Positions 1 through 64,000 of a DNA stretch of 64,000 nt are shown piece after piece. A program made the position numbers and the translations under genes. Under the pieces are notes generated by a model. It had not been told where the DNA came from and ran no database searches. It was given only the letters and a program-made list of their open reading frames with translations. Each line of letters begins with the position of its first letter. Positions within the stretch are counted from its first letter, which is position 1. The DNA comes from Candidatus Acetatifactor stercoripullorum (GTDB lineage: Bacteria > Bacillota > Clostridia > Lachnospirales > Lachnospiraceae). Location: the NCBI GenBank assembly GCA_019114005.1, contig DXGH01000010.1:6723-70722 (forward strand). Reading direction: 5' to 3'.

Positions 1-1
1 T

Positions 2-964
2 GGGCCTTCCGCCGATGGCCTCCGTCCTGCCGATAATGGACCATGCCGCATCTTTTATGGTTCCTGTATGGAGCGTAACATCTGCAATAATCCATTTGAG
101 CGCCCACATGCCCACATAGCCGACGCCCCAGCAGAAGCTGTATCCGATTACCTTCTGCAGTCCCTTCTTTATGGACTCTCTTTCTGCCAGCAGAAAATAT
201 GCACAGAGGGGAAATCCCAGCGTTACCACAGGGTAGGTCAGAAAGTCAAAATACGAGGTAAGGATACCGGTCAAAAGAAACAGCTCCGGATACCTTTTCC
301 CCGCTTCTATTTTACTGTGGCAAAGCAGCATGATGAGCAGCACAGCCAGTGTAATGATCCAGCATACAGACATGGTCAGCGAACACAAAACCAGCACAGG
401 CTTCATAAAGAGAAAGCCTATGAGCATGGCAGCGCCCACCCCCGGGGTTCCTCTCTTTATAGAAGCAAACAGCACGGCCCCCATAAGAAGCACCTGCAGG
501 ACAATCCCCAGCATCACAATCTGTGACCAGGAAAAAATCAGCAGGAGAGGCTTTAAGTAGATCAGATATCCATGCCAGTAACGGGAATATTCATGCAGAT
601 AGGACTGCTCCATCCCTTCCTCCGAAAGAAAGGCTTTCAGAGAAGCCTCCGGCGTCCAGACCTCCTCTTCCAAGTCTGTGTGATAAACCCACATAGCCTC
701 TTCAAATACATTTTTCCCCGGTATTCTTTCGATGGCATTCTGCACCATGATGGCGTCCGTATAGGTCTCTTTTTCACTCCAGACATATTGGGCAAAGGCG
801 TTATCCGCCACCTCTTCCGGGTCCTTTATCATGCTGTCCACGCTCACGGCCACATTCTCCCGCATGCGCTCCACGGGCAGGCAGAATGCCAGCACCAAAA
901 GCAGCGTTCCCAAAACCGCGCTCCCCAAAAGAAGCAGTGCCATACGTCCCACTTTTTTGATCAT
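2..964 (-). CDS. Multi-pass membrane protein, possibly a GT-C-type glycosyltransferase or glycan-modifying protein; partial, runs off the window start; absent from the ORF track
   Basis: Hand translation from the ATG at 964: MIKKVGRMALLLLGSAVLGTLLLVLAFCLP...YTDAIM...YSRYWHGYLIYLKP...YFDFLTYPVVTLGFP..., open for 321 codons with many hydrophobic segments. The ATG directly follows the infA stop (TAA ATG). Confidence 0.8.
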   Translation of the reverse strand, partial: MIKKVGRMALLLLGSAVLGTLLLVLAFCLPVERMRENVAVSVDSMIKDPEEVADNAFAQYVWSEKETYTDAIMVQNAIERIPGKNVFEEAMWVYHTDLEEEVWTPEASLKAFLSEEGMEQSYLHEYSRYWHGYLIYLKPLLLIFSWSQIVMLGIVLQVLLMGAVLFASIKRGTPGVGAAMLIGFLFMKPVLVLCSLTMSVCWIITLAVLLIMLLCHSKIEAGKRYPELFLLTGILTSYFDFLTYPVVTLGFPLCAYFLLAERESIKKGLQKVIGYSFCWGVGYVGMWALKWIIADVTLHTGTIKDAAWSIIGRTEAIGGRP

Positions 965-1183
965 TTATTTATCTCTCCAGATGATGCGTCCCTTGGTCAA
1001 GTCGTAGGGTGACAGCTCCAGAGTCACCTTATCCCCCGGCAGAATGCGGATAAAGTTCTGGCGCAGTTTGCCGCTGATATGAGCAAGCACGCGATGCCCG
1101 TTTTCCAGTTCCACCTGAAACATGGTGTTGGGCAGCTTTTCCACAACCGTTCCTTCAATTTCGATTACATCACTTTTAGACAT
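965..1183 (-). CDS. infA: Translation initiation factor IF-1
   Basis: [22 protein letters not shown]...GRIIWR, 72 aa, canonical position. Confidence 0.99.
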
Positions 1184-1197
1184 ACATTCCCTCCATT

Positions 1198-1461
1198 TTA
1201 TTCCTTTTCTTTTTCATATTGCTTTATTGCATACTTGATTTGCTCATCAAGCATTGTTTCCCTTTTTTCCAGTCCGGCAAGCAGCTCTTCACCCACGCGC
1301 CGGTTTACAATCTGTATATGCTTTTTCCGTTTTTTCTTAGGGGCGTCTATCTTTTTCAGCCTCCCGTCGCACAGGTAAACATAGTCTTGTTCCTCTGCGA
1401 CAATCACATAAAGCTTTCCTTTGTCATGCCCCGCTTTTGAAAAGGCAAAATTACCTGTCAT
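1198..1461 (-). CDS. KOW-domain RNA-binding protein (L14e-like)
   Basis: [14 protein letters not shown]...[17 protein letters not shown]; usual map-KOW-infA position in Clostridia. Confidence 0.9.
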
Positions 1462-1472
1462 ATTATATGCTC

Positions 1473-2225
1473 CTAATACAATGTAAGGATTTCCGGCTCG
1501 CCGTCCGTAATCAACACTGTGTTCTCATAATGTGCCGACCAGGAGCCGTCCTCCGTAACCACTGTCCAGTCATCATCAAGCCACTCCACATCCGGCCTGC
1601 CCATATTGATCATGGGTTCGATGGCCAGGGTCATGCCCGCCTGCAGCTTTATTCCCTTTCTCCTTTGGGCAAAATTCGGTATCTGAGGGTCTTCATGAAG
1701 CCGGGTTCCGATGCCATGGCCCACAAGATCCCGCACAATCCCATAGCCGTAAGGTTTTATGGACGCATCAATGGCATTTGAAATATCATATAGATGATTT
1801 CCTGCTTTTGCCATTTTTATTCCGTCGAAAAAGCTCTGTCTCGTCCGTTCAATCAAAAGCCTCGCCTCTTCACTGATTTCCCCGACGCCGAAGGTACGGG
1901 CCATATCTGAATGATATCCCTTGTAAATCAGTCCCGCATCCAGGCTTACAATATCGCCTTCCTGCAGAATATGGTCTTTTCTGGGAATGCCGTGTACCAC
2001 CTCGTCGTTCACCGACACACAGATGGAGGCCGGGTATCCGTTATAATGGAGGAAATTGGGAACACATCCATGGGCACGAATCAGCTTCTCGCCCAGCGCA
2101 TCAATCTCATAAGTGGACATTCCCGGTCTCACCGCTTCCTCCATATGATGAAATACATCTGCCAAAAGTCTGCAGGATTCCCGCATCAGCTCAATTTCCC
2201 GAGGGGACTTGATTGTAACAGCCAT
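1473..2225 (-). CDS. map: Type I methionine aminopeptidase
   Basis: VVHGIP, DAGL, GHGIG, IEPMIN and HYENT metal-site motifs. Confidence 0.98.
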   Translation of the reverse strand: MAVTIKSPREIELMRESCRLLADVFHHMEEAVRPGMSTYEIDALGEKLIRAHGCVPNFLHYNGYPASICVSVNDEVVHGIPRKDHILQEGDIVSLDAGLIYKGYHSDMARTFGVGEISEEARLLIERTRQSFFDGIKMAKAGNHLYDISNAIDASIKPYGYGIVRDLVGHGIGTRLHEDPQIPNFAQRRKGIKLQAGMTLAIEPMINMGRPDVEWLDDDWTVVTEDGSWSAHYENTVLITDGEPEILTLY

Positions 2226-2265
2226 TCTATCTTACTTCCTTTCCTACAGCGGTTCGGGTTTTGGC

Positions 2266-2907
2266 CTAACCCAAAATCGCCTCTATGGCAGCAAATACCT
2301 CTTTGCTGTCCACCGTTCCATCAACTGTCTTTAAAACACCCTTGGCCCCGTAAAAGTCGATCAGGGGCTGGGTCTGCTCATGATAAACCTGCAGACGGTT
2401 CTGCACCGTTTCCGGCTTATCGTCATCCCGCAGGATCAGCTCTTTTCCACACTTGTCGCAAATGCCTTCCTCCCTGGGCGGTATATGCTCCACATGGTAA
2501 GTGGCCCCGCAGGATACGCAGGCGCGCCTCCCCGACATTCTCTTTACGATATTCTCGTCCGGCACCTCTACATTAATGGCATAATCTATCGCATCGCCCA
2601 GTTCTTCCAGCGCTTCATCCAAAACCTGAGCCTGCGGTATGGTCCTTGGAAATCCGTCCAGAACATAGCCGTCAGCACAGTCAGGCTGCGCCACCCTGTC
2701 TAAAAGAATCTTCACCGTCAGCTCGTCGGGCACAAGAAGTCCCTGGTCCATGTATTTTTTTGCCTCTATTCCAAGCGCAGTGCCGTTTTTAATATTGGCA
2801 CGAAAAATATCTCCCGTGGAAACATGGGGAATCCCATATTTTTCTGCAATCATTTTTGCCTGGGTTCCTTTTCCGGCGCCAGGTGCTCCCAACATAATAA
2901 TCTTCAT
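2266..2907 (-). CDS. adk: Adenylate kinase (Zn-binding LID)
   Basis: GAPGAGKGT, LDGFPRT, LID with C-x2-C...C-x2-C. Confidence 0.99.
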   Translation of the reverse strand: MKIIMLGAPGAGKGTQAKMIAEKYGIPHVSTGDIFRANIKNGTALGIEAKKYMDQGLLVPDELTVKILLDRVAQPDCADGYVLDGFPRTIPQAQVLDEALEELGDAIDYAINVEVPDENIVKRMSGRRACVSCGATYHVEHIPPREEGICDKCGKELILRDDDKPETVQNRLQVYHEQTQPLIDFYGAKGVLKTVDGTVDSKEVFAAIEAILG

Positions 2908-2965
2908 ATGTCCTCCGTTCCGCCGCTTTCAGGGCGCAGCACAATCACATTAACACAACATTTAT

Positions 2966-2994
2966 ATTTTAACTTTTTTAAAAACACTTTGCAA
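2966..2994 (-). promoter_or_regulatory. Sigma-A promoter for adk-map-KOW-infA
   Basis: TTGCAA (2994-2989) - 17 nt - TAAAAT (2971-2966) on the - strand, just downstream of the secY terminator. Confidence 0.7.
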
Positions 2995-3015
2995 TATCTA
3001 ATACAGAAAAAGTAT

Positions 3016-3043
3016 CCGAATGATTTTCATCATCCGGATACTG
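3016..3043 (-). terminator. Intrinsic terminator after secY
   Basis: - strand AGTATCCGGATGA-TGAAAA-TCATTCGGATACT followed by TTTTT. Confidence 0.8.
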
Positions 3044-3086
3044 CCTCTTAGTAATACGCAACCGGCAAACCGGTGCCGCACATTCG

Positions 3087-4400
3087 TCAATCCTCCAAAA
3101 AGCCTTTGTAGTTGCGAACCAGCATCTGCGATTCGATCTGCTTCATGGTTTCCAGAATGACGCTCACGATAATAATAAGACTTGTTCCTCCAAAGGATAC
3201 GCTTGCCCCGAACACGCCGTTGAAAAAGTACGGAATGACCGAAACAATAATCAGGCCTACTGCGCCGATGATTACAATATAATTCAAAACTTTGCTGAGA
3301 TAATCGCTGGTGGGCTTGCCGGGCCTGATGCCTGGAATAAACCCTCCCTGCTTTTTCATATTATCGGCAATCATCAAAGGATTAAAGGTAATTGACGTAT
3401 AGAAATATGCGAAGAACACAATCAACACAATATATACCAGTAATCCAATGGAATAGATGGGCTGACTTGGAACACACCAATAGCTGGAGTTTAACCCCTT
3501 TAATATTTCACCCCATACGCCTGTACCCTCATATCCGATAAAGGAGCAGATAATAATGGGCATCTGCATAATGGACGATGCAAAAATAATGGGGATCACG
3601 CCAGAGGTGTTCACCTTCAACGGGATGTTGGAGGTTTGTCCGCCGACCATCTTCCGGCCCTGAACCTTCTTTGCATACTGCACGGGAATTTTGCGCACAC
3701 CGCCGTTTAGGATAATAACCAGAATTACCATGGCAATAATAATGGCAAAAATGATCACCACCGCCAAAATCGCGGTAGCCGGCGCTTTCCCATACACAAA
3801 CTGTTCAAAAAGACGCCCCAGATCCTGAGGCAGCCTGGAAATAATATTGATCACCAGGACAATGGAAATTCCGTTTCCCACGCCTTTTTCCGTAATCCGC
3901 TCACCCACCCACATCAAGAAAGCACTTCCTGCGGTAAGGGCGGCAACCGCAGTGATCACGTTAAGGGCATTATATTCCACCAGATATCCCTGCATGCCAA
4001 ATCCGATTACCATTGCAGTTGCCTGCACCAGAGCAAGCACCACCGTCACATATCTTGTGATAGCAACGATTTTTTTTCTTCCATCCTCTCCGTCGCGCTG
4101 CATTTCCTCCAGCTTAGGAATGGCAATCGTCAAAAGCTGCATAATGATGGATGAAGTAATATAAGGACTGATACTCAACGCCAAAATGGAGAAGTTCTCA
4201 AAGGAACCTCCCGTTATGGCATCAAAAAAACTGAACGCATCACCTGTACGGGCAGCAAACCATGCAGCAAAGGCCTCTCTGTCCACTCCCGGCACAGGAA
4301 GTTGTGATCCGAGCCGAATCACAACTAACATTGCCATGGTAAAAAAGATTTTCCGCCTTAATTCTTTGATCTTGAATGCGTTTTTCAGTGTTGTAAGCAT
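3087..4400 (-). CDS. secY: Preprotein translocase SecY
   Basis: 10-TM pattern; SISPYITSSII, GVGNGIS, PGIRPG, FGGTSLII. Confidence 0.99.
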   Translation of the reverse strand: MLTTLKNAFKIKELRRKIFFTMAMLVVIRLGSQLPVPGVDREAFAAWFAARTGDAFSFFDAITGGSFENFSILALSISPYITSSIIMQLLTIAIPKLEEMQRDGEDGRKKIVAITRYVTVVLALVQATAMVIGFGMQGYLVEYNALNVITAVAALTAGSAFLMWVGERITEKGVGNGISIVLVINIISRLPQDLGRLFEQFVYGKAPATAILAVVIIFAIIIAMVILVIILNGGVRKIPVQYAKKVQGRKMVGGQTSNIPLKVNTSGVIPIIFASSIMQMPIIICSFIGYEGTGVWGEILKGLNSSYWCVPSQPIYSIGLLVYIVLIVFFAYFYTSITFNPLMIADNMKKQGGFIPGIRPGKPTSDYLSKVLNYIVIIGAVGLIIVSVIPYFFNGVFGASVSFGGTSLIIIVSVILETMKQIESQMLVRNYKGFLED

Positions 4401-4837
4401 TACATCACCTCTGCTGTTCCACCAAGAGCTTCTATTTTTTCCTTTGCAGACGCGCTGAACGCATTTGCCTTCACGTTAAGCTTTTTGGTAAGTTCTCCGT
4501 TTCCGAGTATCTTTACTCCATCTCTGGGGTTTTTTACCACACCAGCCTCAATTAATGTGTTTACGTCTACAGTCGCACCTTCCTCAAAACGCTCCAGCTC
4601 CGTCACATTGATGGCTACAATGTCCTTTGCGTTTCTATTGGTGAAGCCTCTCTTGGGGATACGTCTGTATAAAGGCATCTGACCGCCTTCAAAGCCGGGT
4701 CTGGGAGCGCCGGAACGAGCCTTCTGGCCCTTGTGTCCTTTGCCTGCTGTCTTTCCATTTCCCGAACCGTGTCCGCGTCCTCTTCTAAAATCATTATGCT
4801 TGGAGCCTTCAGCGGGCCTTATATTGGATAAATCCAT
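4400..4837 (-). CDS. rplO: 50S ribosomal protein L15
   Basis: [32 protein letters not shown]; start set at MDLSNI after GGAGG. Confidence 0.98.
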
Positions 4838-4856
4838 ATCTGCCACCTCCTTTTCC

Positions 4857-5048
4857 TTAAACTTCAACTTCTTCTACTTTAATCAGATGACGAACCTGAC
4901 GAATCTGTCCTCTGGTAGCTGCATTATCAGGAAGGATTATGGACTTGCCGATCTTGCGAAGGCCCATAGATTCAACGGTTGCTCTGTTCTTCGGCACAGC
5001 GCCGATTGTGGACTTTACCAAAGTGATTTTCAATTTCTTATCTGCCAT
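4857..5048 (-). CDS. rpmD: 50S ribosomal protein L30
   Basis: [11 protein letters not shown]...MGLRKIG; spc order. Confidence 0.97.
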
Positions 5049-5065
5049 TGTCTGGTCCTCCTTCC

Positions 5066-5575
5066 TTAAGCCATAATCTCTTCCACAGATTTACCGCGGT
5101 TTCTCGCAACTTCTTCAGGGGACTTTAACTGGCTTAAGCCGCTTATGGTTGCAAGAACAACGTTCTGCTTATTGTTGGAGCCAAGAGACTTGGTACGAAT
5201 ATTTTTGATGCCTGCAAGCTCGCACACAACACGGGCAGGACCGCCTGCGATAATACCGGTACCTTCAGGTGCTCTCTTCAACAGAACGTTGGAGGAACCA
5301 TAAGTGCCGATAAAATCATGGGTAATGGAATTGTTCTCATCCAGGGCGATCTGCACAAGGTGCTTCATTGCGTCTTCTTTTCCCTTGCGGATCGCTTCCG
5401 GAATTTCTACAGCCTTGCCAAGTCCTGCTCCAACGTGTCCGTTGCCGTCGCCCACAACTACAAGAGCAGTAAAACGCATATTACGGCCACCCTTAACGGT
5501 TTTCGTTACACGCTTGATGGCAACAACCTTGTCCGTCAATTCTAACTGGCTTGCATCTATGATTGTATGTTTCAT
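5066..5575 (-). CDS. rpsE: 30S ribosomal protein S5
   Basis: [31 protein letters not shown]. Confidence 0.99.
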
Positions 5576-5595
5576 GGTGTATTCCTCTTCCTTTC

Positions 5596-5964
5596 CTAGA
5601 ATTCCAAGCCAGCTTCTCTGGCCGCATCAGCTAATGCTGCAATTTTTCCATGGTATAAAAAACCGCCTCTGTCAAAAACAACCTGCTTAATGCCCTTTTC
5701 CAAAGCTCTCTTTGCAATCACTGTTCCAATGTATGCTGCCGCTTCCACGTTGTTGGTCTTCTCAAGTTCTGCGCCGATCTCCTTTTCAAGAGTGGAAGCA
5801 GATACTAAGGTATTTCCCGCCGTGTCGTCGATAATTTGAGCATACATATGATTATTGCTTCGAAACACAGCAAGACGAGGCCTCTGTGCAGTGCCGCTGA
5901 AGCGGTTGCGAATTCTTTTGTGCTTTTTCACACGAACTTCCTGTCTGGACTCTTTTCTAACCAT
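5596..5964 (-). CDS. rplR: 50S ribosomal protein L18
   Basis: [20 protein letters not shown]; start could also be 5970. Confidence 0.98.
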
Positions 5965-5981
5965 CTTCATACTCTCCTTAT

Positions 5982-6524
5982 CTATTTCTTACCGGTTTTA
6001 CCAACTTTGCGCCTGATGGTCTCGTCGGCATACTTGATACCCTTGCCCTTGTAAGGCTCAGGTCTTCTCTTGTCTCTGATCTCGGCTGCGAATTGGCCAA
6101 CCTTCTCTTTATCGATGCCCTTTACAGTAATCAGGTTCTGTCCCTCAACAACAGTTTCAATGCCCTCGGGATCCTCCATCTCAACCGGATGGGAATATCC
6201 CAGATTCAGGGTCAGCTTTTTGCCTGCCTTTGCCGCTCTGTAACCAACACCGTTTACTTCCAGCTTCTTTTCATAGCCCTGGGTAACGCCAACAACCATG
6301 TTGTTGATCAGGCTTCTGGTGAGGCCGTGAAGGGATTTCATTTTCTTTAAATCATTGGGTCTGCTCACCAGCACTTCAGCGCCCTCTACCTTGATTTCCA
6401 TCTCTCTGGGCAACACTCTTTCCAGCGTTCCCTTGGGACCTTTGACGGTCACTTTATTATTTTCTGCAACTTCCACAGTAACACCTGCGGGAATCGCGAT
6501 TGGCATTCTTCCTATACGTGACAT
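5982..6524 (-). CDS. rplF: 50S ribosomal protein L6
   Basis: MSRIGRMP..., [15 protein letters not shown]; start trimmed to MSRIG. Confidence 0.99.
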
Positions 6525-6602
6525 GCCCGTACCTCCTAAATTAATTGGAATGATTTTTTGCTGCCTTAAAAAATCTTTTTGCGAAGACAACTTGTTGGCT
6601 TT

Positions 6603-7004
6603 TTACCAAACAAAAGCAAGAACCTCGCCGCCTACCTGAAGCTCGCGCGCCTTTTTATCGGTTACTACGCCTTGGTTGGTAGAAATGATGGCGATGCCAA
6701 GACCGCCCAATACCCTGGGCAGCTCCTCCTTGCCGGCGTAAACCCGAAGACCCGGCTTGGAAATTCTCTTGATTCCGGAAATAATTCTCTCATTCTTATC
6801 TGCACCGTACTTTAAGGTAATGTGAATGGTCTGGAATTGTCCGTCCTGGATCATATCAAACTTCTTAATATATCCTTCCTCCAAAAGAATCTGCGCAATC
6901 GCCAGCTTCATCTTGGAAGAGGGAACATCAACTGTATCGTGTTTTGCAAGGTTTGCATTACGGATTCTCGTAAGCATATCTGCAATAGGATCACTCATTG
7001 TCAT
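6603..7004 (-). CDS. rpsH: 30S ribosomal protein S8
   Basis: [26 protein letters not shown]. Confidence 0.99.
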
Positions 7005-7023
7005 GATTTCGTTTCCTCCTTCT

Positions 7024-7209
7024 CTACCAACTTGCTTTCTTCACACCGGGGATCTGTCCCTTATATGCCAGCTCACGGAAGCAAACTCTGCAGATTCCGT
7101 ATTTTTTCAGAACCGAATGTGGACGACCACAAATTTTGCAGCGGGTGTATGCCTGTGTGGAAAACTTGGGTTTGCGCTGCTGTTTTACTTTCATTGATGT
7201 CTTAGCCAT
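7024..7209 (-). CDS. rpsN: 30S ribosomal protein S14, zinc-binding (C+) type
   Basis: RCKICGRP...GICRVC, 61 aa. Confidence 0.98.
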
Positions 7210-7223
7210 CAGAATTTACCTCC

Positions 7224-7766
7224 TTATGATTTCGCAAAAGGCATGTTGAACAGTCTCAGTAGCTCCCGTGCCTCTTCGTCCGTCTTTGCTGTGGTTACAA
7301 AAATAATGTCCATACCTCTGGTCTTGTCGATCTTATCGTACTCAATCTCAGGGAAAATAAACTGCTCCTTGATGCCCAGCGCATAATTTCCTCTGCCGTC
7401 AAAGGAATTGGGATTTACTCCTCTGAAGTCACGCACACGAGGGAGCGCCAGATTTACAAGACGGTCAAGAAAATCATACATCTTCTCGCCGCGCAGTGTG
7501 GTCTTACAGCCGATTGCCATGCCCTCACGGATTTTGAAGTTTGCAACGGACTTCTTTGCCTTTGTGAGAACCGCCTTCTGGCCTGAAATGATCTGCATGT
7601 CATTTACCGCATTCTCAAGAACCTTTGCATTTTCCTTCGCTTCGCCGACGCCCATATTAATTACAATCTTGTCAAGCTTGGGAACCTGCATAACATTTGT
7701 GTAGCCAAACTTTTTTGTCATTGCAGCTACGATCTCGTCATTATATAAAGTTTTCAGTCTGCTCAC
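7224..7766 (-). CDS. rplE: 50S ribosomal protein L5
   Basis: [27 protein letters not shown]. Confidence 0.99.
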
Positions 7767-7790
7767 CTGATATTTCCTCCTTCCTATTGA

Positions 7791-8102
7791 TTAATCGATG
7801 GTCTCGCCGGTTGCTTTTGCGAAACGTACCTTCTTGCCGTTCTCCATGCGGAAGCCTACTCTGGTGGGCTTTCCCTTTACAACAAGCATAACGTTTGAAA
7901 TATCAATAGGAGCTTCCTTCTTGACGATACCGCCGTTGGGATTTGCCTGAGAGGGCTTGGAATGCTTTGTGATCATATTCACGCCTTCCACCAGAACCTT
8001 GTGCTTTTTCGCATCTACCGCAAGCACCTTGCCCTCTGCATTATTATCTTTGCCGGCGATTACCTTAACGGTATCACCCTTTTTAATTTTCATGGTTGAC
8101 AT
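7791..8102 (-). CDS. rplX: 50S ribosomal protein L24
   Basis: [22 protein letters not shown]. Confidence 0.98.
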
Positions 8103-8113
8103 ATGGTACCTCC

Positions 8114-8482
8114 TTACAATACTTCCGGAGCCAGAGAAACAATTTTCATGAACTGCTTTTCACGAAGCTCTCTTGCCACGGGTCCAAAAATACGGGTTCC
8201 TCTGGGAGTCTTGTCATCTTTGATAATAACAGCGGCATTTTCATCGAATTTGATATAGGAGCCGTCCTTGCGGCGCGCACCCCTTACGGTACGGACAACA
8301 ACTGCCTTCACAACGTCACCCTTCTTTACAACGCCGCCTGGTGTTGCATCTTTAACGGAAGCAACAATCACGTCGCCAATCTGTGCATATCTTCTTGTAG
8401 AGCCGCCCACAACCCGAATGCAAAGCAACTCTTTTGCACCGGTATTATCAGCAACTTTCAATCTGCTCTCCTGCTGAATCAT
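8114..8482 (-). CDS. rplN: 50S ribosomal protein L14
   Basis: [29 protein letters not shown]. Confidence 0.99.
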
Positions 8483-8506
8483 GATTTCCTCCTTCGCCGT
8501 GATGGC

Positions 8507-8761
8507 TTATTTCACTTTTTCTACAATTTCCACAAGTCTCCATCTCTTGTCCTTAGACAGAGGCCTTGTCTCCATAACCTTAACGGTATCGCCGATGCTG
8601 CATTCGTTCTTCTCATCGTGCGCCTTAAGTTTGTAGGTTCTCTTCACGACCTTCTTGTAAAGAGGATGCGTCACACGCTCTTCGATTGCAACAACAATAG
8701 TTTTATCCATCTTATTACTGGTAACTTTACCAATACGTGTTTTTCTTAAATTTCTTTCCAC
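8507..8761 (-). CDS. rpsQ: 30S ribosomal protein S17
   Basis: [27 protein letters not shown]; GTG start at 8761. Confidence 0.98.
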
Positions 8762-8791
8762 AATTGATCTCCTTTCCTCGCACAAATGCAA

Positions 8792-8995
8792 TTACGCTCT
8801 TGCCTTCTCAGTGATGACAGTCTGAATACGTGCAATATTTCTTCTCACTTCTTTGATCCTTGCAGTATTGTCCAACTGATTGGTTGCGTTCTGGAATCTC
8901 AAATTGAAAAGCTCTTTTTTCGCAGCAACAAGCTCTAAAGCCAGCTCAGCCTCGGACTTATTCTTCAACTCTTCTACATATTTACTTGATTTCAT
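8792..8995 (-). CDS. rpmC: 50S ribosomal protein L29
   Basis: ELFNLRFQ...IARIQT. Confidence 0.97.
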
Positions 8996-9423
8996 TATGA
9001 TACACCGCCTTCCAAATCCGCCTTAGAAACGATCTTGCATTTACAAGGAAGCTTATGCATAGCCAGACGCAATGCTTCACGGGCCTGCTCCTCAGCTACT
9101 CCTCCGATCTCAAACATCACACGACCGGGCTTAACAACCGCTACCCAGTATTCCAAAGAACCCTTACCGGAACCCATACGAGTTTCCGCAGGCTTTGCTG
9201 TCACAGGTTTGTCGGGGAAAATCTTGATCCATACCTTACCGGTACGCTTTGTATAACGGGTAAGTGCAATTCTGGCTGCCTCAATCTGGTTTGACTTAAT
9301 CCAGCAAGGCTCCATAGCCACCAGGCCGAATTCACCGTAGGTAATGGTATTGCCTCTTGTAGCCTTACCGCTCATCGTTCCACGGAACTGCTTACGACGT
9401 TTTACTCTTTTGGGCATTAACAT
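8995..9423 (-). CDS. rplP: 50S ribosomal protein L16
   Basis: [19 protein letters not shown]. Confidence 0.99.
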
Positions 9424-10082
9424 TATTTATCACTCCCTTCCGCTTGGTTTCCTTTTGTAGGAAGTATCTCGCCTTTATAAATCCAAACTTTTACGCCAAC
9501 CTTGCCATAAGTGGTATTTGCCTCTGCAAAACCATAATCAATGTCTGCTCTCAGAGTCTGAAGGGGAATGGTGCCCTCGCTGTAAAATTCTGTACGGGCC
9601 ATATCAGCGCCGCCCAGACGTCCGGCACAGCAGGTCTTAATGCCAAGCGCTCCCGCCTTCATGGTTCTGCCCATGCAGGACTTCATGGCACGTCTGAAGG
9701 AAACACGGTTTTCCAGCTGCAGTGCAATGTTCTCCGCTACCAGCTGCGCGTCCTTATCGGGTTTCTTGATCTCCTTGATGTCCACAAGAACCTTCTTGTC
9801 TGTAAGCTTGGAAAGCTCCTTCTTGGTCACCTCGATCTCAGCGCCGCCCTTGCCGATCACAACGCCGGGCTTAGCGGTGTAGATGACAACCTTTACTCTG
9901 TCGGATGCCCTTTCAATTTCGATTTTGGAAACGCCTGCGCTGTACAATTTCTTCTTCAGATATTTTCTGATGTTGTAATCTTCCACCAGATAGTCGGAAA
10001 ACTCAGCGTCTGCGTACCATTTGGAATCCCAATCTTTAATAACTCCGACTCTTAAGCCGTGAGGATTAACTTTCTGTCCCAT
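9423..10082 (-). CDS. rpsC: 30S ribosomal protein S3
   Basis: [25 protein letters not shown]. Confidence 0.99.
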
Positions 10083-10102
10083 TTTGTTTTAAGCTCCTTT
10101 CC

Positions 10103-10492
10103 CTACTTCTTCTCGTCCAGCACAATGGTGATGTGGCTCATTCTCTTTTCAATCCTGTAAGCTCTTCCCTGTGCCCTGGGTCTTACTCTCTTCATGGTAG
10201 GTCCCTTATTTGCATAGCACTCTGCAATATAAAGGTTCTCGGTATTCATGCCGTTATTGTTCTCTGCGTTGGCAATTGCCGACTGCAGCAGCTTCTTGAT
10301 CAGGCTGGAAGCATATCTGGGATTGTACTCCAGAATGGCAAGTGCGGTCTGCACATCCTTGCCTCTGATGGCATCTAATACGAAACAAGCTTTCTGCACG
10401 GACACTCTCGCGTAGGACAGCTTAGCTGAAGGTCTGGTGTCTTTTTTTGCGTTTCTCTCTCTCTTAATCTGGGATCTATGTCCTTTCGCCAT
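10103..10492 (-). CDS. rplV: 50S ribosomal protein L22 with basic N-terminal extension
   Basis: SAIANAENN, RPRAQGRA, SHITIV; start MAKGHRSQ after GGAGG. Confidence 0.98.
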   Translation of the reverse strand: MAKGHRSQIKRERNAKKDTRPSAKLSYARVSVQKACFVLDAIRGKDVQTALAILEYNPRYASSLIKKLLQSAIANAENNNGMNTENLYIAECYANKGPTMKRVRPRAQGRAYRIEKRMSHITIVLDEKK

Positions 10493-10517
10493 AGATATTG
10501 TCCTCCTTTCAAATAAA

Positions 10518-10607
10518 CGCATCTGCTATGGCTTCTCCCACAGTCAGACGCGGGGCTTTTCACCCCGGGAGAAGGCTTAAAAGCTTCTCCCGCAATTCCC
10601 TCCCGGG
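10518..10607 (-). ncRNA. Candidate structured cis-regulatory RNA between rpsS and rplV
   Basis: Three consecutive hairpins, with three competing GGGAG-containing strands complementary to one CUUCUCCCGGG tract (see findings). Confidence 0.5.
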
Positions 10608-10635
10608 TAATTGTACGTTTTTGTAGTATCGTTTT

Positions 10636-10920
10636 TTATCTCACTTTGGACTTCTTCTCGTCTTTGCCATGCCCGCGGTAGGTTCTGGTAGCAACAAACT
10701 CACCCAGCTTATGGCCCACCATATCCTCCGTTACATATACAGGAACGTGCTTTCTGCCATCGTGCACTGCAAATGTATGTCCCACGAAGGAAGGGAAAAT
10801 CGTAGAACGGCGAGACCAGGTCTTGATAACCTGCTTCTGTCCTGCCGCATTCAAAGCGTCCACTTTCTTTAACAGACTTGCATCTGCGAAAGGTCCTTTT
10901 TTCAGTGATCTTCTAGCCAT
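10636..10920 (-). CDS. rpsS: 30S ribosomal protein S19
   Basis: [24 protein letters not shown]. Confidence 0.99.
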
Positions 10921-10938
10921 TGTCTTTCCTCCTGTTTA

Positions 10939-11781
10939 TTATTTGATTGCTTTGCCGTCGCGTCTTCTTACAATCAGCTTATTGGAAGCTTTCTTCTTTT
11001 TACGTGTCTTATAACCAAGCGCAGGCTTGCCCCAGGGAGTGCTCGGGCCGGGACGGCCGATACCGGTCTTGCCCTCGCCACCGCCGTGAGGATGGTCGTT
11101 GGGGTTCATAACAGAACCGCGCACCGTAGGACGGATGCCCATATGGCGCTTACGTCCCGCCTTACCGATATTAACAAGGTTATGATCCACGTTTCCAACA
11201 ACGCCTACTGTCGCACGGCACACAAGAGGAATCATTCTCATTTCTCCCGAAGGAAGACGAAGGGTTGCGTACTTTCCTTCCTTCGCCATGAGCTGTGCAC
11301 TGTTTCCAGCGGAACGAACAAGCTGTCCGCCCTTGCCGGGATATAATTCAATGTTGTGTACCTGAGTACCAACAGGAATATCAGCTAAAGGCAGGCAGTT
11401 TCCCACCCTCACTTCCGCCTGGGGGCCGTTCATAACCTTCATTCCATCAGTCAGTCCCTGAGGTGCAAGGATGTATGATTTCTGGCCATCCGCATAGCAG
11501 ATCAGCGCGATATTTGCCGTTCTGTTGGGATCATATTCGATACCGATTACAGTTGCAGGAATCCCGTCTTTATTTCTCTTAAAGTCGATGATTCTATATT
11601 TTCTTCTGGAACCGCCTCCGCGGTGCCTTACGGTAATTTTACCCTGATTGTTGCGGCCGGAATTCTTTTTCAGGGAAACACAAAGAGCTTTCTCAGGGGT
11701 TTTCTTTGTGATTTCCGAAAAGTCAGAACCGGACATATGCCTTCTGGAAGGTGTATATGGGTTGTATGTCTTAATTCCCAT
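10939..11781 (-). CDS. rplB: 50S ribosomal protein L2
   Basis: [20 protein letters not shown]. Confidence 0.99.
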
Positions 11782-11864
11782 TTTTGTATCTCCTTTTTTC
11801 TTAGATTTTTTGCGCGGTGATTTTCAAACCGCATACCTGAATCCCAGGAAAAGCTTTTGCTTCT

Positions 11865-12164
11865 TTACAGACCGGCAAAGATTTCAATATCCTTGCTGTC
11901 CTCGGTCAGCCAGACCATCGCTTTCTTGGTCTTTGCTGTTTTTCCCACAACAGCTCCCCTTCTCTTTTTCTTTCCATCCATATTGATGGTGTTAACCTTC
12001 TTCACCTTAACGCCGTCAAACATCTTCTGCACGGCTTCCTTGATCTGAATCTTGTTTGCTTCCGGATGAACCAGGAAGGTATATTTCTTTTCGCTCATGC
12101 CGGCCATGCTCTTCTCTGTGATAACCGGTTTGAGGATTACGTCATAGTATTTAATATCTGCCAT
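11865..12164 (-). CDS. rplW: 50S ribosomal protein L23
   Basis: [24 protein letters not shown]. Confidence 0.98.
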
Positions 12165-12784
12165 TACGCGTACACCTCCTCAATCTTCGCAACAGCATCC
12201 TTGGTAAGGACAACCGTCTTTGCTTTCATGATATCATACACATTGATGGTGCTTGCCAGAGTGGTGTCAATATCGGGCAGGTTTCTTGCGGACATAACTA
12301 TATTTTCGTCATTCTCAGCAATCACCACCAGGCCCTTTTGCACCTTCAGGTTATTCATTACATTCACAAAATTCTTCGTCTTGACAGTGTCAAGCTTCAG
12401 CTCATCCAGAACAATCAGGCTGCTTCCCTGAACCTTGCTTGTGAGTGCAGACTTTAACGCTGCTCTCTTCTCTTTCTTATTCAGCTTGAAAGAATAATCC
12501 CTGGGAACGGGAGCAAACACAACTCCGCCGCCGGTCCACTGAGGAGATCTGGTGGATCCCTGTCTTGCGTGGCCGGTTCCCTTCTGTCTCCAGGGCTTTC
12601 TTCCGCCGCCGGATACCTCGGAACGGGTCTTTGCCTTCTGCGTTCCCTGACGCTTATTTGCAAGCTGCTGCACAACCGCCATGTGTACCAGGTGCTCATT
12701 GATCTTCGCGCCAAATACCGCATCGCTTAATTCTATTGTGCCAACTTCCTTGCCTTCCATATTATAAACAGATACGTTTGCCAT
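12164..12784 (-). CDS. rplD: 50S ribosomal protein L4
   Basis: [16 protein letters not shown]. Confidence 0.99.
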
Positions 12785-12818
12785 CTGAATGGTCCTCCTT
12801 TCCTGCGTATACCCTCAA

Positions 12819-13502
12819 TTATGCTTCCACCTTAACGGTTTCCTTGATGGTTACCAGGCCCTTCTTGGGTCCGGGCACGGAACCCTTTACCAAAAGCAGA
12901 TTCTTTTCTGCATCTACTCTGATTACCTCAAGATTCTGAACAGTTACCTTTACACAACCCATGTGTCCGGGCATTCCTTTTCCCTTGAACACGCGGCTGG
13001 GTGAGGAGCACGCACCGTTGGAACCCTGATGGCGGTGGAATTTGGAACCGTGAGCCATAGGTCCTCTGTGCTGTCCGTGTCTCTTGATAGCGCCCTGGAA
13101 GCCCTTGCCCTTGGAAATTGCGGAAGCGTCGATCTTGTCGCCTGCTTCGAAAATGTCTGCCTTGATCTCTCCGCCCAGAGCATACTCCTGCGCATTCTCA
13201 AACTTAAATTCTCTCACATATCTCTTGGAGCTTACGCCAGCCTTCTTGAAATGTCCCTGCTCGGCCTTGTTGGCGCCATGTCTGTGGATAATTTCTTTTC
13301 TGCCGCCCGCATCCTTGTTGATGATTTTGTCCTTCTTGTCAACGAAGCCCACCTGCACTGCGCTGTAGCCGTCGTTCTCCACGGTCTTGATCTGTGTCAC
13401 CACACAGGGGCCAGCCTGAAGCACGGTTACAGGAACCAGTACGCCATCCTCGCTGAAGATCTGCGTCATTCCGACTTTTGTTGCTAAAATTGCTTTCTTC
13501 AT
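12819..13502 (-). CDS. rplC: 50S ribosomal protein L3 (227 aa, internal insertion)
   Basis: [24 protein letters not shown]. Confidence 0.99.
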
Positions 13503-13611
13503 TTTTACCTCTCATTCTGCCGCAAAGCGGCTTTCCAACCTGTTGTTCTACATAGCGGACCACCTAAAACCCTTAAGTTTTACATGTTCTTACGTCTAGG
13601 TAGAGGTTTGA

Positions 13612-13929
13612 TTACTTGTTCTTCATTTTTATATCAATGTAAACACCGGCAGGCATTTCCAGTCTCTGCAAAGCATCAACTGTTTTCTGGGTCGGCGCAA
13701 TGATATCGATGAGTCTCTTATGCGTCCTCTGCTGGAACTGCTCTCTGGAATCCTTGTACTTGTGTACCGCTCTCAAAATGGTCACCACTTCCTTCTTGGT
13801 GGGAAGGGGAACCGGTCCGCTCACCTGAGAACCGTTCTTCTTTACTGTTTCAATGATTTTTCTGGCAGACGCATCAACCAGCTGATGCTCATAAGCCTTC
13901 AGTGTAATCCTCATTACTTGACTTGCCAT
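13612..13929 (-). CDS. rpsJ: 30S ribosomal protein S10
   Basis: [31 protein letters not shown]; start MASQV. Confidence 0.99.
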
Positions 13930-14205
13930 AAAAAAAGTCGCCTCCTTTTCGCACTTTTGCAAGCGATTCAATCGCTTTGGTACGACAAGCGGTGACTGTA
14001 CACTCTCCCGTGTGTGTCCCAAGCCCTTACGCAACGCTTTCTTCTTCCAGGCCCGGACGCTACACGCCCTTTCTGCTCCTGCAGACTATCTTCATGGTAC
14101 AGTGACTTGTCGTCAGTTTTCTAACTTGACATTCGCTCCACGGAAAACCTCCCTGCCATTGCTGACAGACAGCAACCTCGCGCTTCACAGCTATCATGCC
14201 ACAGC
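13930..14205 (-). ncRNA. Long structured 5' leader of the S10 operon (probable r-leader)
   Basis: About 275 nt between promoter and rpsJ ATG, with hairpins such as UGUC-AA-GUUAG AAAA CUGAC-GACA and AAGCGAUU GA AUCGCUU. Confidence 0.6.
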
Positions 14206-14212
14206 ATTGATT

Positions 14213-14241
14213 AGTATACATGGAATTTCCTGGCTTGGCAA
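14213..14241 (-). promoter_or_regulatory. S10 operon sigma-A promoter
   Basis: TTGCCA (14241-14236) - 17 nt - TATACT (14218-14213), A-tract upstream. Confidence 0.8.
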
Positions 14242-14283
14242 TACTTTTTTTTAAAATATTGTATTTTTTTTCATACAAAGGCG

Positions 14284-14312
14284 TTGCTACCCTGTCCATC
14301 TTATTGTATAGT
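14284..14312 (+). promoter_or_regulatory. Divergent sigma-A promoter of the methyltransferase
   Basis: TTGCTA - 17 nt - TATAGT. Confidence 0.65.
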
Positions 14313-14371
14313 AAAAAAGGGCTTTCGGATATCATAAGAAACCTACTCTATATAAATAAGGAAAAGTGACT

Positions 14372-15265
14372 ATGTGGATTGCAGATCGTTGGAAGGATTA
14401 CGAAGTTTTAGACACCTCGGCAGGAGAAAAGCTGGAGCGCTGGGGAGATTATATTTTGGTGCGGCCAGACCCCCAGGTAATTTGGAGCACCCCTCGCCTC
14501 CATGCGGGCTGGAAGCAAAAAAACGGCCATTATCACAGAAGCAGCAAGGGAGGCGGGCAGTGGGAATTTTTCCATCTGCCTGACGAATGGAGCATCCGCT
14601 ATACGCTGAAGGAGCTGGCAAACCGGCCGTTAACCTTTCGCTTAAAGCCCTTCAGCTTCAAGCACACCGGGCTTTTTCCCGAGCAGGCTGCAAACTGGGA
14701 ATGGTTCAGCAGACTGATCAAGCAGGAGAACCGTCCTAAAGACAGGCCTGTGAAGGTATTAAACCTTTTCGCCTACACCGGCGGCGCCACCCTGGCTGCC
14801 GCTGCCGCAGGAGCAGCCGTCACCCATGTGGACGCATCCAAGGGCATGGTGTCCTGGGCCAGGGAAAACGCCCTCTCCTCCGGACTGGGAGAAGCTCCCA
14901 TCCGCTGGCTGGTGGACGACTGCACAAAGTTTGTAGAACGGGAAATCAGAAGAGGCAGCAAGTATGACGGAATTATCATGGACCCTCCCTCTTACGGAAG
15001 GGGACCCAAGGGAGAAATCTGGAAAATCGAAGACAGCATCTGGCCTTTCTTAAACCTGACCGCAAAGCTGCTTTCCGAGGACGCCCTTTTTCTATTGATC
15101 AACTCCTACACCACAGGGCTTCAGCCCGCTGTGCTCTCTTATATGATAGGCGCCGTCCTGGAAAAGCAGCGGGGCGGCCGCACCCAGGCACAGGAGATCG
15201 GACTGCCGGTAACGGAGAGCGGCCTGTTCCTCCCCTGCGGCGCATCAGGGCGGTGGGAAAAGTAA
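14372..15265 (+). CDS. Class I SAM-dependent methyltransferase (RlmI/RlmK-like family)
   Basis: VLNLFAYTGG, VDASK, IMDPPSY motifs. Confidence 0.85.
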   Translation: MWIADRWKDYEVLDTSAGEKLERWGDYILVRPDPQVIWSTPRLHAGWKQKNGHYHRSSKGGGQWEFFHLPDEWSIRYTLKELANRPLTFRLKPFSFKHTGLFPEQAANWEWFSRLIKQENRPKDRPVKVLNLFAYTGGATLAAAAAGAAVTHVDASKGMVSWARENALSSGLGEAPIRWLVDDCTKFVEREIRRGSKYDGIIMDPPSYGRGPKGEIWKIEDSIWPFLNLTAKLLSEDALFLLINSYTTGLQPAVLSYMIGAVLEKQRGGRTQAQEIGLPVTESGLFLPCGASGRWEK

Positions 15266-15302
15266 TCTCCAAAAAAGGACTTGTTTTCCTCAAATCGCAT
15301 AT

Positions 15303-16433
15303 TTAAAGCACGTACTTTCGCAGAACCGGGATTTTCCGAAGCACAAAGGCTCCCAAAAATGCCGGAACCAAGACCGCCAGAAAGAAAAGCGGCAGCGACA
15401 GGAAAATGCGGGGAATCCAGCCAAAGACCAAGGCTTCTTTGGGGAAATTAAGCGGAGTCAGTCCAAGAAATTTATAATATAGATTCACAAACACCGGATG
15501 AATCAAATATACTCCAAAGCACAGGGCACCGGCGCTTTGCCAGCAAGCCCTGTGTTTTTCTTTCTCTTTTCCTTCTCTCTCCCGGAATATCCACATAAGC
15601 AGCAGAGACAACAGTACGGTAAAGGGATAATTATAGGCCATCTGTACCGTGTCATCCCAGACGATCCTGCTGGCCGCCATTCCCGCCGCCAAAAGCACAC
15701 AGGCAAAGACCGCGTCCCAAAAGACAAGCTCTCTCGTTTTCCGGGATGCTCCTTTTCCTGCCCCTTCTCTCTTGTTTTCTTTCCCCGGATATTTTGCAAA
15801 CAAATACCCGCACAAGTAATAAAAAAGATAAATGCCGCCGTCCGGAAGCGTAAAAAGCTCATCCAGTGAGAAAAGCTTTTTCACAAAGGGAAGAATGCTG
15901 CTGCCTGCAAGCAGCACTCCCAAAATAACGTACAAAGCCGAATCTGGCATTTTTTTCAGCAGAAGCTTTAATGCCGGTGTGATCAGATACAGGAACAAGA
16001 TCAAATACAAATACCACATGTGGGACCAGGACCTTCCCTGGAGCACCAAAAGCACTGCTTCTCCCGCCATGGTCGGCCGAAAAGTCCCCTCTGCCATGAT
16101 CTGCTCCAGACAGGCATAGGGAATTCCAAATAAAAACAGGGCCAAAAGGATTCTTTTACAGTATTTCGTAAGCATCTGCAAAAAAGTAATCCTGCGTCCC
16201 GGATGCAGAAAGAGATAGCCTGAAATCAGCAAAAAAACCGGCACACACCAGGTAATCCAGTCTAAAGCGATGAGAAACACCTTTTTTTCCAGGGGATACG
16301 GGGTCATATCCACAGTATCCATGATTCCGGTCACCGTGTGCAGAAGCACCACTGCACAGGTAGCCGCCACCCGCAGTATATCTAAAAAGCATTGTCTGTC
16401 ATCTGTTTTATGATTTATTATCATTTTACGCAT
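15303..16433 (-). CDS. Acyltransferase family 3 membrane protein (OafA-like)
   Basis: LDILRVAA...VVLLH, VPVFLLISGY, HMWYL; multi-TM. Confidence 0.88.
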   Translation of the reverse strand: MRKMIINHKTDDRQCFLDILRVAATCAVVLLHTVTGIMDTVDMTPYPLEKKVFLIALDWITWCVPVFLLISGYLFLHPGRRITFLQMLTKYCKRILLALFLFGIPYACLEQIMAEGTFRPTMAGEAVLLVLQGRSWSHMWYLYLILFLYLITPALKLLLKKMPDSALYVILGVLLAGSSILPFVKKLFSLDELFTLPDGGIYLFYYLCGYLFAKYPGKENKREGAGKGASRKTRELVFWDAVFACVLLAAGMAASRIVWDDTVQMAYNYPFTVLLSLLLMWIFREREGKEKEKHRACWQSAGALCFGVYLIHPVFVNLYYKFLGLTPLNFPKEALVFGWIPRIFLSLPLFFLAVLVPAFLGAFVLRKIPVLRKYVL

Positions 16434-16610
16434 TCCTTTTTTTGCTTTTTACCCTTATCATATCCGACTTTCCAGGACAGCGCAAGCACAATCAGCCCTG
16501 CCGGATACCTCCTTCCCCGGTTTTTAACAGCTTTTTTGCGCCCCCAGGTTGCTTCCTTTCCACAAAACAGTTATACTGTGGATAATAAATGCTTCGGAAT
16601 GGAGAATTTT

Positions 16611-17699
16611 ATGAACAAGAAACTGCGCAGGCTTCCCTTATGGAAGCAGCATCTTTTCAGCATCGTTTTTTCCCTGTTCTGCATGGGAGCTGCAACCGGA
16701 GTGTCCGCACTGTATTTTCACCTGGTTCCCGACAACAGCGCAAATATTGTGCTTGTCTTTATTCTGGCTCTCATGCTGGTATCTCGCTACTGTGTGGGGT
16801 ATCTTTACGGCATTGTCTGCTCGGTGGTGGCTGTAATCTGCATCAATTACATGTTCACATACCCCTACTTTAAGCTGAATTTTACCCTGACGGGCTACCC
16901 CATCACCTTTATCGGCATGCTGGCGGTCACCCTCTTTACCAGCACCATGACCTCCCATCTTGCTATCCAGGCGGATGTAATTGCCGAGCGGGAAAAGCAG
17001 CTGGCCGAGGCCGAGATGGAAAAAATGCGGGCCAATCTTCTGCGGGCCATATCCCACGATCTGCGCACCCCCTTAACCGGCATGATCGGAAACAGCTCCG
17101 TTTTTCTGGAAAATCAGGCAAGGCTCTCCGAGGAGGAAAAAAAGGAGATTGTCACAAACATTTACAACGATTCCAACTGGCTGTTAAATATGGTGGAAAA
17201 TCTTCTCACCGTCACCCGTATCCGGGGAGACAGCCTGACCATCAATACCAGCAGCGAGCCCGTGGAGGAGGTTTTGTCCGAAGCCTTACAGAAGCTTCAC
17301 AAGCGTTATCCCAATGCACAGATCAAGGTGCGCGTACCGGATGCCTTCATTCTGCTTCCCATGGACGCCATTTTGATCGAGCAGGTCACCATCAATCTTT
17401 TGGAAAACGCCATTGTCCACTCCGACAGTCTGGCGCCCATTGAGCTTTTGGTGGAGGAGCATCCCCACAGCGTATCCTTTACCATACGGGACTACGGCGT
17501 GGGCATTCCTGAAGATATGCTGGACCATCTCTTTGACGGCACTCCCCATACCCCCTCCCATACCTCCGATGCCCACAAGGGTATGGGAATCGGACTGTCC
17601 ATCTGCAAAACCATCATTACCGCCCACCACGGAACCCTCACCGCCAGAAACCATTCCCGGGGCGCGGAATTTATTTTCACCCTTCCTAAAAAACATTGA
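16611..17699 (+). CDS. KdpD-like sensor histidine kinase (DUF4118 membrane domain + HisKA + HATPase), lacking the N-terminal KdpD/Usp domains
   Basis: ISHDLRTPL H-box, NLLENA, DYGVGI, GMGIGLSIC; start set at MNKKLRR after GGAG. Confidence 0.85.
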   Translation: MNKKLRRLPLWKQHLFSIVFSLFCMGAATGVSALYFHLVPDNSANIVLVFILALMLVSRYCVGYLYGIVCSVVAVICINYMFTYPYFKLNFTLTGYPITFIGMLAVTLFTSTMTSHLAIQADVIAEREKQLAEAEMEKMRANLLRAISHDLRTPLTGMIGNSSVFLENQARLSEEEKKEIVTNIYNDSNWLLNMVENLLTVTRIRGDSLTINTSSEPVEEVLSEALQKLHKRYPNAQIKVRVPDAFILLPMDAILIEQVTINLLENAIVHSDSLAPIELLVEEHPHSVSFTIRDYGVGIPEDMLDHLFDGTPHTPSHTSDAHKGMGIGLSICKTIITAHHGTLTARNHSRGAEFIFTLPKKH

Positions 17700-17729
17700 A
17701 AGGCCGCCCAAAGGGCGTGTAATAGAACC

Positions 17730-18428
17730 ATGAACACCAAAATAAACATTCTGCTCATTGAAGACGACAAGAGCATCAGCGGTTTCATCACCACCTCACT
17801 GGAGAGAAACGGCTACCGTGTTACCAGCGCTTTAAACGGAAAAGAGGGCTTAAGCCTGGCTGCCTCCCTCTGTCCCGATGTGATCCTTTTGGATCTGGGG
17901 CTGCCGGACATAGACGGCTGCGAGATTCTAAAGCAGATCCGTTCCTGGAACAGCAACATACCTATTATTATCCTCTCCGCCAGAACCAAGGAGCAGGACA
18001 AGGTAAGCGCACTGGACCTGGGAGCGGACGATTATCTCACAAAGCCCTTTGGCACAGCAGAGCTTATGGCCCGCATCCGTACCTCCATGCGCCACCGTCA
18101 TCCTGCATCCCCCGACAGGGTTTACCGGGCCCTGGATTTGGAAATTAATTTTGAAAAACGTCTGATCCGCCTTGAGGGAAAGGAGGTTCATCTGACGCAG
18201 ATTGAATATCAGCTGCTGACTCTGCTTGCAGAAAATTCAGGACGGGTGCTCACCTACAGCTACCTCATGAACGCCATATGGGGTCCCTACATGGACAGCA
18301 ACAACCAGATTCTCCGGGTAAACATGGCCAATATCCGCCGGAAAATAGAAAAAAATCCGGCGCAGCCCCAGTATGTCTTTACAGAGATCGGCATCGGCTA
18401 CCGGATGCTGGAAAACGAAAATACTTAA
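17730..18428 (+). CDS. KdpE-like OmpR-family response regulator
   Basis: LLDLGLPDIDG, GADDYLTKPF, LRVNMANIRRKIE.NPAQP. Confidence 0.9.
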   Translation: MNTKINILLIEDDKSISGFITTSLERNGYRVTSALNGKEGLSLAASLCPDVILLDLGLPDIDGCEILKQIRSWNSNIPIIILSARTKEQDKVSALDLGADDYLTKPFGTAELMARIRTSMRHRHPASPDRVYRALDLEINFEKRLIRLEGKEVHLTQIEYQLLTLLAENSGRVLTYSYLMNAIWGPYMDSNNQILRVNMANIRRKIEKNPAQPQYVFTEIGIGYRMLENENT

Positions 18429-18461
18429 TAAGACAAGCCGCCGTGTTTCTTTGGCCGCTCT

Positions 18462-19841
18462 TCAGCGCCTTTCTGTTTCCTGCCGCAGTCTTTTCAGGCT
18501 GCGGATCAGGAGCGGCACCTCAAACAAAAGCATCAGAATCCAGCCCGCCATATTTGCCCAGGCCAGGCTGACAAAGCCCAGGTGAAACACACGGATCATA
18601 AGAACCACCGCCCCCACTCTTCCCAGCATATTCATAAACGTACTGTAAAGCGTCACCTTCATATCTCCTATGCCCCTGAAAAATCCCTGTATACCATTGG
18701 TAATGCCCGGCAGCAGGTACATAAAGGCAATGAGCCGCAGATAATCCGTCCCAAGACGTACCACCTGTGCATCCCCATTCTCTGCAAACAGCTCCATAAT
18801 CCCCGACGCTCCCCAAAAAACCACTGCAAAAAGCAGCAGAGAATAGACAAGCTCAATCAAAAGCCCGCCCTGGAACCCTTTTTTAATCCTGTCGCTATGG
18901 CCCGCGCCCTTATTCTGGGCAATGAAGGTTGTCATAGCGTGGCCGATATTCTGCTGAGGAGTGTAAATAAAATCATCCACTCTGTTTACCGCCGTAAAGG
19001 CCGCAATCACACTGACACCCTGGGTGTTAATCACCGATTGGATGATCACCTTTCCGATCTGGAGGCACACCTGCTGCAGGGCGCTGGTGCTTCCATAGCT
19101 CACCGTCCTGCCAAGCAGAGATCTGTCAAACACAAGCCATTTCTTCCCCAGACACAAAAGAGGAATCCGCTTCTTGATATAAACAGCACAGAACAGACAG
19201 CTTAATGCCTCACTGGCCACTGTGGACACCGCGCTTCCAAAGACACCCATGCCAAATACCGCCACCAAAAGCAAATCTCCCGCCACGTTAAAGAACGCGC
19301 TGATCATGAGAAAATAAAGGGGGGTTTTGCTGTCTCCCAAGGCCCTCATGGTATTGGCAAGAAAGTTATAAATAAAGGTAAAAATCAATCCCAGAAAAAT
19401 AACCCGCAGATAAGAAACCGCCTCCCCCATCACATCCTCCGGCACCTGGATCAGCGCAAGCACCGGCCTTGCCAAAAACAGCATCAAAAGAGAAAACACT
19501 GCGGAAAATCCACAGCCCGCCAGCAGGGTAGTGCTGATCTGCCTTGACAGCGTCTCATAGTCTCCGGCGCCGTACCAGGCGCTCATCAGCACACTGGCGC
19601 CCATGCACATGCCGCTGATCAGCAAGATAGCTATATTCATGATGGGTGTAGAGGTACCCACCGCTGCAAGGGCGCTCTCGCCTACAAATTTTCCCACAAT
19701 TACGGAATCCGCAGCGTTATAGGTCAGCTGAAACAGATTTCCCAGAACTAACGGGATGGTAAAGGCAATCAGAGGAGAAATGATTTTCCCCTGAGTCATA
19801 TCACGCTTTTTCTTCTGTTTTCCTGTTTCCCGGCTTTCCAT
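18462..19841 (-). CDS. MATE family efflux transporter
   Basis: IPLVLGNLFQLTYNAAD, GDSKTPL, 12-TM pattern. Confidence 0.93.
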   Translation of the reverse strand: MESRETGKQKKKRDMTQGKIISPLIAFTIPLVLGNLFQLTYNAADSVIVGKFVGESALAAVGTSTPIMNIAILLISGMCMGASVLMSAWYGAGDYETLSRQISTTLLAGCGFSAVFSLLMLFLARPVLALIQVPEDVMGEAVSYLRVIFLGLIFTFIYNFLANTMRALGDSKTPLYFLMISAFFNVAGDLLLVAVFGMGVFGSAVSTVASEALSCLFCAVYIKKRIPLLCLGKKWLVFDRSLLGRTVSYGSTSALQQVCLQIGKVIIQSVINTQGVSVIAAFTAVNRVDDFIYTPQQNIGHAMTTFIAQNKGAGHSDRIKKGFQGGLLIELVYSLLLFAVVFWGASGIMELFAENGDAQVVRLGTDYLRLIAFMYLLPGITNGIQGFFRGIGDMKVTLYSTFMNMLGRVGAVVLMIRVFHLGFVSLAWANMAGWILMLLFEVPLLIRSLKRLRQETERR

Positions 19842-19867
19842 TTTCTTATCCTTCGTCTCTCACTCTT

Positions 19868-20785
19868 TTATGGACGGATGGAGGCAAACATCTTCCAAAT
19901 ACTTTCAGCGTCGCCTCTTCCGGTAAAGCTCACCAGCACGCCATCCTCCTCATAGTATACTGCAAAACTGCCTCTGGGGGTAGAGGTATCTCCTACATCC
20001 TCGTAAATTTTTATACAGGAGGAAATCAGCTCTTCGCTGAGATCACTGCTCTTAAACACAGGATTGTCAAAGGTTTCAGGATTTTCCACATCCACGAACA
20101 GCAGGTTCTCTGCATCCTGAAGAGACAGCCCCAGACTGATCTCATCCATTCCGTTGATCCACATGATAAAGAGCGTTTCCCCTGTTTCGTCGGAAGTAAT
20201 GTTCGCTCTGTCAAAAACATATCCCTCTGGAAGGATCGTTGGCACATAGGCCCCCAGCACCGCCGTCTGCCTGGCCTGTTCCTCCGAAAGCTCCTGGGCG
20301 GAAGAGCTTTTGCTGCTGTAATCTATCTGACTGTCCTGGACGGCTTCCGAATCTGCCTCTTCCTGCGCCGCCTCCCTTTCCACAGCCTCCTCAGTTATGC
20401 TGCCCTGCGCCATTGCGGCCTCTCCTTCCGGACTATCCTGCGCCATCGCGGTCTCCCCTTCCGGACTATCCTGTGCCATCGCAGACTGCTCGCCATTATC
20501 CTGGCCTCCTTGGGCGTCCGCAGCATCAAAAGCTGCCATTTCCTGAACAGACTGGCTGGACCGGGAGGATGCGCCGCCCGATAACAGCAGTCTGCGTCCT
20601 GTAAACGCCCCGGCCCCCAGTACTACAAAGCACAGTGCCGCCGCTAAAATTTTACTTCCCCTTGCAAAAGAGAAAACAGCCGTCCCCTTTTTATTTTCTG
20701 CTTCACTGCGCTCCAAAAGCTCCTGATCCACCCCGGACAATGCTTCAAAAATCCGTATTGCGCCTTGTCTCTTTTCCTCGCTCAT
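19868..20785 (-). CDS. Putative anti-sigma factor (short cytoplasmic N-terminus, one TM, acidic linker, extracytoplasmic domain)
   Basis: ATG overlaps the sigma TGA (ATGA 20785-20782); TM ILAAALCFVVLGAGAF; the ORF-track upstream extension overlaps the sigma gene. Confidence 0.65.
   Translation of the reverse strand: MSEEKRQGAIRIFEALSGVDQELLERSEAENKKGTAVFSFARGSKILAAALCFVVLGAGAFTGRRLLLSGGASSRSSQSVQEMAAFDAADAQGGQDNGEQSAMAQDSPEGETAMAQDSPEGEAAMAQGSITEEAVEREAAQEEADSEAVQDSQIDYSSKSSSAQELSEEQARQTAVLGAYVPTILPEGYVFDRANITSDETGETLFIMWINGMDEISLGLSLQDAENLLFVDVENPETFDNPVFKSSDLSEELISSCIKIYEDVGDTSTPRGSFAVYYEEDGVLVSFTGRGDAESIWKMFASIRP
20404..20482. repeat. 33-bp tandem repeat (about 2.4 copies) encoding MAQDSPEGE(T/A)A
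   Basis: Units at 20404-20436, 20437-20469 and partial 20470-20482. Confidence 0.9.
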
Positions 20786-21342
20786 ACCCGAATACCCTCC
20801 TGTTCCAAGTAAGCTTTCAGTTTTCTGCGCGTACGGAAAAGGGAGGTTTTTACTGTGTTCAGCTTCATGTGATACCTTTTGGCAATGGCGCTGTATTCCT
20901 CCACATACCAGTATCTGCGCAGAAAAATGCTGCATTCCCGTTCCGGCAGCGTGTGCAGAAATTGATTGATCAGCCCTTCAAGCTGCGCCGCCTCCACCGC
21001 CTCCTCCGTACCGGAGGGCGCGGGAACACATTCCGCCAATTCATCCAATGCTACCAACATCTGTCCATGACCTCTCTTTCCCGCATTTTTCCTTTTCCAT
21101 TTGTCAAAGGAAAGATTTCGCGTGATGGTGCCCAAAAATAATGCAAAGCGTTCCGGATATTTGGGCGGTATAGCGTTCCATGCCCGAAACCAGGTGTCGT
21201 TTACGCATTCATCCGAGTCCTCCCTGTCGTTCAAAATACGGTAGGCGATGCTGTAGCAGTATTTTCCATAAACGGCCTGTGTCTCGACGATGGCTCTTTC
21301 GTCTCTCGCCCAGTACAGATCGATAATTTCCGTATCCTTCAA
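20782..21342 (-). CDS. ECF subfamily RNA polymerase sigma factor
   Basis: DSDECVNDTW.RAW region 2; IFLRRYWY...VKTSLFRTRRKL region 4; TTG start. Confidence 0.93.
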   Translation of the reverse strand: MKDTEIIDLYWARDERAIVETQAVYGKYCYSIAYRILNDREDSDECVNDTWFRAWNAIPPKYPERFALFLGTITRNLSFDKWKRKNAGKRGHGQMLVALDELAECVPAPSGTEEAVEAAQLEGLINQFLHTLPERECSIFLRRYWYVEEYSAIAKRYHMKLNTVKTSLFRTRRKLKAYLEQEGIRV

Positions 21343-21376
21343 ACCTTCTCCTCCCTTCTTTCCTCTTTTCTATAAA

Positions 21377-21402
21377 AACGAATTCTGTGCCAAAAGGTTC
21401 CC
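21377..21402 (-). promoter_or_regulatory. Putative ECF autoregulatory promoter
   Basis: - strand GGGAAC - 16 nt - CGTT, matching the AAC-N16-CGT ECF consensus, 35 nt upstream of the sigma start. Confidence 0.6.
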
Positions 21403-21466
21403 GGCAAATGTGTGTCTGCATCCGCACACAAAATTGCCCCGCAGGCATCCTCCCTGCGAGGCACAG

Positions 21467-22189
21467 TTATGCTTTCCCTATCAGGTCCTTTACTACCTCC
21501 CCCGCCAATATCAAGCCTGCCGCAGCAGGCACAAAGGATATACTTCCCGGCGTAGAGCGTTTTCCATTCTCCCCTGTTGTCTCCCCGGGTATCTTGGGAG
21601 GCTCTGTGGAAAAAACTACCTTTAACGCCTTTACCCCTCGCTTCTTTAACTCCCTTCGCATTACCCTGGCCAGGGGACAGACAGAGGTCTCATAAATATC
21701 GGCTGCCTGAAAGGCCCCGGGGTTCAGCTTGTTTCCCGCTCCCATGCAGCTTATCACCGGCACACCGCAGTTTATGGCGCGCAGAATAATGTCAATTTTG
21801 GCAGTCACCGTATCCACCGCATCCACCACATAATCGTAGGCGGAAAAATCAAATTGTCCTGCTGTTTCCGGCAGATAAAAGCATTGATGGAGCGTAACCT
21901 GTACCTTGGGATTGATGGACAGCATCCGCTCCCGCATTACCTCTGTCTTATACCTGCCCAGTGTGTGATAATCGGCAATAATCTGTCTGTTTAAATTGGT
22001 AAGGCTCACTGTGTCATTGTCTATCAGGTCAAAGGCGCCCACGCCGCTTCTCACCAGAGCCTCCGCCACATAGCCTCCCACACCTCCAATGCCAAACAAA
22101 GCCACTTTTGCTTTCTGCAGGCGTTTTACGCCATCCTCTCCAATTAAAAGCTCCGTTCTGGAAAATTGGTTTTCAGGCTGATCTTTCAC
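21467..22189 (-). CDS. ThiF/E1-like protein, tRNA threonylcarbamoyladenosine dehydratase (TcdA-like)
   Basis: FSRTELLIG, GIGGVGG, TNLNRQ, DAVDTVTAK, CPLARVMRREL; GTG start after GAGG. Confidence 0.88.
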   Translation of the reverse strand: MKDQPENQFSRTELLIGEDGVKRLQKAKVALFGIGGVGGYVAEALVRSGVGAFDLIDNDTVSLTNLNRQIIADYHTLGRYKTEVMRERMLSINPKVQVTLHQCFYLPETAGQFDFSAYDYVVDAVDTVTAKIDIILRAINCGVPVISCMGAGNKLNPGAFQAADIYETSVCPLARVMRRELKKRGVKALKVVFSTEPPKIPGETTGENGKRSTPGSISFVPAAAGLILAGEVVKDLIGKA

Positions 22190-22200
22190 ACAAATTCCTC

Positions 22201-23760
22201 CTACATCAGGGGTGCAAGCATTCTTAACAGCTTTCCCTCCATTCTTACAAAAAGATTCTGCTTTTTGTAATCCTCCGGACGCACCTCCTGGCATTGCTTC
22301 AGTGTCTCTTTAAAATCCCTCTCCACAGCATCTATCTGGGAATTCAAGTACATAACCACGCCGCATTCAAAGTGATGGTACAGACTCCTGTAATCCAGAT
22401 TGACGGTTCCCACCACGGCTCTTACGTCATCCGACACAAACACCTTTGCATGGACAAAGCCCGGCGTATACTCCCAGATTTGGATTCCTGCCTCCAAAAG
22501 CTCATTATAATAGGTTTTGGCAACCACAAAAGCATACTGCTTGTCGGGAATGTGAGGCATGATAATTGTCACCTCCACCCCTCTTTTGGCGGCATAAACC
22601 AGAGCCATCATCATTTCGTGGTCGAGAATCAAATAAGGCGTCATGATGTGCACATACCGGCAGGCAGTGTTTAAGATATCCAGGTATACTCTCTTGCCTA
22701 TATGCTCCTCGCTAAAAGGGCTCGACCCATAAGGAAGGAAAAATCCGTCCCTGGGAAGCGCCGCCTCCCTGGGCGACTTATATTTCCCGTAGTCCTCCTC
22801 CCCCTTTTCAGAAACATTCCACATTTCCAGAAACATATAGGTAAAGCGCTCCACCGCGTCTCCCTTCAGCATGATCGCAGTATCCTTCCAATGCCCGAAG
22901 CGTTCCTTCTCATTGATATACTCGTCTGCCAGATTGGTGCCCCCGGTAAAGGCAGTCTTACCGTCGATTACAATAATCTTTCTATGGTCCCGGTTATTAT
23001 AGGAGGATGAAAAAATAGGCTTTATGGGACAAAAGGTTTTGCAGCGGATTCCCTCCTTTTCCAAAAGCTTTGGATAAAAGCTGGGAAGATACCACAAAGA
23101 GCAGGTGTCGTCATACAAAAGCCTGACCTCCACTCCCTGCTTCACCTTTTCTTTCAGAATGCTTAAGACACTCTCCCACACGCGTCCTTCTTCTATGATA
23201 AAGTACTCCAAAAAAATAAAGTTTTCTGCCTTTTGCAGCTCAGCCAGTATATCCGGAAACTGATCATCTCCCAAAGGGTAATAAACAGCCTGGGTGTTTC
23301 CATACACAGGACTGTTATCATAGGTCTGCATATAATCTGCAAAACGCCCCATCTGAATATTTTCCTCAAAAAGCTGCTCCCGGGCCTCGTTATTCTGCGG
23401 CGTATACTGCTTTATGACATCATTAATCTCACAAAGCCTTTTTTTCAAACGTTTTGTGCCCGTCTGAGTGTCGATATACACATAAAAAAGCGCTCCAAAA
23501 ACCGGAAATACCACTATGGGAAGCATCCACACCAGTTTAAAATCCGGAGTGCCCTCACTGTTAAACAAACGCAGCACCACCAACACGCTCAGCAAAATGA
23601 AGAAGCCGTAGATGAAAAGGCTGTACTGGCGCAGTCTGATAAATGCTATAAACAGCAGCGCAAACTGCACCAAAAAAGCAGCCACCACAAAGAGGGTTCT
23701 CCCATATATGATGGTTTTGAGCCCCTTTATGCTCTTTTGCTTTACTTCTTTCGTATTCAT
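22201..23760 (-). CDS. cls: Cardiolipin synthase
   Basis: Two HKD motifs (RDHRKIIVID, FVHAKVFVSD), N-terminal TMs. Confidence 0.93.
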   Translation of the reverse strand: MNTKEVKQKSIKGLKTIIYGRTLFVVAAFLVQFALLFIAFIRLRQYSLFIYGFFILLSVLVVLRLFNSEGTPDFKLVWMLPIVVFPVFGALFYVYIDTQTGTKRLKKRLCEINDVIKQYTPQNNEAREQLFEENIQMGRFADYMQTYDNSPVYGNTQAVYYPLGDDQFPDILAELQKAENFIFLEYFIIEEGRVWESVLSILKEKVKQGVEVRLLYDDTCSLWYLPSFYPKLLEKEGIRCKTFCPIKPIFSSSYNNRDHRKIIVIDGKTAFTGGTNLADEYINEKERFGHWKDTAIMLKGDAVERFTYMFLEMWNVSEKGEEDYGKYKSPREAALPRDGFFLPYGSSPFSEEHIGKRVYLDILNTACRYVHIMTPYLILDHEMMMALVYAAKRGVEVTIIMPHIPDKQYAFVVAKTYYNELLEAGIQIWEYTPGFVHAKVFVSDDVRAVVGTVNLDYRSLYHHFECGVVMYLNSQIDAVERDFKETLKQCQEVRPEDYKKQNLFVRMEGKLLRMLAPLM

Positions 23761-23797
23761 TCCATCCCCTGCTCTCCTGATTTATGTCCGCTGCCTG

Positions 23798-24469
23798 TCA
23801 AGAAAATTTCACATAATGCTCAAGTCCTACGGAGCAGACCATGGCCGCAGCCTCCGTCTTAAGCCCGTGCTTTTTATTGATCATCTCCATGATAGCGTTC
23901 CGCAGGTCTCCCGCCGCCACTATAGCGATGATCTCCTTTTCAGACTGCAGGGAAATCCCGTAAAACTGGCTGGTATCTTCAGGCCCGGCCCACCTTGCCC
24001 GAATCACAGTGCCGCCTCTGGCTCCCGCCTGTCTGGCCGTATCCATCACGTCATCCGTATGTCCCTGATTCACTGAAACCAAAATCAGGCTGTAATCTGT
24101 CTTTGCTTCCATCTGTGTTCCTCCGTTTCCGCTTTCCTGTCCGCTTAAAAGCACTGTGGCGATGAGACTGTTTAACCCGGTAAGCGACATATCAAACACA
24201 ATCCCGCTGCCGTAAATATCACTTTCAAGACCGTCGTCCAGCCTGCGCAAAAGCCGCTGGGACCTCTCCCCGGATGTTATGCTGATCAAAATATCCTTCT
24301 CAGCGCTTCCAATACCCAAAACGTCCAGAAGGTCTGAGGAGGCCGTTCCCCTCCCCATAGACTGGTAATTGCAGAGCACTCCCTGCTCTGCGTACAGCTT
24401 TGCCAAGGCCTTGCCTTTTCCGCGCTCCGCAAAGGTTACCACCAGCTTTACACTTTTTTTATCTGCCAT
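23798..24469 (-). CDS. Tandem PII-like (GlnB-fold) domain protein
   Basis: Two about 100-aa repeats: GRGTASS...EKDIL and GARGGTVIRARWAG...EKEII; adjacent to DUF1538. Confidence 0.65.
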   Translation of the reverse strand: MADKKSVKLVVTFAERGKGKALAKLYAEQGVLCNYQSMGRGTASSDLLDVLGIGSAEKDILISITSGERSQRLLRRLDDGLESDIYGSGIVFDMSLTGLNSLIATVLLSGQESGNGGTQMEAKTDYSLILVSVNQGHTDDVMDTARQAGARGGTVIRARWAGPEDTSQFYGISLQSEKEIIAIVAAGDLRNAIMEMINKKHGLKTEAAAMVCSVGLEHYVKFS

Positions 24470-24490
24470 AGCTCTTCCTCACATTTTACG

Positions 24491-26011
24491 TTAATCAAAA
24501 TAAATGATGCTGTCCTCCACTTCTCTCAGCTGCAGAATAAGCTTGCGCTTCCTGATGCGTTTGCGCACATTATCCGCCAGGCCCAGCATCTGGATGGTGA
24601 GCAGCGGCGTCATAGCAACCATGGCCACAATGCCAAAAGCGTCGGTCAGCACGTTTCCTCCCATCGCCTCGCAGGCTCCCATTGCCAGAGGAAGCAAAAA
24701 CGTAGTTGTCATGGGTCCGCTGGCCACGCCGCCGGAATCAAAGGCAATACCGGTAAATATCTGGGGTACAAAAAAGGTCATCACAAGAGAAATCAAATAG
24801 CCCGGCACCAAAAACCACATAATGTTCAGTCCCGTCAAAATACGCAGCATGGCAATGCCAACGGAAAAGGCGATACCGATAGAGAGGCTGTGTCCGATGG
24901 CCTTCTGGGTAATAGAGCCGTTGGTCACGTCCTCCACCTGTCTGGTGAGCACCTGCACTGCAGGCTCTGCCTTCACAATAAAGTAGCCGATGACCATGCC
25001 GATGGGAATCAGCACCCAGGGCTGGCTGCTTCCTGCAACGGCAGACCCGATATACTGTCCGGCCGGCATAAAGCCCACGTTTACGCCTGTCAAAAACAGC
25101 ACCAGCCCTATGTAGCTGTATACAAAGCCCGAAAGAATCCGCAAAAGCTGTCTGCTGTGGAATCTGCGGAAAATACACTGGAACACAATAAACACACCTG
25201 CAATGGGAATAAGCGCCACTGCCACCTCCTCCATATAGGCAGGAAAAGCTCTGGCAAACTGCATTGCCACCTCTCTGGTGCTGTCAAGCTCCGAAAGCTC
25301 CACCATGCTGTAGGCTGCATCCTCCGGGCTATAGCAGATACCAAGAATCATTACGGAAAGAATCGGCCCGATACTGCAGATGGCCGTCAGACCAAAGCTG
25401 TCGCTGCTGGAATTTTTGTCGCTTCGCACGGAAGCCATACCAATACCCAGCGCCATGATAAAGGGAACCGTCACCGGACCTGTGGTAACGCCGCCGGAGT
25501 CAAAGGAAACCGGGATAAAATCTTCGGGAACAAAAAAGGTCAGCAGAAAAACAATCGCATAGAAAAAAATCAGGATATAGGAAAGGGGAATTCCAAAGAT
25601 AATTCGAATCTGCGAAACCACAAGGAAGAGGCCAACTCCTATAGCCACCGTCCAGATCAGCACCATGTTGGGAATGGATGGCACCTGTTCAGCCAGCACC
25701 TGCAGGTCTGGCTCCGCAATGGTAATCAAAACCCCTAACACAAAACACACCAAAAGCGGAAGAATGATTTTCTTTGCCTTGGAAAGCTGTACTCCAATAC
25801 CCTCTCCCATGGGAATCATGGACATATCCACCCCCAGAGTAAAAAAGCCCATTCCCACAATCAGAAGCACCGCTCCAAACAAAAACAGCATCATCGTCCC
25901 CGGCGTCAGGGGAGCAATGGTAATGGTAAGCAGTAAGACAATAATAGTGATCGGCAGGACAGAAGCAACGGATTCATATACTTTTTCTCGTAATAGTTCA
26001 TTGTGCAGCAA
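24491..26011 (-). CDS. DUF1538 membrane protein with two fused repeats
   Basis: IAEPDLQVL / KAEPAVQVL and FDSGGVTTGPVTVPF / FDSGGVASGPMTTTF repeated halves. Confidence 0.85.
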   Translation of the reverse strand: MLHNELLREKVYESVASVLPITIIVLLLTITIAPLTPGTMMLFLFGAVLLIVGMGFFTLGVDMSMIPMGEGIGVQLSKAKKIILPLLVCFVLGVLITIAEPDLQVLAEQVPSIPNMVLIWTVAIGVGLFLVVSQIRIIFGIPLSYILIFFYAIVFLLTFFVPEDFIPVSFDSGGVTTGPVTVPFIMALGIGMASVRSDKNSSSDSFGLTAICSIGPILSVMILGICYSPEDAAYSMVELSELDSTREVAMQFARAFPAYMEEVAVALIPIAGVFIVFQCIFRRFHSRQLLRILSGFVYSYIGLVLFLTGVNVGFMPAGQYIGSAVAGSSQPWVLIPIGMVIGYFIVKAEPAVQVLTRQVEDVTNGSITQKAIGHSLSIGIAFSVGIAMLRILTGLNIMWFLVPGYLISLVMTFFVPQIFTGIAFDSGGVASGPMTTTFLLPLAMGACEAMGGNVLTDAFGIVAMVAMTPLLTIQMLGLADNVRKRIRKRKLILQLREVEDSIIYFD

Positions 26012-26173
26012 TCTTTCTACTCCTTTCTGTCAAAAAGGGCAGGGGGACGGTTTTCCCATCTCTCTGCACCTGCGCATATATTTATAGTACTATGAACCAG
26101 ATAAAAAATCAAACAAAAATCCTCGAAAGTTTTTGTAAAAAAATTCTGCGGGCGATGCCCGCAGAATTTTCTT

Positions 26174-27448
26174 CTACACAGTTTTCTTTTCCACTTCTGT
26201 ATTCTTTGCCTTCACTGCCATCCAGAAGAATACCATCCCAACGGCAAACAAAACGGCAATCATTCCCACCCCTTTATTGATATCTCCAGTCAGCTGGGAC
26301 ACCACGCTGACAACAGTGGTTCCCATAAAGGAAGCGCCTTTTCCGCAGATATCCATAAGCCCAAAATATTCACCTGACTGCTCAGGAGGAATGATACGGG
26401 CAAAGTAAGACCTGGAAAGCGCCTGAATGCCTCCCTGGAACATTCCCACCAGTACCGCAAGCACCCAAAACTGAGACTGTACAGTCAAAAACATGGCAAA
26501 AACGGCAATGCTGAAATAAGCGGCAATACACACGGCAATGAGCTTATGGGCAGCAATGCTTCTGGCAAGCCTTCCAAACAAAATCGCAAAGGGAAAGGCC
26601 ACGATCTGCGTCACCAAAAGGGCCAAAAGCAGTCCGGTGCTGTCGAAGCCCAGCGCGGAGCCATATGCGGTGGCCATGTCGATAATGGTGTAAACACCGT
26701 CAATATAAAAGAAGAAGGCAAGCAGAAACAGAAATATCTTTTTTTCCTTCCGCACGTTCAGCAGTGTCCTGCCGATACGCTGAAAGCTCTCGGATATTGC
26801 ATTCTTTTTCTTTTCCACATAGTTTTTTTGTCTATAGCCCTTTAAGAGAGGAACCGTCATTCCCAGCCACCACAGAGCGATAATGACAAAGGAAATTGCC
26901 ATGGCATTCTCCATGGAAAGTCCAAGAGGCTCCGCTCCCAGCACAAGCCCCAGGCACACTACAAAGGGAATACAGCTTCCGATATAGCCCCAGGCATAGC
27001 CAAGAGAGGAAACATTATCCATGCGGTCATTGTCAGTCACATCCGAAAGCATGGAGTCATATACGATCAAGCTTCCCGAATACCCTATCTTGGCAATCAC
27101 AAAAATAATCAGAAAAATCAGCCACTGCCTTGCCAGCCCCAGGCTGATGCAGCCCACAGCACCCACAAGAAGAGATACGATAAACAGGGGTTTCTTATAG
27201 CCCTTAGTATCGGCCATTGCACCGAATACCGGTCCTAAAAAAGCTACCGCCAGGGTCGCAGCGGAGGCCGCATAGCCCCAAAAGGCCAGATAATCCACTG
27301 AGGACACTCCCGCGTTATCCGCCAGATAATTAAAATAGATGGGCATAATGGTGGATATCAAAAGGGTAAAGGCAGAATTTCCCACATCATACAATATCCA
27401 GCTTTTTTCTGCCCTGGTCAGGCGAAAGCCTGTTTTTTTCTCTTTCAT
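26174..27448 (-). CDS. MFS transporter, UMF1/Atg22 family
   Basis: WILYDVGNSAF, GYAWGYIG, QGGIQALSRS. Confidence 0.9.
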   Translation of the reverse strand: MKEKKTGFRLTRAEKSWILYDVGNSAFTLLISTIMPIYFNYLADNAGVSSVDYLAFWGYAASAATLAVAFLGPVFGAMADTKGYKKPLFIVSLLVGAVGCISLGLARQWLIFLIIFVIAKIGYSGSLIVYDSMLSDVTDNDRMDNVSSLGYAWGYIGSCIPFVVCLGLVLGAEPLGLSMENAMAISFVIIALWWLGMTVPLLKGYRQKNYVEKKKNAISESFQRIGRTLLNVRKEKKIFLFLLAFFFYIDGVYTIIDMATAYGSALGFDSTGLLLALLVTQIVAFPFAILFGRLARSIAAHKLIAVCIAAYFSIAVFAMFLTVQSQFWVLAVLVGMFQGGIQALSRSYFARIIPPEQSGEYFGLMDICGKGASFMGTTVVSVVSQLTGDINKGVGMIAVLFAVGMVFFWMAVKAKNTEVEKKTV

Positions 27449-28305
27449 TGCGCTCTCCTTTGGTCATGTGCTGATATTTTTTCTCCAGTCTTTTCCTTCG
27501 GCATTGGAAGCTTGGAATCGAAGGTTTTTTCATAAACGGGGGACAGTTTTCTTTCTCCGGAAAGAAAGTCCCCATATTCTCCGATCAGCTTTACCGCCAG
27601 CTTCTTTGCCTCATCGTACAGAATCGTTAAGCGTCTTGTGCTGTCGGCACATTTCTCGTTCCTTTTGTAAGGAAGCACCAGGCCATGTATTTTTTCATAA
27701 TTGCCGGACAGCTTTAAAACAGCATAAATCAGCCCTCTTTTCAAAGGTGAGGGCGCCACAAGCAGGTTATTGTAAAAGATCGTGCCCTTCAGCGCTTTTA
27801 ATGTCTGCCTGGCTGTAATCTTTGGAAAAAATGCCTGTATGACCGCCGCATTTTCCGGTGTGGCCGCAATGTGTCCGGCTAACTTTTGCCTTATGGGATT
27901 CAAACCGTCTCTCGTCATAAGCTCCCTGTCAAATTCCGCTTCGATCTCTGTGTGGGAAACGCCGCTTTTCTTTATTTTTTCATCAATATATCCGTGGCAC
28001 GTCACATCCAGGGCAAAATGGCAGATAAATCCATATACATAGGACAGACAGGCCTCTTTGTCCGGGCGGGATTTTATAACCTTTGCAGCTCTTGCAAAAA
28101 AATAGCTCCCTGGTTTATCGTGCATGCCGTATCCCGTCCGGTTTACGGGATTCGATGAAAGGGGCTTGTAATAAAATAGAATATCCGGGCCGTGCAGTCC
28201 AATCAAAAACAGCTGGGGATATTTTTCTATGATCTGCCTTTCCGGCTTCCCCAGGAGTGCTTTTACCTGCAGACCCATTTTGTGATGAGCATACATGGAT
28301 GGCAT
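27445..28305 (-). CDS. Zinc-dependent phospholipase C-like protein
   Basis: N-terminal MPSMYAHH, HGPDILFY, GFICHFALD...HGY, H..IEAEFD; ATGA overlap with the MFS gene. Confidence 0.75.
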   Translation of the reverse strand: MPSMYAHHKMGLQVKALLGKPERQIIEKYPQLFLIGLHGPDILFYYKPLSSNPVNRTGYGMHDKPGSYFFARAAKVIKSRPDKEACLSYVYGFICHFALDVTCHGYIDEKIKKSGVSHTEIEAEFDRELMTRDGLNPIRQKLAGHIAATPENAAVIQAFFPKITARQTLKALKGTIFYNNLLVAPSPLKRGLIYAVLKLSGNYEKIHGLVLPYKRNEKCADSTRRLTILYDEAKKLAVKLIGEYGDFLSGERKLSPVYEKTFDSKLPMPKEKTGEKISAHDQRRAQ

Positions 28306-28331
28306 AATGGTCTCCTTTTCTCATAGGAAGT

Positions 28332-28357
28332 AAGGCCGGATGAGGATATCCGGCCTT
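28332..28357. repeat. Perfect 10-bp hairpin upstream of the PLC-like gene
   Basis: AAGGCCGGAT-GAGGAT-ATCCGGCCTT. Confidence 0.8.
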
Positions 28358-28453
28358 GTATGTCTACCTTTTTTATTTATTTTATCATTTTTTTCATAAA
28401 ATACAATCTGTTCCATGTGAAATCTACCTAAGTTTCAGGTAAAATTCAGTTCG

Positions 28454-29119
28454 TCAGGCGAGAATCTCTCCCTGTGTGGAGATGGTGACCACCTGCCAGG
28501 GAAGAAACTTTCCACTCATTTTCAGAGCTGTGACCGCCGCATGCTCGATGCCGCCGCAGCAAGGCACCTCCATGCGCACGATTGTAAGTGCGCTGATCTC
28601 ATTGCGCTTTATAATTTCCGCAAGCTTTTCTGTGTAATCCACCCCATCCAGCTTGGGACAGCCTATCAGCGTAATTTTCCCCCGGATAAAATCCTGATGA
28701 AAGTCAGCGTAAGCATAAGCCGTACAGTCCGCTGCAATCAGCAGATGGGCTCCCTGAAAATACGGAGCGGTTAAGGGGGCCAGCTTGATCTGTACCGGCC
28801 ACTGGCGAAGCTGGGACCTGCCGGAAGGCTGTTCCTTGTCTGAAAGCTCCTTCTTGCTTGAAAGCTGTCCTTGGCCTGAAAGCTGTCTCTTGCTTTCTTT
28901 TACCGCCGCCTCATCATAAGCTGCAGCCTCACGCTCTACAAAGGTGATGGCTCCCACCGGGCAGGCGGGAAGGCAGTCCCCCAGCCCATCACAGTAATCC
29001 TCCCGCAGAAGCGCCGCCTTTCCATTTATCATGCCGATGGCGCCCTCGTGACAGGCTTGGGCACAGATTCCGCAGCCGTTACACTTTTCCTGATCTATCT
29101 CAATGATTTTCCGTATCAT
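28454..29119 (-). CDS. 4Fe-4S dicluster protein (ferredoxin domain plus Cys-rich C-terminal domain; type often found beside hcp)
   Basis: CNGCGICAQAC, CDGLGDCLPACP, QWPVQIKL, ADCTA, GCPKLD, MEVPCCGG; real start MIRKII at 29119. Confidence 0.85.
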   Translation of the reverse strand: MIRKIIEIDQEKCNGCGICAQACHEGAIGMINGKAALLREDYCDGLGDCLPACPVGAITFVEREAAAYDEAAVKESKRQLSGQGQLSSKKELSDKEQPSGRSQLRQWPVQIKLAPLTAPYFQGAHLLIAADCTAYAYADFHQDFIRGKITLIGCPKLDGVDYTEKLAEIIKRNEISALTIVRMEVPCCGGIEHAAVTALKMSGKFLPWQVVTISTQGEILA

Positions 29120-29156
29120 GCAATTCCTCCATTCAATAGATTTTGCAAGCTTTTTC

Positions 29157-29215
29157 TTGACTTTACAGCAGAAGTATACTATGCTTTTTGCAAAAAGTAT
29201 GTTGTTCAAACAACA
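29157..29215. promoter_or_regulatory. Divergent promoter pair with Crp/Fnr box 1
   Basis: + strand TTGACT-N17-TATGCT (29157-29185); - strand TATACT (29178-29173); box TGTTG-TTCAAA-CAACA at 29200-29215. Confidence 0.8.
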
Positions 29216-29229
29216 AAAACGGAGAAAAA

Positions 29230-29886
29230 ATGAAAAATTCCCTTTTGTCCAATACCGCACTCTTTCGAGGCGTCCACCAAAAAGAAACTGATTCCCTGCT
29301 TTCCTGCCTCCAGGCATATGAAAAAAGCTATGAGAAAAATCAAGTAATCCTTCACGCAGGAGATATGGTGGACTCCCTGGGAATGGTTTTGGAGGGCACT
29401 GTCCTGATAGAAGCCGATGATATCTGGGGAAACAGAAGCATCCTGGACAAGGCTGAATGCGGTCAGATTTTTGCGGAAACCTACGCACTGCTGCCGGGGG
29501 AGCCCCTTATGGTGAATGTTACCGCCGCCTGCTGCTGCCGGATTCTCTTTTTGAATGTCAGAAAGCTTACCCAGACCTGCAGCGCCAGCTGCCCTTTTCA
29601 CCACAAGATGATCGGGAATCTCCTTTCTTTATCCGCCGAAAAAAATCTCAAGCTGTCCCGGCGTATTTTTCACACCTCCTCAAAATCCATACGGGGAAGG
29701 CTTATCTCTTATTTTTCCCAGCAGGTAAGGCAAAACGGAAGCTATCAGTTTACCATCCCCTTTAACCGAAAGCAGCTGGCAGATTATCTGGGAGTTGACC
29801 GCAGTGCGCTCTCCAATGAGCTTTCTAAAATGCAAAAGGAAGGTATTCTCTCCTATGAAAAGAATACCTTCCGCATGATACCCTGA
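29230..29886 (+). CDS. Crp/Fnr family transcriptional regulator (paralog 1)
   Basis: cNMP-like domain, CSASCPFH, HTH IPFNRKQLADYLGVDRSALSNEL. Confidence 0.92.
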   Translation: MKNSLLSNTALFRGVHQKETDSLLSCLQAYEKSYEKNQVILHAGDMVDSLGMVLEGTVLIEADDIWGNRSILDKAECGQIFAETYALLPGEPLMVNVTAACCCRILFLNVRKLTQTCSASCPFHHKMIGNLLSLSAEKNLKLSRRIFHTSSKSIRGRLISYFSQQVRQNGSYQFTIPFNRKQLADYLGVDRSALSNELSKMQKEGILSYEKNTFRMIP

Positions 29887-29894
29887 AAGCCAGC

Positions 29895-30053
29895 TTATGC
29901 TTCCACGAACGCATCCTTACCTAATCCGCAGAGGGGGCAGACCCAGTCGTCCGGGATATCCTCAAAGGCCGTTCCCGGCGCAATTCCTCCATCGGGATCG
30001 CCCACCTCAGGATCATATACCCAGCCGCATGCTTCACATACATATTTCTTCAT
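29895..30053 (-). CDS. Rubredoxin (52 aa; absent from the ORF track)
   Basis: [52 protein letters not shown]; two C-x2-C-G knuckles; RBS AAGGAAGAG. Confidence 0.97.
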
Positions 30054-30141
30054 AGTCTCTTCCTTTCTTCTTTCCTTTTATTGTTTGTACTTATTGTTTC
30101 TATGTGATGAACCGCTGCATGCGGTTCCAAACACCAAAGTT

Positions 30142-33100
30142 TTACAAAGCTCCGCCGTACAGGGCCACCAGCCTCTGCAGATAAGCCATTCGCTCTTTCG
30201 CCTGGTTCTCCGCCTGGGCAAACAGCTCCTGTGCCCGCTCTGGATTCGAACGCTGCAAGGCGTCGTAGCGCACCTCTCCGGACAGGAAATCCTGATAATC
30301 TTCCGTGGGCAGCTTGCTGTCTAAGGTGAATGCGCCGGCCTGTGTTCCCCGATTGCGGGGATCAAACCGGAACAGATGCCAGTATCCGGTCTTTACCGCC
30401 TTTTCCTCTTCCGTCTGGGAACAGGACATTCCCACCTTGATTCCGTGGCTGATACAAGGAGCATAAGCAATAATCAGGGAAGGCCCCTCATAGCTTTCCG
30501 CCTCCAGAAAGGCCTTGATGCACTGGTTGTAATCAGCTCCCATGGCAATCTGCGCCACATACACGTTTCCGTAGCTCATGGCAATGCCGGCCAGGTCCTT
30601 TTTCCGGGTGGGCTTGCCTCCTGCCGCAAACTTTGCAACGGAGCCTGTGGGCGTGGACTTGGAGGACTGGCCCCCGGTGTTGGAATACATTTCTGTGTCA
30701 AACACCAAAATGTTGATATCCTGTCCGCTTGCCAGCACATGGTCCAGACCGCCGAAGCCGATATCATAGGCCCAGCCGTCGCCGCCGAAAATCCACTGGG
30801 ATTTCTTTCCCAGAAAATCCTTTTCCTCCAGAATCTCCAAAATCTCCTTTTGTTGATCCCCGTCAGCCTCTTTTGCCAGACAGGCCTCAAGCTGTATCGT
30901 GGCTTGCCCATTTAAGGCTCCATTCTGGAAGGTATCCGTCCACTGCGCAATGGCCTCCCGCAGAGTGTCGCTGATGTTTTGTGTCTCCAACGCTTCCAGC
31001 TCTTCCCTCAGCCGCTTTCTGATGCTTTTTTGTGCCAGCAGCATACCATAGCCAAACTCTGCCGCATCCTCAAACAAAGAATTGGACCAGGCCGGACCTC
31101 TTCCCTGATCATCCGTGGTATAAGGTGTGGAGGGGGCAGAATTTCCCCATATGGAGGAGCAGCCCGTTGCATTCGCAATATACATCCTGTCCCCAAAGAG
31201 CTGTGTAGCAAGCTTTGCGTAGGGCGTCTCCCCACATCCCGCGCAGGCTCCTGAAAACTCCAGAAGGGGCTTTTTAAACTGGCTGCCCTTAACTGTGGAA
31301 GCCTTAAATTTCTCTAAAACCTCCGGCTTTGCAGGCAGTGCCTTGCAAAAGTCAAACTGCTTCTGCAGCGCTGTCCTCTCTGCCTTTGGCAGTGTGGAAA
31401 CCGCCGTCATGGAGAGAGCCTTGGCGCCCATCTTTCCCGGACACACATTAGCGCAGGAGCCACAGCCCACACAGTCTGCAGGAGACACTGTAACAGCAAA
31501 ATACATTCCCGGCATCCCCATCATGGGAATAACTTTCATGCCATCCGGCGCGGCATCCGCTTCCTCTTTGGTAAGCACCGCAGGCCGGATAACCGCATGG
31601 GGACACACAAAGGCGCAGCGGTTGCACTGAATACAGTTTTCACAATTCCAGGCAGGAATATCCACCGCCGTATTTCGGCGCTCGTGGGCCGATGTGCCGG
31701 AGGGGACGGAACCATCCTGATACTCCAAAAAGGCTGATACCGGAAGCGCATCTCCCTTTTGCGCATTTACCTTCTGCTGAATCTGCTCCACATATCTTAC
31801 CACCTCTGGCCTATCCTTCAGGGTTTCTGTCTTTTGCTCCTCTTCCACGGCATCCGCCCACCGCTCCGGAACCTCCACCTTTACGATATTTTGGGCTCCC
31901 GCATCGATGGCAGCATAATTCATCTGAACCACCTGGTCACCCTTTTTCTGATAGCTTGCCCTGGCGGCGTCCTTCATATACTGCAAGGCGTCTTCCCTGG
32001 GAATGATATCTGTCAGCGCAAAAAAGGCGGACTGCAAAATGGTGTTGATTCTTCCCTTTAAGCCGATTTTCCTGCACAGCCCCACGCCGTCTATAATATA
32101 AAAACGGATATGGTTTCTGGCTATGAACCGCTTTACCGAAGCGGGCAGCCGTTCCTCTAACTGCGCGCTGTCCCAGGTGCAGTTTAACAGGAAAATGCCT
32201 CCCTCCTTCAAATCCTGCACCATGTCGTATCTGCGCAGATAGGACTGGTTGTGGCAGGCCACAAAATCTGCCTTTTCTATCAGGTAGGTAGACTTGATGG
32301 GACTGTCTCCAAACCTTAAATGAGAAACGGTAAGCCCTCCTGATTTCTTGGAGTCATAAGAAAAGTAAGCCTGTACATATTTATCCGTATGATTGCCGAT
32401 AATCTTAATGGAATTTTTGTTGGCTCCCACTGTTCCGTCACTGCCAAGGCCCCAGAATTTCGCGCTGTAAATATCCTTTGGCGCAGTGTGGATCTGTTCC
32501 GTAAGCTCTAAGGACAAATGCGTCACATCATCCAAAATTCCCACGGTAAACCGCTTCTTTTCCCGGTTGTCAAACACCGCCTTGATCTGGCTTGGGGTGG
32601 TATCCTTGCTGCTTAAGCCGTATCTGCCGGAAAAAATCTCAACGCTGTGAAATTTGCTGTCCCGCAAGGCTGCAGCCACATCCAGATAAAGGGGCTCGCC
32701 TATGGCGCCAGGCTCCTTGGTGCGGTCCAACACAGTAATCCTCTTTACAGAATCCGGGATGACTGCAAGCAGATGCTCTGCACTAAAGGGGCGGTATAAA
32801 TGAACCTCCACTACCCCCAGTCTTTCTCCGGAAGCATTCAGATAATCCACTGTCTCCTCGATGGTCTGACACACGCTTCCCATGGCTATAATCACATGCT
32901 CCGCATCCTGGACGCCATAATAATTGAATAATCCGTAATGGGTCCCTATTTTCTCATTGATCTGGTTCATATAAGACTCCACAAGACCCGGCAGCGCATC
33001 GTAAGCCCCATTGCTGGCCTCTCTTGCTTGAAAAAAGATATCCGGATTCTGGGCGGAGCCCATCTGTCTGGCGTGATTGGGGTTTAAGGCGTTCTTGCGA

Positions 33101-33708
33101 AATGCCTTTACAGCCTCCAAATCCATCAGCGCCTTCAAGTCCTCATAGTCCCACGCTGCAATCTTTTGTACCTCGTGGGAGGTGCGGAAGCCGTCAAAAA
33201 AGTGAAGGAAGGGCAGTCTGCCCTTGACCGCCGCCAGATGCACCACAGGTGCCAGATCCATTACCTCCTGCACGGAAGCGCTGGCCAGCATGGCCACCCC
33301 TGTCTGCCTGCAGGCATATACATCGGAATGATCGCCAAAAATGGACAGCGCATGACTTGCTATGGTTCTTGCCGCAACATGAAACACCCCCGGAAGCCGT
33401 TCTCCCGCAATTTTGTATAAATTGGGAATCATGAGCAAAAGTCCCTGAGAGGCTGTGAAGGTAGTGGTCAGGGCTCCCGCTGCCAGCGAGCCGTGGACGG
33501 CTCCCGCTGCGCCTGCCTCAGACTGCATCTCCGTCACCCAAACCTCCTGCCCGAAAATATTTTTTCTCCCCTGATTGGCCCATTCATCCGTCACCTCTGC
33601 CATGGCAGAGGATGGGGTGATGGGATAAATGGCGGCTACATCACTGTAGGCATAGGCCACATGAGCCGCCGCCTGATTGCCGTCCATTGTCATCTTTTTC
33701 CGCACCAT
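30142..33708 (-). CDS. nifJ: Pyruvate:ferredoxin (flavodoxin) oxidoreductase
   Basis: DGNQAAA, YPITPSS, EMQSEAGAAG, CIQCNRC, FSGACAGCGE, GGDGWAYDIG. Confidence 0.97.
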   Translation of the reverse strand: MVRKKMTMDGNQAAAHVAYAYSDVAAIYPITPSSAMAEVTDEWANQGRKNIFGQEVWVTEMQSEAGAAGAVHGSLAAGALTTTFTASQGLLLMIPNLYKIAGERLPGVFHVAARTIASHALSIFGDHSDVYACRQTGVAMLASASVQEVMDLAPVVHLAAVKGRLPFLHFFDGFRTSHEVQKIAAWDYEDLKALMDLEAVKAFRKNALNPNHARQMGSAQNPDIFFQAREASNGAYDALPGLVESYMNQINEKIGTHYGLFNYYGVQDAEHVIIAMGSVCQTIEETVDYLNASGERLGVVEVHLYRPFSAEHLLAVIPDSVKRITVLDRTKEPGAIGEPLYLDVAAALRDSKFHSVEIFSGRYGLSSKDTTPSQIKAVFDNREKKRFTVGILDDVTHLSLELTEQIHTAPKDIYSAKFWGLGSDGTVGANKNSIKIIGNHTDKYVQAYFSYDSKKSGGLTVSHLRFGDSPIKSTYLIEKADFVACHNQSYLRRYDMVQDLKEGGIFLLNCTWDSAQLEERLPASVKRFIARNHIRFYIIDGVGLCRKIGLKGRINTILQSAFFALTDIIPREDALQYMKDAARASYQKKGDQVVQMNYAAIDAGAQNIVKVEVPERWADAVEEEQKTETLKDRPEVVRYVEQIQQKVNAQKGDALPVSAFLEYQDGSVPSGTSAHERRNTAVDIPAWNCENCIQCNRCAFVCPHAVIRPAVLTKEEADAAPDGMKVIPMMGMPGMYFAVTVSPADCVGCGSCANVCPGKMGAKALSMTAVSTLPKAERTALQKQFDFCKALPAKPEVLEKFKASTVKGSQFKKPLLEFSGACAGCGETPYAKLATQLFGDRMYIANATGCSSIWGNSAPSTPYTTDDQGRGPAWSNSLFEDAAEFGYGMLLAQKSIRKRLREELEALETQNISDTLREAIAQWTDTFQNGALNGQATIQLEACLAKEADGDQQKEILEILEEKDFLGKKSQWIFGGDGWAYDIGFGGLDHVLASGQDINILVFDTEMYSNTGGQSSKSTPTGSVAKFAAGGKPTRKKDLAGIAMSYGNVYVAQIAMGADYNQCIKAFLEAESYEGPSLIIAYAPCISHGIKVGMSCSQTEEEKAVKTGYWHLFRFDPRNRGTQAGAFTLDSKLPTEDYQDFLSGEVRYDALQRSNPERAQELFAQAENQAKERMAYLQRLVALYGGAL

Positions 33709-33750
33709 ACTATCACCTCTTTTGAAATAAGCTCATATCTTAACTGGTTC

Positions 33751-33809
33751 TTGCTATTTTAATAGGATTATACTATAATGAAACAAATAATTCTGTTGTA
33801 ATTACAACT
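33751..33809. promoter_or_regulatory. Divergent promoter pair with Crp/Fnr box 2
   Basis: + strand TTGCTA-N17-TATAAT (33751-33779); - strand TATAAT (33772-33767); box TGTTG-TAATTA-CAACT at 33794-33809. Confidence 0.8.
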
Positions 33810-33837
33810 TTTATATGTATTTTAGGAAAAACAATCT

Positions 33838-34539
33838 ATGGAAGCTTACCTTACCTTTTTGAAAAACACCAATATGTTTCTGGGAATCAGCGAAGAAGAA
33901 ATCAGTACAATGCTCAAATGCCTCTCCACCAAAAAGCTACATTTCCAAAAGGGGGAATACATCATCCGCAACGGGGAGGACAACCACTTTGTAGGCATGG
34001 TGCTCTCAGGACATGTGCTGATAGAAAAAGAAGATTACTGGGGAAATAATTCTATTTTTGAGGAAATCGCCCCGGGGATGATTTTTGCGGAAAGCTACGC
34101 CTGTATTTCCCTCCTTCCCCCGGAGCTCAACGTTTTAGCCGGCACAGATGCCGACGTTATGTTTTTTGACTTCCGCAGAATCTTTACGGTATGCTCCTGT
34201 GCCTGCGTTTATCATACAAAGCTGATTCACAACCTCTTAAATGCCATTGCAAGAAAAAATATCAGCCTCACCCAAAAGATAGAACACCTGAGCAACCGCA
34301 CCATCAGAGGGCGGCTTTTGTCCTATCTGTCCGCAGAATCCTTAAAGGCAGGAAGCGCCGCCTTTACCATTCCCTTTAACCGCCAGCAGCTTGCCAATTA
34401 TCTGGCTGTAGACCGGAGCGCGCTCTGCAGCGAGATCAGCAAGCTGCAAAAAGAGGGAATTCTCTCCTGCAGCAAAAATAAATTCCGCTTTTTGCAGCGG
34501 CCTGCGGGAGAGGAACATTTACTGGAGCACCTGGAATAA
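33838..34539 (+). CDS. Crp/Fnr family transcriptional regulator (paralog 2)
   Basis: CSCACVYH, HTH IPFNRQQLANYLAVDRSALCSEI. Confidence 0.92.
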   Translation: MEAYLTFLKNTNMFLGISEEEISTMLKCLSTKKLHFQKGEYIIRNGEDNHFVGMVLSGHVLIEKEDYWGNNSIFEEIAPGMIFAESYACISLLPPELNVLAGTDADVMFFDFRRIFTVCSCACVYHTKLIHNLLNAIARKNISLTQKIEHLSNRTIRGRLLSYLSAESLKAGSAAFTIPFNRQQLANYLAVDRSALCSEISKLQKEGILSCSKNKFRFLQRPAGEEHLLEHLE

Positions 34540-34541
34540 AC

Positions 34542-35201
34542 TCATTGCTCCGGTTCACGATCCATTGCCGCCAGAAGCTCCAGGTTCTTCCTCTCATAAT
34601 CGTTAAATACTGCGTCGTCAAATTCCTCACCTGCCACAGCAGGCCGGTACCATGCGCACCCCATAAAATAAGAGTACAAATCCTCATCTTTAAAAATGTA
34701 TCCATGCCTTGCATAGATTTCATTTTTCGCAAGATGAATTATGATCTTTGGATCATTTTGAAAATCCTCTTCCCTGTAGTATTTCATATCCGTAAAATAC
34801 AAGGGCTCTATGACATTGGAAATATCAGTGACGCCTCTTATATTTTCCCAATAATTAGTAACCTCCCCATAATATTTGCTGGCCTGGTAGTAAGAAATGC
34901 CTTCCGTGATTCTCTCCTCTATCTCTTCCTGAGAGAGACCGGCATAAAACTTTTCATAAAACTGATCCATCATTTCTTCGTAGGTCAAATTTTGTGTATC
35001 TGCTCCATTTTCCGCTGTCTCCAAAGAATTTTCCTTATTGCCTGACTCTAAAGAAGGTCCTTTGGGAGAGACTTCTTCTGTGGAAGCTCCCTCTGTTGCA
35101 CCCGGCTCTGACTGTATGCTGTCAAAGCTGTCCTGTCTTTCACAGCCCGATACGCCCAATGCACAAATACACATAACCATGGCAATCATTATTTTTTTCA
35201 T
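34542..35201 (-). CDS. YARHG-domain lipoprotein
   Basis: Signal peptide with lipobox LGVSGC; KNEIYARHGYIF. Confidence 0.88.
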   Translation of the reverse strand: MKKIMIAMVMCICALGVSGCERQDSFDSIQSEPGATEGASTEEVSPKGPSLESGNKENSLETAENGADTQNLTYEEMMDQFYEKFYAGLSQEEIEERITEGISYYQASKYYGEVTNYWENIRGVTDISNVIEPLYFTDMKYYREEDFQNDPKIIIHLAKNEIYARHGYIFKDEDLYSYFMGCAWYRPAVAGEEFDDAVFNDYERKNLELLAAMDREPEQ

Positions 35202-35266
35202 GGCTGTCGCTCCTTTCCATGTATGGCATTCATCGTGGTGAAAGTCTCAGCCCCAATAATCTAAAA

Positions 35267-35467
35267 CTATTTTTTGGCTATCTCCTCAGCTTTTGCACTG
35301 GACCACTCAATCCAAAAGCCTGTTAAGGCCGGATTGCTGTTGTTGGTATTCAGCCGTCCCTCCCAGTCAGATATGTCACAATTACCATATTGCAGCTTGT
35401 CTAATTGCTCCTGCATCAAATCCTTTCCCATTTCATCTCTTACCTCGTCCTTAATTTCATCTTCCAT
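35267..35467 (-). CDS. Small acidic hypothetical protein or gene remnant
   Basis: 66-aa ORF overlapping the oxidoreductase stop by 11 nt; no recognised motif. Confidence 0.35.
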   Translation of the reverse strand: MEDEIKDEVRDEMGKDLMQEQLDKLQYGNCDISDWEGRLNTNNSNPALTGFWIEWSSAKAEEIAKK

Positions 35468-36941
35468 TATTCTCTCTCCTCATGATTCTCCATGCGGCAA
35501 ATTTCCCCATTGCCGCTGCCGTTGGCAGCCCTCCGGGCCCCATTAACCATTGACTTGCAAGCAGTACATTATCAATCCCCTTTACCACTCCAGGTACTGT
35601 GATACTCTTCGCCTGCTTGGTCGTTACAAAACTCATATATGCACCTTTGTAGGAATTGCAATACCTTGTATACGTCATCGGCGACCATATATCAATCACA
35701 CGAATTTTCCCTTCTAAAAACGGATATTCCCAGACAACTCTTTGCAACGCCTGCTGTGCAATTTCATCCTTTATTTGTTCATATTTCGCCTTGTCTTCAT
35801 AAAGTGACTCCCAATATGTATAATCAGATTCTGTTTGAGAAAAATTAGTCTGCAAAATCATTTTACCTTCCGGTGCAAAATCAGGTTCATAGTCATAAGA
35901 CTGAATACTCATACACTTCACCATCTGACTTCCCACCTTCATCTCATCGCACGAAAATACTCTTGTACCTGTCAATTCTGGAAATACTCCATCTACAGCA
36001 TATGCCATCTGAAATCCACTGCTAACCGGATATTTATCCCGTTCCGCATACATTTTCTTAAGCCCCTTTGGTATATACGTTTCCGGTAATAATTTGCGAA
36101 ATGTATAATCTGTATCGCAAGCGCAAATCACATAGTCAGCTTCCACACTGCTTCCGTTTTCCAGCAGAACCCCTTCTGCCTTTTTACCATTCAATAAAAT
36201 TTGTTTTACTTCTGCACCTGTATGCAATACGCCACCATATTCTTTATATTTTTCCGCAATACGCAGTGACATTGCAAGTGATCCGCCCTTTGGAATGTCA
36301 CCATTTCCTCCCGTTACCGTACTATAGGAAACAAGAAAAGCATATGCCTGATATCCACTAGGCATGTAATCAATAATTGCACGCTGAATCAACGGATGCT
36401 TAAAACGTGTAGCCAATTCATTAATATCCATATTTCCATATTCTTTCATCACTTTTCCCATGGATTTCATAGACATACCTAATTTCATAAAATCAATGGG
36501 ATTCATTGCATCAAAAGGCTTTTCCACGGGCACTGTCATTGTTTCCGCCATGGACACATATTCTATCAGTTTGTTGATTTCGCTTTCATCTTCCGGCGAT
36601 AATGCAAGCATTTCTTTTCGCGTTCTTTCCTTATCTCTCCAAAAGGTCAATGTTTGCCCATTCAATTTTGAAGAAAAGAACATTTCTTTTTCGTGTACTT
36701 CCACGCCGTCCCCTAATGCACCAATCTCTTTCCATAATTCATGCAATGCACTTCCGGGTCTTGTTCCAGTCAACCAGTGAATACAATTATCAATAAAATA
36801 CCCCTCTCTCTTCCATCCGGTACATTGCCCTCCCGGCAAAGCATTCTTTTCATAAATCTCTGTATTAAAGCCCGCCTTTTGCAACAATACACCTGCCGTC
36901 ATTCCCGAAATTCCACCGCCGATAATTACAACTTTTTTCAT
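35457..36941 (-). CDS. FAD-dependent oxidoreductase, phytoene desaturase (CrtI)-like family
   Basis: VIIGGGISG Rossmann motif, GGQCTGW, SPMTY.RY, C-terminal PGGLPTAA; visibly AT-richer than flanks. Confidence 0.85.
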   Translation of the reverse strand: MKKVVIIGGGISGMTAGVLLQKAGFNTEIYEKNALPGGQCTGWKREGYFIDNCIHWLTGTRPGSALHELWKEIGALGDGVEVHEKEMFFSSKLNGQTLTFWRDKERTRKEMLALSPEDESEINKLIEYVSMAETMTVPVEKPFDAMNPIDFMKLGMSMKSMGKVMKEYGNMDINELATRFKHPLIQRAIIDYMPSGYQAYAFLVSYSTVTGGNGDIPKGGSLAMSLRIAEKYKEYGGVLHTGAEVKQILLNGKKAEGVLLENGSSVEADYVICACDTDYTFRKLLPETYIPKGLKKMYAERDKYPVSSGFQMAYAVDGVFPELTGTRVFSCDEMKVGSQMVKCMSIQSYDYEPDFAPEGKMILQTNFSQTESDYTYWESLYEDKAKYEQIKDEIAQQALQRVVWEYPFLEGKIRVIDIWSPMTYTRYCNSYKGAYMSFVTTKQAKSITVPGVVKGIDNVLLASQWLMGPGGLPTAAAMGKFAAWRIMRRENNGR

Positions 36942-36951
36942 AAATCTATCC

Positions 36952-37527
36952 CTACTTTCTTCTTATAATGTCTACAATCCACTCTGCCTTAGGCAACGCA
37001 ATGTCTTGATTTGTAGCGAAACGCTCCGCTATTCCTTGTACACTACACCAAAATGCATTCGAAATGATTAGAGGATCCCCTTCTTTAATGGTTCCTTCCT
37101 GCTGTCCCCATTCAACAATAGGCACAAACTGTTCTATCACATTTACTTTCATTGCTATTTCCCGTATATGCTCAGGTGTCGCTTCACTTCGCTGTGCTTC
37201 TGCCATCAATACAAAAAATTTTGCAGTGGCCGGCTGTTCTTTCATATACGCAAATAACTCTTCTGTGAAATTCACAAAAAAATCAATGGCATGTTCACAC
37301 TTCTGCTCTCCCGGATATGTCGTTCCTTCTACCCCCATTCGAATTAGTTCTTCATATAAGTTCTCTTTTGACTCAAAGTAATGAAACATTAATCCCCTGC
37401 TTATATTTGCTCTTTTTGCTATATCCGTAATCTTAGTAGCAGCATATCCTTTGCTAACAAATAACTCTAACGCAGTATATATAATTTCTTGCCGTCTGCG
37501 CTCTTTTTGCTCTTTCCGCGTTTCCAT
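36952..37527 (-). CDS. TetR/AcrR family regulator
   Basis: ALELFVSKGYAATKITDIAKRANISRGLMFHYFESKE; start METRK after AAGGA. Confidence 0.92.
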   Translation of the reverse strand: METRKEQKERRRQEIIYTALELFVSKGYAATKITDIAKRANISRGLMFHYFESKENLYEELIRMGVEGTTYPGEQKCEHAIDFFVNFTEELFAYMKEQPATAKFFVLMAEAQRSEATPEHIREIAMKVNVIEQFVPIVEWGQQEGTIKEGDPLIISNAFWCSVQGIAERFATNQDIALPKAEWIVDIIRRK

Positions 37528-37554
37528 ATAACACATCCTTTTCCTTAAATAAGC

Positions 37555-37603
37555 GTTCAATGAACTTTTGTTTAAAGATAGCATGAAATTTTCCGATTGT
37601 CAA
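37555..37603 (-). promoter_or_regulatory. tetR-oxidoreductase promoter with candidate TetR operator
   Basis: TTGACA (37603-37598) - N17 - TATCTT with extended TG; palindrome GTTCA-A-TGAAC at 37555-37565. Confidence 0.7.
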
Positions 37604-37619
37604 CCAACAAAAACACCCC

Positions 37620-38785
37620 AACCAGATTTTACCGGAAAGAAAAAACAGATAAAGAAACGAGGCTTTAAGCTTCAGCGTGAAGCGAAGGAATGGGAAGCTG
37701 ATTTCCTAAGAAAGCAGAAAGGCAGCACGGACATGACCTTCCGCTCTATGTATGAGATTTATATAGAGGATATGGGACACCGATGCCGCCAGAGCACCAT
37801 TGACGGGAAGAAGCATGTATTCGAGAAGCTCATCCTCCCTTATTTTGAGAATAAGCCCATCAACAAGATTACTCCCAAGGATATCAGGGCATGGCAGAAT
37901 GAATTAATTGGGAAAGAGTATTCCAACTCCTACTTAGACAGGATACAGAATATGATAACCGCACTTTTCAACTATGCCATGGACTACTTCAACTTATCCG
38001 AAAACCCTTGTCATAAAGCCGGGCGCATGGGAAAACGTGAAGTTGTGGTAAACTTCTGGACTAAGTATGAATTTGACCGGATACTCGCCGCAATGGAAGA
38101 TGATCCTACGGCACATGTTTCGTTTTCACTACTGTACTACTCCGGTATCCGTTTTGGAGAATTCCTTGCATTAACACCAAAGGACTTTGATTTTGAAAAG
38201 AATACCATCGACATTAACAAAAGTCTGCAGCGTGTCAAAAAGCAGGATGTGGTAACACCACCCAAAACACCGAAAAGCATTCGGAACATCATCATACCCG
38301 ACTTCGTGATGAACGAAGTCAAAGACTATATGTCAAAACTATATGATATAAAAGATACGGACAGGGTATTCCCCTTCACCAAATCTTATATCAATAATGC
38401 GATGGCAAGGGCTTGCAAGAAAAGCGGAGTAAAAAAGATTCGTATCCATGACATTCGCCACTCACACGCCAGCTATCTTATCAACTTGGGCTGCGCACCA
38501 CTGCTCATATCGGAACGGTTAGGACACAAAAAGGTGCAGACCACCTTAAGCACCTACTCCCACCTATATCCGAATAAGCATCAGGAAGTGGTGGATATGA
38601 TGCAGAACCAGCACAAGTTGGAAACAGTAGCTGCCGGTGCATCTGAAACCTCAGATAAACCGGAAAAGGACCCACAACCACAAGGCACAAAGTTCAAAGT
38701 CATAAGTCCAAAGGATAAAATAAGCCCACAGCAAGTCCACGAGAATGACTTAAGCCCATGCATCGGCTTCACCGGACGCACATAA
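37620..38785 (+). pseudogene. Tyrosine recombinase/integrase (Tn916-like, arm-binding + core + catalytic), probably 5'-truncated
   Basis: DFTGKKKQIKKRGF remnant of the arm-binding domain; catalytic R (GIRFGE), K (PKT), HxxR (HDIRH), H (LGH) and Y (YSH) intact; upstream in-frame sequence is the tetR promoter, with no RBS. Confidence 0.75.
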
Positions 38786-38788
38786 AAA

Positions 38789-38820
38789 GGCTCAACCCCT
38801 TGTAAACAAAGGGCTGAGCC
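38789..38820. terminator. Hairpin between the convergent integrase and tuf
   Basis: GGCTCAACCCCTT-GTAAACA-AAGGGCTGAGCC; followed by TTTTTAT on the - strand. Confidence 0.75.
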
Positions 38821-38853
38821 AATGAAGTCAATTGATACTCAAAAAGTATTTAA

Positions 38854-40041
38854 TTACTCAATGATTGTAGCAACACGGCCTGAACCTACGGTTCTACCAC
38901 CCTCACGGATAGCGAAGGTAAGACCCTGCTCCATAGCGATGGGATGAATCAGCTCGATGGTCATCTCTACGTTGTCGCCAGGCATGCACATCTCGGTACC
39001 TTCAGGCAGGTTGCAGACACCTGTAACGTCGGTTGTTCTGAAGTAGAACTGAGGACGATAGTTGTTGAAGAAAGGAGTGTGACGTCCACCCTCGTCCTTG
39101 GTCAGAACGTAAACCTGTGCGGTAAACTTGGTGTGGCAGGTAACAGTGCCGGGCTTTGCAAGAACCTGTCCTCTTTCGATTTCGGTTCTCTGAATACCAC
39201 GAAGCAGCGCACCGATGTTATCACCAGCCTGTGCCTCATCCAGCATCTTACGGAACATCTCAATACCGGTAACAACAGTCTTCTTCTTCTCCTCCTTGAT
39301 ACCAACGATTTCAACTTCGTCATTCAGGTGAAGAACACCACGCTCAACACGGCCAGTAGCAACGGTACCACGACCGGTAATGGTGAATACATCCTCTACA
39401 GGCATCAGGAAAGGCTTGTCTGTGTCACGCTGAGGATCAGGAATATACTCGTCAACAGTGCTCATCAGCTCAAGAATCTTGTCTCCCCACTCGCTGGAAG
39501 GATCTTCCAAAGCCTTGAGAGCAGAACCCTTAACGATAGGGCAGTCATTGAAGCCGTACTCCTCAAGCTGCTCGGTAACTTCCATCTCAACCAGCTCGAT
39601 CAGCTCAGGATCGTCTACCATATCACACTTGTTCAGGAAAACAACAATATAAGGAACGCCTACCTGACGGGACAGAAGGATGTGCTCCTTGGTCTGTGCC
39701 ATAACGCCGTCGGTTGCAGCAACAACCAGAATAGCGCCGTCCATCTGTGCTGCACCAGTGATCATGTTCTTTACATAGTCAGCATGGCCAGGGCAGTCAA
39801 CGTGTGCGTAATGTCTCTTCTCGGTCTCATACTCAACGTGTGCGGTGGAAATGGTGATACCACGCTCTCTCTCTTCGGGAGCCTTGTCGATGTTCTCGAA
39901 TGCCACTGCCTCACCAGTGCCAAGTCTCTCATGAAGAACCTTGGTAATTGCAGCGGTCAGAGTGGTCTTGCCATGGTCAACGTGACCAATGGTACCAATG
40001 TTACAATGGGGCTTAGTTCTTTCAAATTTAGCTTTAGCCAT
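38854..40041 (-). CDS. tuf: Elongation factor Tu
   Basis: [25 protein letters not shown]; start MAKAKF. Confidence 0.99.
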
Positions 40042-40127
40042 TATGAATGTCCTCCTTAAAATGATAACACATATTATTTTTCCTGCCGAACCGTCATTTC
40101 CTGTATCCGGCAATCGTTAACTCGGCT

Positions 40128-40163
40128 ACCTCTGATTATATTAAATAATCAGAGGTTTTTCAA
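40128..40163 (-). promoter_or_regulatory. tuf promoter embedded in a perfect 12-bp inverted repeat
   Basis: TTGAAA (40163-40158) - N17 - TATAAT (40140-40135); arms ACCTCTGATTAT (40128-40139) and ATAATCAGAGGT (40145-40156). Confidence 0.75.
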
Positions 40164-40193
40164 GTTATTTTTCATATATTTGCCTGCTTTTAT

Positions 40194-42356
40194 TTACTTG
40201 CTTTTTGCAGCCAAAACCTTCTCCTGTACGTTCTTGGGCACGGGCTCATATTTCTCGAAGAACATGGAATAGTTGCCGCGTCCCTGGGTTCTGGAACGAA
40301 GGTCTGTGGAGTAGCCGAACATCTCAGCAAGGGGCACGAAAGCTCTCACCATCTTGCCGCCTCCGATGTCATCCATACCCTCCACGCGTCCACGGCGGGA
40401 GTTTAAGTCACCGATTACATCGCCCATATATTCCTCAGGCATGGTAACCTCAACCTTCATGATGGGCTCTAAAAGCACAGGATTTGCTTTCTGCATTGCC
40501 TCTTTAAATGCCATGGAACCTGCAATGTGGAACGCCATCTCAGAGGAGTCAACCTCGTGATAGGAACCGTCGTACACATTTGCATGAATGCCAAGCACGG
40601 GGAAGCCTCCCAGGATACCTGCGCGGGCAGCTTCCTGGATACCCTCGCCAACTGCAGGAATATATTCCTTGGGAATGGCACCACCCACAACAGTGGATTC
40701 AAACAACAGGGTAGGCGGATCGTTGATCAGCACATTGGCCTTGGGATCAAAGTCAAACTTCTCGCAGTTTGCCTCCAGGGGCTCAAATTTCACCTTACAA
40801 TGTCCATACTGTCCACGTCCTCCGGACTGCTTTGCATACTTGGAGTCTACCTCCACAGCCTTGGTAAAGGCCTCCTTATAAGCAACCTGGGGAGCGCCTA
40901 CGTTTGCCTCCACTTTAAATTCGCGAAGCAGACGGTCAACGATAATCTCCAGATGCAGCTCTCCCATACCAGCGATAATGGTCTGTCCAGTCTCCTGATT
41001 TGTATGGGCACGGAAAGTGGGGTCCTCCTCTGCAAGCTTTGCCAGAGCTTCACCCATCTTGCCCTGTCCTGCCTTTGTCTTAGGCTCAATAGCCAGCTCA
41101 ATAACAGGCTCAGGGAATTCCATGGACTCCAGAATCACGGGATGCTGGTCGTCGCAGATAGTATCGCCGGTGGTGGTAAACTTAAAGCCTACTGCCGCAG
41201 CAATGTCGCCGGAGTAAACCTTATCCAGCTCTGCCCGCTTATTTGCGTGCATCTGCAGGATACGTCCCACACGCTCCTTCTTGTCCTTTGTAGCGTTCAA
41301 AACGTAGGAACCGGAATTCATGGTTCCTGAATATACACGGAAGAATGCAAGCTTTCCAACAAAGGGGTCCGCCATGATCTTAAACGCCAGTGCGGAGAAA
41401 GGCTCCTCGTCGGAAGAATGTCTCTCCACCTCATTACCGTCTAAATCCACGCCCTTAATAGCCGGGATATCGGTCGGTGCAGGCATATACTCCAAAATAG
41501 CGTCCAGAAGCTTCTGTACGCCCTTGTTGCGGTATGCGGAACCACAGCATACAGGAATCGCGGCACACTCACAGGTGGCCTTGCGAAGCACTCTCTTCAA
41601 ATCTTCAACAGAAGGCTCCTCGCCCTCCAGATACTGCATCATCAGATCGTCATCCAGCTCGCAGATCTTCTCAATCAGCTCAGAGCGGTACAGCTCTGCG
41701 TCGTCCTTCATATCACCCAGATCATCGGTTACGGTAATGTCATCGCCCTTGTCATCATTGTAGATATATGCCTTCATTTCAAACAGGTCGATAATTCCCT
41801 TGAAGTCATCTTCTTTACCGATGGGCAGCTGAAGGATAATCGCATTTTTTCCAAGTCTGGTTCTGATCTGTTCCACTGCACCGTAGAAGTTTGCACCCAG
41901 AATGTCCATCTTATTGATGAAAGCCATACGAGGCACATTGTAGGTATCAGCCTGACGCCATACGTTCTCAGACTGTGGCTCAACACCGCCCTTTGCGCAG
42001 AACACGCCAACAGCTCCATCCAATACACGGAGAGAACGCTCTACTTCTACAGTGAAATCAACGTGGCCAGGAGTGTCAATAATATTGATACGGTGCTCCA
42101 GCGCGCCAGGCATGGGCTTGGTTTCTTTTTCCAGTGTCCAGTGGCAGGTGGTAGCAGCTGATGTGATGGTAATGCCTCTTTCCTGTTCCTGCTCCATCCA
42201 GTCCATGGTCGCAGTACCCTCATGAGTATCACCAATCTTGTAGTTAACGCCAGTATAATACAGAATACGCTCGGTCAATGTGGTCTTACCCGCATCGATA
42301 TGAGCCATAATACCGATATTTCTGGTTCTCTCTAAGGGATATTCTCTTCCAGCCAA
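40194..42356 (-). CDS. fusA: Elongation factor G
   Basis: [21 protein letters not shown]; 720 aa. Confidence 0.99.
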
Positions 42357-42400
42357 GATTTTTTCCTCCTATATTTTTAAAAAACCTGAAAATCTCCGCC

Positions 42401-42934
<534 letters not shown>

Positions 42935-43029
42935 TCACATGTGTTTCCCCAAGTGTTCGCGCTGTTATATCTGCATTACAGAATTCCAACACTTTTCTTA
43001 GTTTCGTTGTTGTGGTACTTCATCATACC

Positions 43030-43452
43030 TTATTTCTTAGCGTCCTTAGGTCTCTTAGCGCCGTACTTGGAACGAGCCTGCTTTCTGTTGGCAACACCTG
43101 CGGTATCAAGGGTACCACGAATGATGTGGTATCTGGTACCGGGAAGATCCTTAACACGGCCGCCGCGGATCAAAACAACGCTGTGCTCCTGCAGATTGTG
43201 GCCTTCGCCGGGAATGTAGCTGGTAACCTCGATTCCGTTGGAAAGACGTACTCTGGCAATCTTTCTAAGAGCTGAGTTAGGCTTTTTAGGAGTCGCTGTC
43301 TTAACGGCAGTACACACACCACGCTTTTGAGGAGCGGAAACATTCGTCGTCTTCTTGTGAAGGGAATTGTATCCTTTCTGCAGGGCAGGTGCGGTAGACT
43401 TCTTTACAGATGTCTGACGTCCTTTTCTTACTAACTGGTTAAATGTTGGCAT
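43030..43452 (-). CDS. rpsL: 30S ribosomal protein S12
   Basis: [20 protein letters not shown]. Confidence 0.99.
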
Positions 43453-43536
43453 TCTGTTTCACCTCTTTCTGATTGTAATATTGGTTTATTGTTTGCGGCA
43501 CACGAAAAAAGAATGCAGCCGCGTGCACACTATGAT

Positions 43537-43565
43537 AGTATACTTGTTTGAGAATATGTTGTCAA
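43537..43565 (-). promoter_or_regulatory. str operon (rpsL-rpsG-fusA-tuf) promoter
   Basis: TTGACA (43565-43560) - N17 - TATACT (43542-43537), A7 tract upstream. Confidence 0.85.
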
Positions 43566-43618
43566 CTGATTTTTTTCAGAAACCGCTCTAACTGATTTTT
43601 TTCAGAAACCGCTCTAAC
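43564..43618. repeat. Exact 26-bp tandem duplication
   Basis: AACTGATTTTTTTCAGAAACCGCTCT at 43564-43589 and 43590-43615. Confidence 0.95.
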
Positions 43619-44430
43619 GCATCCTGCCAGGAGGGCAGCCTTTCAAATCCGTTCTCCGTAAGCTTTTCCTTGCTCATACGGCTGTTATGGGGTCTGGGAG
43701 CCTTGGCACCATACTCTTTAGTAGAAACAGGGATCACATTGACCTGCACTTTGGCCTTTCTGAAAATCTCACAGGCAAATTCATACCAGGAGCACACGCC
43801 CTCATTGGTAGCGTGATAAACACCGTATTTTTCTGTCTGCACCATGTCCGCCAGCAGCTTTGCCAGATCATAGGTGTAGGTGGGTGACCCGAACTGATCG
43901 TTTACCACTCTTATGGTGTCATGGGTTTTGGCAAGATTCAGCATGGTTTTGATAAAATTCTTTCCGTTGACGCCAAACACCCAGGCAATACGCACGATAA
44001 AATACTTGTCCAAGGTGTTTTTCACAGCCAGCTCCCCTTCATACTTTGTCTGCCCGTACACGCTCTTGGGATCACAGGCATCCTCCGGCTCCCAGGGCCT
44101 TTCCCCTTCTCCGGAAAAAACATAGTCCGTACTGATATACAGCATTTTTATATCCAGCTCTTTGCATACATTAGCTATATTCTGGGTTCCCTCCGCATTG
44201 ACCCTGCGGCAGCTCTCCTCATTTTCCTGTGCTGCGTCCACCGCAGTATAAGCGGCGCAGTGAATCACTGCATCCGGCCCTGCTTCCTTGATCACCTTGT
44301 CCACGCTGGCCGCATCGGTGATATCCATCTGGTCGATGTCCACCCCCACGGCCTCAATGCCTCTTTCCGTAAGCTCGTTGACTACATCAAAGCCAAGCTG
44401 GCCCTTTACGCCGGTTACCAAAACCTTCAT
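43588..44430 (-). CDS. rfbD: dTDP-4-dehydrorhamnose reductase
   Basis: LVTGVKGQLG, HCAAYTAVD, ISTDYVF, YGQTKYEGE, DQFGSPTY. Confidence 0.96.
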   Translation of the reverse strand: MKVLVTGVKGQLGFDVVNELTERGIEAVGVDIDQMDITDAASVDKVIKEAGPDAVIHCAAYTAVDAAQENEESCRRVNAEGTQNIANVCKELDIKMLYISTDYVFSGEGERPWEPEDACDPKSVYGQTKYEGELAVKNTLDKYFIVRIAWVFGVNGKNFIKTMLNLAKTHDTIRVVNDQFGSPTYTYDLAKLLADMVQTEKYGVYHATNEGVCSWYEFACEIFRKAKVQVNVIPVSTKEYGAKAPRPHNSRMSKEKLTENGFERLPSWQDALERFLKKIS

Positions 44431-44461
44431 CCTGGTCTACCTTCCTTTCCCATAAGGCAAC

Positions 44462-44495
44462 ACTGCGGCAGTGTTTCTAACCTCCTGCCGCAGCG
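44462..44495 (-). terminator. GC-rich hairpin after rpoC, no clear U-tract
   Basis: GCTGCGGCAG...CTGCCGCAGT. Confidence 0.55.
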
Positions 44496-44517
44496 TTTCT
44501 CATTTTTTGTTTCCCTA

Positions 44518-47500
44518 TTAAAGATTTTCAAGTGTGGACTCCAAAACAGCGTCCTCTGCCTCCGCAGTCTCATACTCATCCAGATCGGAAGGCTCCTGAT
44601 TTAAGTCCAGACCATCGTCAAAGTTTAAGGTCTCCTCTTCCTCCGACAGATTTTCGTCAAACAAAATGGTATCTGTCTCGTCTGTGCTGAGTCTTGTATT
44701 GCGATATCGCTTCATGCCGGTTCCCGCCGGAATCAGTTTACCGATAATCACATTTTCCTTTAATCCAATCAACGGGTCTACCTTGCCCTTAATTGCTGCT
44801 TCTGTCAGCACCTTTGTGGTCTCCTGGAAGGAAGCGGCAGACAGGAAGGAGTTAGTGGCAAGCGCCGCCTTTGTGATACCCAGCATCACCTGCTTTCCTT
44901 CCGCAGGCTCCTTGCCCTGTGCAATCAGCTCCTCGTTCATATCCTCAAACTCCAGCACATCCACCAGGGTTCCGGGGAGGAAATCCGTGTCGCCGTTGCT
45001 TTCCACACGGATCTTCTTTAACATCTGACGCACAATCACTTCAATATGCTTGTCAGCGATATCAACGCCCTGGAGACGGTAAACTCTCTGCACCTCTCTG
45101 AGCATATAGTCCTGAACTGCGCGGATTCCTTTGATTTTCAGCAAATCATGAGGGTTTACGCTTCCTTCGGTAAGCTCGTCACCTGCCTCCAGCACCTGGC
45201 CGTCCACAATCTTAATCCGGGAGCCATAAGGGATCAGATATGCCTTGGTCTCTCCCGTCTCTTCGTTTGTAATCACGACCTCGCGCTTTTTCTTGGTATC
45301 CCGGATTTCAGCCTTTCCGCCAAACTCTGCAATAATGGCAAGTCCCTTGGGCTTTCTGGCCTCGAAAAGCTCCTCCACGCGGGGAAGACCCTGAGTGATA
45401 TCGTCTCCGGCCACGCCTCCGGTGTGGAAGGTTCTCATAGTCAGCTGGGTACCGGGCTCTCCGATGGACTGGGCCGCAATAATACCTACAGCCTCACCCA
45501 CCTGCACTGCCTCTCCGGTGGCCATGTTTGCACCGTAGCACTTCGCGCAGATACCGTTGCGGGAACGGCAGTTCAATATGGTACGAATCTTGACTGCCTC
45601 CACAGGCTCTCCCTTTTCATCCACACCCACGCTCAATATCTTTGCAGCGCGGCTGGGGGTGATCATATGGTTGCGCTTCACGATCACATTGCCGTCTCTA
45701 TCCTTAATCTCCTCACAGGAATATCTTCCGGTAATTCTGTCCTTCAGGCTTTCGATGGTCTCTTTCCCATCCATGAAGGCCTTCACCACCATGCCCGGAA
45801 TCTCCGCCTTTCCTTCCGCACAGTCAACCTCACGGATAATCAGCTCCTGAGATACGTCAACCATACGTCTGGTCAGATAACCGGAGTCAGCGGTACGAAG
45901 AGCCGTGTCGGACAGACCCTTGCGGGCGCCGTGAGCCGACATGAAGTACTCCAGTACGTCCAATCCCTCACGGAAATTGGATTTGATGGGAAGCTCAATG
46001 GTCCGTCCCGTAGTATCTGCCATCAGACCGCGCATGCCTGCCAGCTGCTTGATCTGCTGGTTGGAACCACGGGCACCGGAGTCCGCCATCATAAAGATAT
46101 TATTATATTTATCCAGACCGGACAAAAGAACCTCTGTCAGCTCTTTATCCGTCTCATTCCAGGTTTCCACCACCGCACGGTATCTCTCCTCCTCGGTGAT
46201 CAGGCCCCTTCTGTAGTTTGCAGAAATCTTGTCAACCGTGGCCTGGGCAGCCGCCAGCATTTCAGGCTTCTTCTCAGGGACCGTCATATCAGAAATGGAA
46301 ACGGTCATAGCCGCCTTGGTTGAGTACTTGTAGCCAATGGCCTTCACGTCGTCCAGAACCTCTGCAGTCTTGGAAGCGCCATGGGTGTTGATGACCTTCT
46401 CCAGAATCTGCTTCAGGCCCTTCTTTCCCACATGAAAATCCACTTCCAGCTTCAGGAAGTTCTCCGGAATGCTCCGGTCTACAAATCCCAGATCCTGGGG
46501 CAGTATCTCATTAAAGATAAAGCGTCCCAGAGTGGATTCCACGTTGCCCGTCACCGTCTCCCCGGCGGCATTTACCTTGGAAACACGCACCTTGATTCTG
46601 GAGTGCAGTGTAAGAGCCTGATTTTCATAGGCCAGAATGGCCTCATTCACATTTCTAAAGCTCTTTCCTTCTCCCAGGGCTCCAGGTCTCTCCTGCGTCA
46701 GATAGTAGATTCCCAAAACCATATCCTGAGAAGGAACGGCAACGGGGCCGCCGTCCGAGGGCTTTAACAGGTTGTTGGGAGACAAAAGCAGGAAACGGCA
46801 CTCCGCCTGAGCCTCCACGGACAAGGGAAGATGTACTGCCATCTGGTCTCCGTCAAAGTCTGCGTTAAACGCAGTACACACCAAAGGATGCAGCTTGATT
46901 GCCTTACCCTCTACCAAAATGGGCTCAAAAGCCTGTATACCAAGTCTGTGCAGAGTAGGAGCACGGTTAAGCATCACGGGATGCTCCTTGATCACCTCCT
47001 CCAGCACATCCCAAACCTGGGTGTCAAGTCTTTCCACCAGCTTCTTTGCATTTTTAATATTCTGGCTGATGCCTCTGGCAACCAGCTCCTTCATCACAAA
47101 GGGCTTGAACAGCTCGATGGCCATCTCCTTGGGAAGGCCGCACTGGTAAATCTTAAGCTCCGGCCCTACCACGATAACGGAACGTCCGGAGTAGTCCACA
47201 CGCTTTCCTAACAGGTTCTGGCGGAACCGTCCGGATTTTCCCTTTAACATATCAGAAAGGGATTTTAACGCCCTGTTGCCCGGTCCCGTAACGGGGCGTC
47301 CTCTTCTGCCGTTGTCAATCAGGGCGTCCACTGCCTCCTGAAGCATTCTCTTCTCATTGCGCACGATAATATCAGGCGCGCCCAGCTCCAAAAGCCTCTT
47401 CAGACGATTATTTCTGTTGATAATTCTTCGATACAGATCATTCAAATCGGATGTGGCAAACCGTCCGCCATCCAGCTGTACCATAGGGCGGATATCGGGG

Positions 47501-48228
47501 GGAATCACCGGAATCACATCCATGATCATCCACTCCGGCTTATTTCCCGAGCCGCGGAAGGCCTCCACTACCTCAAGGCGCTTTATGATTCTGGCCCGCT
47601 TCTGACCGGAGGACTCTCTCAGTCCCGTCTTTAATTCCGCCGCTTCCGCCTCAAGGTCGATGGCCTGCAGAAGCTCCTTGATAGCCTCCGCTCCCATGCC
47701 TACACGGAATTTATTGCCCCAGGTCTCCCTTGCGTCCTGATATTCCTTCTCCGACAGCACCTGCTTGTACTCCAGATTGGATTCTCCGGCGTCCAAAACG
47801 ATGTAGGATGCGAAATACAAAACCTTCTCCAGCACTCTGGGGGACAGATCCAGAATCAGTCCCATGCGGCTGGGAATCCCCTTGAAATACCAGATATGGG
47901 ATACGGGAGCCGCAAGCTCGATGTGGCCCATTCTCTCTCTGCGGACACTGGACTTGGTCACCTCAACGCCGCAGCGGTCACAGACAACGCCCTTGTATCT
48001 GATTTTTTTATACTTGCCACAGTGGCACTCCCAGTCCTTGCTGGGTCCGAAAATCCTCTCGCAGAACAGACCATCCCGCTCAGGCTTTAAGGTTCTGTAA
48101 TTTATGGTTTCCGGCTTCAGCACCTCGCCATGGGACCACTCACGGATTTTGTCCGGTGAGGCCAAGCCGATTTTTATGGCATCGAATGTCATGGGCTGAT
48201 AGGTAGATTCATTCTTTGTTTCTGGCAT
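44518..48228 (-). CDS. rpoC: RNA polymerase beta' subunit
   Basis: [26 protein letters not shown]; start could be 48237. Confidence 0.99.
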
Positions 48229-48249
48229 TAATGGCACTCCCTTCTGATT

Positions 48250-51200
48250 TTAAAATTCGTCCTCATCGCCTGCAAAGCTGTCGTCCTCGTAGACTTCTTC
48301 AAAATCATCCTCGTCAGCATTTACAAGCTCTCCGCTCTCTTCGTCGAACTCCTGCGCCTGATAACCCATCTCGCCCAGGGAGCCGTTATCATAATCATCA
48401 TATTTGCGGTCACCTTCCATCTCATAACGGTAATCCGTATCACCGTAATCAATGGTTTCCATAATTTCAACCTCGGTCTGGTCCTCTCGGAGCACTCTCA
48501 CATCCAAGCCCAATGCCTGCAGCTCCTTCAAAAGCACCTTAAAGGACTCGGGAATGCCGGGCTCCGGAATATTATCGCCCTTGATGATGGCCTCATAGGT
48601 CTTTACACGGCCCACCACATCATCGGACTTCACCGTCAAAATTTCCTGCAAGGTGTAGGACGCACCGTAGGCCTCCAGGGCCCAAACCTCCATCTCTCCG
48701 AAACGCTGGCCGCCAAACTGGGCTTTTCCTCCCAGAGGCTGCTGGGTCACAAGGGAGTACGGTCCCGTAGAACGGGCGTGAATCTTATCATCCACCAGAT
48801 GATGCAGCTTTAAGTAGTGCATATGACCTATGGTTACAGGGCTGTCGAAGTATTCTCCCGTACGTCCGTCCCGCAGGCGCACCTTTCCGTCTCTGGAAAT
48901 AGGCACTCCCTTCCAAAGCTTTCTATGCTCCCTGTTGTCATACAGATACTGCATTACCTCAGGCAGAAGCTCTTCTTTATGCTTTGCCTCAAATTCTTCC
49001 CACTCCAGATTTACATAATCATTTGCCAAATCCAGAGTGTCCATGATGTCATTCTCGTTTGCGCCGTCAAATACCGGTGTGGCAACGTTAAAGCCCAGTG
49101 CCTTTGCCGCAAGAGAAAGGTGAATCTCCAGCACCTGTCCGATGTTCATACGGGAAGGCACACCCAAAGGATTCAGCACGATATCCAGGGGACGGCCATT
49201 GGGCAGATAGGGCATATCCTCCACGGGAAGCACACGGGAAACCACACCCTTGTTGCCGTGACGGCCTGCCATCTTATCGCCCACGGAAATCTTTCTCTTC
49301 TGTGCAATATAAATACGAACCGACTGGTTTACACCGGGGGACAATTCATCGCTGTTTTCTCTGGTGAACACCTTGGCGTCCACCACAATGCCGTACTCGC
49401 CGTGAGGCACCTTTAAGGAGGTATCCCTCACCTCTCTGGCCTTCTCGCCAAAGATCGCCCGAAGCAGTCTCTCCTCTGCGGTAAGCTCCGTCTCGCCCTT
49501 AGGCGTCACCTTGCCCACCAGGATATCTCCAGCACGGACCTCCGCTCCAATACGGATAATGCCTCTGTCGTCCAGATCCTTCAGGGCGTCGTCACCCACG
49601 CCGGGCACATCCCGGGTAATCTCCTCGGGTCCCAGCTTGGTGTCTCTGGCTTCCGCCTCATATTCCTCAATGTGGACGGAGGTATATACATCCTCCTGCA
49701 CAAGTCTCTCACTTAAAAGAACCGCGTCCTCGTAGTTATAGCCCTCCCAGGTCATGAAACCGATCAGCGGATTCTTGCCAAGAGCAAGCTCTCCCATGGA
49801 GGTGGAGGGACCGTCCGCAATCACCTGTCCCGCTTCCACATGATCACCCTTGCACACAATAGGCTTTTGGTTGTAGCAGTTGGACTGATTGCTTCTGGAA
49901 AACTTGGTCAGATGGAACTCTGCCTTTTCCCCATCGTCACAGGTCATTCTGATCAGATTGGAGGAAACATAATCCACCGTGCCCGCCTTGGGAGCAACCA
50001 CACAGACTCCTGAGTCCACAGCTGCCTTCACTTCCATTCCCGTGCCTACCACAGGCGCTTCCGTGGTCAGAAGGGGCACCGCCTGGCGCTGCATGTTGGA
50101 GCCCATCAGCGCACGGTTTGCATCGTCATTCTCCAGAAAGGGAATCAATGCGGTAGCCACAGAAAATACCATCTTAGGGGACACATCCATATAATCGAAC
50201 ATTGCCTTGGGGTATTCCTGGGTTTCCTCTCTGTAACGGCCGGAAACGGTATTCCGCACAAAATGCCCGTCCGCATCCAGAGCTTCGTTTGCCTGTGCCA
50301 CATGATAATTGTCCTCTTCATCGGCAGTCATGTAGACAACCTCTTCCGTTACCCTGGGATTTGCCGGGTCTGATTTGTCAATTTTACGATAAGGCGCCTC
50401 CACAAAGCCATACTCGTTGATACGGGCATAGCTTGCCAGGGAGTTGATCAGACCGATATTAGGTCCCTCAGGCGTCTCAATGGGGCACATTCTTCCATAG
50501 TGGGAATAATGCACGTCCCGGACCTCAAATCCTGCCCTGTCTCTGGACAAACCGCCGGGGCCTAACGCCGACAGACGCCTCTTGTGGGTCAGCTCACCCA
50601 GAGGATTGTTCTGATCCATAAACTGTGACAGCTGGGAGGAACCAAAGAATTCCTTCACCGCAGCGGTGACAGGCTTAATATTAATCAAAGACTGGGGCGA
50701 AATGTCCTCAGCGTCGTGGGTTGTCATACGCTCTCTGACAACTCTCTCCATTCTGGAAAGACCGATTCTGTACTGATTCTGCAGAAGCTCGCCCACAGCA
50801 CGGATACGTCTGTTGCCCAGGTGGTCGATATCGTCGTCATTGCCCAGGCCATATTCCAGGTGCATGTTATAATTGATGGAAGCAATGATATCTTCCTTTG
50901 TGATATGCTTAGGCACAAGCTCATGCACGTTCTTTTTGATAGCCTCCGCCAGCTTCTCGGCGTCGTCTCCAAATTCCTCAATAATCTGTGCCAGAACGGG
51001 ATAATAAACCCGCTCATGAATCCCAAAATCCTTGGGATTGCAGTCTACAAAGCTTGTGATGTCAACCATCATATTGGAGAGAACCTTTACGTTTCTTTCC
51101 TCGGTCTGCACATAAACAAAGGGAACAGCCGCATTCTGGATGGTGTCAGCCAGCTCCGCACTCACCTTATCTCCCGCAGAAGCAAGAACCTCTCCTGTGG

Positions 51201-52104
51201 AAGGATCCACCACATCTGCTGCCAGAACCTGATTCCTGATCCGGTTTTTCAAGGCCAGCTTTTTATTGAATTTATATCTTCCCACCTTGGCCAGATCGTA
51301 TCTGCGGGGGTCAAAGAACATAGCGTTGATGAGACTTTCCGCACTTTCTACGCTCAAAGGCTCTCCGGGACGGATTTTTTTGTATAACTCTAACAGACCC
51401 TCCTGATAATTCTCAGCAGTGTCCTTTGCAAAGCTTGCTTCAATCTTGGGCTCGTCGCCGAATACCTCTCTGATCTCGTCGTTGGTTCCAATTCCCAGCG
51501 CTCTGATCAGCACAGTGATAGGCACCTTACGGGTCCTGTCCACTCTTACATAAAAAACGTCATTGGAATCCGTTTCATATTCCAGCCACGCGCCACGGTT
51601 GGGGATTACAGTACAGGAAAAAAGTCTTTTCCCGATCTTGTCATGCCCGATGGCATAGTAAATACCGGGGGAACGAACCAGCTGGCTTACAATGACACGC
51701 TCTGCGCCATTGATGATAAAGGTACCGGTGTCTGTCATCAAAGGAAGATCGCCCATAAAAATTTCATGCTCGCTGATTTCCTCTTTCTCCTTGTTGTAGA
51801 GGCGAACCCTGACCTTCAGGGGAGCGGCATAATTTGCATCTCTTTCCTTGCATTCCTCAATAGAATATTTTACATCGTTCCTGCACAGTTCAAAATCTAC
51901 AAATTCCAAACTCAAAGAGCCGCTGTAATCGGCAATGGGAGAGATGTCGTCGAAAACTTCCTTCAAGCCTTCGTCTAAAAACCACTGATAGGAATCCTTC
52001 TGGACTTCGATCAGGTTGGGCATCTCCAAAACCTCTTTTTGTCTTGAATAACTCATACGCATAACCCGGTTGCCGGCAATCGGACGTATTCTGTTTTTTT
52101 CCAT
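48250..52104 (-). CDS. rpoB: RNA polymerase beta subunit
   Basis: SQLSQFMDQ...[32 protein letters not shown]. Confidence 0.99.
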
Positions 52105-52160
52105 TGACATTCACCCCGTTCTTTCTGATAAGCATAGCACCGCACAATAGTGCACCATCC

Positions 52161-52189
52161 ATACTAACACAAAACAAAAACTGGGTCAA
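52161..52189 (-). promoter_or_regulatory. rpoBC promoter
   Basis: TTGACC - N17 - TAGTAT with extended TG. Confidence 0.7.
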
Positions 52190-52202
52190 GGAAAATTTTT
52201 GA

Positions 52203-52263
52203 AATAAATATAACAAAAAGCAGTTTCCACGCTTTTGAGAAACTGCTTTTTGTTATATTTATT
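52203..52263. terminator. rplL terminator: perfect 25-bp inverted repeat
   Basis: AATAAATATAACAAAAAGCAGTTTC (52203-52227) / GAAACTGCTTTTTGTTATATTTATT (52239-52263), 11-nt loop. Confidence 0.85.
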
Positions 52264-52284
52264 ATTACCTTGATGGCAGACCGA

Positions 52285-52659
52285 TTACTTAAGGGTAACC
52301 TTAGCACCAACTTCCTCAAGCTTCTTCTTGATCTCCTCAGCCTCTTCCTTGGTTGCTGCTTCCTTCAATACCTTGGGAGCGCTGTCTACCAGATCCTTTG
52401 CCTCCTTCAGGCCAAGTCCGGTTGCTTCACGAACAACCTTGATAACCTTAACCTTCTCGGAGCCGATCTCGGTCAGCTCTACGTCAAACTCGGTCTTCTC
52501 CTCTGCCGCCTCAGCAGGGCCTGCTGCAGCTGCAACTACCACGCCTGCTGCTGCAGATACGCCGAATTCCTCCTCGCAAGCCTTTACAAGATCATTCAAT
52601 TCCAATACGGACAACTCTTTGATCGCATCAATCAGTTCCTGCGCTGTTAATTTAGCCAT
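52285..52659 (-). CDS. rplL: 50S ribosomal protein L7/L12
   Basis: [34 protein letters not shown]. Confidence 0.99.
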
Positions 52660-52721
52660 TTTCATTTCCTCCATTTTATTTAATCTCTGTTTGTTTTACT
52701 TGGTTCTTCTTTCAAATCGCA

Positions 52722-53255
52722 TTATTCTGCTGCAGGCGCTTCCTCAGAAGCAGGCGCTTCGCAGGCAGCTGCTCCGCCTTTTTCCGCCAGCTGGTTCATA
52801 ACGCGTGCGAAATTGGTAATAGGGCTCTTCATGCTTCCCAGCAATCTGGAAAGCAGCACGTCTCTGGAAGGAATTTCCGCAATGGAAGCCATTCCGTTCG
52901 CGTCATATACAGTGCCTTCCACCATGCCGGCCTTAATCTCAAGCTTATTAGCCGTCTTTGCAAACTGTGCCAGTATTCTGGCAGGCGCCGTTGCGTCGTC
53001 TGTGGAAATAGCCACTGCGCTGGGGCCTTCCAGATACTGCAGCAGGCCTTCGCAATCTGTTCCCTTGAACGCAAAGTTCATCAGGGTGTTTTTGTAAACC
53101 TTGTAGGTCACTCCTGCTTCGCGAAGATTCTTGCGCAGCTGGGTATCCTGCTCCACAGTAAGCCCGCGGTAATCAACCAGCACGACAGACTGTGCGTCTT
53201 TGATGCTGGATGAAATTTCTTCCACAATGGGCTGTTTTAATTCAATCTTTGCCAT
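52722..53255 (-). CDS. rplJ: 50S ribosomal protein L10
   Basis: DYRGLTV, VYKNTL, PSRDVLLSRLLG. Confidence 0.99.
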   Translation of the reverse strand: MAKIELKQPIVEEISSSIKDAQSVVLVDYRGLTVEQDTQLRKNLREAGVTYKVYKNTLMNFAFKGTDCEGLLQYLEGPSAVAISTDDATAPARILAQFAKTANKLEIKAGMVEGTVYDANGMASIAEIPSRDVLLSRLLGSMKSPITNFARVMNQLAEKGGAAACEAPASEEAPAAE

Positions 53256-53284
53256 TTCTTTACCTCCTTTTAGATTTAAGAGCT

Positions 53285-53402
53285 AAAAAAAGCTCCCTGA
53301 AGACTCAGAGAGATAACGTAATCGATGTACTGCAATCAATGTGTATCCTTCTCCTCGGCAGGACTTACGCTCGGTCTCCCTCGCACCTGCTGTCTTCGGT
53401 TC
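53285..53402 (-). ncRNA. L10 leader (rplJ attenuator) with terminator
   Basis: CCGAAGACAGCAGG...UAA GUCCUGCCGAGG core typical of the L10 leader; terminator CUCUCUGA-GUCU-UCAGGGAG-C-U7. Confidence 0.85.
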
Positions 53403-53419
53403 GGTTTCTAACCTTATAG

Positions 53420-53448
53420 AGAATACCACAGGGGCTGTCTTATGTCAA
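53420..53448 (-). promoter_or_regulatory. rplJL promoter overlapping the rplA 3' hairpin
   Basis: TTGACA (53448-53443) - N17 - TATTCT with extended TG; lies within the CCACAGGGG...CCCCTGTGG inverted repeat. Confidence 0.75.
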
Positions 53449-53478
53449 CCCCCTGTGGCGCTTCTTTTACTATTACGC

Positions 53479-54168
53479 TTAGTACCCAGCTACGCTTACC
53501 TTTACGCCAGGTCCCATTGTGCTGGTAAGGGTAATGCTTCTTAAGTACTGTCCCTTCACTGCGCTGGGCTTTGCCTTCACAATGGCCTCCATCAGTGCAT
53601 TGAAGTTTTCCTGAAGAGCCTCCTCTGTAAAGGAAACCTTTCCTACGGGAACATGCACAATGTTGGTCTTGTCCAGTCTGTACTCAATCTTACCTGCTTT
53701 GATATCGGCGATGGCCTTCGCCACATCCATGGTTACCGTACCAGCCTTGGGATTGGGCATCAAACCCTTGGGTCCAAGCACTTTACCCAGACGACCTACA
53801 ACACCCATCATGTCAGGGGTTGCCACCACTACATCAAAGTCAAGCCAGCCATCGTTCTGGATTTTGGGGATGAGCTCCTCTCCTCCCACATAATCAGCGC
53901 CAGCCGCTTCTGCTTCACTTACTTTATCACCCTTTGCAAATACAAGAACGCGCACCGTCTTGCCGGTTCCGTTGGGCAGCACCACCGCGCCGCGGATCTG
54001 CTGCTCTGCATGACGTCCGTCGCAGCCGGTTCTGATATGCACTTCAACGGTCTCATCAAATTTCGCGGTTGCAGTCTTTTTTACAAGCGCAATTGCTTCC
54101 GCAGGCTCATATAATGTTGTGCGGTCTACAAGCTTTGCAGCCTCAACATATTTCTTACCATGTTTCAT
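53479..54168 (-). CDS. rplA: 50S ribosomal protein L1
   Basis: [33 protein letters not shown]. Confidence 0.99.
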
Positions 54169-54230
54169 TCTTTTACCTCCTAGGTTCCAACGACAATCAT
54201 TCAATTGTCTCCCAAATTATTTTGTTTTCA

Positions 54231-54656
54231 CTAATCCTCTACAGTAATACCCATGCTGCGCGCGGTACCCGCAATCATGCTCATGGCTGCCTCGAGGCTG
54301 GCCGCGTTTAAATCGGGCATTTTCAGCTCGGCAATCTCCTGAAGCTTTGCCTTGGAGATGGAAGCCACCTTGGTCTTGTTGGGTACTGCGGAGCCTGATT
54401 TCAGGTTGCAGGCCTTCTTCAAAAGTACTGCTGCAGGCGGAGTCTTGGTAACGAAACTGAAGCTTCTGTCTGCGTACACAGTAATCACTACAGGGATGAT
54501 CACATCACCCTTGTCTGCTGTTCTTGCGTTGAACTGCTTGGTAAATTCAACGATGTTCACGCCATGCTGTCCAAGTGCGGGACCAACTGGCGGAGCCGGT
54601 GTTGCTTTGCCGGCAGGAATCTGTAATTTGATGTATCCTTCTACTTTCTTTGCCAT
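54231..54656 (-). CDS. rplK: 50S ribosomal protein L11
   Basis: [18 protein letters not shown]. Confidence 0.99.
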
Positions 54657-54674
54657 TGCGGCACCTCCTATAAT

Positions 54675-54719
54675 GTGGTAATCCGGCGCAGGGTCTTTTT
54701 TTGCTGCCCTGCTCCCACT
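54675..54719 (-). ncRNA. L1-binding r-leader upstream of rplK
   Basis: GUGGGAG-CAGGG...CCCUG...ACCAC immediately before the GGAGG RBS; the Firmicute L1-site pattern. Confidence 0.7.
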
Positions 54720-54819
54720 GCCGCCGGGCGCAAAGCCCAGCCATACGGCGGCCTTTTCCAGCGCCGTATTTATACTTTACCGGTCCGGCTTTTCGCCGAA
54801 AACCGGGAAAATATCAAAA

Positions 54820-55338
54820 TTAAAGTTTTCTGACCTCCGCAAAGCTGATCTCCACAGGGGTCTCTCTGCCAAACAGCTCCACGTTGATGGTAGCCGTCTG
54901 CTTGCCGTAGTCCAGCTTCTGCACCACGCCCACGGTATCCTTCCAGACACCGGCCACCACTGCGATACTGTCTCCCTCTGCGAAATCAATGGAGACATTT
55001 TCCGTCTTGATGCCAAGAGGCTTCATCTCAGCCTCAGTGAGCGGGACTGCCTTGCTTCCCGGTCCCACAAAGCCCGTAACGCCGCGGGTGTTGCGCACAA
55101 CATACCATGTGTCGTCGTTCATTTCCATATTGAGAAGCACATAGCCCGGAAACATCTTCTTGGGAACGGTCTTTTTCACACCGTTCTTGATTTCCACCAC
55201 ATCCTGCATGGGAACTCTGACTTCCAAAATCTGTTCTGCAAGGTGCTTGTTGTTCTCGATGGTCTTCTCAATATTGGCTTTGACTTTGTTTTCATATCCT
55301 GAATAGGTATGCACTACATACCATTTTGCCTCTGCCAT
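54820..55338 (-). CDS. nusG: Transcription termination/antitermination factor NusG
   Basis: WYVVHTYSGYENKV, FPGYVL, VELFGRETPV. Confidence 0.99.
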   Translation of the reverse strand: MAEAKWYVVHTYSGYENKVKANIEKTIENNKHLAEQILEVRVPMQDVVEIKNGVKKTVPKKMFPGYVLLNMEMNDDTWYVVRNTRGVTGFVGPGSKAVPLTEAEMKPLGIKTENVSIDFAEGDSIAVVAGVWKDTVGVVQKLDYGKQTATINVELFGRETPVEISFAEVRKL

Positions 55339-55353
55339 ACAATCAACCTCGCT

Positions 55354-55557
55354 CTATAATGATGTTAAGAAATTCACACCGTTCTGGATCACAAAATCCA
55401 GTATAGCGATGATAACTCCCAGTACCACCGAAATTGCAACAACTGCCACAGACTGCTTTAACAAAGACTGTCTGTCCGGCCATGAAATTTTCTTAAATTC
55501 AGTTTTAACGCCCTTAAAAAAGCTGGGACCCGCCTGCTTTTCTTTGGAATCTCCCAT
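55354..55557 (-). CDS. secE: Preprotein translocase SecE
   Basis: EFKKISWP plus one TM. Confidence 0.97.
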   Translation of the reverse strand: MGDSKEKQAGPSFFKGVKTEFKKISWPDRQSLLKQSVAVVAISVVLGVIIAILDFVIQNGVNFLTSL

Positions 55558-55585
55558 TTCGACCTCCCAAAATTAGAACGGCTGA

Positions 55586-55735
55586 TTATTTTGTTTCCTT
55601 GTGCAGTGTATGGGTTCTGCAGAATCTACAATATTTCTTGATTTCCATTCTGTCGGGATGAGTTTTCTTATCCTTGGTAGTATTGTAGTTACGCTGCTTG
55701 CATTCTGTACATGCTAAGGTGATTTTTGTACGCAT
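55586..55735 (-). CDS. rpmG: 50S ribosomal protein L33, zinc-binding (C+) type (absent from the ORF track)
   Basis: [49 protein letters not shown]. Confidence 0.98.
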
Positions 55736-55831
55736 TTTTGCTACCTCCACGTATTTTCTGTTCTTTTTTAATCAAGTATGCTTTATAAATTTAAGCATAA
55801 AAAAAAGACCTAAATCTTATCTCGTTTGAAT

Positions 55832-55860
55832 ACTATAACACAGCAGGACGCTTCCGTCAA
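55832..55860 (-). promoter_or_regulatory. rpmG-secE-nusG promoter
   Basis: TTGACG - N17 - TATAGT with extended TG. Confidence 0.75.
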
Positions 55861-55888
55861 CTGTTTTTTCGGGGGAATCCCCGCTTTT
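55861..55888. repeat. Direct repeat copy 1 flanking the TA cassette
   Basis: CTGTTTTTTCGGGGGAATCCCCGCTTTT; internal CGGGG-N4-CCCCG palindrome. Confidence 0.9.
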
Positions 55889-55917
55889 GATATCCATCCT
55901 GCCATACATATAGGTAC

Positions 55918-56217
55918 TTATTCAAAAATCCTCATAATATCCCTATACCGATTTACCACCCGGTAAATCTCAACATACTCTTTCCCTGCCTTATAAAGGA
56001 TCACATAATTTTTCCAAACCGCGTACTTATAATCTGTTCGAAAACTGACTCTTTTGGAGAGATCAGCACCTATTTCCGGAAACATTTGAATATTCTCAAA
56101 TTTATCATAAATTTCTTTGATCGTATTTGCAGCGTATTCCGGATTATCTTCAGCAATATAATCACGAATTTCTTTTAAATCCGTTGCAACTAACGGGTTG
56201 ATTCGTAATTTCAGCAT
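55918..56217 (-). CDS. Type II toxin, RelE/ParE family
   Basis: ATDLKEIRDYIAEDNP...YVILY...VEIYRVVNRYRD. Confidence 0.9.
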   Translation of the reverse strand: MLKLRINPLVATDLKEIRDYIAEDNPEYAANTIKEIYDKFENIQMFPEIGADLSKRVSFRTDYKYAVWKNYVILYKAGKEYVEIYRVVNRYRDIMRIFE

Positions 56218-56220
56218 AGC

Positions 56221-56469
56221 CTATTCCCCCACAAGTGCTTTTAATTCGTCCAGGCTGAGCCAGCCTTCACCGTCTTTCACTGCCTCTTCCGCCTCCTGCA
56301 GCTTCATTAACAGCTTTTTCTCTGCACGATCACGCTCATAATCCTCTATATCAAGCACCACAAAACGCCCTCTGCCATTTTTCGTCAAAAACACCGGTTC
56401 CCCAATCCTGCAATTCTTTAGAACTTCATTATAATTTCTCAAATCAGATACTGGTAAAATATTCGCCAT
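56221..56469 (-). CDS. Type II antitoxin, Phd/YefM family
   Basis: ILPVSDLRNYNEVL...PVFLTKNGRGRFVVLDIEDYE. Confidence 0.92.
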   Translation of the reverse strand: MANILPVSDLRNYNEVLKNCRIGEPVFLTKNGRGRFVVLDIEDYERDRAEKKLLMKLQEAEEAVKDGEGWLSLDELKALVGE

Positions 56470-56510
56470 GTAACCCGTCTCCTTTTCTGATGCACGCTTT
56501 TACTACACTT

Positions 56511-56554
56511 AGTATATACAAAAAAACTGTAAAATTCAACTTAAAATTTTACAG
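56511..56554 (-). promoter_or_regulatory. TA promoter with palindromic operator
   Basis: TTGAAT (56539-56534) - N17 - TATACT (56516-56511); CTGTAAAATT-N8-AATTTTACAG (56527-56554) covers the -35. Confidence 0.8.
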
Positions 56555-56556
56555 CG

Positions 56557-56584
56557 CTGCTTTTTCGGGGCAATCCCCGCTTTT
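56557..56584. repeat. Direct repeat copy 2 flanking the TA cassette
   Basis: CTGCTTTTTCGGGGCAATCCCCGCTTTT; 26 of 28 identical to copy 1. Confidence 0.9.
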
Positions 56585-56642
56585 CCTTGTTTCTTCTTAT
56601 GTTTTATGCTAAAATCAGATTATGAGGAAAGGAGGCACAGCC

Positions 56643-57938
56643 ATGGGAGCAGCTCTTGCGGCAGTTTACAATCACTATCTTGCATCTTACGCCCCAAAGG
56701 GCCTGACGCGCTTTGACGCCCACAAAAGCAGTGAGCTGAGGAGCATTTATAATTCCATGGTTAAGCTCAACAAGGAAGCTCCGTGGTATCTTCCCACCAC
56801 AAATCAGGAAACGAAGCAGTATGTGGTGGCTTTAAAGGAAAACGCCCGCCAGCTGCACAACACCATTGCGCTTCTGGGGGGCTTGGAGGAAGGCGGCCTT
56901 CTGAGCAAAAAAAGCGCATTTTCTTCCAATCCGGAGCTTGTCACCGCCTCCTATATCGGCCCCCATGATTCGGAAGCCGAGTCGCCCTGTTTTGAAATTG
57001 AGGTACACGCGCTGGCTTCCCCCCAGCAAAACACGGGGCTGTTTTTGGAAGATACAAAGATTTCCTTTTCCCCTGGCACCTATTCCTTTGACATCACTGC
57101 CGGAGACATGAGCTATGAATTTCAATTTACTCTGGATGGCACGGAAACCAACAGGCAGCTGCAGGAACGCATTGCCCGCCTGATCAACAATTCTGCCATC
57201 GGCGTAAAAGCCTCTCTTGCGGAGTCGTCCTCCCGGACCTCTCTTGTGCTTACGTCGGAGGCCACCGGCATTCCCCAGGGAAAAACAGATATTTTTAAAG
57301 TCAATGATGACCATACCAGCAAAACCCCCGGCACAGTAGCCTACCTGGGTCTTGACAATATTTCCAGCAAGGCTGCAGACGCAGTCTACTCCATAAACGG
57401 ACAGAGACAAAGCTCTCCCACAAACCATTTTCACATTGAAAATCTTTTTGAGGTCAATTTAAAGGGCGTCACATCAGAGGCCGAAAGCGTGCGCATTGGA
57501 TTGAAAACAGACATTGATTCTCTTACTGACAATATCACACAGCTGATGGGCGGATACAACGCTTTTCTTCGGGCTGCTGCCTCCTTCCAGAACACCCAGG
57601 CAAAGAGCAGCCAGCTGATACACGAGTTTGAGGGAATTGCTTCCGACTATGAAAGCTCCATGAAGTCCTCCGGCCTGAACCTTACGCCGGACGGCACTGT
57701 CCAAGTAAACCGTCAGCTTCTGCATGAGACGGCAGAGCAGTCCCCGGACGCAGCACAGACCTTTGCCTTCCTTAAAAGCTTCTGCAGCCGTCTCCTTCGA
57801 AAGAGCAATCAAATTTCCTTAAATCCCATGCAGTATGTGGAGAAAAAGGTGGTGGCCTATAAAAATCCAGGCCATAATTTTATCAGCCCCTATAATGCCG
57901 CAGTCTACAGCGGCATGATGTTCAACGGATATTGTTAA
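56643..57938 (+). CDS. FliD-like (flagellar cap-related) protein
   Basis: LVLTSEATG, AVYSINGQ..SSPTN, YNAFL..., GLNLTPDGTVQVN resemble the FliD C-terminal region; the call is from recollection of Lachnospiraceae homologs. Confidence 0.6.
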   Translation: MGAALAAVYNHYLASYAPKGLTRFDAHKSSELRSIYNSMVKLNKEAPWYLPTTNQETKQYVVALKENARQLHNTIALLGGLEEGGLLSKKSAFSSNPELVTASYIGPHDSEAESPCFEIEVHALASPQQNTGLFLEDTKISFSPGTYSFDITAGDMSYEFQFTLDGTETNRQLQERIARLINNSAIGVKASLAESSSRTSLVLTSEATGIPQGKTDIFKVNDDHTSKTPGTVAYLGLDNISSKAADAVYSINGQRQSSPTNHFHIENLFEVNLKGVTSEAESVRIGLKTDIDSLTDNITQLMGGYNAFLRAAASFQNTQAKSSQLIHEFEGIASDYESSMKSSGLNLTPDGTVQVNRQLLHETAEQSPDAAQTFAFLKSFCSRLLRKSNQISLNPMQYVEKKVVAYKNPGHNFISPYNAAVYSGMMFNGYC

Positions 57939-59560
57939 AGCGGAATATTGCCGTGCTTCTTCTGCGGCTGTTCCGCTTTTTTCGTCCGAAGCATCTTAAG
58001 GGCATGCTTTATCTTCTCTCTGGATTCCTCCGGCTTGATCACTTCATTCACATACCCTCTGGAGGCTGCCACATAGGGATTCAAGAAGCGTTCCTCATAT
58101 TCCTTCTTGCACTGGGCGCGCATGGCCTCAGGGTCTGCGGACGCCTTAATCTTCCTTTTAAAGGCAATATTCACGGCGCCGTCCGCCCCCATAACTGCAA
58201 TCTCCGCAATAGGCCATGCGAATACCATATCCGCTCCCATCTCCTTGGAATTCATGGCAATGTAGGCTCCGCCGTAGGCCTTGCGCATGATCAGGGTGAT
58301 TTTGGGCACAGTGGCTTCCGAATAAGCGTAAAGCACCTTGGCTCCGTGGCGGATGATGCCGTTATGCTCCTGTGCGGTTCCCGGCAGGAAAGCGGGCACA
58401 TCCACCAGCGTAATCAAGGGAATGTTAAAACAATCGCAGAAACGGATAAAGCGGGCCATTTTGTCTGAAGCATGGTAATCCAGGGAGCCGCACAGCTGGC
58501 TGGGCTGATTGGCCACAAGGCCCACGCTTTCACCATCCATTCTGGCAAAGCCCACCACAATATTGGGGGCAAACTCCTTCTGCACCTCGAAAAAGCTGCC
58601 CTCATCGGCAATGCAGCCAATCACCTTCTTGACATCATAGGCAATTCGGGAATTGTCCGGAACAATATCAGTCAAGCCGGCACAGGGATTTTCCACATCC
58701 TTCTCGGAATGCCTTTTGCGCAGCTTGATCTTTTCAAACACCTTGTTCACTGAAAATCCGGCGGACTCCTTATGGGTCTCCCGGTTGATCACAGGGGCCT
58801 TTTCCAGATAGCTTCCCGGCAGATAGGTCAAAAGCTTCCGCACAGCCATCAGACACTCTCCCTCTGTATCAAAGGTGAAATGAGACACGCCGCTTTTTTT
58901 TGCGTGCACCTGGGCCCCACCCAGCTCTTCCACACTCACCTCCTCATTGATCACAGTTTTTACCACATTGGGACCCGTGATAAACATTTTAGAGGTGTCC
59001 TTTACCATAAAAATAAAGTCACAGATAGCCGGGGCGTAGCAGGCGCCTCCCGAGCAGGGCCCCAAAATCACCGCAATCTGCGGAATCATTCCCGATGCCT
59101 TCGTGTGGCGTAAAAACATGCCGCTGTAGCCGCTCAGGGAAGAAATTCCCTCTTCGATTCTGGCGCCGCCGCTGTCGTTGATACAGATCAAGGGAGCCTT
59201 CATCTCCATGGCCATGTCCTGTATCCTGGTAATCTTAAAGGAGTGATACTCTCCCAGGGTTCCGCCGATCACCGTAAAATCCTCGCTGGCAGCAAACACA
59301 AGACGTCCGTCAATCTCACCGTAGCCTGTGACCACACCGTCCCCCGGCGCTCGTCTCTTATCCAGATCAAAATCGTTGATTCTGGACTCCACAAAGCCGT
59401 CCACCTCCACAAAGGTACCCTTATCAAACAATATCTCAAGCCGCTCTCTGGCTGTCAGCTTTCCCTGTGCATGCTGCTTATCAATTTTCAGCTGTCCGCC
59501 GCCCAGGGCCGCCTTTCCTCTTCTTTCGTCCAGATCCAGCAATGCCTGTTCCCAATTCAT
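57935..59560 (-). CDS. Acyl-CoA carboxylase/decarboxylase carboxyltransferase subunit (PccB/MmdA-like)
   Basis: GKLTARERL, PGDGVVTGYG, DSGGARIEEG, DVPAFLPG, RKAYGGAY, HGNIPL. Confidence 0.93.
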   Translation of the reverse strand: MNWEQALLDLDERRGKAALGGGQLKIDKQHAQGKLTARERLEILFDKGTFVEVDGFVESRINDFDLDKRRAPGDGVVTGYGEIDGRLVFAASEDFTVIGGTLGEYHSFKITRIQDMAMEMKAPLICINDSGGARIEEGISSLSGYSGMFLRHTKASGMIPQIAVILGPCSGGACYAPAICDFIFMVKDTSKMFITGPNVVKTVINEEVSVEELGGAQVHAKKSGVSHFTFDTEGECLMAVRKLLTYLPGSYLEKAPVINRETHKESAGFSVNKVFEKIKLRKRHSEKDVENPCAGLTDIVPDNSRIAYDVKKVIGCIADEGSFFEVQKEFAPNIVVGFARMDGESVGLVANQPSQLCGSLDYHASDKMARFIRFCDCFNIPLITLVDVPAFLPGTAQEHNGIIRHGAKVLYAYSEATVPKITLIMRKAYGGAYIAMNSKEMGADMVFAWPIAEIAVMGADGAVNIAFKRKIKASADPEAMRAQCKKEYEERFLNPYVAASRGYVNEVIKPEESREKIKHALKMLRTKKAEQPQKKHGNIPL

Positions 59561-59657
59561 ACTCACTTCACTCCTCAAAATATTTGAATTTCAATTCTTT
59601 TGATTCTCAAACTATTTAACATGATAACAGCATTGCACAAAAAAGGCAAGCAGATTT

Positions 59658-60782
59658 TTACATCTGCCCGCCTTCTTTCTCAGCCAGCGCAAGAGCCGCC
59701 TCTATCACTTTGTCCATATCATAATACCGATACTGTCCCAGCCTGCCGCCAAACACTACGTTCTTTTCCTCTTTGGCAAGCTCCTGATACCGGGCAAAGA
59801 GCCTGGTGTTTCGCTCATCGTTTACAGGATAATAGGGCTCGTCCCCCCTTTTCCAGGCGGCCGGATATTCCCTTGTGATCACAGTATCCGGCTGGGCGCC
59901 AAATTCAAAATGCTTATGCTCAATGATTCTGGTGTAGGGAACCTCCCTTTCCGTGTAGTTGACCACCGCATTTCCCTGATAATTGGCGCAGCCCTCCAGT
60001 ATCTCCTCCTCAAAGCGAAGGGTTCTGTACTGCAGCTCTCCCAGCCTGTAGTCAAAGTACTCGTCAATCATTCCGGTATAAAGCACACGCTCAAAGGTAT
60101 CCGGCTGCTCCTTTGCGGCATTCTCCGCCAGAAAATCCCGGTAGGAAATCCCCAGCCGCACAGGCATATCCCCTATCAGTTTTTCTACAATCCGGGTATA
60201 TCCCCCCACGGGAATCCCCTGATATCGGTCCGTAAAATAATTGTTATCGTAGGTAAACCTTACCGGAAGCCGTTTGATAATAAAGGCCGGGAGCTCCCTG
60301 CAGTCCCTTCCCCATTGCTTTTCCGTGTAACCCTTCACCAGCTTTTCATATACGTCCCTTCCCACCAGGGACAAGGCCTGCTCTTCCAGGTTCTGCGGTT
60401 CTTCCACAAAGCAGTCCCTTCGCTGCTCTTCAATGATATCCATAGCCTCCCTGGGAGTGCGTATCCCCCACATTTTGCTGAAGGTATTCATATTAAAGGG
60501 CAGATTATACAGCTCGTCCCGCCAGATTGCCACGGGGGAGTTGATATAATTGTTAAATTCTGCAAATTGATTCATATACTCCCATATATGTCGATTGGAG
60601 GTGTGAAAAATGTGGGCGCCGTATTTATGCACCTGTATCCCCTTTTCTTCACAGGTATAAATATTGCCGCCGATGTTTTTTCTCTGATCAATGAGCAGGC
60701 AGGCCCTTCCCCTCCTGTTCATCTCATGGGCAAAGACGGAGCCAAACAGGCCCGTACCCACAATCAGCCAGTGATATTTCAT
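59658..60782 (-). CDS. glf: UDP-galactopyranose mutase
   Basis: VGTGLFG, HKYGAHIFHT, YTEKQWG, EPYYPVND, GRLGQYRYYDMD. Confidence 0.97.
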   Translation of the reverse strand: MKYHWLIVGTGLFGSVFAHEMNRRGRACLLIDQRKNIGGNIYTCEEKGIQVHKYGAHIFHTSNRHIWEYMNQFAEFNNYINSPVAIWRDELYNLPFNMNTFSKMWGIRTPREAMDIIEEQRRDCFVEEPQNLEEQALSLVGRDVYEKLVKGYTEKQWGRDCRELPAFIIKRLPVRFTYDNNYFTDRYQGIPVGGYTRIVEKLIGDMPVRLGISYRDFLAENAAKEQPDTFERVLYTGMIDEYFDYRLGELQYRTLRFEEEILEGCANYQGNAVVNYTEREVPYTRIIEHKHFEFGAQPDTVITREYPAAWKRGDEPYYPVNDERNTRLFARYQELAKEEKNVVFGGRLGQYRYYDMDKVIEAALALAEKEGGQM

Positions 60783-61129
60783 TTGCTTTTCTTCCCTTTT
60801 GCCTTGTATTTATCGATTTGTACAAAGTCGTCCATCAGCTCCAGAACCTTGTCCCGCCCAGTCTGGTTGAGCTTCACATAGTACTGCATCACTCTGTTTT
60901 CCAGAAGCTGCGCGCCCAAAGGCGTATCCCGCTCCAGGGAGGAGAAATCCACAGGGTTTAAGCTCAGCTTATCGCACATCTTAATCACCGTGCCATAAGC
61001 CATTCCTTCGATTCCGCGCTCCAGAGCCGTAACCAGGGTGCTGTAGGGGATGTTCATTTCCAGCGCGAACTGGCGCACACTGCGGTATTGCCGCAAAATC
61101 TCTTTCTTCAAAATCTCTGCTTTTGTCAT
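60779..61129 (-). CDS. XRE-like helix-turn-helix protein translationally coupled to glf
   Basis: SVRQFALEMNIPYSTLVTALERG; GGAGG 8 nt before MTKAE; ATGA overlap with glf. Confidence 0.7.
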   Translation of the reverse strand: MTKAEILKKEILRQYRSVRQFALEMNIPYSTLVTALERGIEGMAYGTVIKMCDKLSLNPVDFSSLERDTPLGAQLLENRVMQYYVKLNQTGRDKVLELMDDFVQIDKYKAKGKKSK

Positions 61130-61254
61130 CTTCATTTCCTCCATTATGCTGTCATTTATGCTGTCAAAGTAGTGCATAAGGTTAATATACGATATTCCGT
61201 CTGCCATTGCAAGACAAAATCTAAAAATTAAGATTCTTCACAAAACCTTTAGAA

Positions 61255-62133
61255 TTAAGGAGGAGCCATCCCGTAGATCTGCACCACCTCAAGCAAAGGA
61301 CTCTCGTATAGATCTCTGGGCGTCACAAGCCTGCCCCCGTCGCTGTCCAGGTCATATCCAAAGAGGCTGTAAACATACCATACCAAATGGGCACATTGGG
61401 TGCCGGTGAGTGTCTCTTCTTCCTCCTGCATGCTGCCCGCCGTATAATAGGTTTCCTTCTCCGAGTTTCCCAAGGGCCATAGTCCCGCCGTGAGCTGGTA
61501 GGGGATTCCCGCCAAGTTTTCTTCGGCATACTCTGCAATTTCTTGGCGCTCCTCTAACGGAACGTCCTTCAGCCGCAGAATGGCAAAGGAGGGATACCGT
61601 TCCCAGTTGTCCAGGCTTAAGATGGCTGTATCCGTCCCCAGCACTCTTGCCTCCAGAGTGAGACGCTTTTTTGCATCCGTCACAATGGCTGCATGCCCGT
61701 TTCGCCAGCCAAAAAAATGGCAGTTAAAATTGATCAGGATATCTCCCTCCTCCACCACAGGAATCTCCTGCCCTGATTTCTCTTCTCCCGCCAGATGTTC
61801 TGCCCAAGAAACAATCGTATTGGGAGCACATTCCAGCTCCACTGGAGTGAAAAAACGTTCCTGCAGGGTCAGAAGAAGTGTCTGACGCCCGGTGCTTTTT
61901 AAGGCATCCACACCTGCTTTGGACAAACCGGTCTGCCGGAAGAGCAGCTCGTAATCTGCCTGGCTCAGGACTTCTTCTGCTTCCTCCACGTAGCAGGAAA
62001 TATCCGCCATAGGATAATCAGGTGTAATATGGGCGTCCGCTTCCGCCTCCTTCGTCCAGAAAAAAAGAAACAGTACCGCGCAAAGGGAAAACTCCGCCGT
62101 GTAAATCCGTCTCATAAGCTTTTTCTTTTTCAA
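61255..62133 (-). CDS. Secreted/anchored permuted papain-like (NlpC/P60, YaeF/YiiX-type) protein
   Basis: N-terminal TM; GDIL...GHAAIV (His) precedes TQCAHLVW (Cys); LVTP.DL. Confidence 0.7.
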   Translation of the reverse strand: MKKKKLMRRIYTAEFSLCAVLFLFFWTKEAEADAHITPDYPMADISCYVEEAEEVLSQADYELLFRQTGLSKAGVDALKSTGRQTLLLTLQERFFTPVELECAPNTIVSWAEHLAGEEKSGQEIPVVEEGDILINFNCHFFGWRNGHAAIVTDAKKRLTLEARVLGTDTAILSLDNWERYPSFAILRLKDVPLEERQEIAEYAEENLAGIPYQLTAGLWPLGNSEKETYYTAGSMQEEEETLTGTQCAHLVWYVYSLFGYDLDSDGGRLVTPRDLYESPLLEVVQIYGMAPP

Positions 62134-62311
62134 TGCAATGCACCTTTTTTTAGTTTATTGTTTCCGGCGGAAAAGGTTTTATGCGCATTCGCTGGGCTCA
62201 CTTGCGGAAACAAAATTTTTTGTGGTTTATCTGTTACGAGAAATTTAGGGGAAAGTTGGCGCTTGCTTTGAAAAGTCGCTCTAAAAAGTTTTGATTTTCT
62301 CTTGAAAGTCC

Positions 62312-62340
62312 TTGAAAAAATTGATCGTTTCGTATATGCT
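62312..62340 (+). promoter_or_regulatory. Promoter of the AAA-DUF4143 gene with TTGAAA direct repeats
   Basis: TTGAAA-N17-TATGCT; further TTGAAA(A)GTC copies at 62268 and 62302. Confidence 0.6.
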
Positions 62341-62360
62341 AAAGAAAAGAGGTGCATGAA

Positions 62361-63680
62361 ATGTTAAAAAGAAAAATCGAACAGCGGCTGCTTAACTGGA
62401 AAAATACAGCAGGACATAAGCCTTTGATTCTAAAAGGATGCAGACAGTGCGGAAAAACCTTTTCCGTCCTGGACTTTGCAAAGAAAAATTATAAGCATGT
62501 TGTATATCTGAATTTCTTTGAAAATCCAGATTATGCTTCTGTATTTGCCGGTTCACTGGAGGTTGACAACATCATTATGATGCTGTCTGCTTTGTTGGGA
62601 AAAAATGCTGTTTTTGAAGCCGGTGAAACAGTCTTAATTCTGGACGAAATTCAGGACTGCCCGGATGCCCGGACGGCGCTTAAATTCTTTCGGCTGGATG
62701 GACGTTTTGATGTGATTGGCACGGGGTCTTTATTGGGAGTGAAGGGTTATGGGAAGGAACCGAAATCAATCCCAGTTGGGTCAGAAACTGTTGTAGATAT
62801 GTATCCTCTTGATTTTGAGGAATTTTTGTGGGCAAATGGGATTGCGGAGCCAATCATTGCGTTACTGAAAAAGAATTTAGACACAGAAACTCCCATTCCG
62901 GAAGCGCTGCACCATCGGATGCAGCAGCTTCTTTTGCAGTACACCGTGGTTGGAGGAATGCCGGAGGCCGTACAGTCTTTTGTAGATACAAAGCAGATGG
63001 ATCAGGTGCTTTCTATCCAGCGGAATATTATTCGCTCCTATGAGGATGATATGGTGAAATACGCTGATAAGAAGGATAAGTCCCGCATTAAAGAATGCTT
63101 TCAATCCATTCCAAGGCAGTTAAGCAAAGAAAACAAGAAATTTCAATATTCCGTTGTGAAGAAAGGTTCTACCGCTTCCAAATATGAGGGCAGCCTGCAG
63201 TGGATTGAGGACGCCGGAATTATCTCCCGATGCTATAACCTTTCCATCACGGAACTTCCTTTAGACGGAAATGCCGAGCAGGATACGTTCAAGGTATACA
63301 TGAAGGACTGTGGGCTATTTGCCAGTATGCTGGAGGACGGCACACAATACGATATTCTGCAAGGCAATCTCTACGGCTATAAAGGCGCCATTTTTGAAAA
63401 TCTGGTTGCGGATATTTTTTCCAAGATGGGACGAAAGCTCTACTATTTCCGCAAGGACTCCGGGCTGGAGGTGGATTTCGTGATCCGGTACAAGGGGGAA
63501 TGTACCCTGGTGGAAGTAAAAGCTTCTACGGGAAACACGAAAAGCACAAAAACAATTCTGCGGCATCCCGAAAAATATCATGTACACAGCGCAGTCAAGC
63601 TGGGAAATTATAATATCGGCAGATCAGGGCAAATTCTGACGCTCCCTCTTTACATGGCATTTTTACTGCGGGCACTTTGA
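62361..63680 (+). CDS. AAA_14 ATPase + DUF4143 (PD-(D/E)XK nuclease-like) protein
   Basis: GCRQCGKT Walker A, LILDEIQ Walker B, VVGGMPE, EVDFVI...LVEVKA. Confidence 0.85.
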   Translation: MLKRKIEQRLLNWKNTAGHKPLILKGCRQCGKTFSVLDFAKKNYKHVVYLNFFENPDYASVFAGSLEVDNIIMMLSALLGKNAVFEAGETVLILDEIQDCPDARTALKFFRLDGRFDVIGTGSLLGVKGYGKEPKSIPVGSETVVDMYPLDFEEFLWANGIAEPIIALLKKNLDTETPIPEALHHRMQQLLLQYTVVGGMPEAVQSFVDTKQMDQVLSIQRNIIRSYEDDMVKYADKKDKSRIKECFQSIPRQLSKENKKFQYSVVKKGSTASKYEGSLQWIEDAGIISRCYNLSITELPLDGNAEQDTFKVYMKDCGLFASMLEDGTQYDILQGNLYGYKGAIFENLVADIFSKMGRKLYYFRKDSGLEVDFVIRYKGECTLVEVKASTGNTKSTKTILRHPEKYHVHSAVKLGNYNIGRSGQILTLPLYMAFLLRAL

Positions 63681-63773
63681 TCTGATTATGCACGGGGTGC
63701 TGGCTGATCTGTTTCCTCCGAGTCAGCACGGCCCATGCAAAGAAATTCATCCAAGGGCTGCAGAATTGGTGTT

Positions 63774-63998
63774 TTATGCCAACTCTGCAGCTTTAAATAT
63801 TTTTTCCATACATTCCTGCAGGCTGTGTTCCTCCAAGGTCTTTTTTCTGCCGCTTTCTGCAATTTTACATCTGATATCCTCGTGATTCAGATAAAATTGT
63901 ATCTTTTCTATGGCATCCCCCAGGCTTTCATAAATAACCATATCCGTCCCATTTTCATAATATTCCACAAGCTCTTCCTGATAATTGGATATTAAGAA
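63774..63998 (-). CDS. Glycosyltransferase C-terminus (Glyco_trans_1_2 / CgeB-like); partial, runs off the window end
   Basis: FLISNYQEELVEYY...DMVIYES...KIQFYLNHEDIR..IAESG...EHS. Confidence 0.75.
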   Translation of the reverse strand, partial: FLISNYQEELVEYYENGTDMVIYESLGDAIEKIQFYLNHEDIRCKIAESGRKKTLEEHSLQECMEKIFKAAELA

Positions 63999-64000
63999 AC

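Follow-up and report, generated by a model that had tools for sequence, protein, structure and literature searches.

Why does the S10 operon of Candidatus Acetatifactor stercoripullorum carry 143 nt of strongly folding sequence between rpsS and rplV, and what might the RNA made from it do? The locus lies in a 64,000-nt stretch of contig DXGH01000010.1 (the window), taken from a 3.07-Mb genome that is called G000 here; other G and L numbers denote the genomes and loci compared with it. A preliminary description, made from the sequence of the window alone, had singled out this spacer as unusually long and as the seat of a switch-like RNA with several hairpins. Its coordinates, gene identities and length for the spacer agree with the positions of the open reading frames (rpsS at 10636-10920 on the minus strand; rplV starting at 10492 on the minus strand). 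The site is made up of the following parts:

10636..10920, minus strand: rpsS (uS19), the gene upstream of the spacer
10493..10635, minus strand: the whole rpsS-rplV spacer, 143 nt
10502..10514, minus strand: a short linker and the rplV Shine-Dalgarno sequence (SD), with GGAGG at 10502-10506
10103..10492, minus strand: rplV (uL22), the gene directly downstream and the proposed target

The length is indeed out of the ordinary. In the other families of the order the spacer measures 12-51 nt, and at 73 of 129 distinct Lachnospiraceae loci it is no longer than 60 nt; among members of the genus, lengths from 13 to more than 240 nt occur. Elsewhere in the operon, the 83-nt rplW-rplB spacer (window 11782-11864, minus strand) is long for this operon and holds a small GCGGU/ACCGC hairpin.

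Folded as RNA, the rpsS-rplV spacer reaches a minimum free energy (MFE) of -54.6 kcal/mol, against a mean of -34.1 kcal/mol for shuffled sequences (z = -5.23), and none of 200 shuffles is as stable. The three hairpins that had been named earlier (H1, H2 and H3) are all present in the MFE fold, together with a fourth, CAAUU-A-CCC GGGA GGG AAUUG. The rplV GGAGG is unpaired in this fold and lies 11 nt past the last helix, nearer than the distance of about 15 nt that had been given for the end of H3.

The spacers of genus-mates that share the core of this fold were compared in two ways. RNAalifold, run on a plain MAFFT alignment, predicted a three-way junction built from a closing helix (P1), a bulged hairpin (P2) and a long hairpin (P3), with compensatory changes at 12 of 25 pairs. 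Covariation statistics were taken from a model-based alignment of 42 sequences, 41 of them distinct, with 500 shuffles and slid-partner controls. Among the 41 distinct sequences, 93.7% of the cells are paired, against 81.4% in the shuffles and 23-50% with slid partners; both sides have changed at 15 of the 25 pairs (138 cells), and none of the 500 shuffles attains any structure measure of the alignment. The preliminary description had proposed an internal cis element in the operon mRNA, and the compensatory covariation, together with the conservation of the three-way junction in relatives, bears this out. In G000, the elements of the motif are located as follows, with scores from the motif covariance model (R1) and from a broader model (R2):

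10512..10623, minus strand: full match to the covariance model, junction plus inserts (R1 67 bits, E 2.5e-15; R2 69.2 bits)
10614..10620, minus strand: 5′ strand of P1, AAACGUA, pairing with 10515-10521
10593..10613, minus strand: P2, the bulged hairpin CAAUU-A-CCC GGGA GGG AAUUG with a GNRA-type loop (pair probability of the tip >0.99)
10566..10592, minus strand: H1 hairpin in the variable region between P2 and P3, lineage-specific
10552..10565, minus strand: H2 hairpin GGGG-UGAAAA-CCCC (P2a), optional and outside the core
10521..10549, minus strand: P3, the long hairpin first described as H3, with a 1-nt bulge (double changes at 7 of 11 pairs)
10515..10521, minus strand: 3′ strand of P1, UGCGUUU, within a nearly invariant UAGCAGAUGCGUU block

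The three helices differ in how they are constrained. P1 is a 7-bp closing helix (consensus AACGCA/UGCGUU) in which four of seven pairs show double changes among the 41 distinct sequences. In G000 it competes with a 4-bp extension of P3, and a fold with P1 forced comes to -50.1 kcal/mol as against -54.6 kcal/mol; the comparative evidence nevertheless favours P1 over the extended P3 in this genome. The consensus tip of P2 is CCC-GRGA-GGG, and its lower stem covaries (pair types AU 17, GC 16 and CG 3). P3 has the consensus GUCUG-N-CUG...UAG-CAGAU, with a G.U pair that is invariant in 40 of the 40 distinct sequences having letters there, and the A between P3 and P1 is invariant too. Because the fold contains G.U pairs, one of them invariant, it can be assigned to the mRNA-sense strand. 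Conserved nucleotides cluster in the helices, at a bulge and at a G.U pair, the pattern that a protein-binding site would be expected to show. Compensatory changes in an RNA found at orthologous positions indicate selection on it, and the comparison supports the view that the P1-P2-P3 core is the conserved functional part of the spacer, a genuine cis element within the operon mRNA that is under selection.

The stretch between P2 and P3 (J2/3) is anywhere between 6 and 108 nt long and can accommodate entire hairpins. It is 6-10 nt long and free of hairpins in 20 of the 42 aligned members, forms a single short hairpin, frequently with a GNRA-type loop, in about 14-16, and forms two in G000, L155 and L146. 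An H1-like hairpin occurs in only a few of the 42 (L155, L138 and perhaps L146). Given this variability among members, H1 and H2 are lineage-specific decorations, whereas H3 is the conserved arm; the earlier inventory was correct for H1 to H3 and had missed the closing helix P1 and the conserved hairpin P2.

Several smaller likenesses were seen in the same region. In H1 (window 10566-10592) the 5′ arm consists of SD-like purines and the 3′ arm of anti-SD-like pyrimidines, and the UUCUCC of H1 could pair with the rplV GGAGGA if the hairpin opened. The H1 stem of L155, GGAAGGA/UUCCUUCC, resembles a hairpin of domain III in Lachnospiraceae 23S rRNA (L159, about 337-362), a likeness found in this one member only. 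The H2 hairpin of G000, GGGG-UGAAAA-CCCC, resembles what we take to be the E. coli form of the domain III hairpin; this likeness was dropped because the Lachnospiraceae homologue reads GGAAGG-UGGGAA-UCCUUCC. The 8-mer GAUGCGUU, which also occurs in a 23S hairpin, is within chance and was given no weight.

The position of the motif is set from the side of rplV. In 48 of 51 distinct variants, the 3′ end of P1 is 20-40 nt from the rplV ATG, equivalent to 6-25 nt from GGAG, and three of the 51 have about 100 nt of extra structure between the motif and the SD. The distance from the rpsS stop codon to the tip of P2, by comparison, runs from 7 to 237 nt over the 51 variants. The motif is anchored to the rplV start, and may be so partly through shared ancestry. 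Pairing of the SD in the MFE folds is inconsistent among the variants.

Known families account for none of this. A permissive search of Rfam 15 at the site (E up to 10) gave no sense-orientation match over the motif at a meaningful E value, the best overlaps being one of 11.3 bits (E 6.5, sense) and one of 21.1 bits (E 0.94, antisense), both far below the gathering score. Seven simpler members of the motif likewise matched no Rfam family in a permissive search. The preliminary description had named no known r-leader at this place, and Rfam agrees with it. When the whole window was searched at the gathering threshold, no family appeared at the motif, and the matches were solely these two leaders:

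14107..14196, minus strand: S10-Clostridia leader (RF03136), upstream of rpsJ, 82.7 bits
53277..53417, minus strand: L10 leader (RF00557), 58.3 bits

The S10-Clostridia leader stands at the start of the operon, so the operon already has a 5′ leader besides the internal motif. The two elements share the operon, the organism and the presumed functional class, whereas the S10-Clostridia leader lies at the operon 5′ end with a different fold, and the rplV motif does not match the RF03136 model. On the minus strand of the G000 spacer there are neither promoter-like -35/-10 hexamers nor a terminator-like site, and no U-tract follows P3 or P1.

The range of the motif is narrow. Of 151 genomes of the genus (Acetatifactor-like Lachnospiraceae), 39 gave a single match to R1 and no second one; among the 76 high-quality genomes, the carriers number 26. 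Roughly one in four species of this gut-bacterial genus has the motif. Thirty-eight of the 39 copies lie between the rpsS stop codon and the rplV start, and the 39th, truncated by its contig, has rplV downstream. Neither R1 nor R2 found a credible copy in 150 other Lachnospiraceae genera; each model gave one weak match there (25 bits for R1 and 22.9 bits for R2), neither of them near rpsS or rplV and both at chance level. A pattern scan of metagenomes returned 28 matches, 26 of which are immediately upstream of rplV, and the remaining two score just 21.9 and 11.3 bits. In a tree built from about 2.4 kb of flanking ribosomal genes, which has modest resolution, the carriers fall into one clade and are interspersed with non-carriers, whose spacers are short, contain a remnant (L019) or contain other inserts. 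This arrangement implies one gain followed by several losses or replacements, and such losses within the clade mark the motif as dispensable. By comparison of genomes, the motif is a real, strongly supported and uncatalogued structured RNA that is specific to the rpsS-rplV spacer in part of one Lachnospiraceae genus.

As to function, we infer, with a probability of about 0.5, that the motif is an internal ribosomal-protein operator for rplV, of the r-leader type. This reading is based on the near-invariant helical nucleotides, the bulge and the invariant G.U pair, the tolerance of a variable arm and the anchoring at an r-protein start. The spacer would encode a cis-acting, protein-binding RNA operator within the S10 operon mRNA, and the operator would be the three-way junction 6-25 nt upstream of the rplV SD. 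One of the ribosomal proteins encoded downstream, once in excess over free rRNA, would bind the junction, and the bound complex would hinder loading of the 30S subunit at the rplV start. Translation of rplV would be lowered, and possibly that of coupled downstream genes too. The leading candidate for the ligand would be uL22, with uL24 and other downstream proteins possible. The features by which r-leaders are recognized, a structure supported by covariation and a sense-strand site upstream of rplV near its ribosome-binding site (RBS), are both found here. Counting against an operator are the dispensability of the motif and a fold that does not by itself sequester the SD consistently.

Operators inside ribosomal-protein operons are known from E. 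coli, in which S7 acts on the rpsL-rpsG intercistronic region and S8 acts at rplE in the spc operon. A candidate L2 leader of Alphaproteobacteria lies upstream of rplB-rpsS-rplV-rpsC (PMC7247131) and thus offers a precedent for an internal leader in the S10 operon, and a narrow taxonomic range is reported to be typical of r-leaders (PMC3616713). Like the S7, S8 and L2 leaders, the motif lies inside a ribosomal-protein operon directly upstream of an r-protein start site and has a conserved, covarying fold on the sense strand, and its narrow range is r-leader-like. Unlike them, it occupies the rpsS-rplV spacer, and neither its sequence nor its structure recurs in any of the three; its protein binding is predicted. 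To our knowledge, the rplV-proximal part of the S10 operon has no known regulator except the L4-responsive leader of Gammaproteobacteria, and we know of no RNA described as sensing uL22; our literature search found no description of an L22-responsive leader.

Four other readings have to be weighed against an operator. The preliminary description had cast the RNA as a switch between conformations, with CUUCUCCCGGG pairing now with one and now with another of three partners. Three strands complementary to CUUCUCCCGGG are present as sequence in G000, but the mutually exclusive folds or pseudoknot built on them find no support: the alternative folds come to -42.1 and -35.6 kcal/mol, which is 12.5 and 19 kcal/mol above the MFE, the alternative pairings have a pair probability of about 0, and the partner strands are not conserved, H1 being confined to few of the 42 members and the loop of H3 being variable. 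Because the alternative folds are energetically negligible and are built from unconserved parts, the switch is rejected as extremely improbable. A functionless remnant of a small inserted or mobile repeat, REP- or MITE-like, would suit a spacer that is a hot spot, where relatives have unrelated inserts or tandemly duplicated rpsS 3′ ends, and the motif resembles such repeats in being a stable insert of several hairpins that follows a stop codon and precedes an RBS. Unlike REP- or MITE-like repeats, however, it is single-copy, fixed at one site and subject to compensatory evolution. Neither BLAST nor the covariance model found a second copy of the spacer in its own genome, and each of 38 other genomes has one copy, at the same site. 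A dispersed repeat was rejected for this reason, and a remnant of one is highly improbable; of the earlier suggestion of a regulatory, processing or stability element or a small inserted repeat, the repeat falls away and an internal cis element is supported by structure and covariation.

An mRNA processing or stability element, acting as an RNase entry site or as a protective 5′ structure after cleavage, would set unequal amounts of the rpsJ-rpsS and rplV-onward transcripts with no r-protein feedback. The motif is very stable, lies inside a long polycistronic unit and is dispensable, all of which would fit, and the corresponding spacer of a sister subclade contains an unrelated insert carrying promoter-like hexamers, which suggests that this position is used to uncouple downstream expression. 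Yet a protective or cleavable hairpin needs no near-invariant helical nucleotides, no invariant G.U pair and no compensated junction, and the element is anchored to the rplV start, and processing or stability is rather unlikely. The motif might also serve another trans factor, either as a small-molecule riboswitch or as an RNA whose target is RNA polymerase or the ribosome, for example by processive antitermination or as a standby or decoy SD that uses the GGGAGGG of P2. A compact junction, a GNRA-type loop that could dock on P3 and the display of the SD-like GGGAGGG by P2 speak for such a role. The junction strands, however, are short or hypervariable (J2/3, 6-108 nt), unlike those of a ligand pocket, no terminator and no conserved SD-sequestering platform accompany them, and the range is limited to part of one genus. 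A riboswitch is disfavoured by the variable J2/3, the lack of a terminator and the lack of conserved SD sequestration, and a trans factor of any of these kinds is quite unlikely.

If the motif is an operator, its ligand can be sought by comparison with the binding sites of ribosomal proteins on rRNA, which r-leaders often, though not always, resemble. The comparison covered 16S and 23S rRNA from Lachnospiraceae together with fragments from the genus, the rRNA of G000 and of five motif-bearing metagenome-assembled genomes (MAGs) being unassembled. With filters off, the motif model gave one notable local match, of the P2 tip to CCCCGGGAGGGGA, which is the apical hairpin of 23S helix 24, and the full model was otherwise without a match in 16S or 23S rRNA. 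The P2 tip CCCGGGAGGG, CCC-GGGA-GGG, is identical to the tip of helix 24, CCCC-GGGA-GGGG, and the helix 24 tip has this identity in four of five genus genomes with a 23S fragment (one, G108, motif-bearing). One of the earliest proteins in 50S assembly is uL22. Within the earliest 50S scaffold it 'holds H2-4,24 together' (PMC12274283), and at the tunnel exit H24 lies alongside it (10.1101/312850). The tip shared by P2 and helix 24 makes uL22, the neighbour of helix 24 in the ribosome, the leading candidate ligand, which we put forward tentatively and not as a result. The match covers just 10 nt and is marginal, given that in 15 of 200 rRNA shuffles a 10-mer common to 10 or more members turned up, and the flanks and the strand order or topology (H2/H24) of helix 24 differ from those of P2. 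The short match and the different topology keep uL22 a candidate only. It is possible, although doubtful, that the motif would be the first uL22-responsive autoregulatory RNA, an S10-operon operator that captures free uL22 by copying the helix 24 hairpin of 23S rRNA and, in a clade of gut Lachnospiraceae, divides the long S10-spc transcript into two units whose translation is tuned independently.

A natural uL22-binding RNA, if this is true, would be a compact model of the primary rRNA recognition by uL22, and it would be a further instance of r-protein feedback that evolved independently, here in gut bacteria that are abundant but uncultured; every carrier in this comparison is a MAG. With about 51 distinct sequences and strong covariation, the motif is suitable for submission to Rfam. 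The spacer is itself an evolutionary hot spot, with gain of the motif, its elaboration with additional hairpins, loss and replacement by a promoter-like insert, and so constitutes a natural experiment on the evolution of operon-internal control.

Other contents of this spacer were seen across the genus. In several genus-mates its 5′ part is filled by tandem copies of about 50 nt from the very end of rpsS; the one at L129:1579-1725 has a unit of 53 nt in 2.8 copies (96% matching), and a duplicated rpsS end is also present in the spacers of L132, L140, L141, L151, L156, L019, L056 and L103. These duplications point to a hot spot of recombination or slippage at the end of rpsS. An unrelated family of spacers, 151-197 nt long and with long hairpins, comprises L017:1583-1736 (G016), L044, L056, L066, L067 and L073. 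It carries the promoter-like hexamers TTGAAG and TATGAT, 17 nt apart and with a TG extension, and nests on the tree beside the motif-bearing L136 and L142, as if an internal promoter had replaced the motif. The motif-less L045 and L046 have a CUCC-GGGA-GGAG hairpin directly before the rplV SD, with a local P2-like match of 11.7 bits. A third unrelated structured insert, 178-189 nt long, occurs in L010 and L011 (G018 and G022); it has TTGACC and TATCTT separated by 17 nt, and its GGGAGAGC/GCUCUCCC hairpin resembles H1 of G000.

Follow-up and report, generated by a model that had tools for sequence, protein, structure and literature searches.

The nearest described counterpart of the locus analyzed here is the HcpR2 system of C. 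thermocellum, for which the HcpR2 box and an hcpR<>frdX-hcp divergon were predicted computationally (Rodionov et al., 2005; PMC1274295, Table S1 profile 5). HcpR regulators normally turn on genes for defense against NO, and their usual main target encodes the hybrid cluster protein, Hcp. Among the characterized HcpR proteins, that of C. difficile has been shown experimentally to be an NO-dependent activator of frdX-hcp, and knockdown of frdX sensitizes the cells to NO (PMC12915319). P. gingivalis HcpR (PDB: 9DAY; PMC12750200) is an NO-responsive activator that binds heme via Met68, possibly also His149, and has no Cys ligands. In Desulfovibrio (D. gigas and D. desulfuricans), a split between heme-based and Fe-S-based NO sensing has been proposed for HcpR1 and HcpR2 (PMC4534486, PMC5701242). 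Because these characterized regulators have other boxes and ligands than those described below, the assignment of an NO signal here comes from family context only. On the target side, E. coli YdbK is cited in PMC13768988 as a SoxRS-controlled pyruvate:ferredoxin/flavodoxin oxidoreductase (PFOR). Reduction of rubredoxins by PFORs has reportedly been seen in vitro.

We analyzed a window of 64,000 nucleotides (the whole stretch of DNA presented here), in which two Crp/Fnr-type regulator genes are each divergent from one redox gene: regulator 1 from frdX, and regulator 2 from a PFOR-rubredoxin pair. The coordinates and elements given in a first-pass annotation of this DNA all proved exact to the base. 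The features of the locus are as follows.

28454–29119, minus strand: frdX-like Fe-S protein, 221 aa (Pfam Fer4 families)
29157–29185, plus strand: regulator 1 promoter, TTGACT-N17-TATGCT (read directly and found by consensus scan)
29173–29178, minus strand: predicted frdX -10, TATACT, 1 bp from the regulator 1 -10
29200–29215, no strand: HcpR2 box 1, TGTTGTTCAAACAACA, a perfect palindrome
29230–29886, plus strand: regulator 1, HcpR2-type Crp/Fnr protein, 218 aa (Pfam cNMP_binding and HTH_Crp_2)
29838–29872, minus strand: terminator-like hairpin, 16-bp stem and T-run
29895–30053, minus strand: rubredoxin, 52 aa (Pfam/NCBIfam)
30142–33708, minus strand: PFOR, 1188 aa (TIGR02176, 1773 bits)
33751–33779, plus strand: regulator 2 promoter, TTGCTA-N17-TATAAT (consensus scan, 10/12 matches)
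33767–33772, minus strand: predicted PFOR-rubredoxin -10, TATAAT (family-wide column; kept in relatives G199 and L038)
33794–33809, no strand: HcpR2 box 2, TGTTGTAATTACAACT
33838–34539, plus strand: regulator 2, HcpR2-type Crp/Fnr protein, 233 aa (Pfam)

The terminator-like hairpin sits 3' of the rubredoxin gene, within the 3' end of the regulator 1 coding region. [quoted passage not shown]

Domains, box, and relatives all agree with the earlier proposal that the two proteins are paralogous HcpR-type Crp/Fnr regulators. Both match PF00027 and PF13545, giving a cNMP-binding-type beta-roll and a C-terminal Crp-type HTH, and the AlphaFold model of regulator 2 (pLDDT 88) consists of beta-roll, long C-helix, and HTH, with P. 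gingivalis HcpR as its top structural match (9DAY; TM 0.73). The recognition helices read VDRSALSNE in regulator 1 and VDRSALCSE in regulator 2. CRP positions 180/181 are R/S in both, as in the TGTTG-type C. thermocellum regulator; across the family, R180 is present in 49/49 members and S181 in 44/49. The recognition-helix Cys of regulator 2 is unusual, with Ser at that position in 118 of 122 relatives. The Cys/His motif picked out by the first-pass annotation (C117-x3-C121-x2-H124 in regulator 1, C119-x3-C123-x2-H126 in regulator 2) is real and family wide. Cys28, Cys119, Cys123, and His126 (regulator 2 numbering) are invariant in the family and the same in both paralogs; C119, C123, and H126 are placed in the loop and first turn preceding the C-helix, and C28 is the sole conserved N-terminal Cys. 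Judged from residue conservation, this invariant Cys3-His set implies a cofactor site distinct from the Met68-type heme pocket of P. gingivalis HcpR; the regulators align with 9DAY at only ~20%–21% identity, and the Cys/His motif has no equivalent there. Identity as FNR, CooA, or CRP was excluded by the box and the ligand residues. FNR has three N-terminal Cys and one more ahead of the dimerization helix and recognizes TTGAT-N4-ATCAA, versus one N-terminal Cys and TGTTG-N6-CAACA here, and NCBIfam FNR-type models score far under their cutoffs for both regulators.

Regulators 1 and 2 are 46% identical over 214 aa and fall into separate, well-supported clades (SH-aLRT 100 and 98), each with hcp-linked members. 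Hence, the duplicated unit of the first-pass annotation does not stem from a recent duplication at this locus; on this phylogeny, the two are old paralogs. Recent tandem duplication of the entire cassette was rejected on the same grounds and because the spacers have only functional elements in common. The closest relatives of regulator 2 (56%–67% identical) are divergent from hcp or from RIC-type operons (repair of iron centers, DUF1858-hemerythrin), and orthologous regulators in relatives face frdX, frdX-hcp, hcp, cupin-frdX, or cupin-hcp-DUF1858-hemerythrin operons, with the box.

Both boxes match TGTTG-N6-CAACA, the HcpR2 profile 5 consensus (Rodionov et al., 2005, Table S1). The TGTTG-N6-CAAC pattern occurs at two loci in the window versus 0.26 expected per shuffled sequence. 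For the genome-wide scan that had been proposed as a check, a PWM was built from orthologous sites and run over the whole 3.07-Mb genome; the two locus boxes (24.1 and 19.9 bits) were the sole strong matches. The runner-up reached at most 14.9 bits and lies within a coding frame, and no other intergenic match in the genome exceeded 13 bits. Two weak intergenic matches, on contigs C55 and C26, appear unrelated. Shuffles and PWM scan together rule out a chance origin of the boxes. The element is also conserved, including upstream of 35 orthologs: the counterpart of box 1 in sister species G199 is TGTTGTTAAAACAACA, box 2 is identical in G199 and L038, and the box 2 core elsewhere precedes hcp, frdX, rd-hcp, and RIC-type operons. 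The same box is found in Bacillota, Atopobium, and Sphaerochaeta.

The outer half-sites of the two boxes are alike (TGTTG/CAAC) and the recognition helices nearly identical (RSALSNE versus RSALCSE), which leaves some room for cross-talk, with both paralogs binding both boxes as homo- or heterodimers and running one four-gene regulon with redundant sensors. We regard this as a tentative alternative; the hexamers at the box centers are clade specific (TTCAAA-type versus TAATTA), these inner half-site bases are kept in the sister species, and the paralogs have been held at 46% identity, all of which suggests maintained specificity. The twin-activator explanation assigns each regulator its own target.

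Of these targets, frdX is a canonical HcpR target. The frdX-like protein has an N-terminal 2x[4Fe-4S] ferredoxin domain and a Cys-rich C-terminal domain, and it is 56%–71% identical to Fe-S genes that adjoin orthologous regulators and hcp in relatives. The 99.99%-complete genome contains no Prismane (PF03063) match for hcp, so the regulators do not co-occur with hcp here; linkage to hcp/frdX is present through regulator 1 and frdX, and regulator 2 adjoins neither gene, its clade relatives facing hcp or RIC-type operons. With hcp absent, PFOR-rubredoxin and frdX are the only targets predicted by the genome PWM scan, in keeping with the original suggestion that PFOR-rubredoxin is controlled rather than hcp. 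The PFOR at the locus is the genome's second. The other, housekeeping copy, on contig C20, shares 60% identity with it, and no box lies in the 500 bp upstream of that copy. The rubredoxin is the sole stand-alone rubredoxin found in a scan of this genome, which also holds one flavodiiron protein and three rubrerythrins.

Among 269 species of the genus, 2 show linkage of a regulator 2-type gene to PFOR and rubredoxin, as does one metagenome contig. Sister species G199 keeps the twin cassette in full, including the two boxes; its proteins are 64%–96% identical (rubredoxin 96%), and its spacers have diverged except in the -35, -10, and box. An hcp gene is present in G199 together with a third paralog, at a site occupied in this genome by a different 12-kb segment. 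Elsewhere, no PFOR lies beside the exact box among the 119 contig loci listed, many of them chance 15-mers, and those adjoining HcpR-type genes face hcp, frdX, rd-hcp, or RIC-type operons. The nearest PFOR relatives in the genus (65%–69% identical) are without the box, one having a rubredoxin nearby. In the literature searched, no paper brings HcpR together with PFOR and rubredoxin.

Two observations on gene content run against the preferred NO-type explanation. Co-occurrence with hcp is part of the original HcpR2 definition, and hcp is absent here. The flavodiiron gene is without a box, with no PWM site of at least 12 bits on its contig (C73).

The absence of hcp also bears on the signal: one or both paralogs (regulator 2 being the most plausible) might sense O2, peroxide, or thiol redox rather than NO, by forming a Cys119-Cys123 disulfide or by oxidation of a cluster, so that PFOR-rubredoxin would be an oxidative-stress module. 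Rubredoxin, rubrerythrin, and flavodiiron proteins also act in O2/ROS detoxification, YdbK as cited in PMC13768988 offers a precedent for a stress-regulated PFOR, the recognition-helix Cys of regulator 2 is unusual, and the clade-specific hexamers would allow separate control. We nevertheless think a different signal unlikely; for both paralogs, the nearest relatives show linkage to hcp and RIC-type operons, which are nitrosative-stress genes, and the two proteins do not differ at the sensor residues C28, C119, C123, and H126.

The promoter spacers supply the remaining evidence. In both, the box starts 14 bp past the -10 of its own regulator, and its center is 29.5 bp away from the predicted divergent -10, counted to the first base of that hexamer. 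This identical spacing had been read as a trait of the pair; it is a property of the whole subfamily. When aligned on the box, 35 distinct, diverged sequences upstream of regulators need no indel, and the -35, the back-to-back pair of -10 hexamers, and the box occupy fixed columns, which the regulator 1 promoter shares. The TTG of the -35 is present in 34 of the 35 aligned loci, a minus-strand TAnnnT in 35/35, and a plus-strand TAnnnT in 33/35. A consensus scan detected both regulator promoters and missed the target promoters, whose -35 elements have only 2/6 matches (CATACT for frdX, overlapping the box). Class II sites of the CRP/FNR type are centered near -41.5 from the start and overlap a weak -35; measured from the predicted -10 hexamers, the box center would be at about -41.5 from the predicted start, and the box overlaps a weak -35. 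With the box downstream of the regulator's own promoter, the class II geometry proposed for the divergent gene in the first-pass annotation fits these predicted -10s, and the arrangement is consistent with class II activation of that gene. No relevant paper on HcpR and class II or -41.5 positioning turned up in the literature searched. A repressor model, in which cofactor-loaded regulators on the box block both promoters until NO or oxidant damage releases them and de-represses the targets, has been published for the Fe-S-containing HcpR2 of Desulfovibrio desulfuricans and would suit both an NO-labile cluster on the three invariant Cys and one His and a box overlapping the target -35 downstream of the predicted regulator TSS, but it is improbable here because the target -35 is unusable (2/6) with no stand-alone promoter detected, as is typical of activator-dependent class II promoters, because a 29.5-bp distance fixed in 35 loci is expected of protein-polymerase contact and not of simple occlusion, and because C. 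difficile HcpR is a positive regulator.

Under the twin-activator explanation, each regulator would be expressed from a sigma-70 promoter that looks strong and constitutive, with the opposite-strand -10 hexamer 1 bp from its own -10. The signal, of NO type or possibly a broader redox one, would hit a cofactor held by Cys28, Cys119, Cys123, and His126, and the signaled dimer would then bind the box. Because the box is ~-41.5 from the predicted divergent start and overlaps a poor -35, the bound dimer would be expected to act as a class II activator that recruits RNA polymerase to the divergent gene, with starts predicted at about 29166 for frdX and 33760 for PFOR. The box would also span roughly +9 to +24 in the regulator transcript; since the two promoters share the same DNA, binding should damp the regulator's own transcription. 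Regulator 1 would thus serve frdX, and regulator 2 the second PFOR and the only free rubredoxin, likely forming a stress-induced electron route from pyruvate to rubredoxin-dependent detoxifying enzymes in a genome without Hcp. Signal, cofactor, activation, autorepression, and electron route are what we infer from these features.

Taking sensor and promoter together, a bolder and distinctly less certain reading is that the HcpR2 TGTTG subfamily is non-heme, with an Fe-S or other metal center, and that its rigid promoter module has captured PFOR-rubredoxin. One N-terminal Cys plus the Cys-x3-Cys-x2-His at the start of the dimerization helix would give an FNR-reminiscent topology with a different ligand set. 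The self-contained back-to-back promoter would travel with the regulator gene and could be placed before any gene, the outcome being a pyruvate-driven, Hcp-independent supply line for NO/O2 detoxification.

The locus can be regarded as a natural HcpR regulon that has lost the very target it is named after, the same sensor-promoter module being aimed at central carbon/electron metabolism (the second PFOR) and rubredoxin. If our explanation is true, it suggests how some Hcp-less gut and rumen anaerobes may handle nitrosative or oxidative stress and gives a physiological context for PFOR-to-rubredoxin transfer, which has so far been observed mainly in vitro. The spacing of -35, two back-to-back -10 hexamers, and box, fixed across the family, provides a precise, testable model of coupled activation and autoregulation.

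Compared with known systems, the resemblance to E. coli YdbK is an analogy only: as cited, YdbK is likewise a second, stress-regulated pyruvate oxidoreductase giving low-potential electrons to protective systems, but with unrelated SoxR/SoxS regulators, a flavodoxin partner, and an oxidative signal. Desulfovibrio also has two HcpR paralogs per genome with separate targets; these belong to the HcpR1 branch with TGTGA-N6-TCACA boxes, are not adjacent, and target hcp, cupin, and wrbA-type genes, not PFOR. P. gingivalis HcpR is of the same family and structurally the best match to regulator 2, but it is 21% identical, has the box TGTCGC-N4-GCGACA, and has hcp as its only target. The C. difficile protein is also a Crp/Fnr regulator adjoining frdX, whereas its box is GGAT-N-T-N2-A-N-ATCC (profile 4) and its targets include hcp but no PFOR or rubredoxin. 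Closest is C. thermocellum HcpR2, which shares the box consensus nTGTTGnAnnTnCAACAn, the divergent layout, Arg/Ser at CRP 180/181, and the box position, which is -31 relative to the regulator ATG and about -100 relative to frdX. The first-pass annotation thought that the regulon may be undescribed, but box, HcpR2 branch, and hcpR<>frdX divergon were predicted for C. thermocellum in 2005; the locus is an HcpR2 regulon of that type, and our findings leave this category unchanged. That study described neither the promoter geometry nor the Cys/His motif, and the invariant Cys28 and Cys119-x3-Cys123-x2-His126, with the cofactor they imply, are new. Also new are the absence of hcp from this genome and the position of regulator 2: unlike in C. 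thermocellum, frdX has no hcp behind it, and the additional paralog, regulator 2, whose box is of the same kind, is divergent from a second PFOR and the only free rubredoxin.

Two HcpR2-type paralogs of the Crp/Fnr family each face a redox gene across a divergent spacer that carries one predicted HcpR2 site (boxes 1 and 2). Five genes were called by translation and family scans and are listed here with the spacer elements and hairpins of the locus.

28454-29119, minus strand: FrdX-like Fe-S protein gene (frdX), 221 amino acids, dicluster ferredoxin domain N-terminal
29178->29173, minus strand: predicted frdX -10, TATACT, 29.5 bp to the centre of box 1
29200-29215: box 1, TGTTGTTCAAACAACA, in the regulator 1/frdX spacer
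29230-29886, plus strand: regulator 1, 218 amino acids, cNMP-binding-type beta-roll and Crp-type HTH
29872->29838, minus strand: strong terminator-like hairpin, 16-bp stem then T-run, 3' of rubredoxin and in the final 50 nt of the regulator 1 coding region, which is convergent
29895-30053, minus strand: rubredoxin, 52 amino acids
30109-30127, minus strand: 7-bp-stem hairpin, GAACCGC-ATGCA-GCGGTTC, without T-run
30142-33708, minus strand: PFOR, full-length, 1773 bits on TIGR02176
33772->33767, minus strand: predicted PFOR-rubredoxin -10, TATAAT, 29.5 bp to the centre of box 2
33794-33809: box 2, TGTTGTAATTACAACT, in the regulator 2/PFOR spacer
33838-34539, plus strand: regulator 2, 233 amino acids, cNMP-binding-type beta-roll and Crp-type HTH

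The spacers are as the first-pass annotation had described them: boxes, regulator promoters and the 14-bp and 29.5-bp spacings were all reread exactly. The regulator 1 promoter (TTGACT-N17-TATGCT) ends 14 bp ahead of box 1, and the regulator 2 promoter (TTGCTA-N17-TATAAT) ends 14 bp ahead of box 2. Both were recovered by a blind consensus scan, in which neither divergent gene showed a stand-alone promoter; their candidate -35 hexamers, CATACT and CAGAAT, match TTGACA at only two of six positions and share bases with the left box half. The hairpin with the 16-bp stem is likely to be the end of the PFOR-rubredoxin transcript and, because it lies within the 3' end of regulator 1, the 3' ends of both transcripts would overlap. 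Between PFOR and rubredoxin, the 88-nt gap holds nothing but the 7-bp hairpin, which has no T-run, so co-transcription of the two genes is likely; instead of terminating transcription, this hairpin could serve in processing or stability. Downstream of frdX, ahead of the next gene, a GC hairpin is followed by a weak T-tail.

The identical geometry of the two spacers had been taken as peculiar to this pair, but it is the standard cassette of the subfamily. When 35 distinct regulator upstream regions were anchored on the box, they aligned with zero indels and gave the consensus cTTGAcTTT.TGa....ATTATA.TAtAAT(14 nt)TGTTGtttTTaCAACA. The TTG of the regulator -35 is present in 34 of the 35 and a plus-strand TAnnnT in 33; a minus-strand TAnnnT, 1 bp off the plus-strand hexamer, is present in all 35. 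Within the spacer of the regulator promoter, three invariant bases (A, T and A) only make sense as key positions of a predicted second, opposite -10, and a conserved g-T-c immediately left of the box can be read as the GAC core of a putative weak -35, 17 bp from the minus-strand hexamer. The class II-like geometry proposed earlier holds in outline, but not as a special feature of two copies; a class II contact would call for such a fixed 29.5-bp distance. Since the -10 hexamers stand back to back, a polymerase bound at either promoter should keep a second one off the other, which could provide a simple route to negative autoregulation.

Orthologous regulators were found in 40 relatives, sharing 36-47% identity with regulator 2 and up to 61% with regulator 1. 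In these, the box precedes the regulator start by about 12-75 bp; most of the regulators are divergent from frdX, frdX-hcp or hcp, the last encoding hybrid cluster protein. Those database proteins that come nearest to regulator 2 share 56-67% identity with it (source names include Lacrimispora and 'Clostridium sp.'). They lie opposite hcp or an operon of the cupin-hcp-DUF1858-hemerythrin or DUF1858-hemerythrin kind, and their box is TGTTGTAATTACAACA or a close variant. An exact-box scan of species genomes, in which many further matches of the 15-mer are chance, placed the box beside hcp, frdX, rubredoxin-hcp or RIC-type (repair of iron centres; DUF1858-hemerythrin) operons, in records with titles including Atopobium, Oscillospiraceae, Ruminococcus, Sphaerochaeta and Lachnospiraceae; PFOR adjoined the box in none of the loci returned. 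Three loci from other Clostridia (L115, L127 and L154) carry the exact box TGTTGTAATTACAAC ahead of rubredoxin-hcp operons, making rubredoxin a recurrent regulon member even without PFOR. Outside Bacillota, box and regulator stand beside hcp or frdX at L070 and L077 (both titled Atopobium), L179 and L140 (Sphaerochaeta). The distribution suggests horizontal spread of regulator and promoter cassette as one unit.

Regulators 1 and 2 are 46% identical, and the suggestion of a duplicated unit is not borne out by their phylogeny. A 49-sequence tree puts them in separate clades (SH-aLRT 100 and 98), each with hcp-linked members and with inner half-site bases of its own (TGTTGTT[A/C/T] versus TGTTGTAA); on this tree they are old paralogs. 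The whole twin cassette was found in one further species of the genus, the sister species G199, with identities of 66% for frdX, 64% for regulator 1, 96% for rubredoxin, 83% for PFOR and 80% for regulator 2. G199 retains the geometry and both boxes, while the remaining spacer sequence has diverged. One metagenome contig also carries regulator 2 (79%) and, divergent from it, PFOR (87%); the box is identical. Within the genus, the PFOR-facing cassette is present in 2 of 269 species genomes.

The earlier proposal that a PFOR-rubredoxin pair occupies the place of hcp was right in outline. This genome, which is 99.99% complete, lacks hcp. In G199, a third HcpR paralog is divergent from hcp in a 4.4-kb segment (L069 and L201, contig G199:C6), the flanks of which are syntenic with contig C40 of the present genome; a different segment of ~12 kb is found there (C40:16453-28535), and this variable spot explains the hcp difference between the two species. 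The PFOR of the locus is a second copy, 60% identical to one on contig C20 that has no box. The closest PFORs elsewhere in the genus (65-69% identical) are also without a box, one of them with a rubredoxin gene nearby. At locus L192 (G118:C192) of another species of the genus, rubredoxin (80% identical) lies ~550 bp upstream of PFOR (65%) and there is no box, so that PFOR-rubredoxin linkage recurs independently of HcpR. The rubredoxin at the locus is the only free rubredoxin in the genome, in which three rubrerythrins and one flavodiiron protein are also encoded. According to a recent review (PMC13768988), rubredoxins are reduced by several PFORs, in some cases better than ferredoxin is, and E. 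coli YdbK is a stress-regulated PFOR. The most economical reading is that the pair would provide a stress-induced electron supply from pyruvate to rubredoxin.

In the window, the box pattern matched 2 loci against 0.26 expected per shuffled sequence. TGTTG-N6-CAAC occurs at just eight loci in the 3.07-Mb genome, and the six besides boxes 1 and 2 have G+C-rich centres. In a genome-wide scan with a PWM built on orthologous sites, the two boxes scored 24.1 and 19.9 bits and the next match, within a coding frame, 14.9 bits; none of the flavodiiron protein and rubrerythrin genes was picked up. Because the boxes stand well above all other matches, the predicted regulon consists of just these two divergons. 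A weak box-like palindrome (AGTTGCAGATACAACT, 12.3 bits) at ~2158 on contig C26 abuts the -10 of a TTGACA-N17-TACAAT promoter ahead of an ABC-transporter-like gene, and is probably the operator of another regulator or a chance match.

Cys28, Cys119, Cys123 and His126 (regulator 2 numbering) vary little or not at all among 122 homologs at least 48% identical, and 46 of the 49 broader-family sequences retain C-x3-C-x2-H. The predicted structure places C119 and C123 in a loop ahead of the long dimerisation helix, H126 in the first turn of that helix and C28 at the end of the N-terminal helix. The heme ligand of P. gingivalis HcpR, which is without the Cys of this set, is Met68, possibly also with His149 (PMC12750200), and an Fe-S cluster was proposed for Desulfovibrio HcpR2 (PMC4534486, PMC5701242); the cofactor here would therefore be either an Fe-S centre with Cys3-His ligands or a heme of the thiolate/His kind. 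Residue 197 in the recognition helix of regulator 2 is Cys, and Ser in 118 of 122 close relatives (RSALCSE versus RSALSxE); Cys occurs at this position in just 2 of the broader 49 sequences.

The first-pass annotation was right in outline to call the regulators HcpR-like; they are of a known type. Among solved structures, those nearest in sequence include P. gingivalis 9DAY and Thermotoga 1O5L, and 9DAY (HcpR) gave the best TM-score by fold (0.73) for a regulator 2 model of pLDDT 88. C. difficile HcpR, on which induction of frdX and hcp by NO was shown to depend (PMC12915319), also adjoins frdX-hcp, but its box differs. For Clostridium thermocellum, Rodionov et al. (PMC1274295) predicted one site between divergent hcpR and frdX-hcp, -31 from hcpR and -101 from frdX, with a motif tied to Ser at CRP position 181, beside Arg180. 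Box 1 starts at -31 from the regulator 1 ATG and about -97 from frdX, and V-D-R-S-A-L is read in both regulators alike. Box and hcpR/frdX divergon thus match that prediction and are not undescribed, as had been supposed; the locus is a variant of a known regulon. Its new points are PFOR-rubredoxin as target, a genome without hcp, a conserved promoter cassette made explicit and a conserved Cys3-His site.

Follow-up and report, generated by a model that had tools for sequence, protein, structure and literature searches.

Several kinds of small genetic units that lack a recombinase of their own provide a background for the locus described here. The sites of pdif modules and of integron cassettes are dispersed families that work with a known recombinase and enclose many different cargos. 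In the pdif/XerCD modules of Acinetobacter plasmids, the sites are 28 bp long, consist of inverted 11-nt arms around a 6-nt centre, and occur in many copies and in opposite orientations, while an integron gene cassette is recognized by its attC of 57–141 nt, its array structure, and the accompanying intI/attI. Elements of the IS200/IS605 type (HUH) and PATEs carry their own subterminal hairpins, make no target duplication, and have a Y1 transposase available. CIMEs are att-flanked remnants of integrative elements, the 27-bp repeats at fda in Streptococcus thermophilus being an example, and their repeats can be matched to the attP core in related ICEs already described.

The IS1202 subgroup generates 27–28-bp target duplications in Firmicutes and is defined by terminal inverted repeats starting with TGT or T(a/g)T together with a DDE transposase of 400–500 aa (bioRxiv 10.1101/2022.12.17.520857). 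[quoted passage not shown] (2000, Gene 259:99; cited in PMC2853133) defined on RM genes, was surveyed for RM units by Furuta, Abe & Kobayashi (2010; PMC2853133). Members of this class have no mobility genes, and their direct repeats have just one counterpart at the empty site, do not recur in the rest of the genome, and in many cases straddle gene or regulatory boundaries; the authors' operational cut-off of >30 bp was meant to exclude site-specific, att-type repeats (PMC2853133). Since the mechanism is unexplained (PMC2853133), the label "long target duplication" names a signature and not an enzyme.

How toxin-antitoxin (TA), RM, and small defence cassettes without a recombinase enter chromosomes is an open question, and the signature has been known for more than 20 years. 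We analysed a stretch of 64,000 nucleotides from Candidatus Acetatifactor stercoripullorum (hereafter the window), in which a TA pair lies between two 28-nt direct repeats. The locus is probably a further example of a known, poorly understood recombinase-free insertion and not a new hairpin-site cassette system.

Results

Architecture of the repeat-flanked unit

The two direct repeats, R1 and R2 (Table 1), are identical at 26 of 28 positions and start 696 bp apart; their identity stops at 28 bp without further extension, and each contains a CGGGG-N4-CCCCG core with a 5-bp stem and a 4-nt loop. Dinucleotide-preserving shuffles gave no repeat match of this kind (zero expected by chance). A search of the 3.07-Mb assembly, in which the preliminary description of the locus had suggested looking for further copies, returned R1 and R2 only.

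Table 1 Features of the repeat-flanked TA unit and its flanking promoters (window coordinates).
Feature	Position	Strand	Basis and remarks
rpmG-secE-nusG promoter, TTGACG-17-TATAGT with TG extension	55832–55860	−	Promoter scan; native; directly adjoins R1
R1, rpmG-side copy of the native 28-bp spacer	55861–55888		A-tract UP element (minus-strand reading) and CGGGG-N4-CCCCG hairpin
Tail from toxin stop codon to R1, 29 nt	55889–55917	−	Putative donor-derived flank
ParE/RelE-superfamily toxin, 99 aa	55918–56217	−	Pfam PF05016
Phd/YefM-family antitoxin, 82 aa	56221–56469	−	Pfam PF02604
TA promoter and operator palindrome	56511–56555	−	Promoter scan; the conserved module has its sharp 5' boundary at 56555
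R2, FliD-like-promoter-side copy of the native spacer	56557–56584		Repeat comparison
Promoter of the FliD_C-like gene, TTGTTT-17-TAAAAT, with TGC ahead of the -10	56587–56615	+	Native; kept in congeners

The insert between the repeats measures 668 bp, has all its genes and its promoter on the minus strand, and is made up of a 638-bp Phd-ParE module, one filler nucleotide beside R2, and the 29-nt tail beside R1. It begins with GATATCC... and ends with ...TTTTACAGCG, and its GC content is 36–42% compared with 50–54% in the flanking genes. The list of open reading frames contains no further credible ORF within the insert besides the toxin and the antitoxin, and an Rfam search of the region returned no RNA family. 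The insert lies between the divergent promoters of the rpmG-secE-nusG operon and of a gene with a Pfam FliD_C match (the FliD-like gene): R1 abuts the -35 of the former, and R2 ends 2 nt from the -35 of the latter (TTGTTT-17-TGCTAAAAT).

On the plus strand, R1 and R2 each score as a weak terminator-like site. A terminator and hairpin check of the locus found no intrinsic terminator on the TA strand ahead of the rpmG promoter; there, with A's behind the hairpin, TA transcripts meet no stop before they reach that promoter, and it is plausible that weak, autorepressed TA transcription may read into rpmG.

These findings agree with the preliminary description on the build of the unit. It had reported the paired repeats with their palindromic core, an AT-rich segment of about 670 bp holding a promoter, an operator with 10-bp arms, a phd-like antitoxin, and a relE/parE-like toxin, the abutment of one repeat on the rpmG -35 and of the other on a FliD-like promoter, a self-contained minimal unit of two genes with no transposase or integrase inside, and the lack of a U-tract on the TA strand.

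A Phd-ParE module with relatives across Lachnospiraceae

The toxin matches ParE_toxin (PF05016; E = 7.8e-12, 46 bits against a cut-off of 23) and the antitoxin matches PhdYeFM_antitox (PF02604; E = 1.1e-8, 35.2 bits against a cut-off of 29.8); the nearest solved structure to the toxin is PDB 6x0a, a "plasmid stabilization system". The antitoxin gene comes first, with 3 nt between its stop codon and the toxin start. A promoter scan placed the TA promoter, TTGAAT-17-TATACT, at 56539–56511, and its -35 is overlapped by the palindrome CTGTAAAATT-N8-AATTTTACAG (56527–56554), the 10-nt arms of which (56527–56536 and 56545–56554) are separated by an 8-nt spacer. The two domains, the antitoxin-first order, the unit's own promoter, and the operator palindrome are the features of a type II Phd/YefM-ParE/RelE pair.

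Toxin relatives number 302 in the GTDB genomes of other species, and the best 80 of these 302, which are 78–91% identical, come mostly from Lachnospiraceae, Blautia, Roseburia, Dorea, and Anaerostipes among them. In about 65 loci with differing neighbours, DNA similarity to the window begins at 56555, the outer edge of the palindrome, so that both the operator palindrome and this boundary are kept in differing contexts; at the other end, the similarity of related TA loci stops at the toxin stop codon (55918–55922). The 29-nt tail beyond it found no match beside the module in 80 related TA loci. When the sequences within 200 bp of the module ends were tested, none of 64 other module loci had flanking direct repeats above chance; the window scores 22 in this test, compared with a 99th percentile of 12 for mismatched pairs. 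The repeats are therefore not the module's usual look, and the structure in the window reflects one particular event.

One metagenome contig (L035) carries an identical antitoxin in an unrelated context, after a 3'-end fragment of tuf and near a DNA methylase gene, with an operator palindrome whose arms extend to 16 nt; its TA pair resembles cargo from the margin of an integrative element. Among possible carriers of the module, PLSDB plasmids yielded only two short antitoxin-gene matches and GenBank phages yielded none. The 302 loci elsewhere, the sharp ends of homology, and a GC content below that of the flanks point to a foreign and mobile module, one that is promiscuous among gut Clostridia.

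The repeat corresponds to the native spacer

Fifteen congeneric genomes have rpmG next to the FliD-like gene in divergent orientation, across spacers of 150–400 bp that contain no TA pair, and both promoters are kept in these intergenic regions. The left part of R is the T-run beside the rpmG -35, which on the rpmG strand is an A-tract UP element; it is kept in the congeners, where the CTGTTTTTT(CGG) part of R is found beside the rpmG -35. The right part of R adjoins the -35 of the FliD-like promoter (CTTGTTTCTTCTTAT...TGCTAtAAT), which is likewise kept. In G022, which is the nearest congener with the same gene order and is about 83% identical in the region, the spacer holds one diverged, repeat-length segment, and this segment forms no hairpin. 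The distance between the two promoter landmarks compared is 36 nt in that genome and 35 nt in an allele with the repeats collapsed into one, which bears out the earlier proposal that such a collapse restores a divergent-promoter layout.

Searches for the repeat in other genomes were negative. The R pattern, with ≤2 mismatches, was absent from 268 other species of the genus, and a degenerate R pattern was found neither in one genome per GTDB species nor in viral contigs; metagenomes gave one match, a chance occurrence inside an unrelated coding sequence. The plasmids, phages, viral contigs, and other species searched contained neither R nor R1' (a strain variant of R1, see below). R as a dispersed repeat or REP was accordingly rejected: it has two copies in the genome and none in congeners, GTDB species, or viral contigs. 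With no copies elsewhere, R can be classed neither as REP-like nor as a family of recombination sites.

The synteny of congeners that lack the TA pair, together with the single segment in the closest of them, indicates that the repeats are a duplicated native spacer that includes the A-tract of the rpmG UP element. At the level of sequence, these comparisons show that the repeats stem from the target, with no site family and no recombinase. From a species that is ~83% identical and whose spacer is diverged and hairpin-less, we infer an ancestral single-copy state at the empty site. The hairpin is a property of the duplicated native spacer, not of the cassette.

Strain history within the species

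Conspecific contigs were retrieved by exact-match protein probes, two from the TA pair itself (toxin and antitoxin) and two independent of it (L33 and the FliD-like protein). About 20 distinct conspecific metagenome contigs, with flanks ~99.5% identical, are all filled at the same site, and no empty allele was present among the conspecific contigs recovered with the four protein probes. As for the empty, single-repeat allele that the preliminary description had proposed as a check of its reading, an empty site is seen in congeners, with one diverged segment in the closest, and in none of these conspecific contigs.

Against nearly invariant surroundings, R1 occurs among strains in four haplotypes, one of which, R1', has lost the hairpin through a cluster of six changes; in R2, three positions are variable. 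A single difference between R1 and R2 is fixed, an A/G four bases from the inner end of R2 (on the TA strand, the invariable ...AAAAAGCAG of R2 corresponds to ...AAAAAACAG in R1), and it may date from junction formation. A C/T polymorphism in the stem is common to both repeats and is seen in all four combinations, which implies either that the repeats convert each other or that the position is a mutational hotspot; template switching at the quasi-palindrome may underlie it.

A strain tree was built from the right flank with three congeners as outgroup, and it has little resolution and low support for the forks in question. Its earliest branches are strains in which R1 and R2 are identical at 27 of 28 positions, which fits repeats that were identical at birth, and the R1' strains are nested. 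Given this nesting in a weakly resolved tree, R1' with its six changes was rejected as an ancestral, att-like state. A nested lineage (L054, L137) has lost the N-terminus of the toxin and gained ~650 bp with a 163-aa ORF (ORF163) between the tail and R1'. In L054, the antitoxin is kept though the toxin N-terminus is lost, and the extra cargo between the same repeats comprises ORF163 and a short gene fragment. Relatives of ORF163 lie elsewhere directly behind Phd-ParE modules and are followed by a HATPase_c_3 gene, and ORF163 is collinear with TA-ORF145-ATPase units elsewhere, so the gain resembles a second import from a TA-ORF donor. The ORF163-bearing allele is not favoured as the original insert, being nested in the same weakly resolved tree. 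The strain comparisons show one old insertion event in an ancestor of the species.

Mobility genes and other repeat-flanked units in the genome

No integrase, transposase, or other mobility gene was found in or beside the insert, nor were terminal inverted repeats or TGT/TaT ends found in it. Across the assembly, the three models tried for an IS1202-like transposase (rve, ISNCY_1, and ISNCY_2) identified none: the rve matches were IS3 fragments only, and the two ISNCY models had no match. The only trace of a HUH transposase in the genome is a 62-aa Y1_Tnp fragment, with no intact copy; the co-occurring recombinase or HUH transposase that the preliminary description had looked to did not emerge. 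Mobilisation in trans by an IS1202-like, IS1634-like, or HUH enzyme was rejected on the grounds that there are no shared ends and no matching intact transposase.

We scanned the assembly for direct repeats of 17–400 bp spaced 0.3–6 kb apart, which with paralogues set aside left five cases. At C7, where a polysaccharide deacetylase gene has its 3' end, perfect 29-bp repeats surround a second TA pair, which is ParE/RelB-ParD-like. The duplication at C7 is composite (59 + 29 bp), with an extra 59-bp gene fragment, and one conspecific contig lacks the TA pair, which was lost via recombination between the 59-bp copies. Upstream of gdpP-rplI-dnaB, perfect 23-bp repeats flank a DUF6429-DUF3990-DUF3791 unit (C30); sister-species homology begins there roughly where the downstream repeat does (to within ~10 bases in five genomes), and all conspecific contigs found are filled. 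A 303-aa orphan lies between 29-bp repeats with two mismatches (C68), and an HTH/HipS-like/HipA_C unit lies between perfect 46-bp repeats that are the 3' part of tRNA-Ser(CGA) (C38). A perfect 98-bp duplication surrounds an IS1634-family transposase (C21), whose inverted repeats are unlike any cassette end.

The four other cassettes (C7, C30, C68, and C38) are recombinase-less, with duplications of 23–46 bp, and their repeats are non-palindromic and unrelated, with no common terminal motif. Two exact-match look-ups for empty conspecific sites of these cassettes gave nothing. Because the cassette repeats have neither a sequence nor a palindrome in common, R's hairpin is incidental.

Discussion

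We consider it probable, without being assured of it, that the locus arose by a single old recombinase-independent insertion with duplication of a 28-bp native spacer, which would make it a TA member of the long-target-duplication class. By this account, the species ancestor would have received the 638-bp Phd-ParE module in a single insertion, along with 1 filler nucleotide and a donor-derived flank of 29 nt, at the short spacer from which the rpmG and FliD-like promoters diverge. As 28 bp of this spacer would have been duplicated, each promoter would have kept an upstream copy of its own, and both would have remained functional. As to the enzymology, illegitimate joining or template switching at a break would be favoured, perhaps aided by the palindromes of both partners, namely the donor operator and the target hairpin. 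The addiction property of the TA pair and its place ahead of an essential operon may explain why there is no allele deleted repeat by repeat. Several points count against this account: no conspecific contig recovered has an empty site, the single-copy state being deduced from the diverged, hairpin-less spacer of another species; 28 bp falls short of the >30-bp cut-off of PMC2853133; none of the 64 other loci has a target duplication, so the module does not usually enter in this way, and the composite 59 + 29 bp duplication at C7 is unexplained by a simple staggered cut.

The repeats could alternatively be the attL and attR of a phage, ICE, or IME that integrated at R through an att core of ~28 bp and was then reduced by deletions to the TA pair, with ORF163 in some strains. 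The repeat has the typical length of an att core and falls under the exclusion threshold of PMC2853133; the TA pair of L035, beside a tuf 3'-end fragment in a DNA-methylase block, resembles the cargo of a tuf-targeting element; L054 holds extra cargo (ORF163 and a gene fragment) between the same repeats; and the 46-bp tRNA-Ser case in this genome is att-like. Such a CIME-like remnant is nonetheless unlikely: no trace of an integrase is left, neither R nor R1' turned up in any of the plasmids, phages, viral contigs, and other species searched, and the tail beside R1 is not kept beside any other copy of the module. The extra-cargo strains are moreover nested rather than early-branching, so that ORF163 looks like a secondary acquisition. 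We think it very unlikely that a transposase made the duplication, whether an IS1202-subgroup or other long-duplication enzyme acting in trans or an IS whose place the TA pair took later: the insert has neither terminal inverted repeats nor TGT/TaT ends, its ends do not resemble those of the IS1634 family, there is no ISNCY-type match and the rve matches are IS3 only, and the four other cassettes lack a common terminal motif. This stands against the 27–28-bp direct repeats that the IS1202 subgroup makes in Firmicutes chromosomes (bioRxiv 10.1101/2022.12.17.520857) and against the IS1634-family element with its perfect 98-bp duplication, by which enzymes cutting far apart are active in this host.

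The preliminary description had itself proposed that R is the recombination site of a trans-acting system, integron attC-, pdif/XerCD-, or HUH-like, that shuttles recombinase-free cassettes. This proposal did not survive the dispersal test, since R exists in two copies anywhere searched, and the R-like segment in the congener's empty site means that the site belongs to the target. Its appeal lay in a 28-bp repeat with a 5-bp-stem hairpin that most strains keep foldable in both copies, a change on the TA strand being G-U-compatible, and in the C/T polymorphism shared by R1 and R2, through which the repeats may interact. Yet the other copies of the module lack such sites (0 of 64 loci), the repeats of the other cassettes are unrelated, the arms beyond the 5-bp stem are not inverted and the sites are direct, unlike those of pdif modules, neither an integron nor an intact HUH gene is present, and the hairpin has decayed in R1 of some strains; we regard a hairpin-site system as extremely unlikely. 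That two independent, similar terminator-like hairpins came to flank the unit by coincidence is scarcely credible: each repeat does have its weak terminator-like score on the plus strand, but the identity of 26–27 of 28 positions includes the non-structural flanks, zero such matches are expected by chance, there is no third copy in 3 Mb, and no upstream plus-strand gene needs termination. The remaining weight is reserved for explanations beyond the recombinase-independent insertion and these four alternatives.

A more far-reaching idea, which we hold to be distinctly improbable, is that the lineage has a dedicated insertion activity, encoded outside the cassettes, that lands promoter-to-stop addiction or defence cassettes with staggered target duplications of 23–46 bp, preferring positions just upstream of housekeeping operons or gene ends. 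If true, it would account for five repeat-flanked cassettes in one genome and for the sharp module ends in ~65 contexts, and it would make this genome a tractable entry to the enzyme behind long target duplication, which has been unexplained since 2000.

The locus is a clean, small example, with both junctions placed to the base, a hairpin-bearing spacer as target, and sharp insert ends, and it is accompanied in the same genome by four further cassettes and an IS1634-family 98-bp duplication. The clean locus and its companion cassettes are therefore useful for testing staggered breaks, template switching, and homology-facilitated illegitimate recombination. A selfish module can evidently sit directly ahead of the essential rpmG-secE-nusG operon, with both promoters undisturbed, and be fixed in the species. 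What the locus adds is thus its exact junctions, fixation before an essential operon with both promoters kept, and the presence of four similar cassettes in one genome.

Comparison with known systems

The unit resembles pdif modules and integron cassettes, which are often TA pairs, in being small, recombinase-free, and bracketed by short structured sites. Unlike pdif sites, R is unique to the locus, target-derived, in direct orientation, and without the 11-6-11 layout of inverted arms; unlike integron cassettes, the unit has no array and no attC-like element at the locus, only a target-native repeat of 28 nt. It differs from IS200/IS605 (HUH) elements and PATEs in that an R-like sequence is present at the congener's empty site and the genome contains only the 62-aa Y1_Tnp fragment. 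With CIMEs it shares direct repeats of ~27–28 bp around integrase-less cargo, although no element carrying R was found in the sequences searched. The length of the duplication (28 bp) and the host phylum, Firmicutes, match the IS1202 subgroup, from which the unit is set apart by having no transposase gene, no terminal inverted repeats, and no TGT ends.

The class of Nobusato and Furuta is the closest counterpart. The cargo in the window is a type II TA pair and not an RM unit, the 28-bp duplication falls under the authors' >30-bp cut-off, and the empty site is seen in other species only and not in a conspecific strain. Like the members of that class, the unit is of the addiction type and was inserted without a mobility gene; its repeats correspond to one copy, diverged, at the empty site of a related genome; R is found nowhere else in the genome; and the repeat spans a regulatory or gene boundary in such a way that the neighbouring functions survive.

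Variation of repeat 1 and of the insert among strains

Repeat 1 of the Phd/YefM-ParE module (window 55861-55888) is a mutation hotspot: 7 of its 28 positions vary among conspecific strains that are about 99.5% identical (L025-L054). One haplotype carries six clustered changes, and in others new perfect palindromes (GGGAATTCCC) have formed. The pattern of substitutions suggests that repeat 1 either undergoes template-switch mutagenesis of the quasi-palindrome type or is converted by repeat 2, the second copy flanking the module.

The insert itself differs in another strain of the species (L054:1494-2347) and in L137, where the toxin lacks its N-terminal 134 bp and approximately 650 bp encoding a 163-aa membrane-anchored orphan are inserted between repeat 1 and the 29-nt tail that follows the toxin stop codon. 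Because relatives of this orphan are found after Phd-ParE modules and before an HATPase_c_3 gene in three further contigs (L193-L195), the gene order suggests that these components may belong to a larger defence-like unit.

The window's module was also identified in another organism (L035), at 88% DNA identity and with an identical antitoxin, near a DNA methylase gene. Directly upstream of that copy and likewise near the methylase gene, a fragment that by eye resembles the last ~17 codons of tuf is accompanied by a hairpin (L035:2694-2745); together, these look like the att end of a putative tuf-targeting integrative element.

Sequence features of the flanking promoters

In strains L039, L045, L050, and L054, the FliD-like promoter beside repeat 2 carries, on its -10 region (window 56609-56623), a palindromic MITE of 138 bp (for example, L045:1475-1612, same species). 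[quoted passage not shown] The window's own allele is free of the MITE at this promoter; elsewhere in the same genome there are copies such as C39:5851-5988, about 20 in all. On the side of repeat 1, the rpmG 5' leader (window 55760-55830, minus strand) contains a block, CGAGAT..AGGTCTTTTTTTTATGCTTAAA, that is conserved across genera and might act as an attenuator or as an additional promoter. Within this block, TTTTATGCTTAAAT mirrors the extended -10 of the FliD-like promoter and was detected as inverted repeat I3. The leader had no match in Rfam.

Other repeat-flanked units in the genome

Five further units bounded by direct repeats were identified in the window's own genome.

Repeat-flanked units by genome contig and retrieved excerpt
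Unit	Contig position	Excerpt position	Flanking direct repeats
Second TA pair, ParE + RelB/ParD-like	C7:58457-59368	L139:1401-2312	29 bp, perfect
Three genes, DUF6429-DUF3990-DUF3791	C30:31279-32842	L141:1401-2964	23 bp, perfect
303-aa protein	C68:3308-4543	L140:1401-2636	29 bp, 2 mismatches
IS1634-family element, single copy	C21:1763-4098	L203	98-bp target duplication, perfect
HTH + HipA N-terminal-domain protein + HipA_C kinase	C38:10359-12789	L202:801-3231	46 bp, perfect

The IS1634-family element encodes a 602-aa DDE transposase between inverted repeats CCTGAGTTCCGAAG, and its perfect duplication implies that it transposed recently, with a stagger of very great length. The 303-aa protein had no match in Pfam or NCBIfam.

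The repeats of the second TA pair come from a polysaccharide deacetylase gene whose 3' end has been duplicated, and a further 59-bp piece of this gene adjoins one of them; in conspecific contig L164, the pair is gone after recombination between the 59-bp copies. Those of the three-gene unit span a GNAT gene's stop codon, immediately upstream of the gdpP-rplI-dnaB promoter, and homology with sister species begins close to the start of the downstream repeat, within some 10 bases of its first base. The C38 repeats correspond to the 3' part of tRNA-Ser(CGA); no integrase lies between them, and the contig ends 130 bp beyond. In its composition, this HTH/HipA N-terminal-domain/HipA_C unit resembles hipBST.
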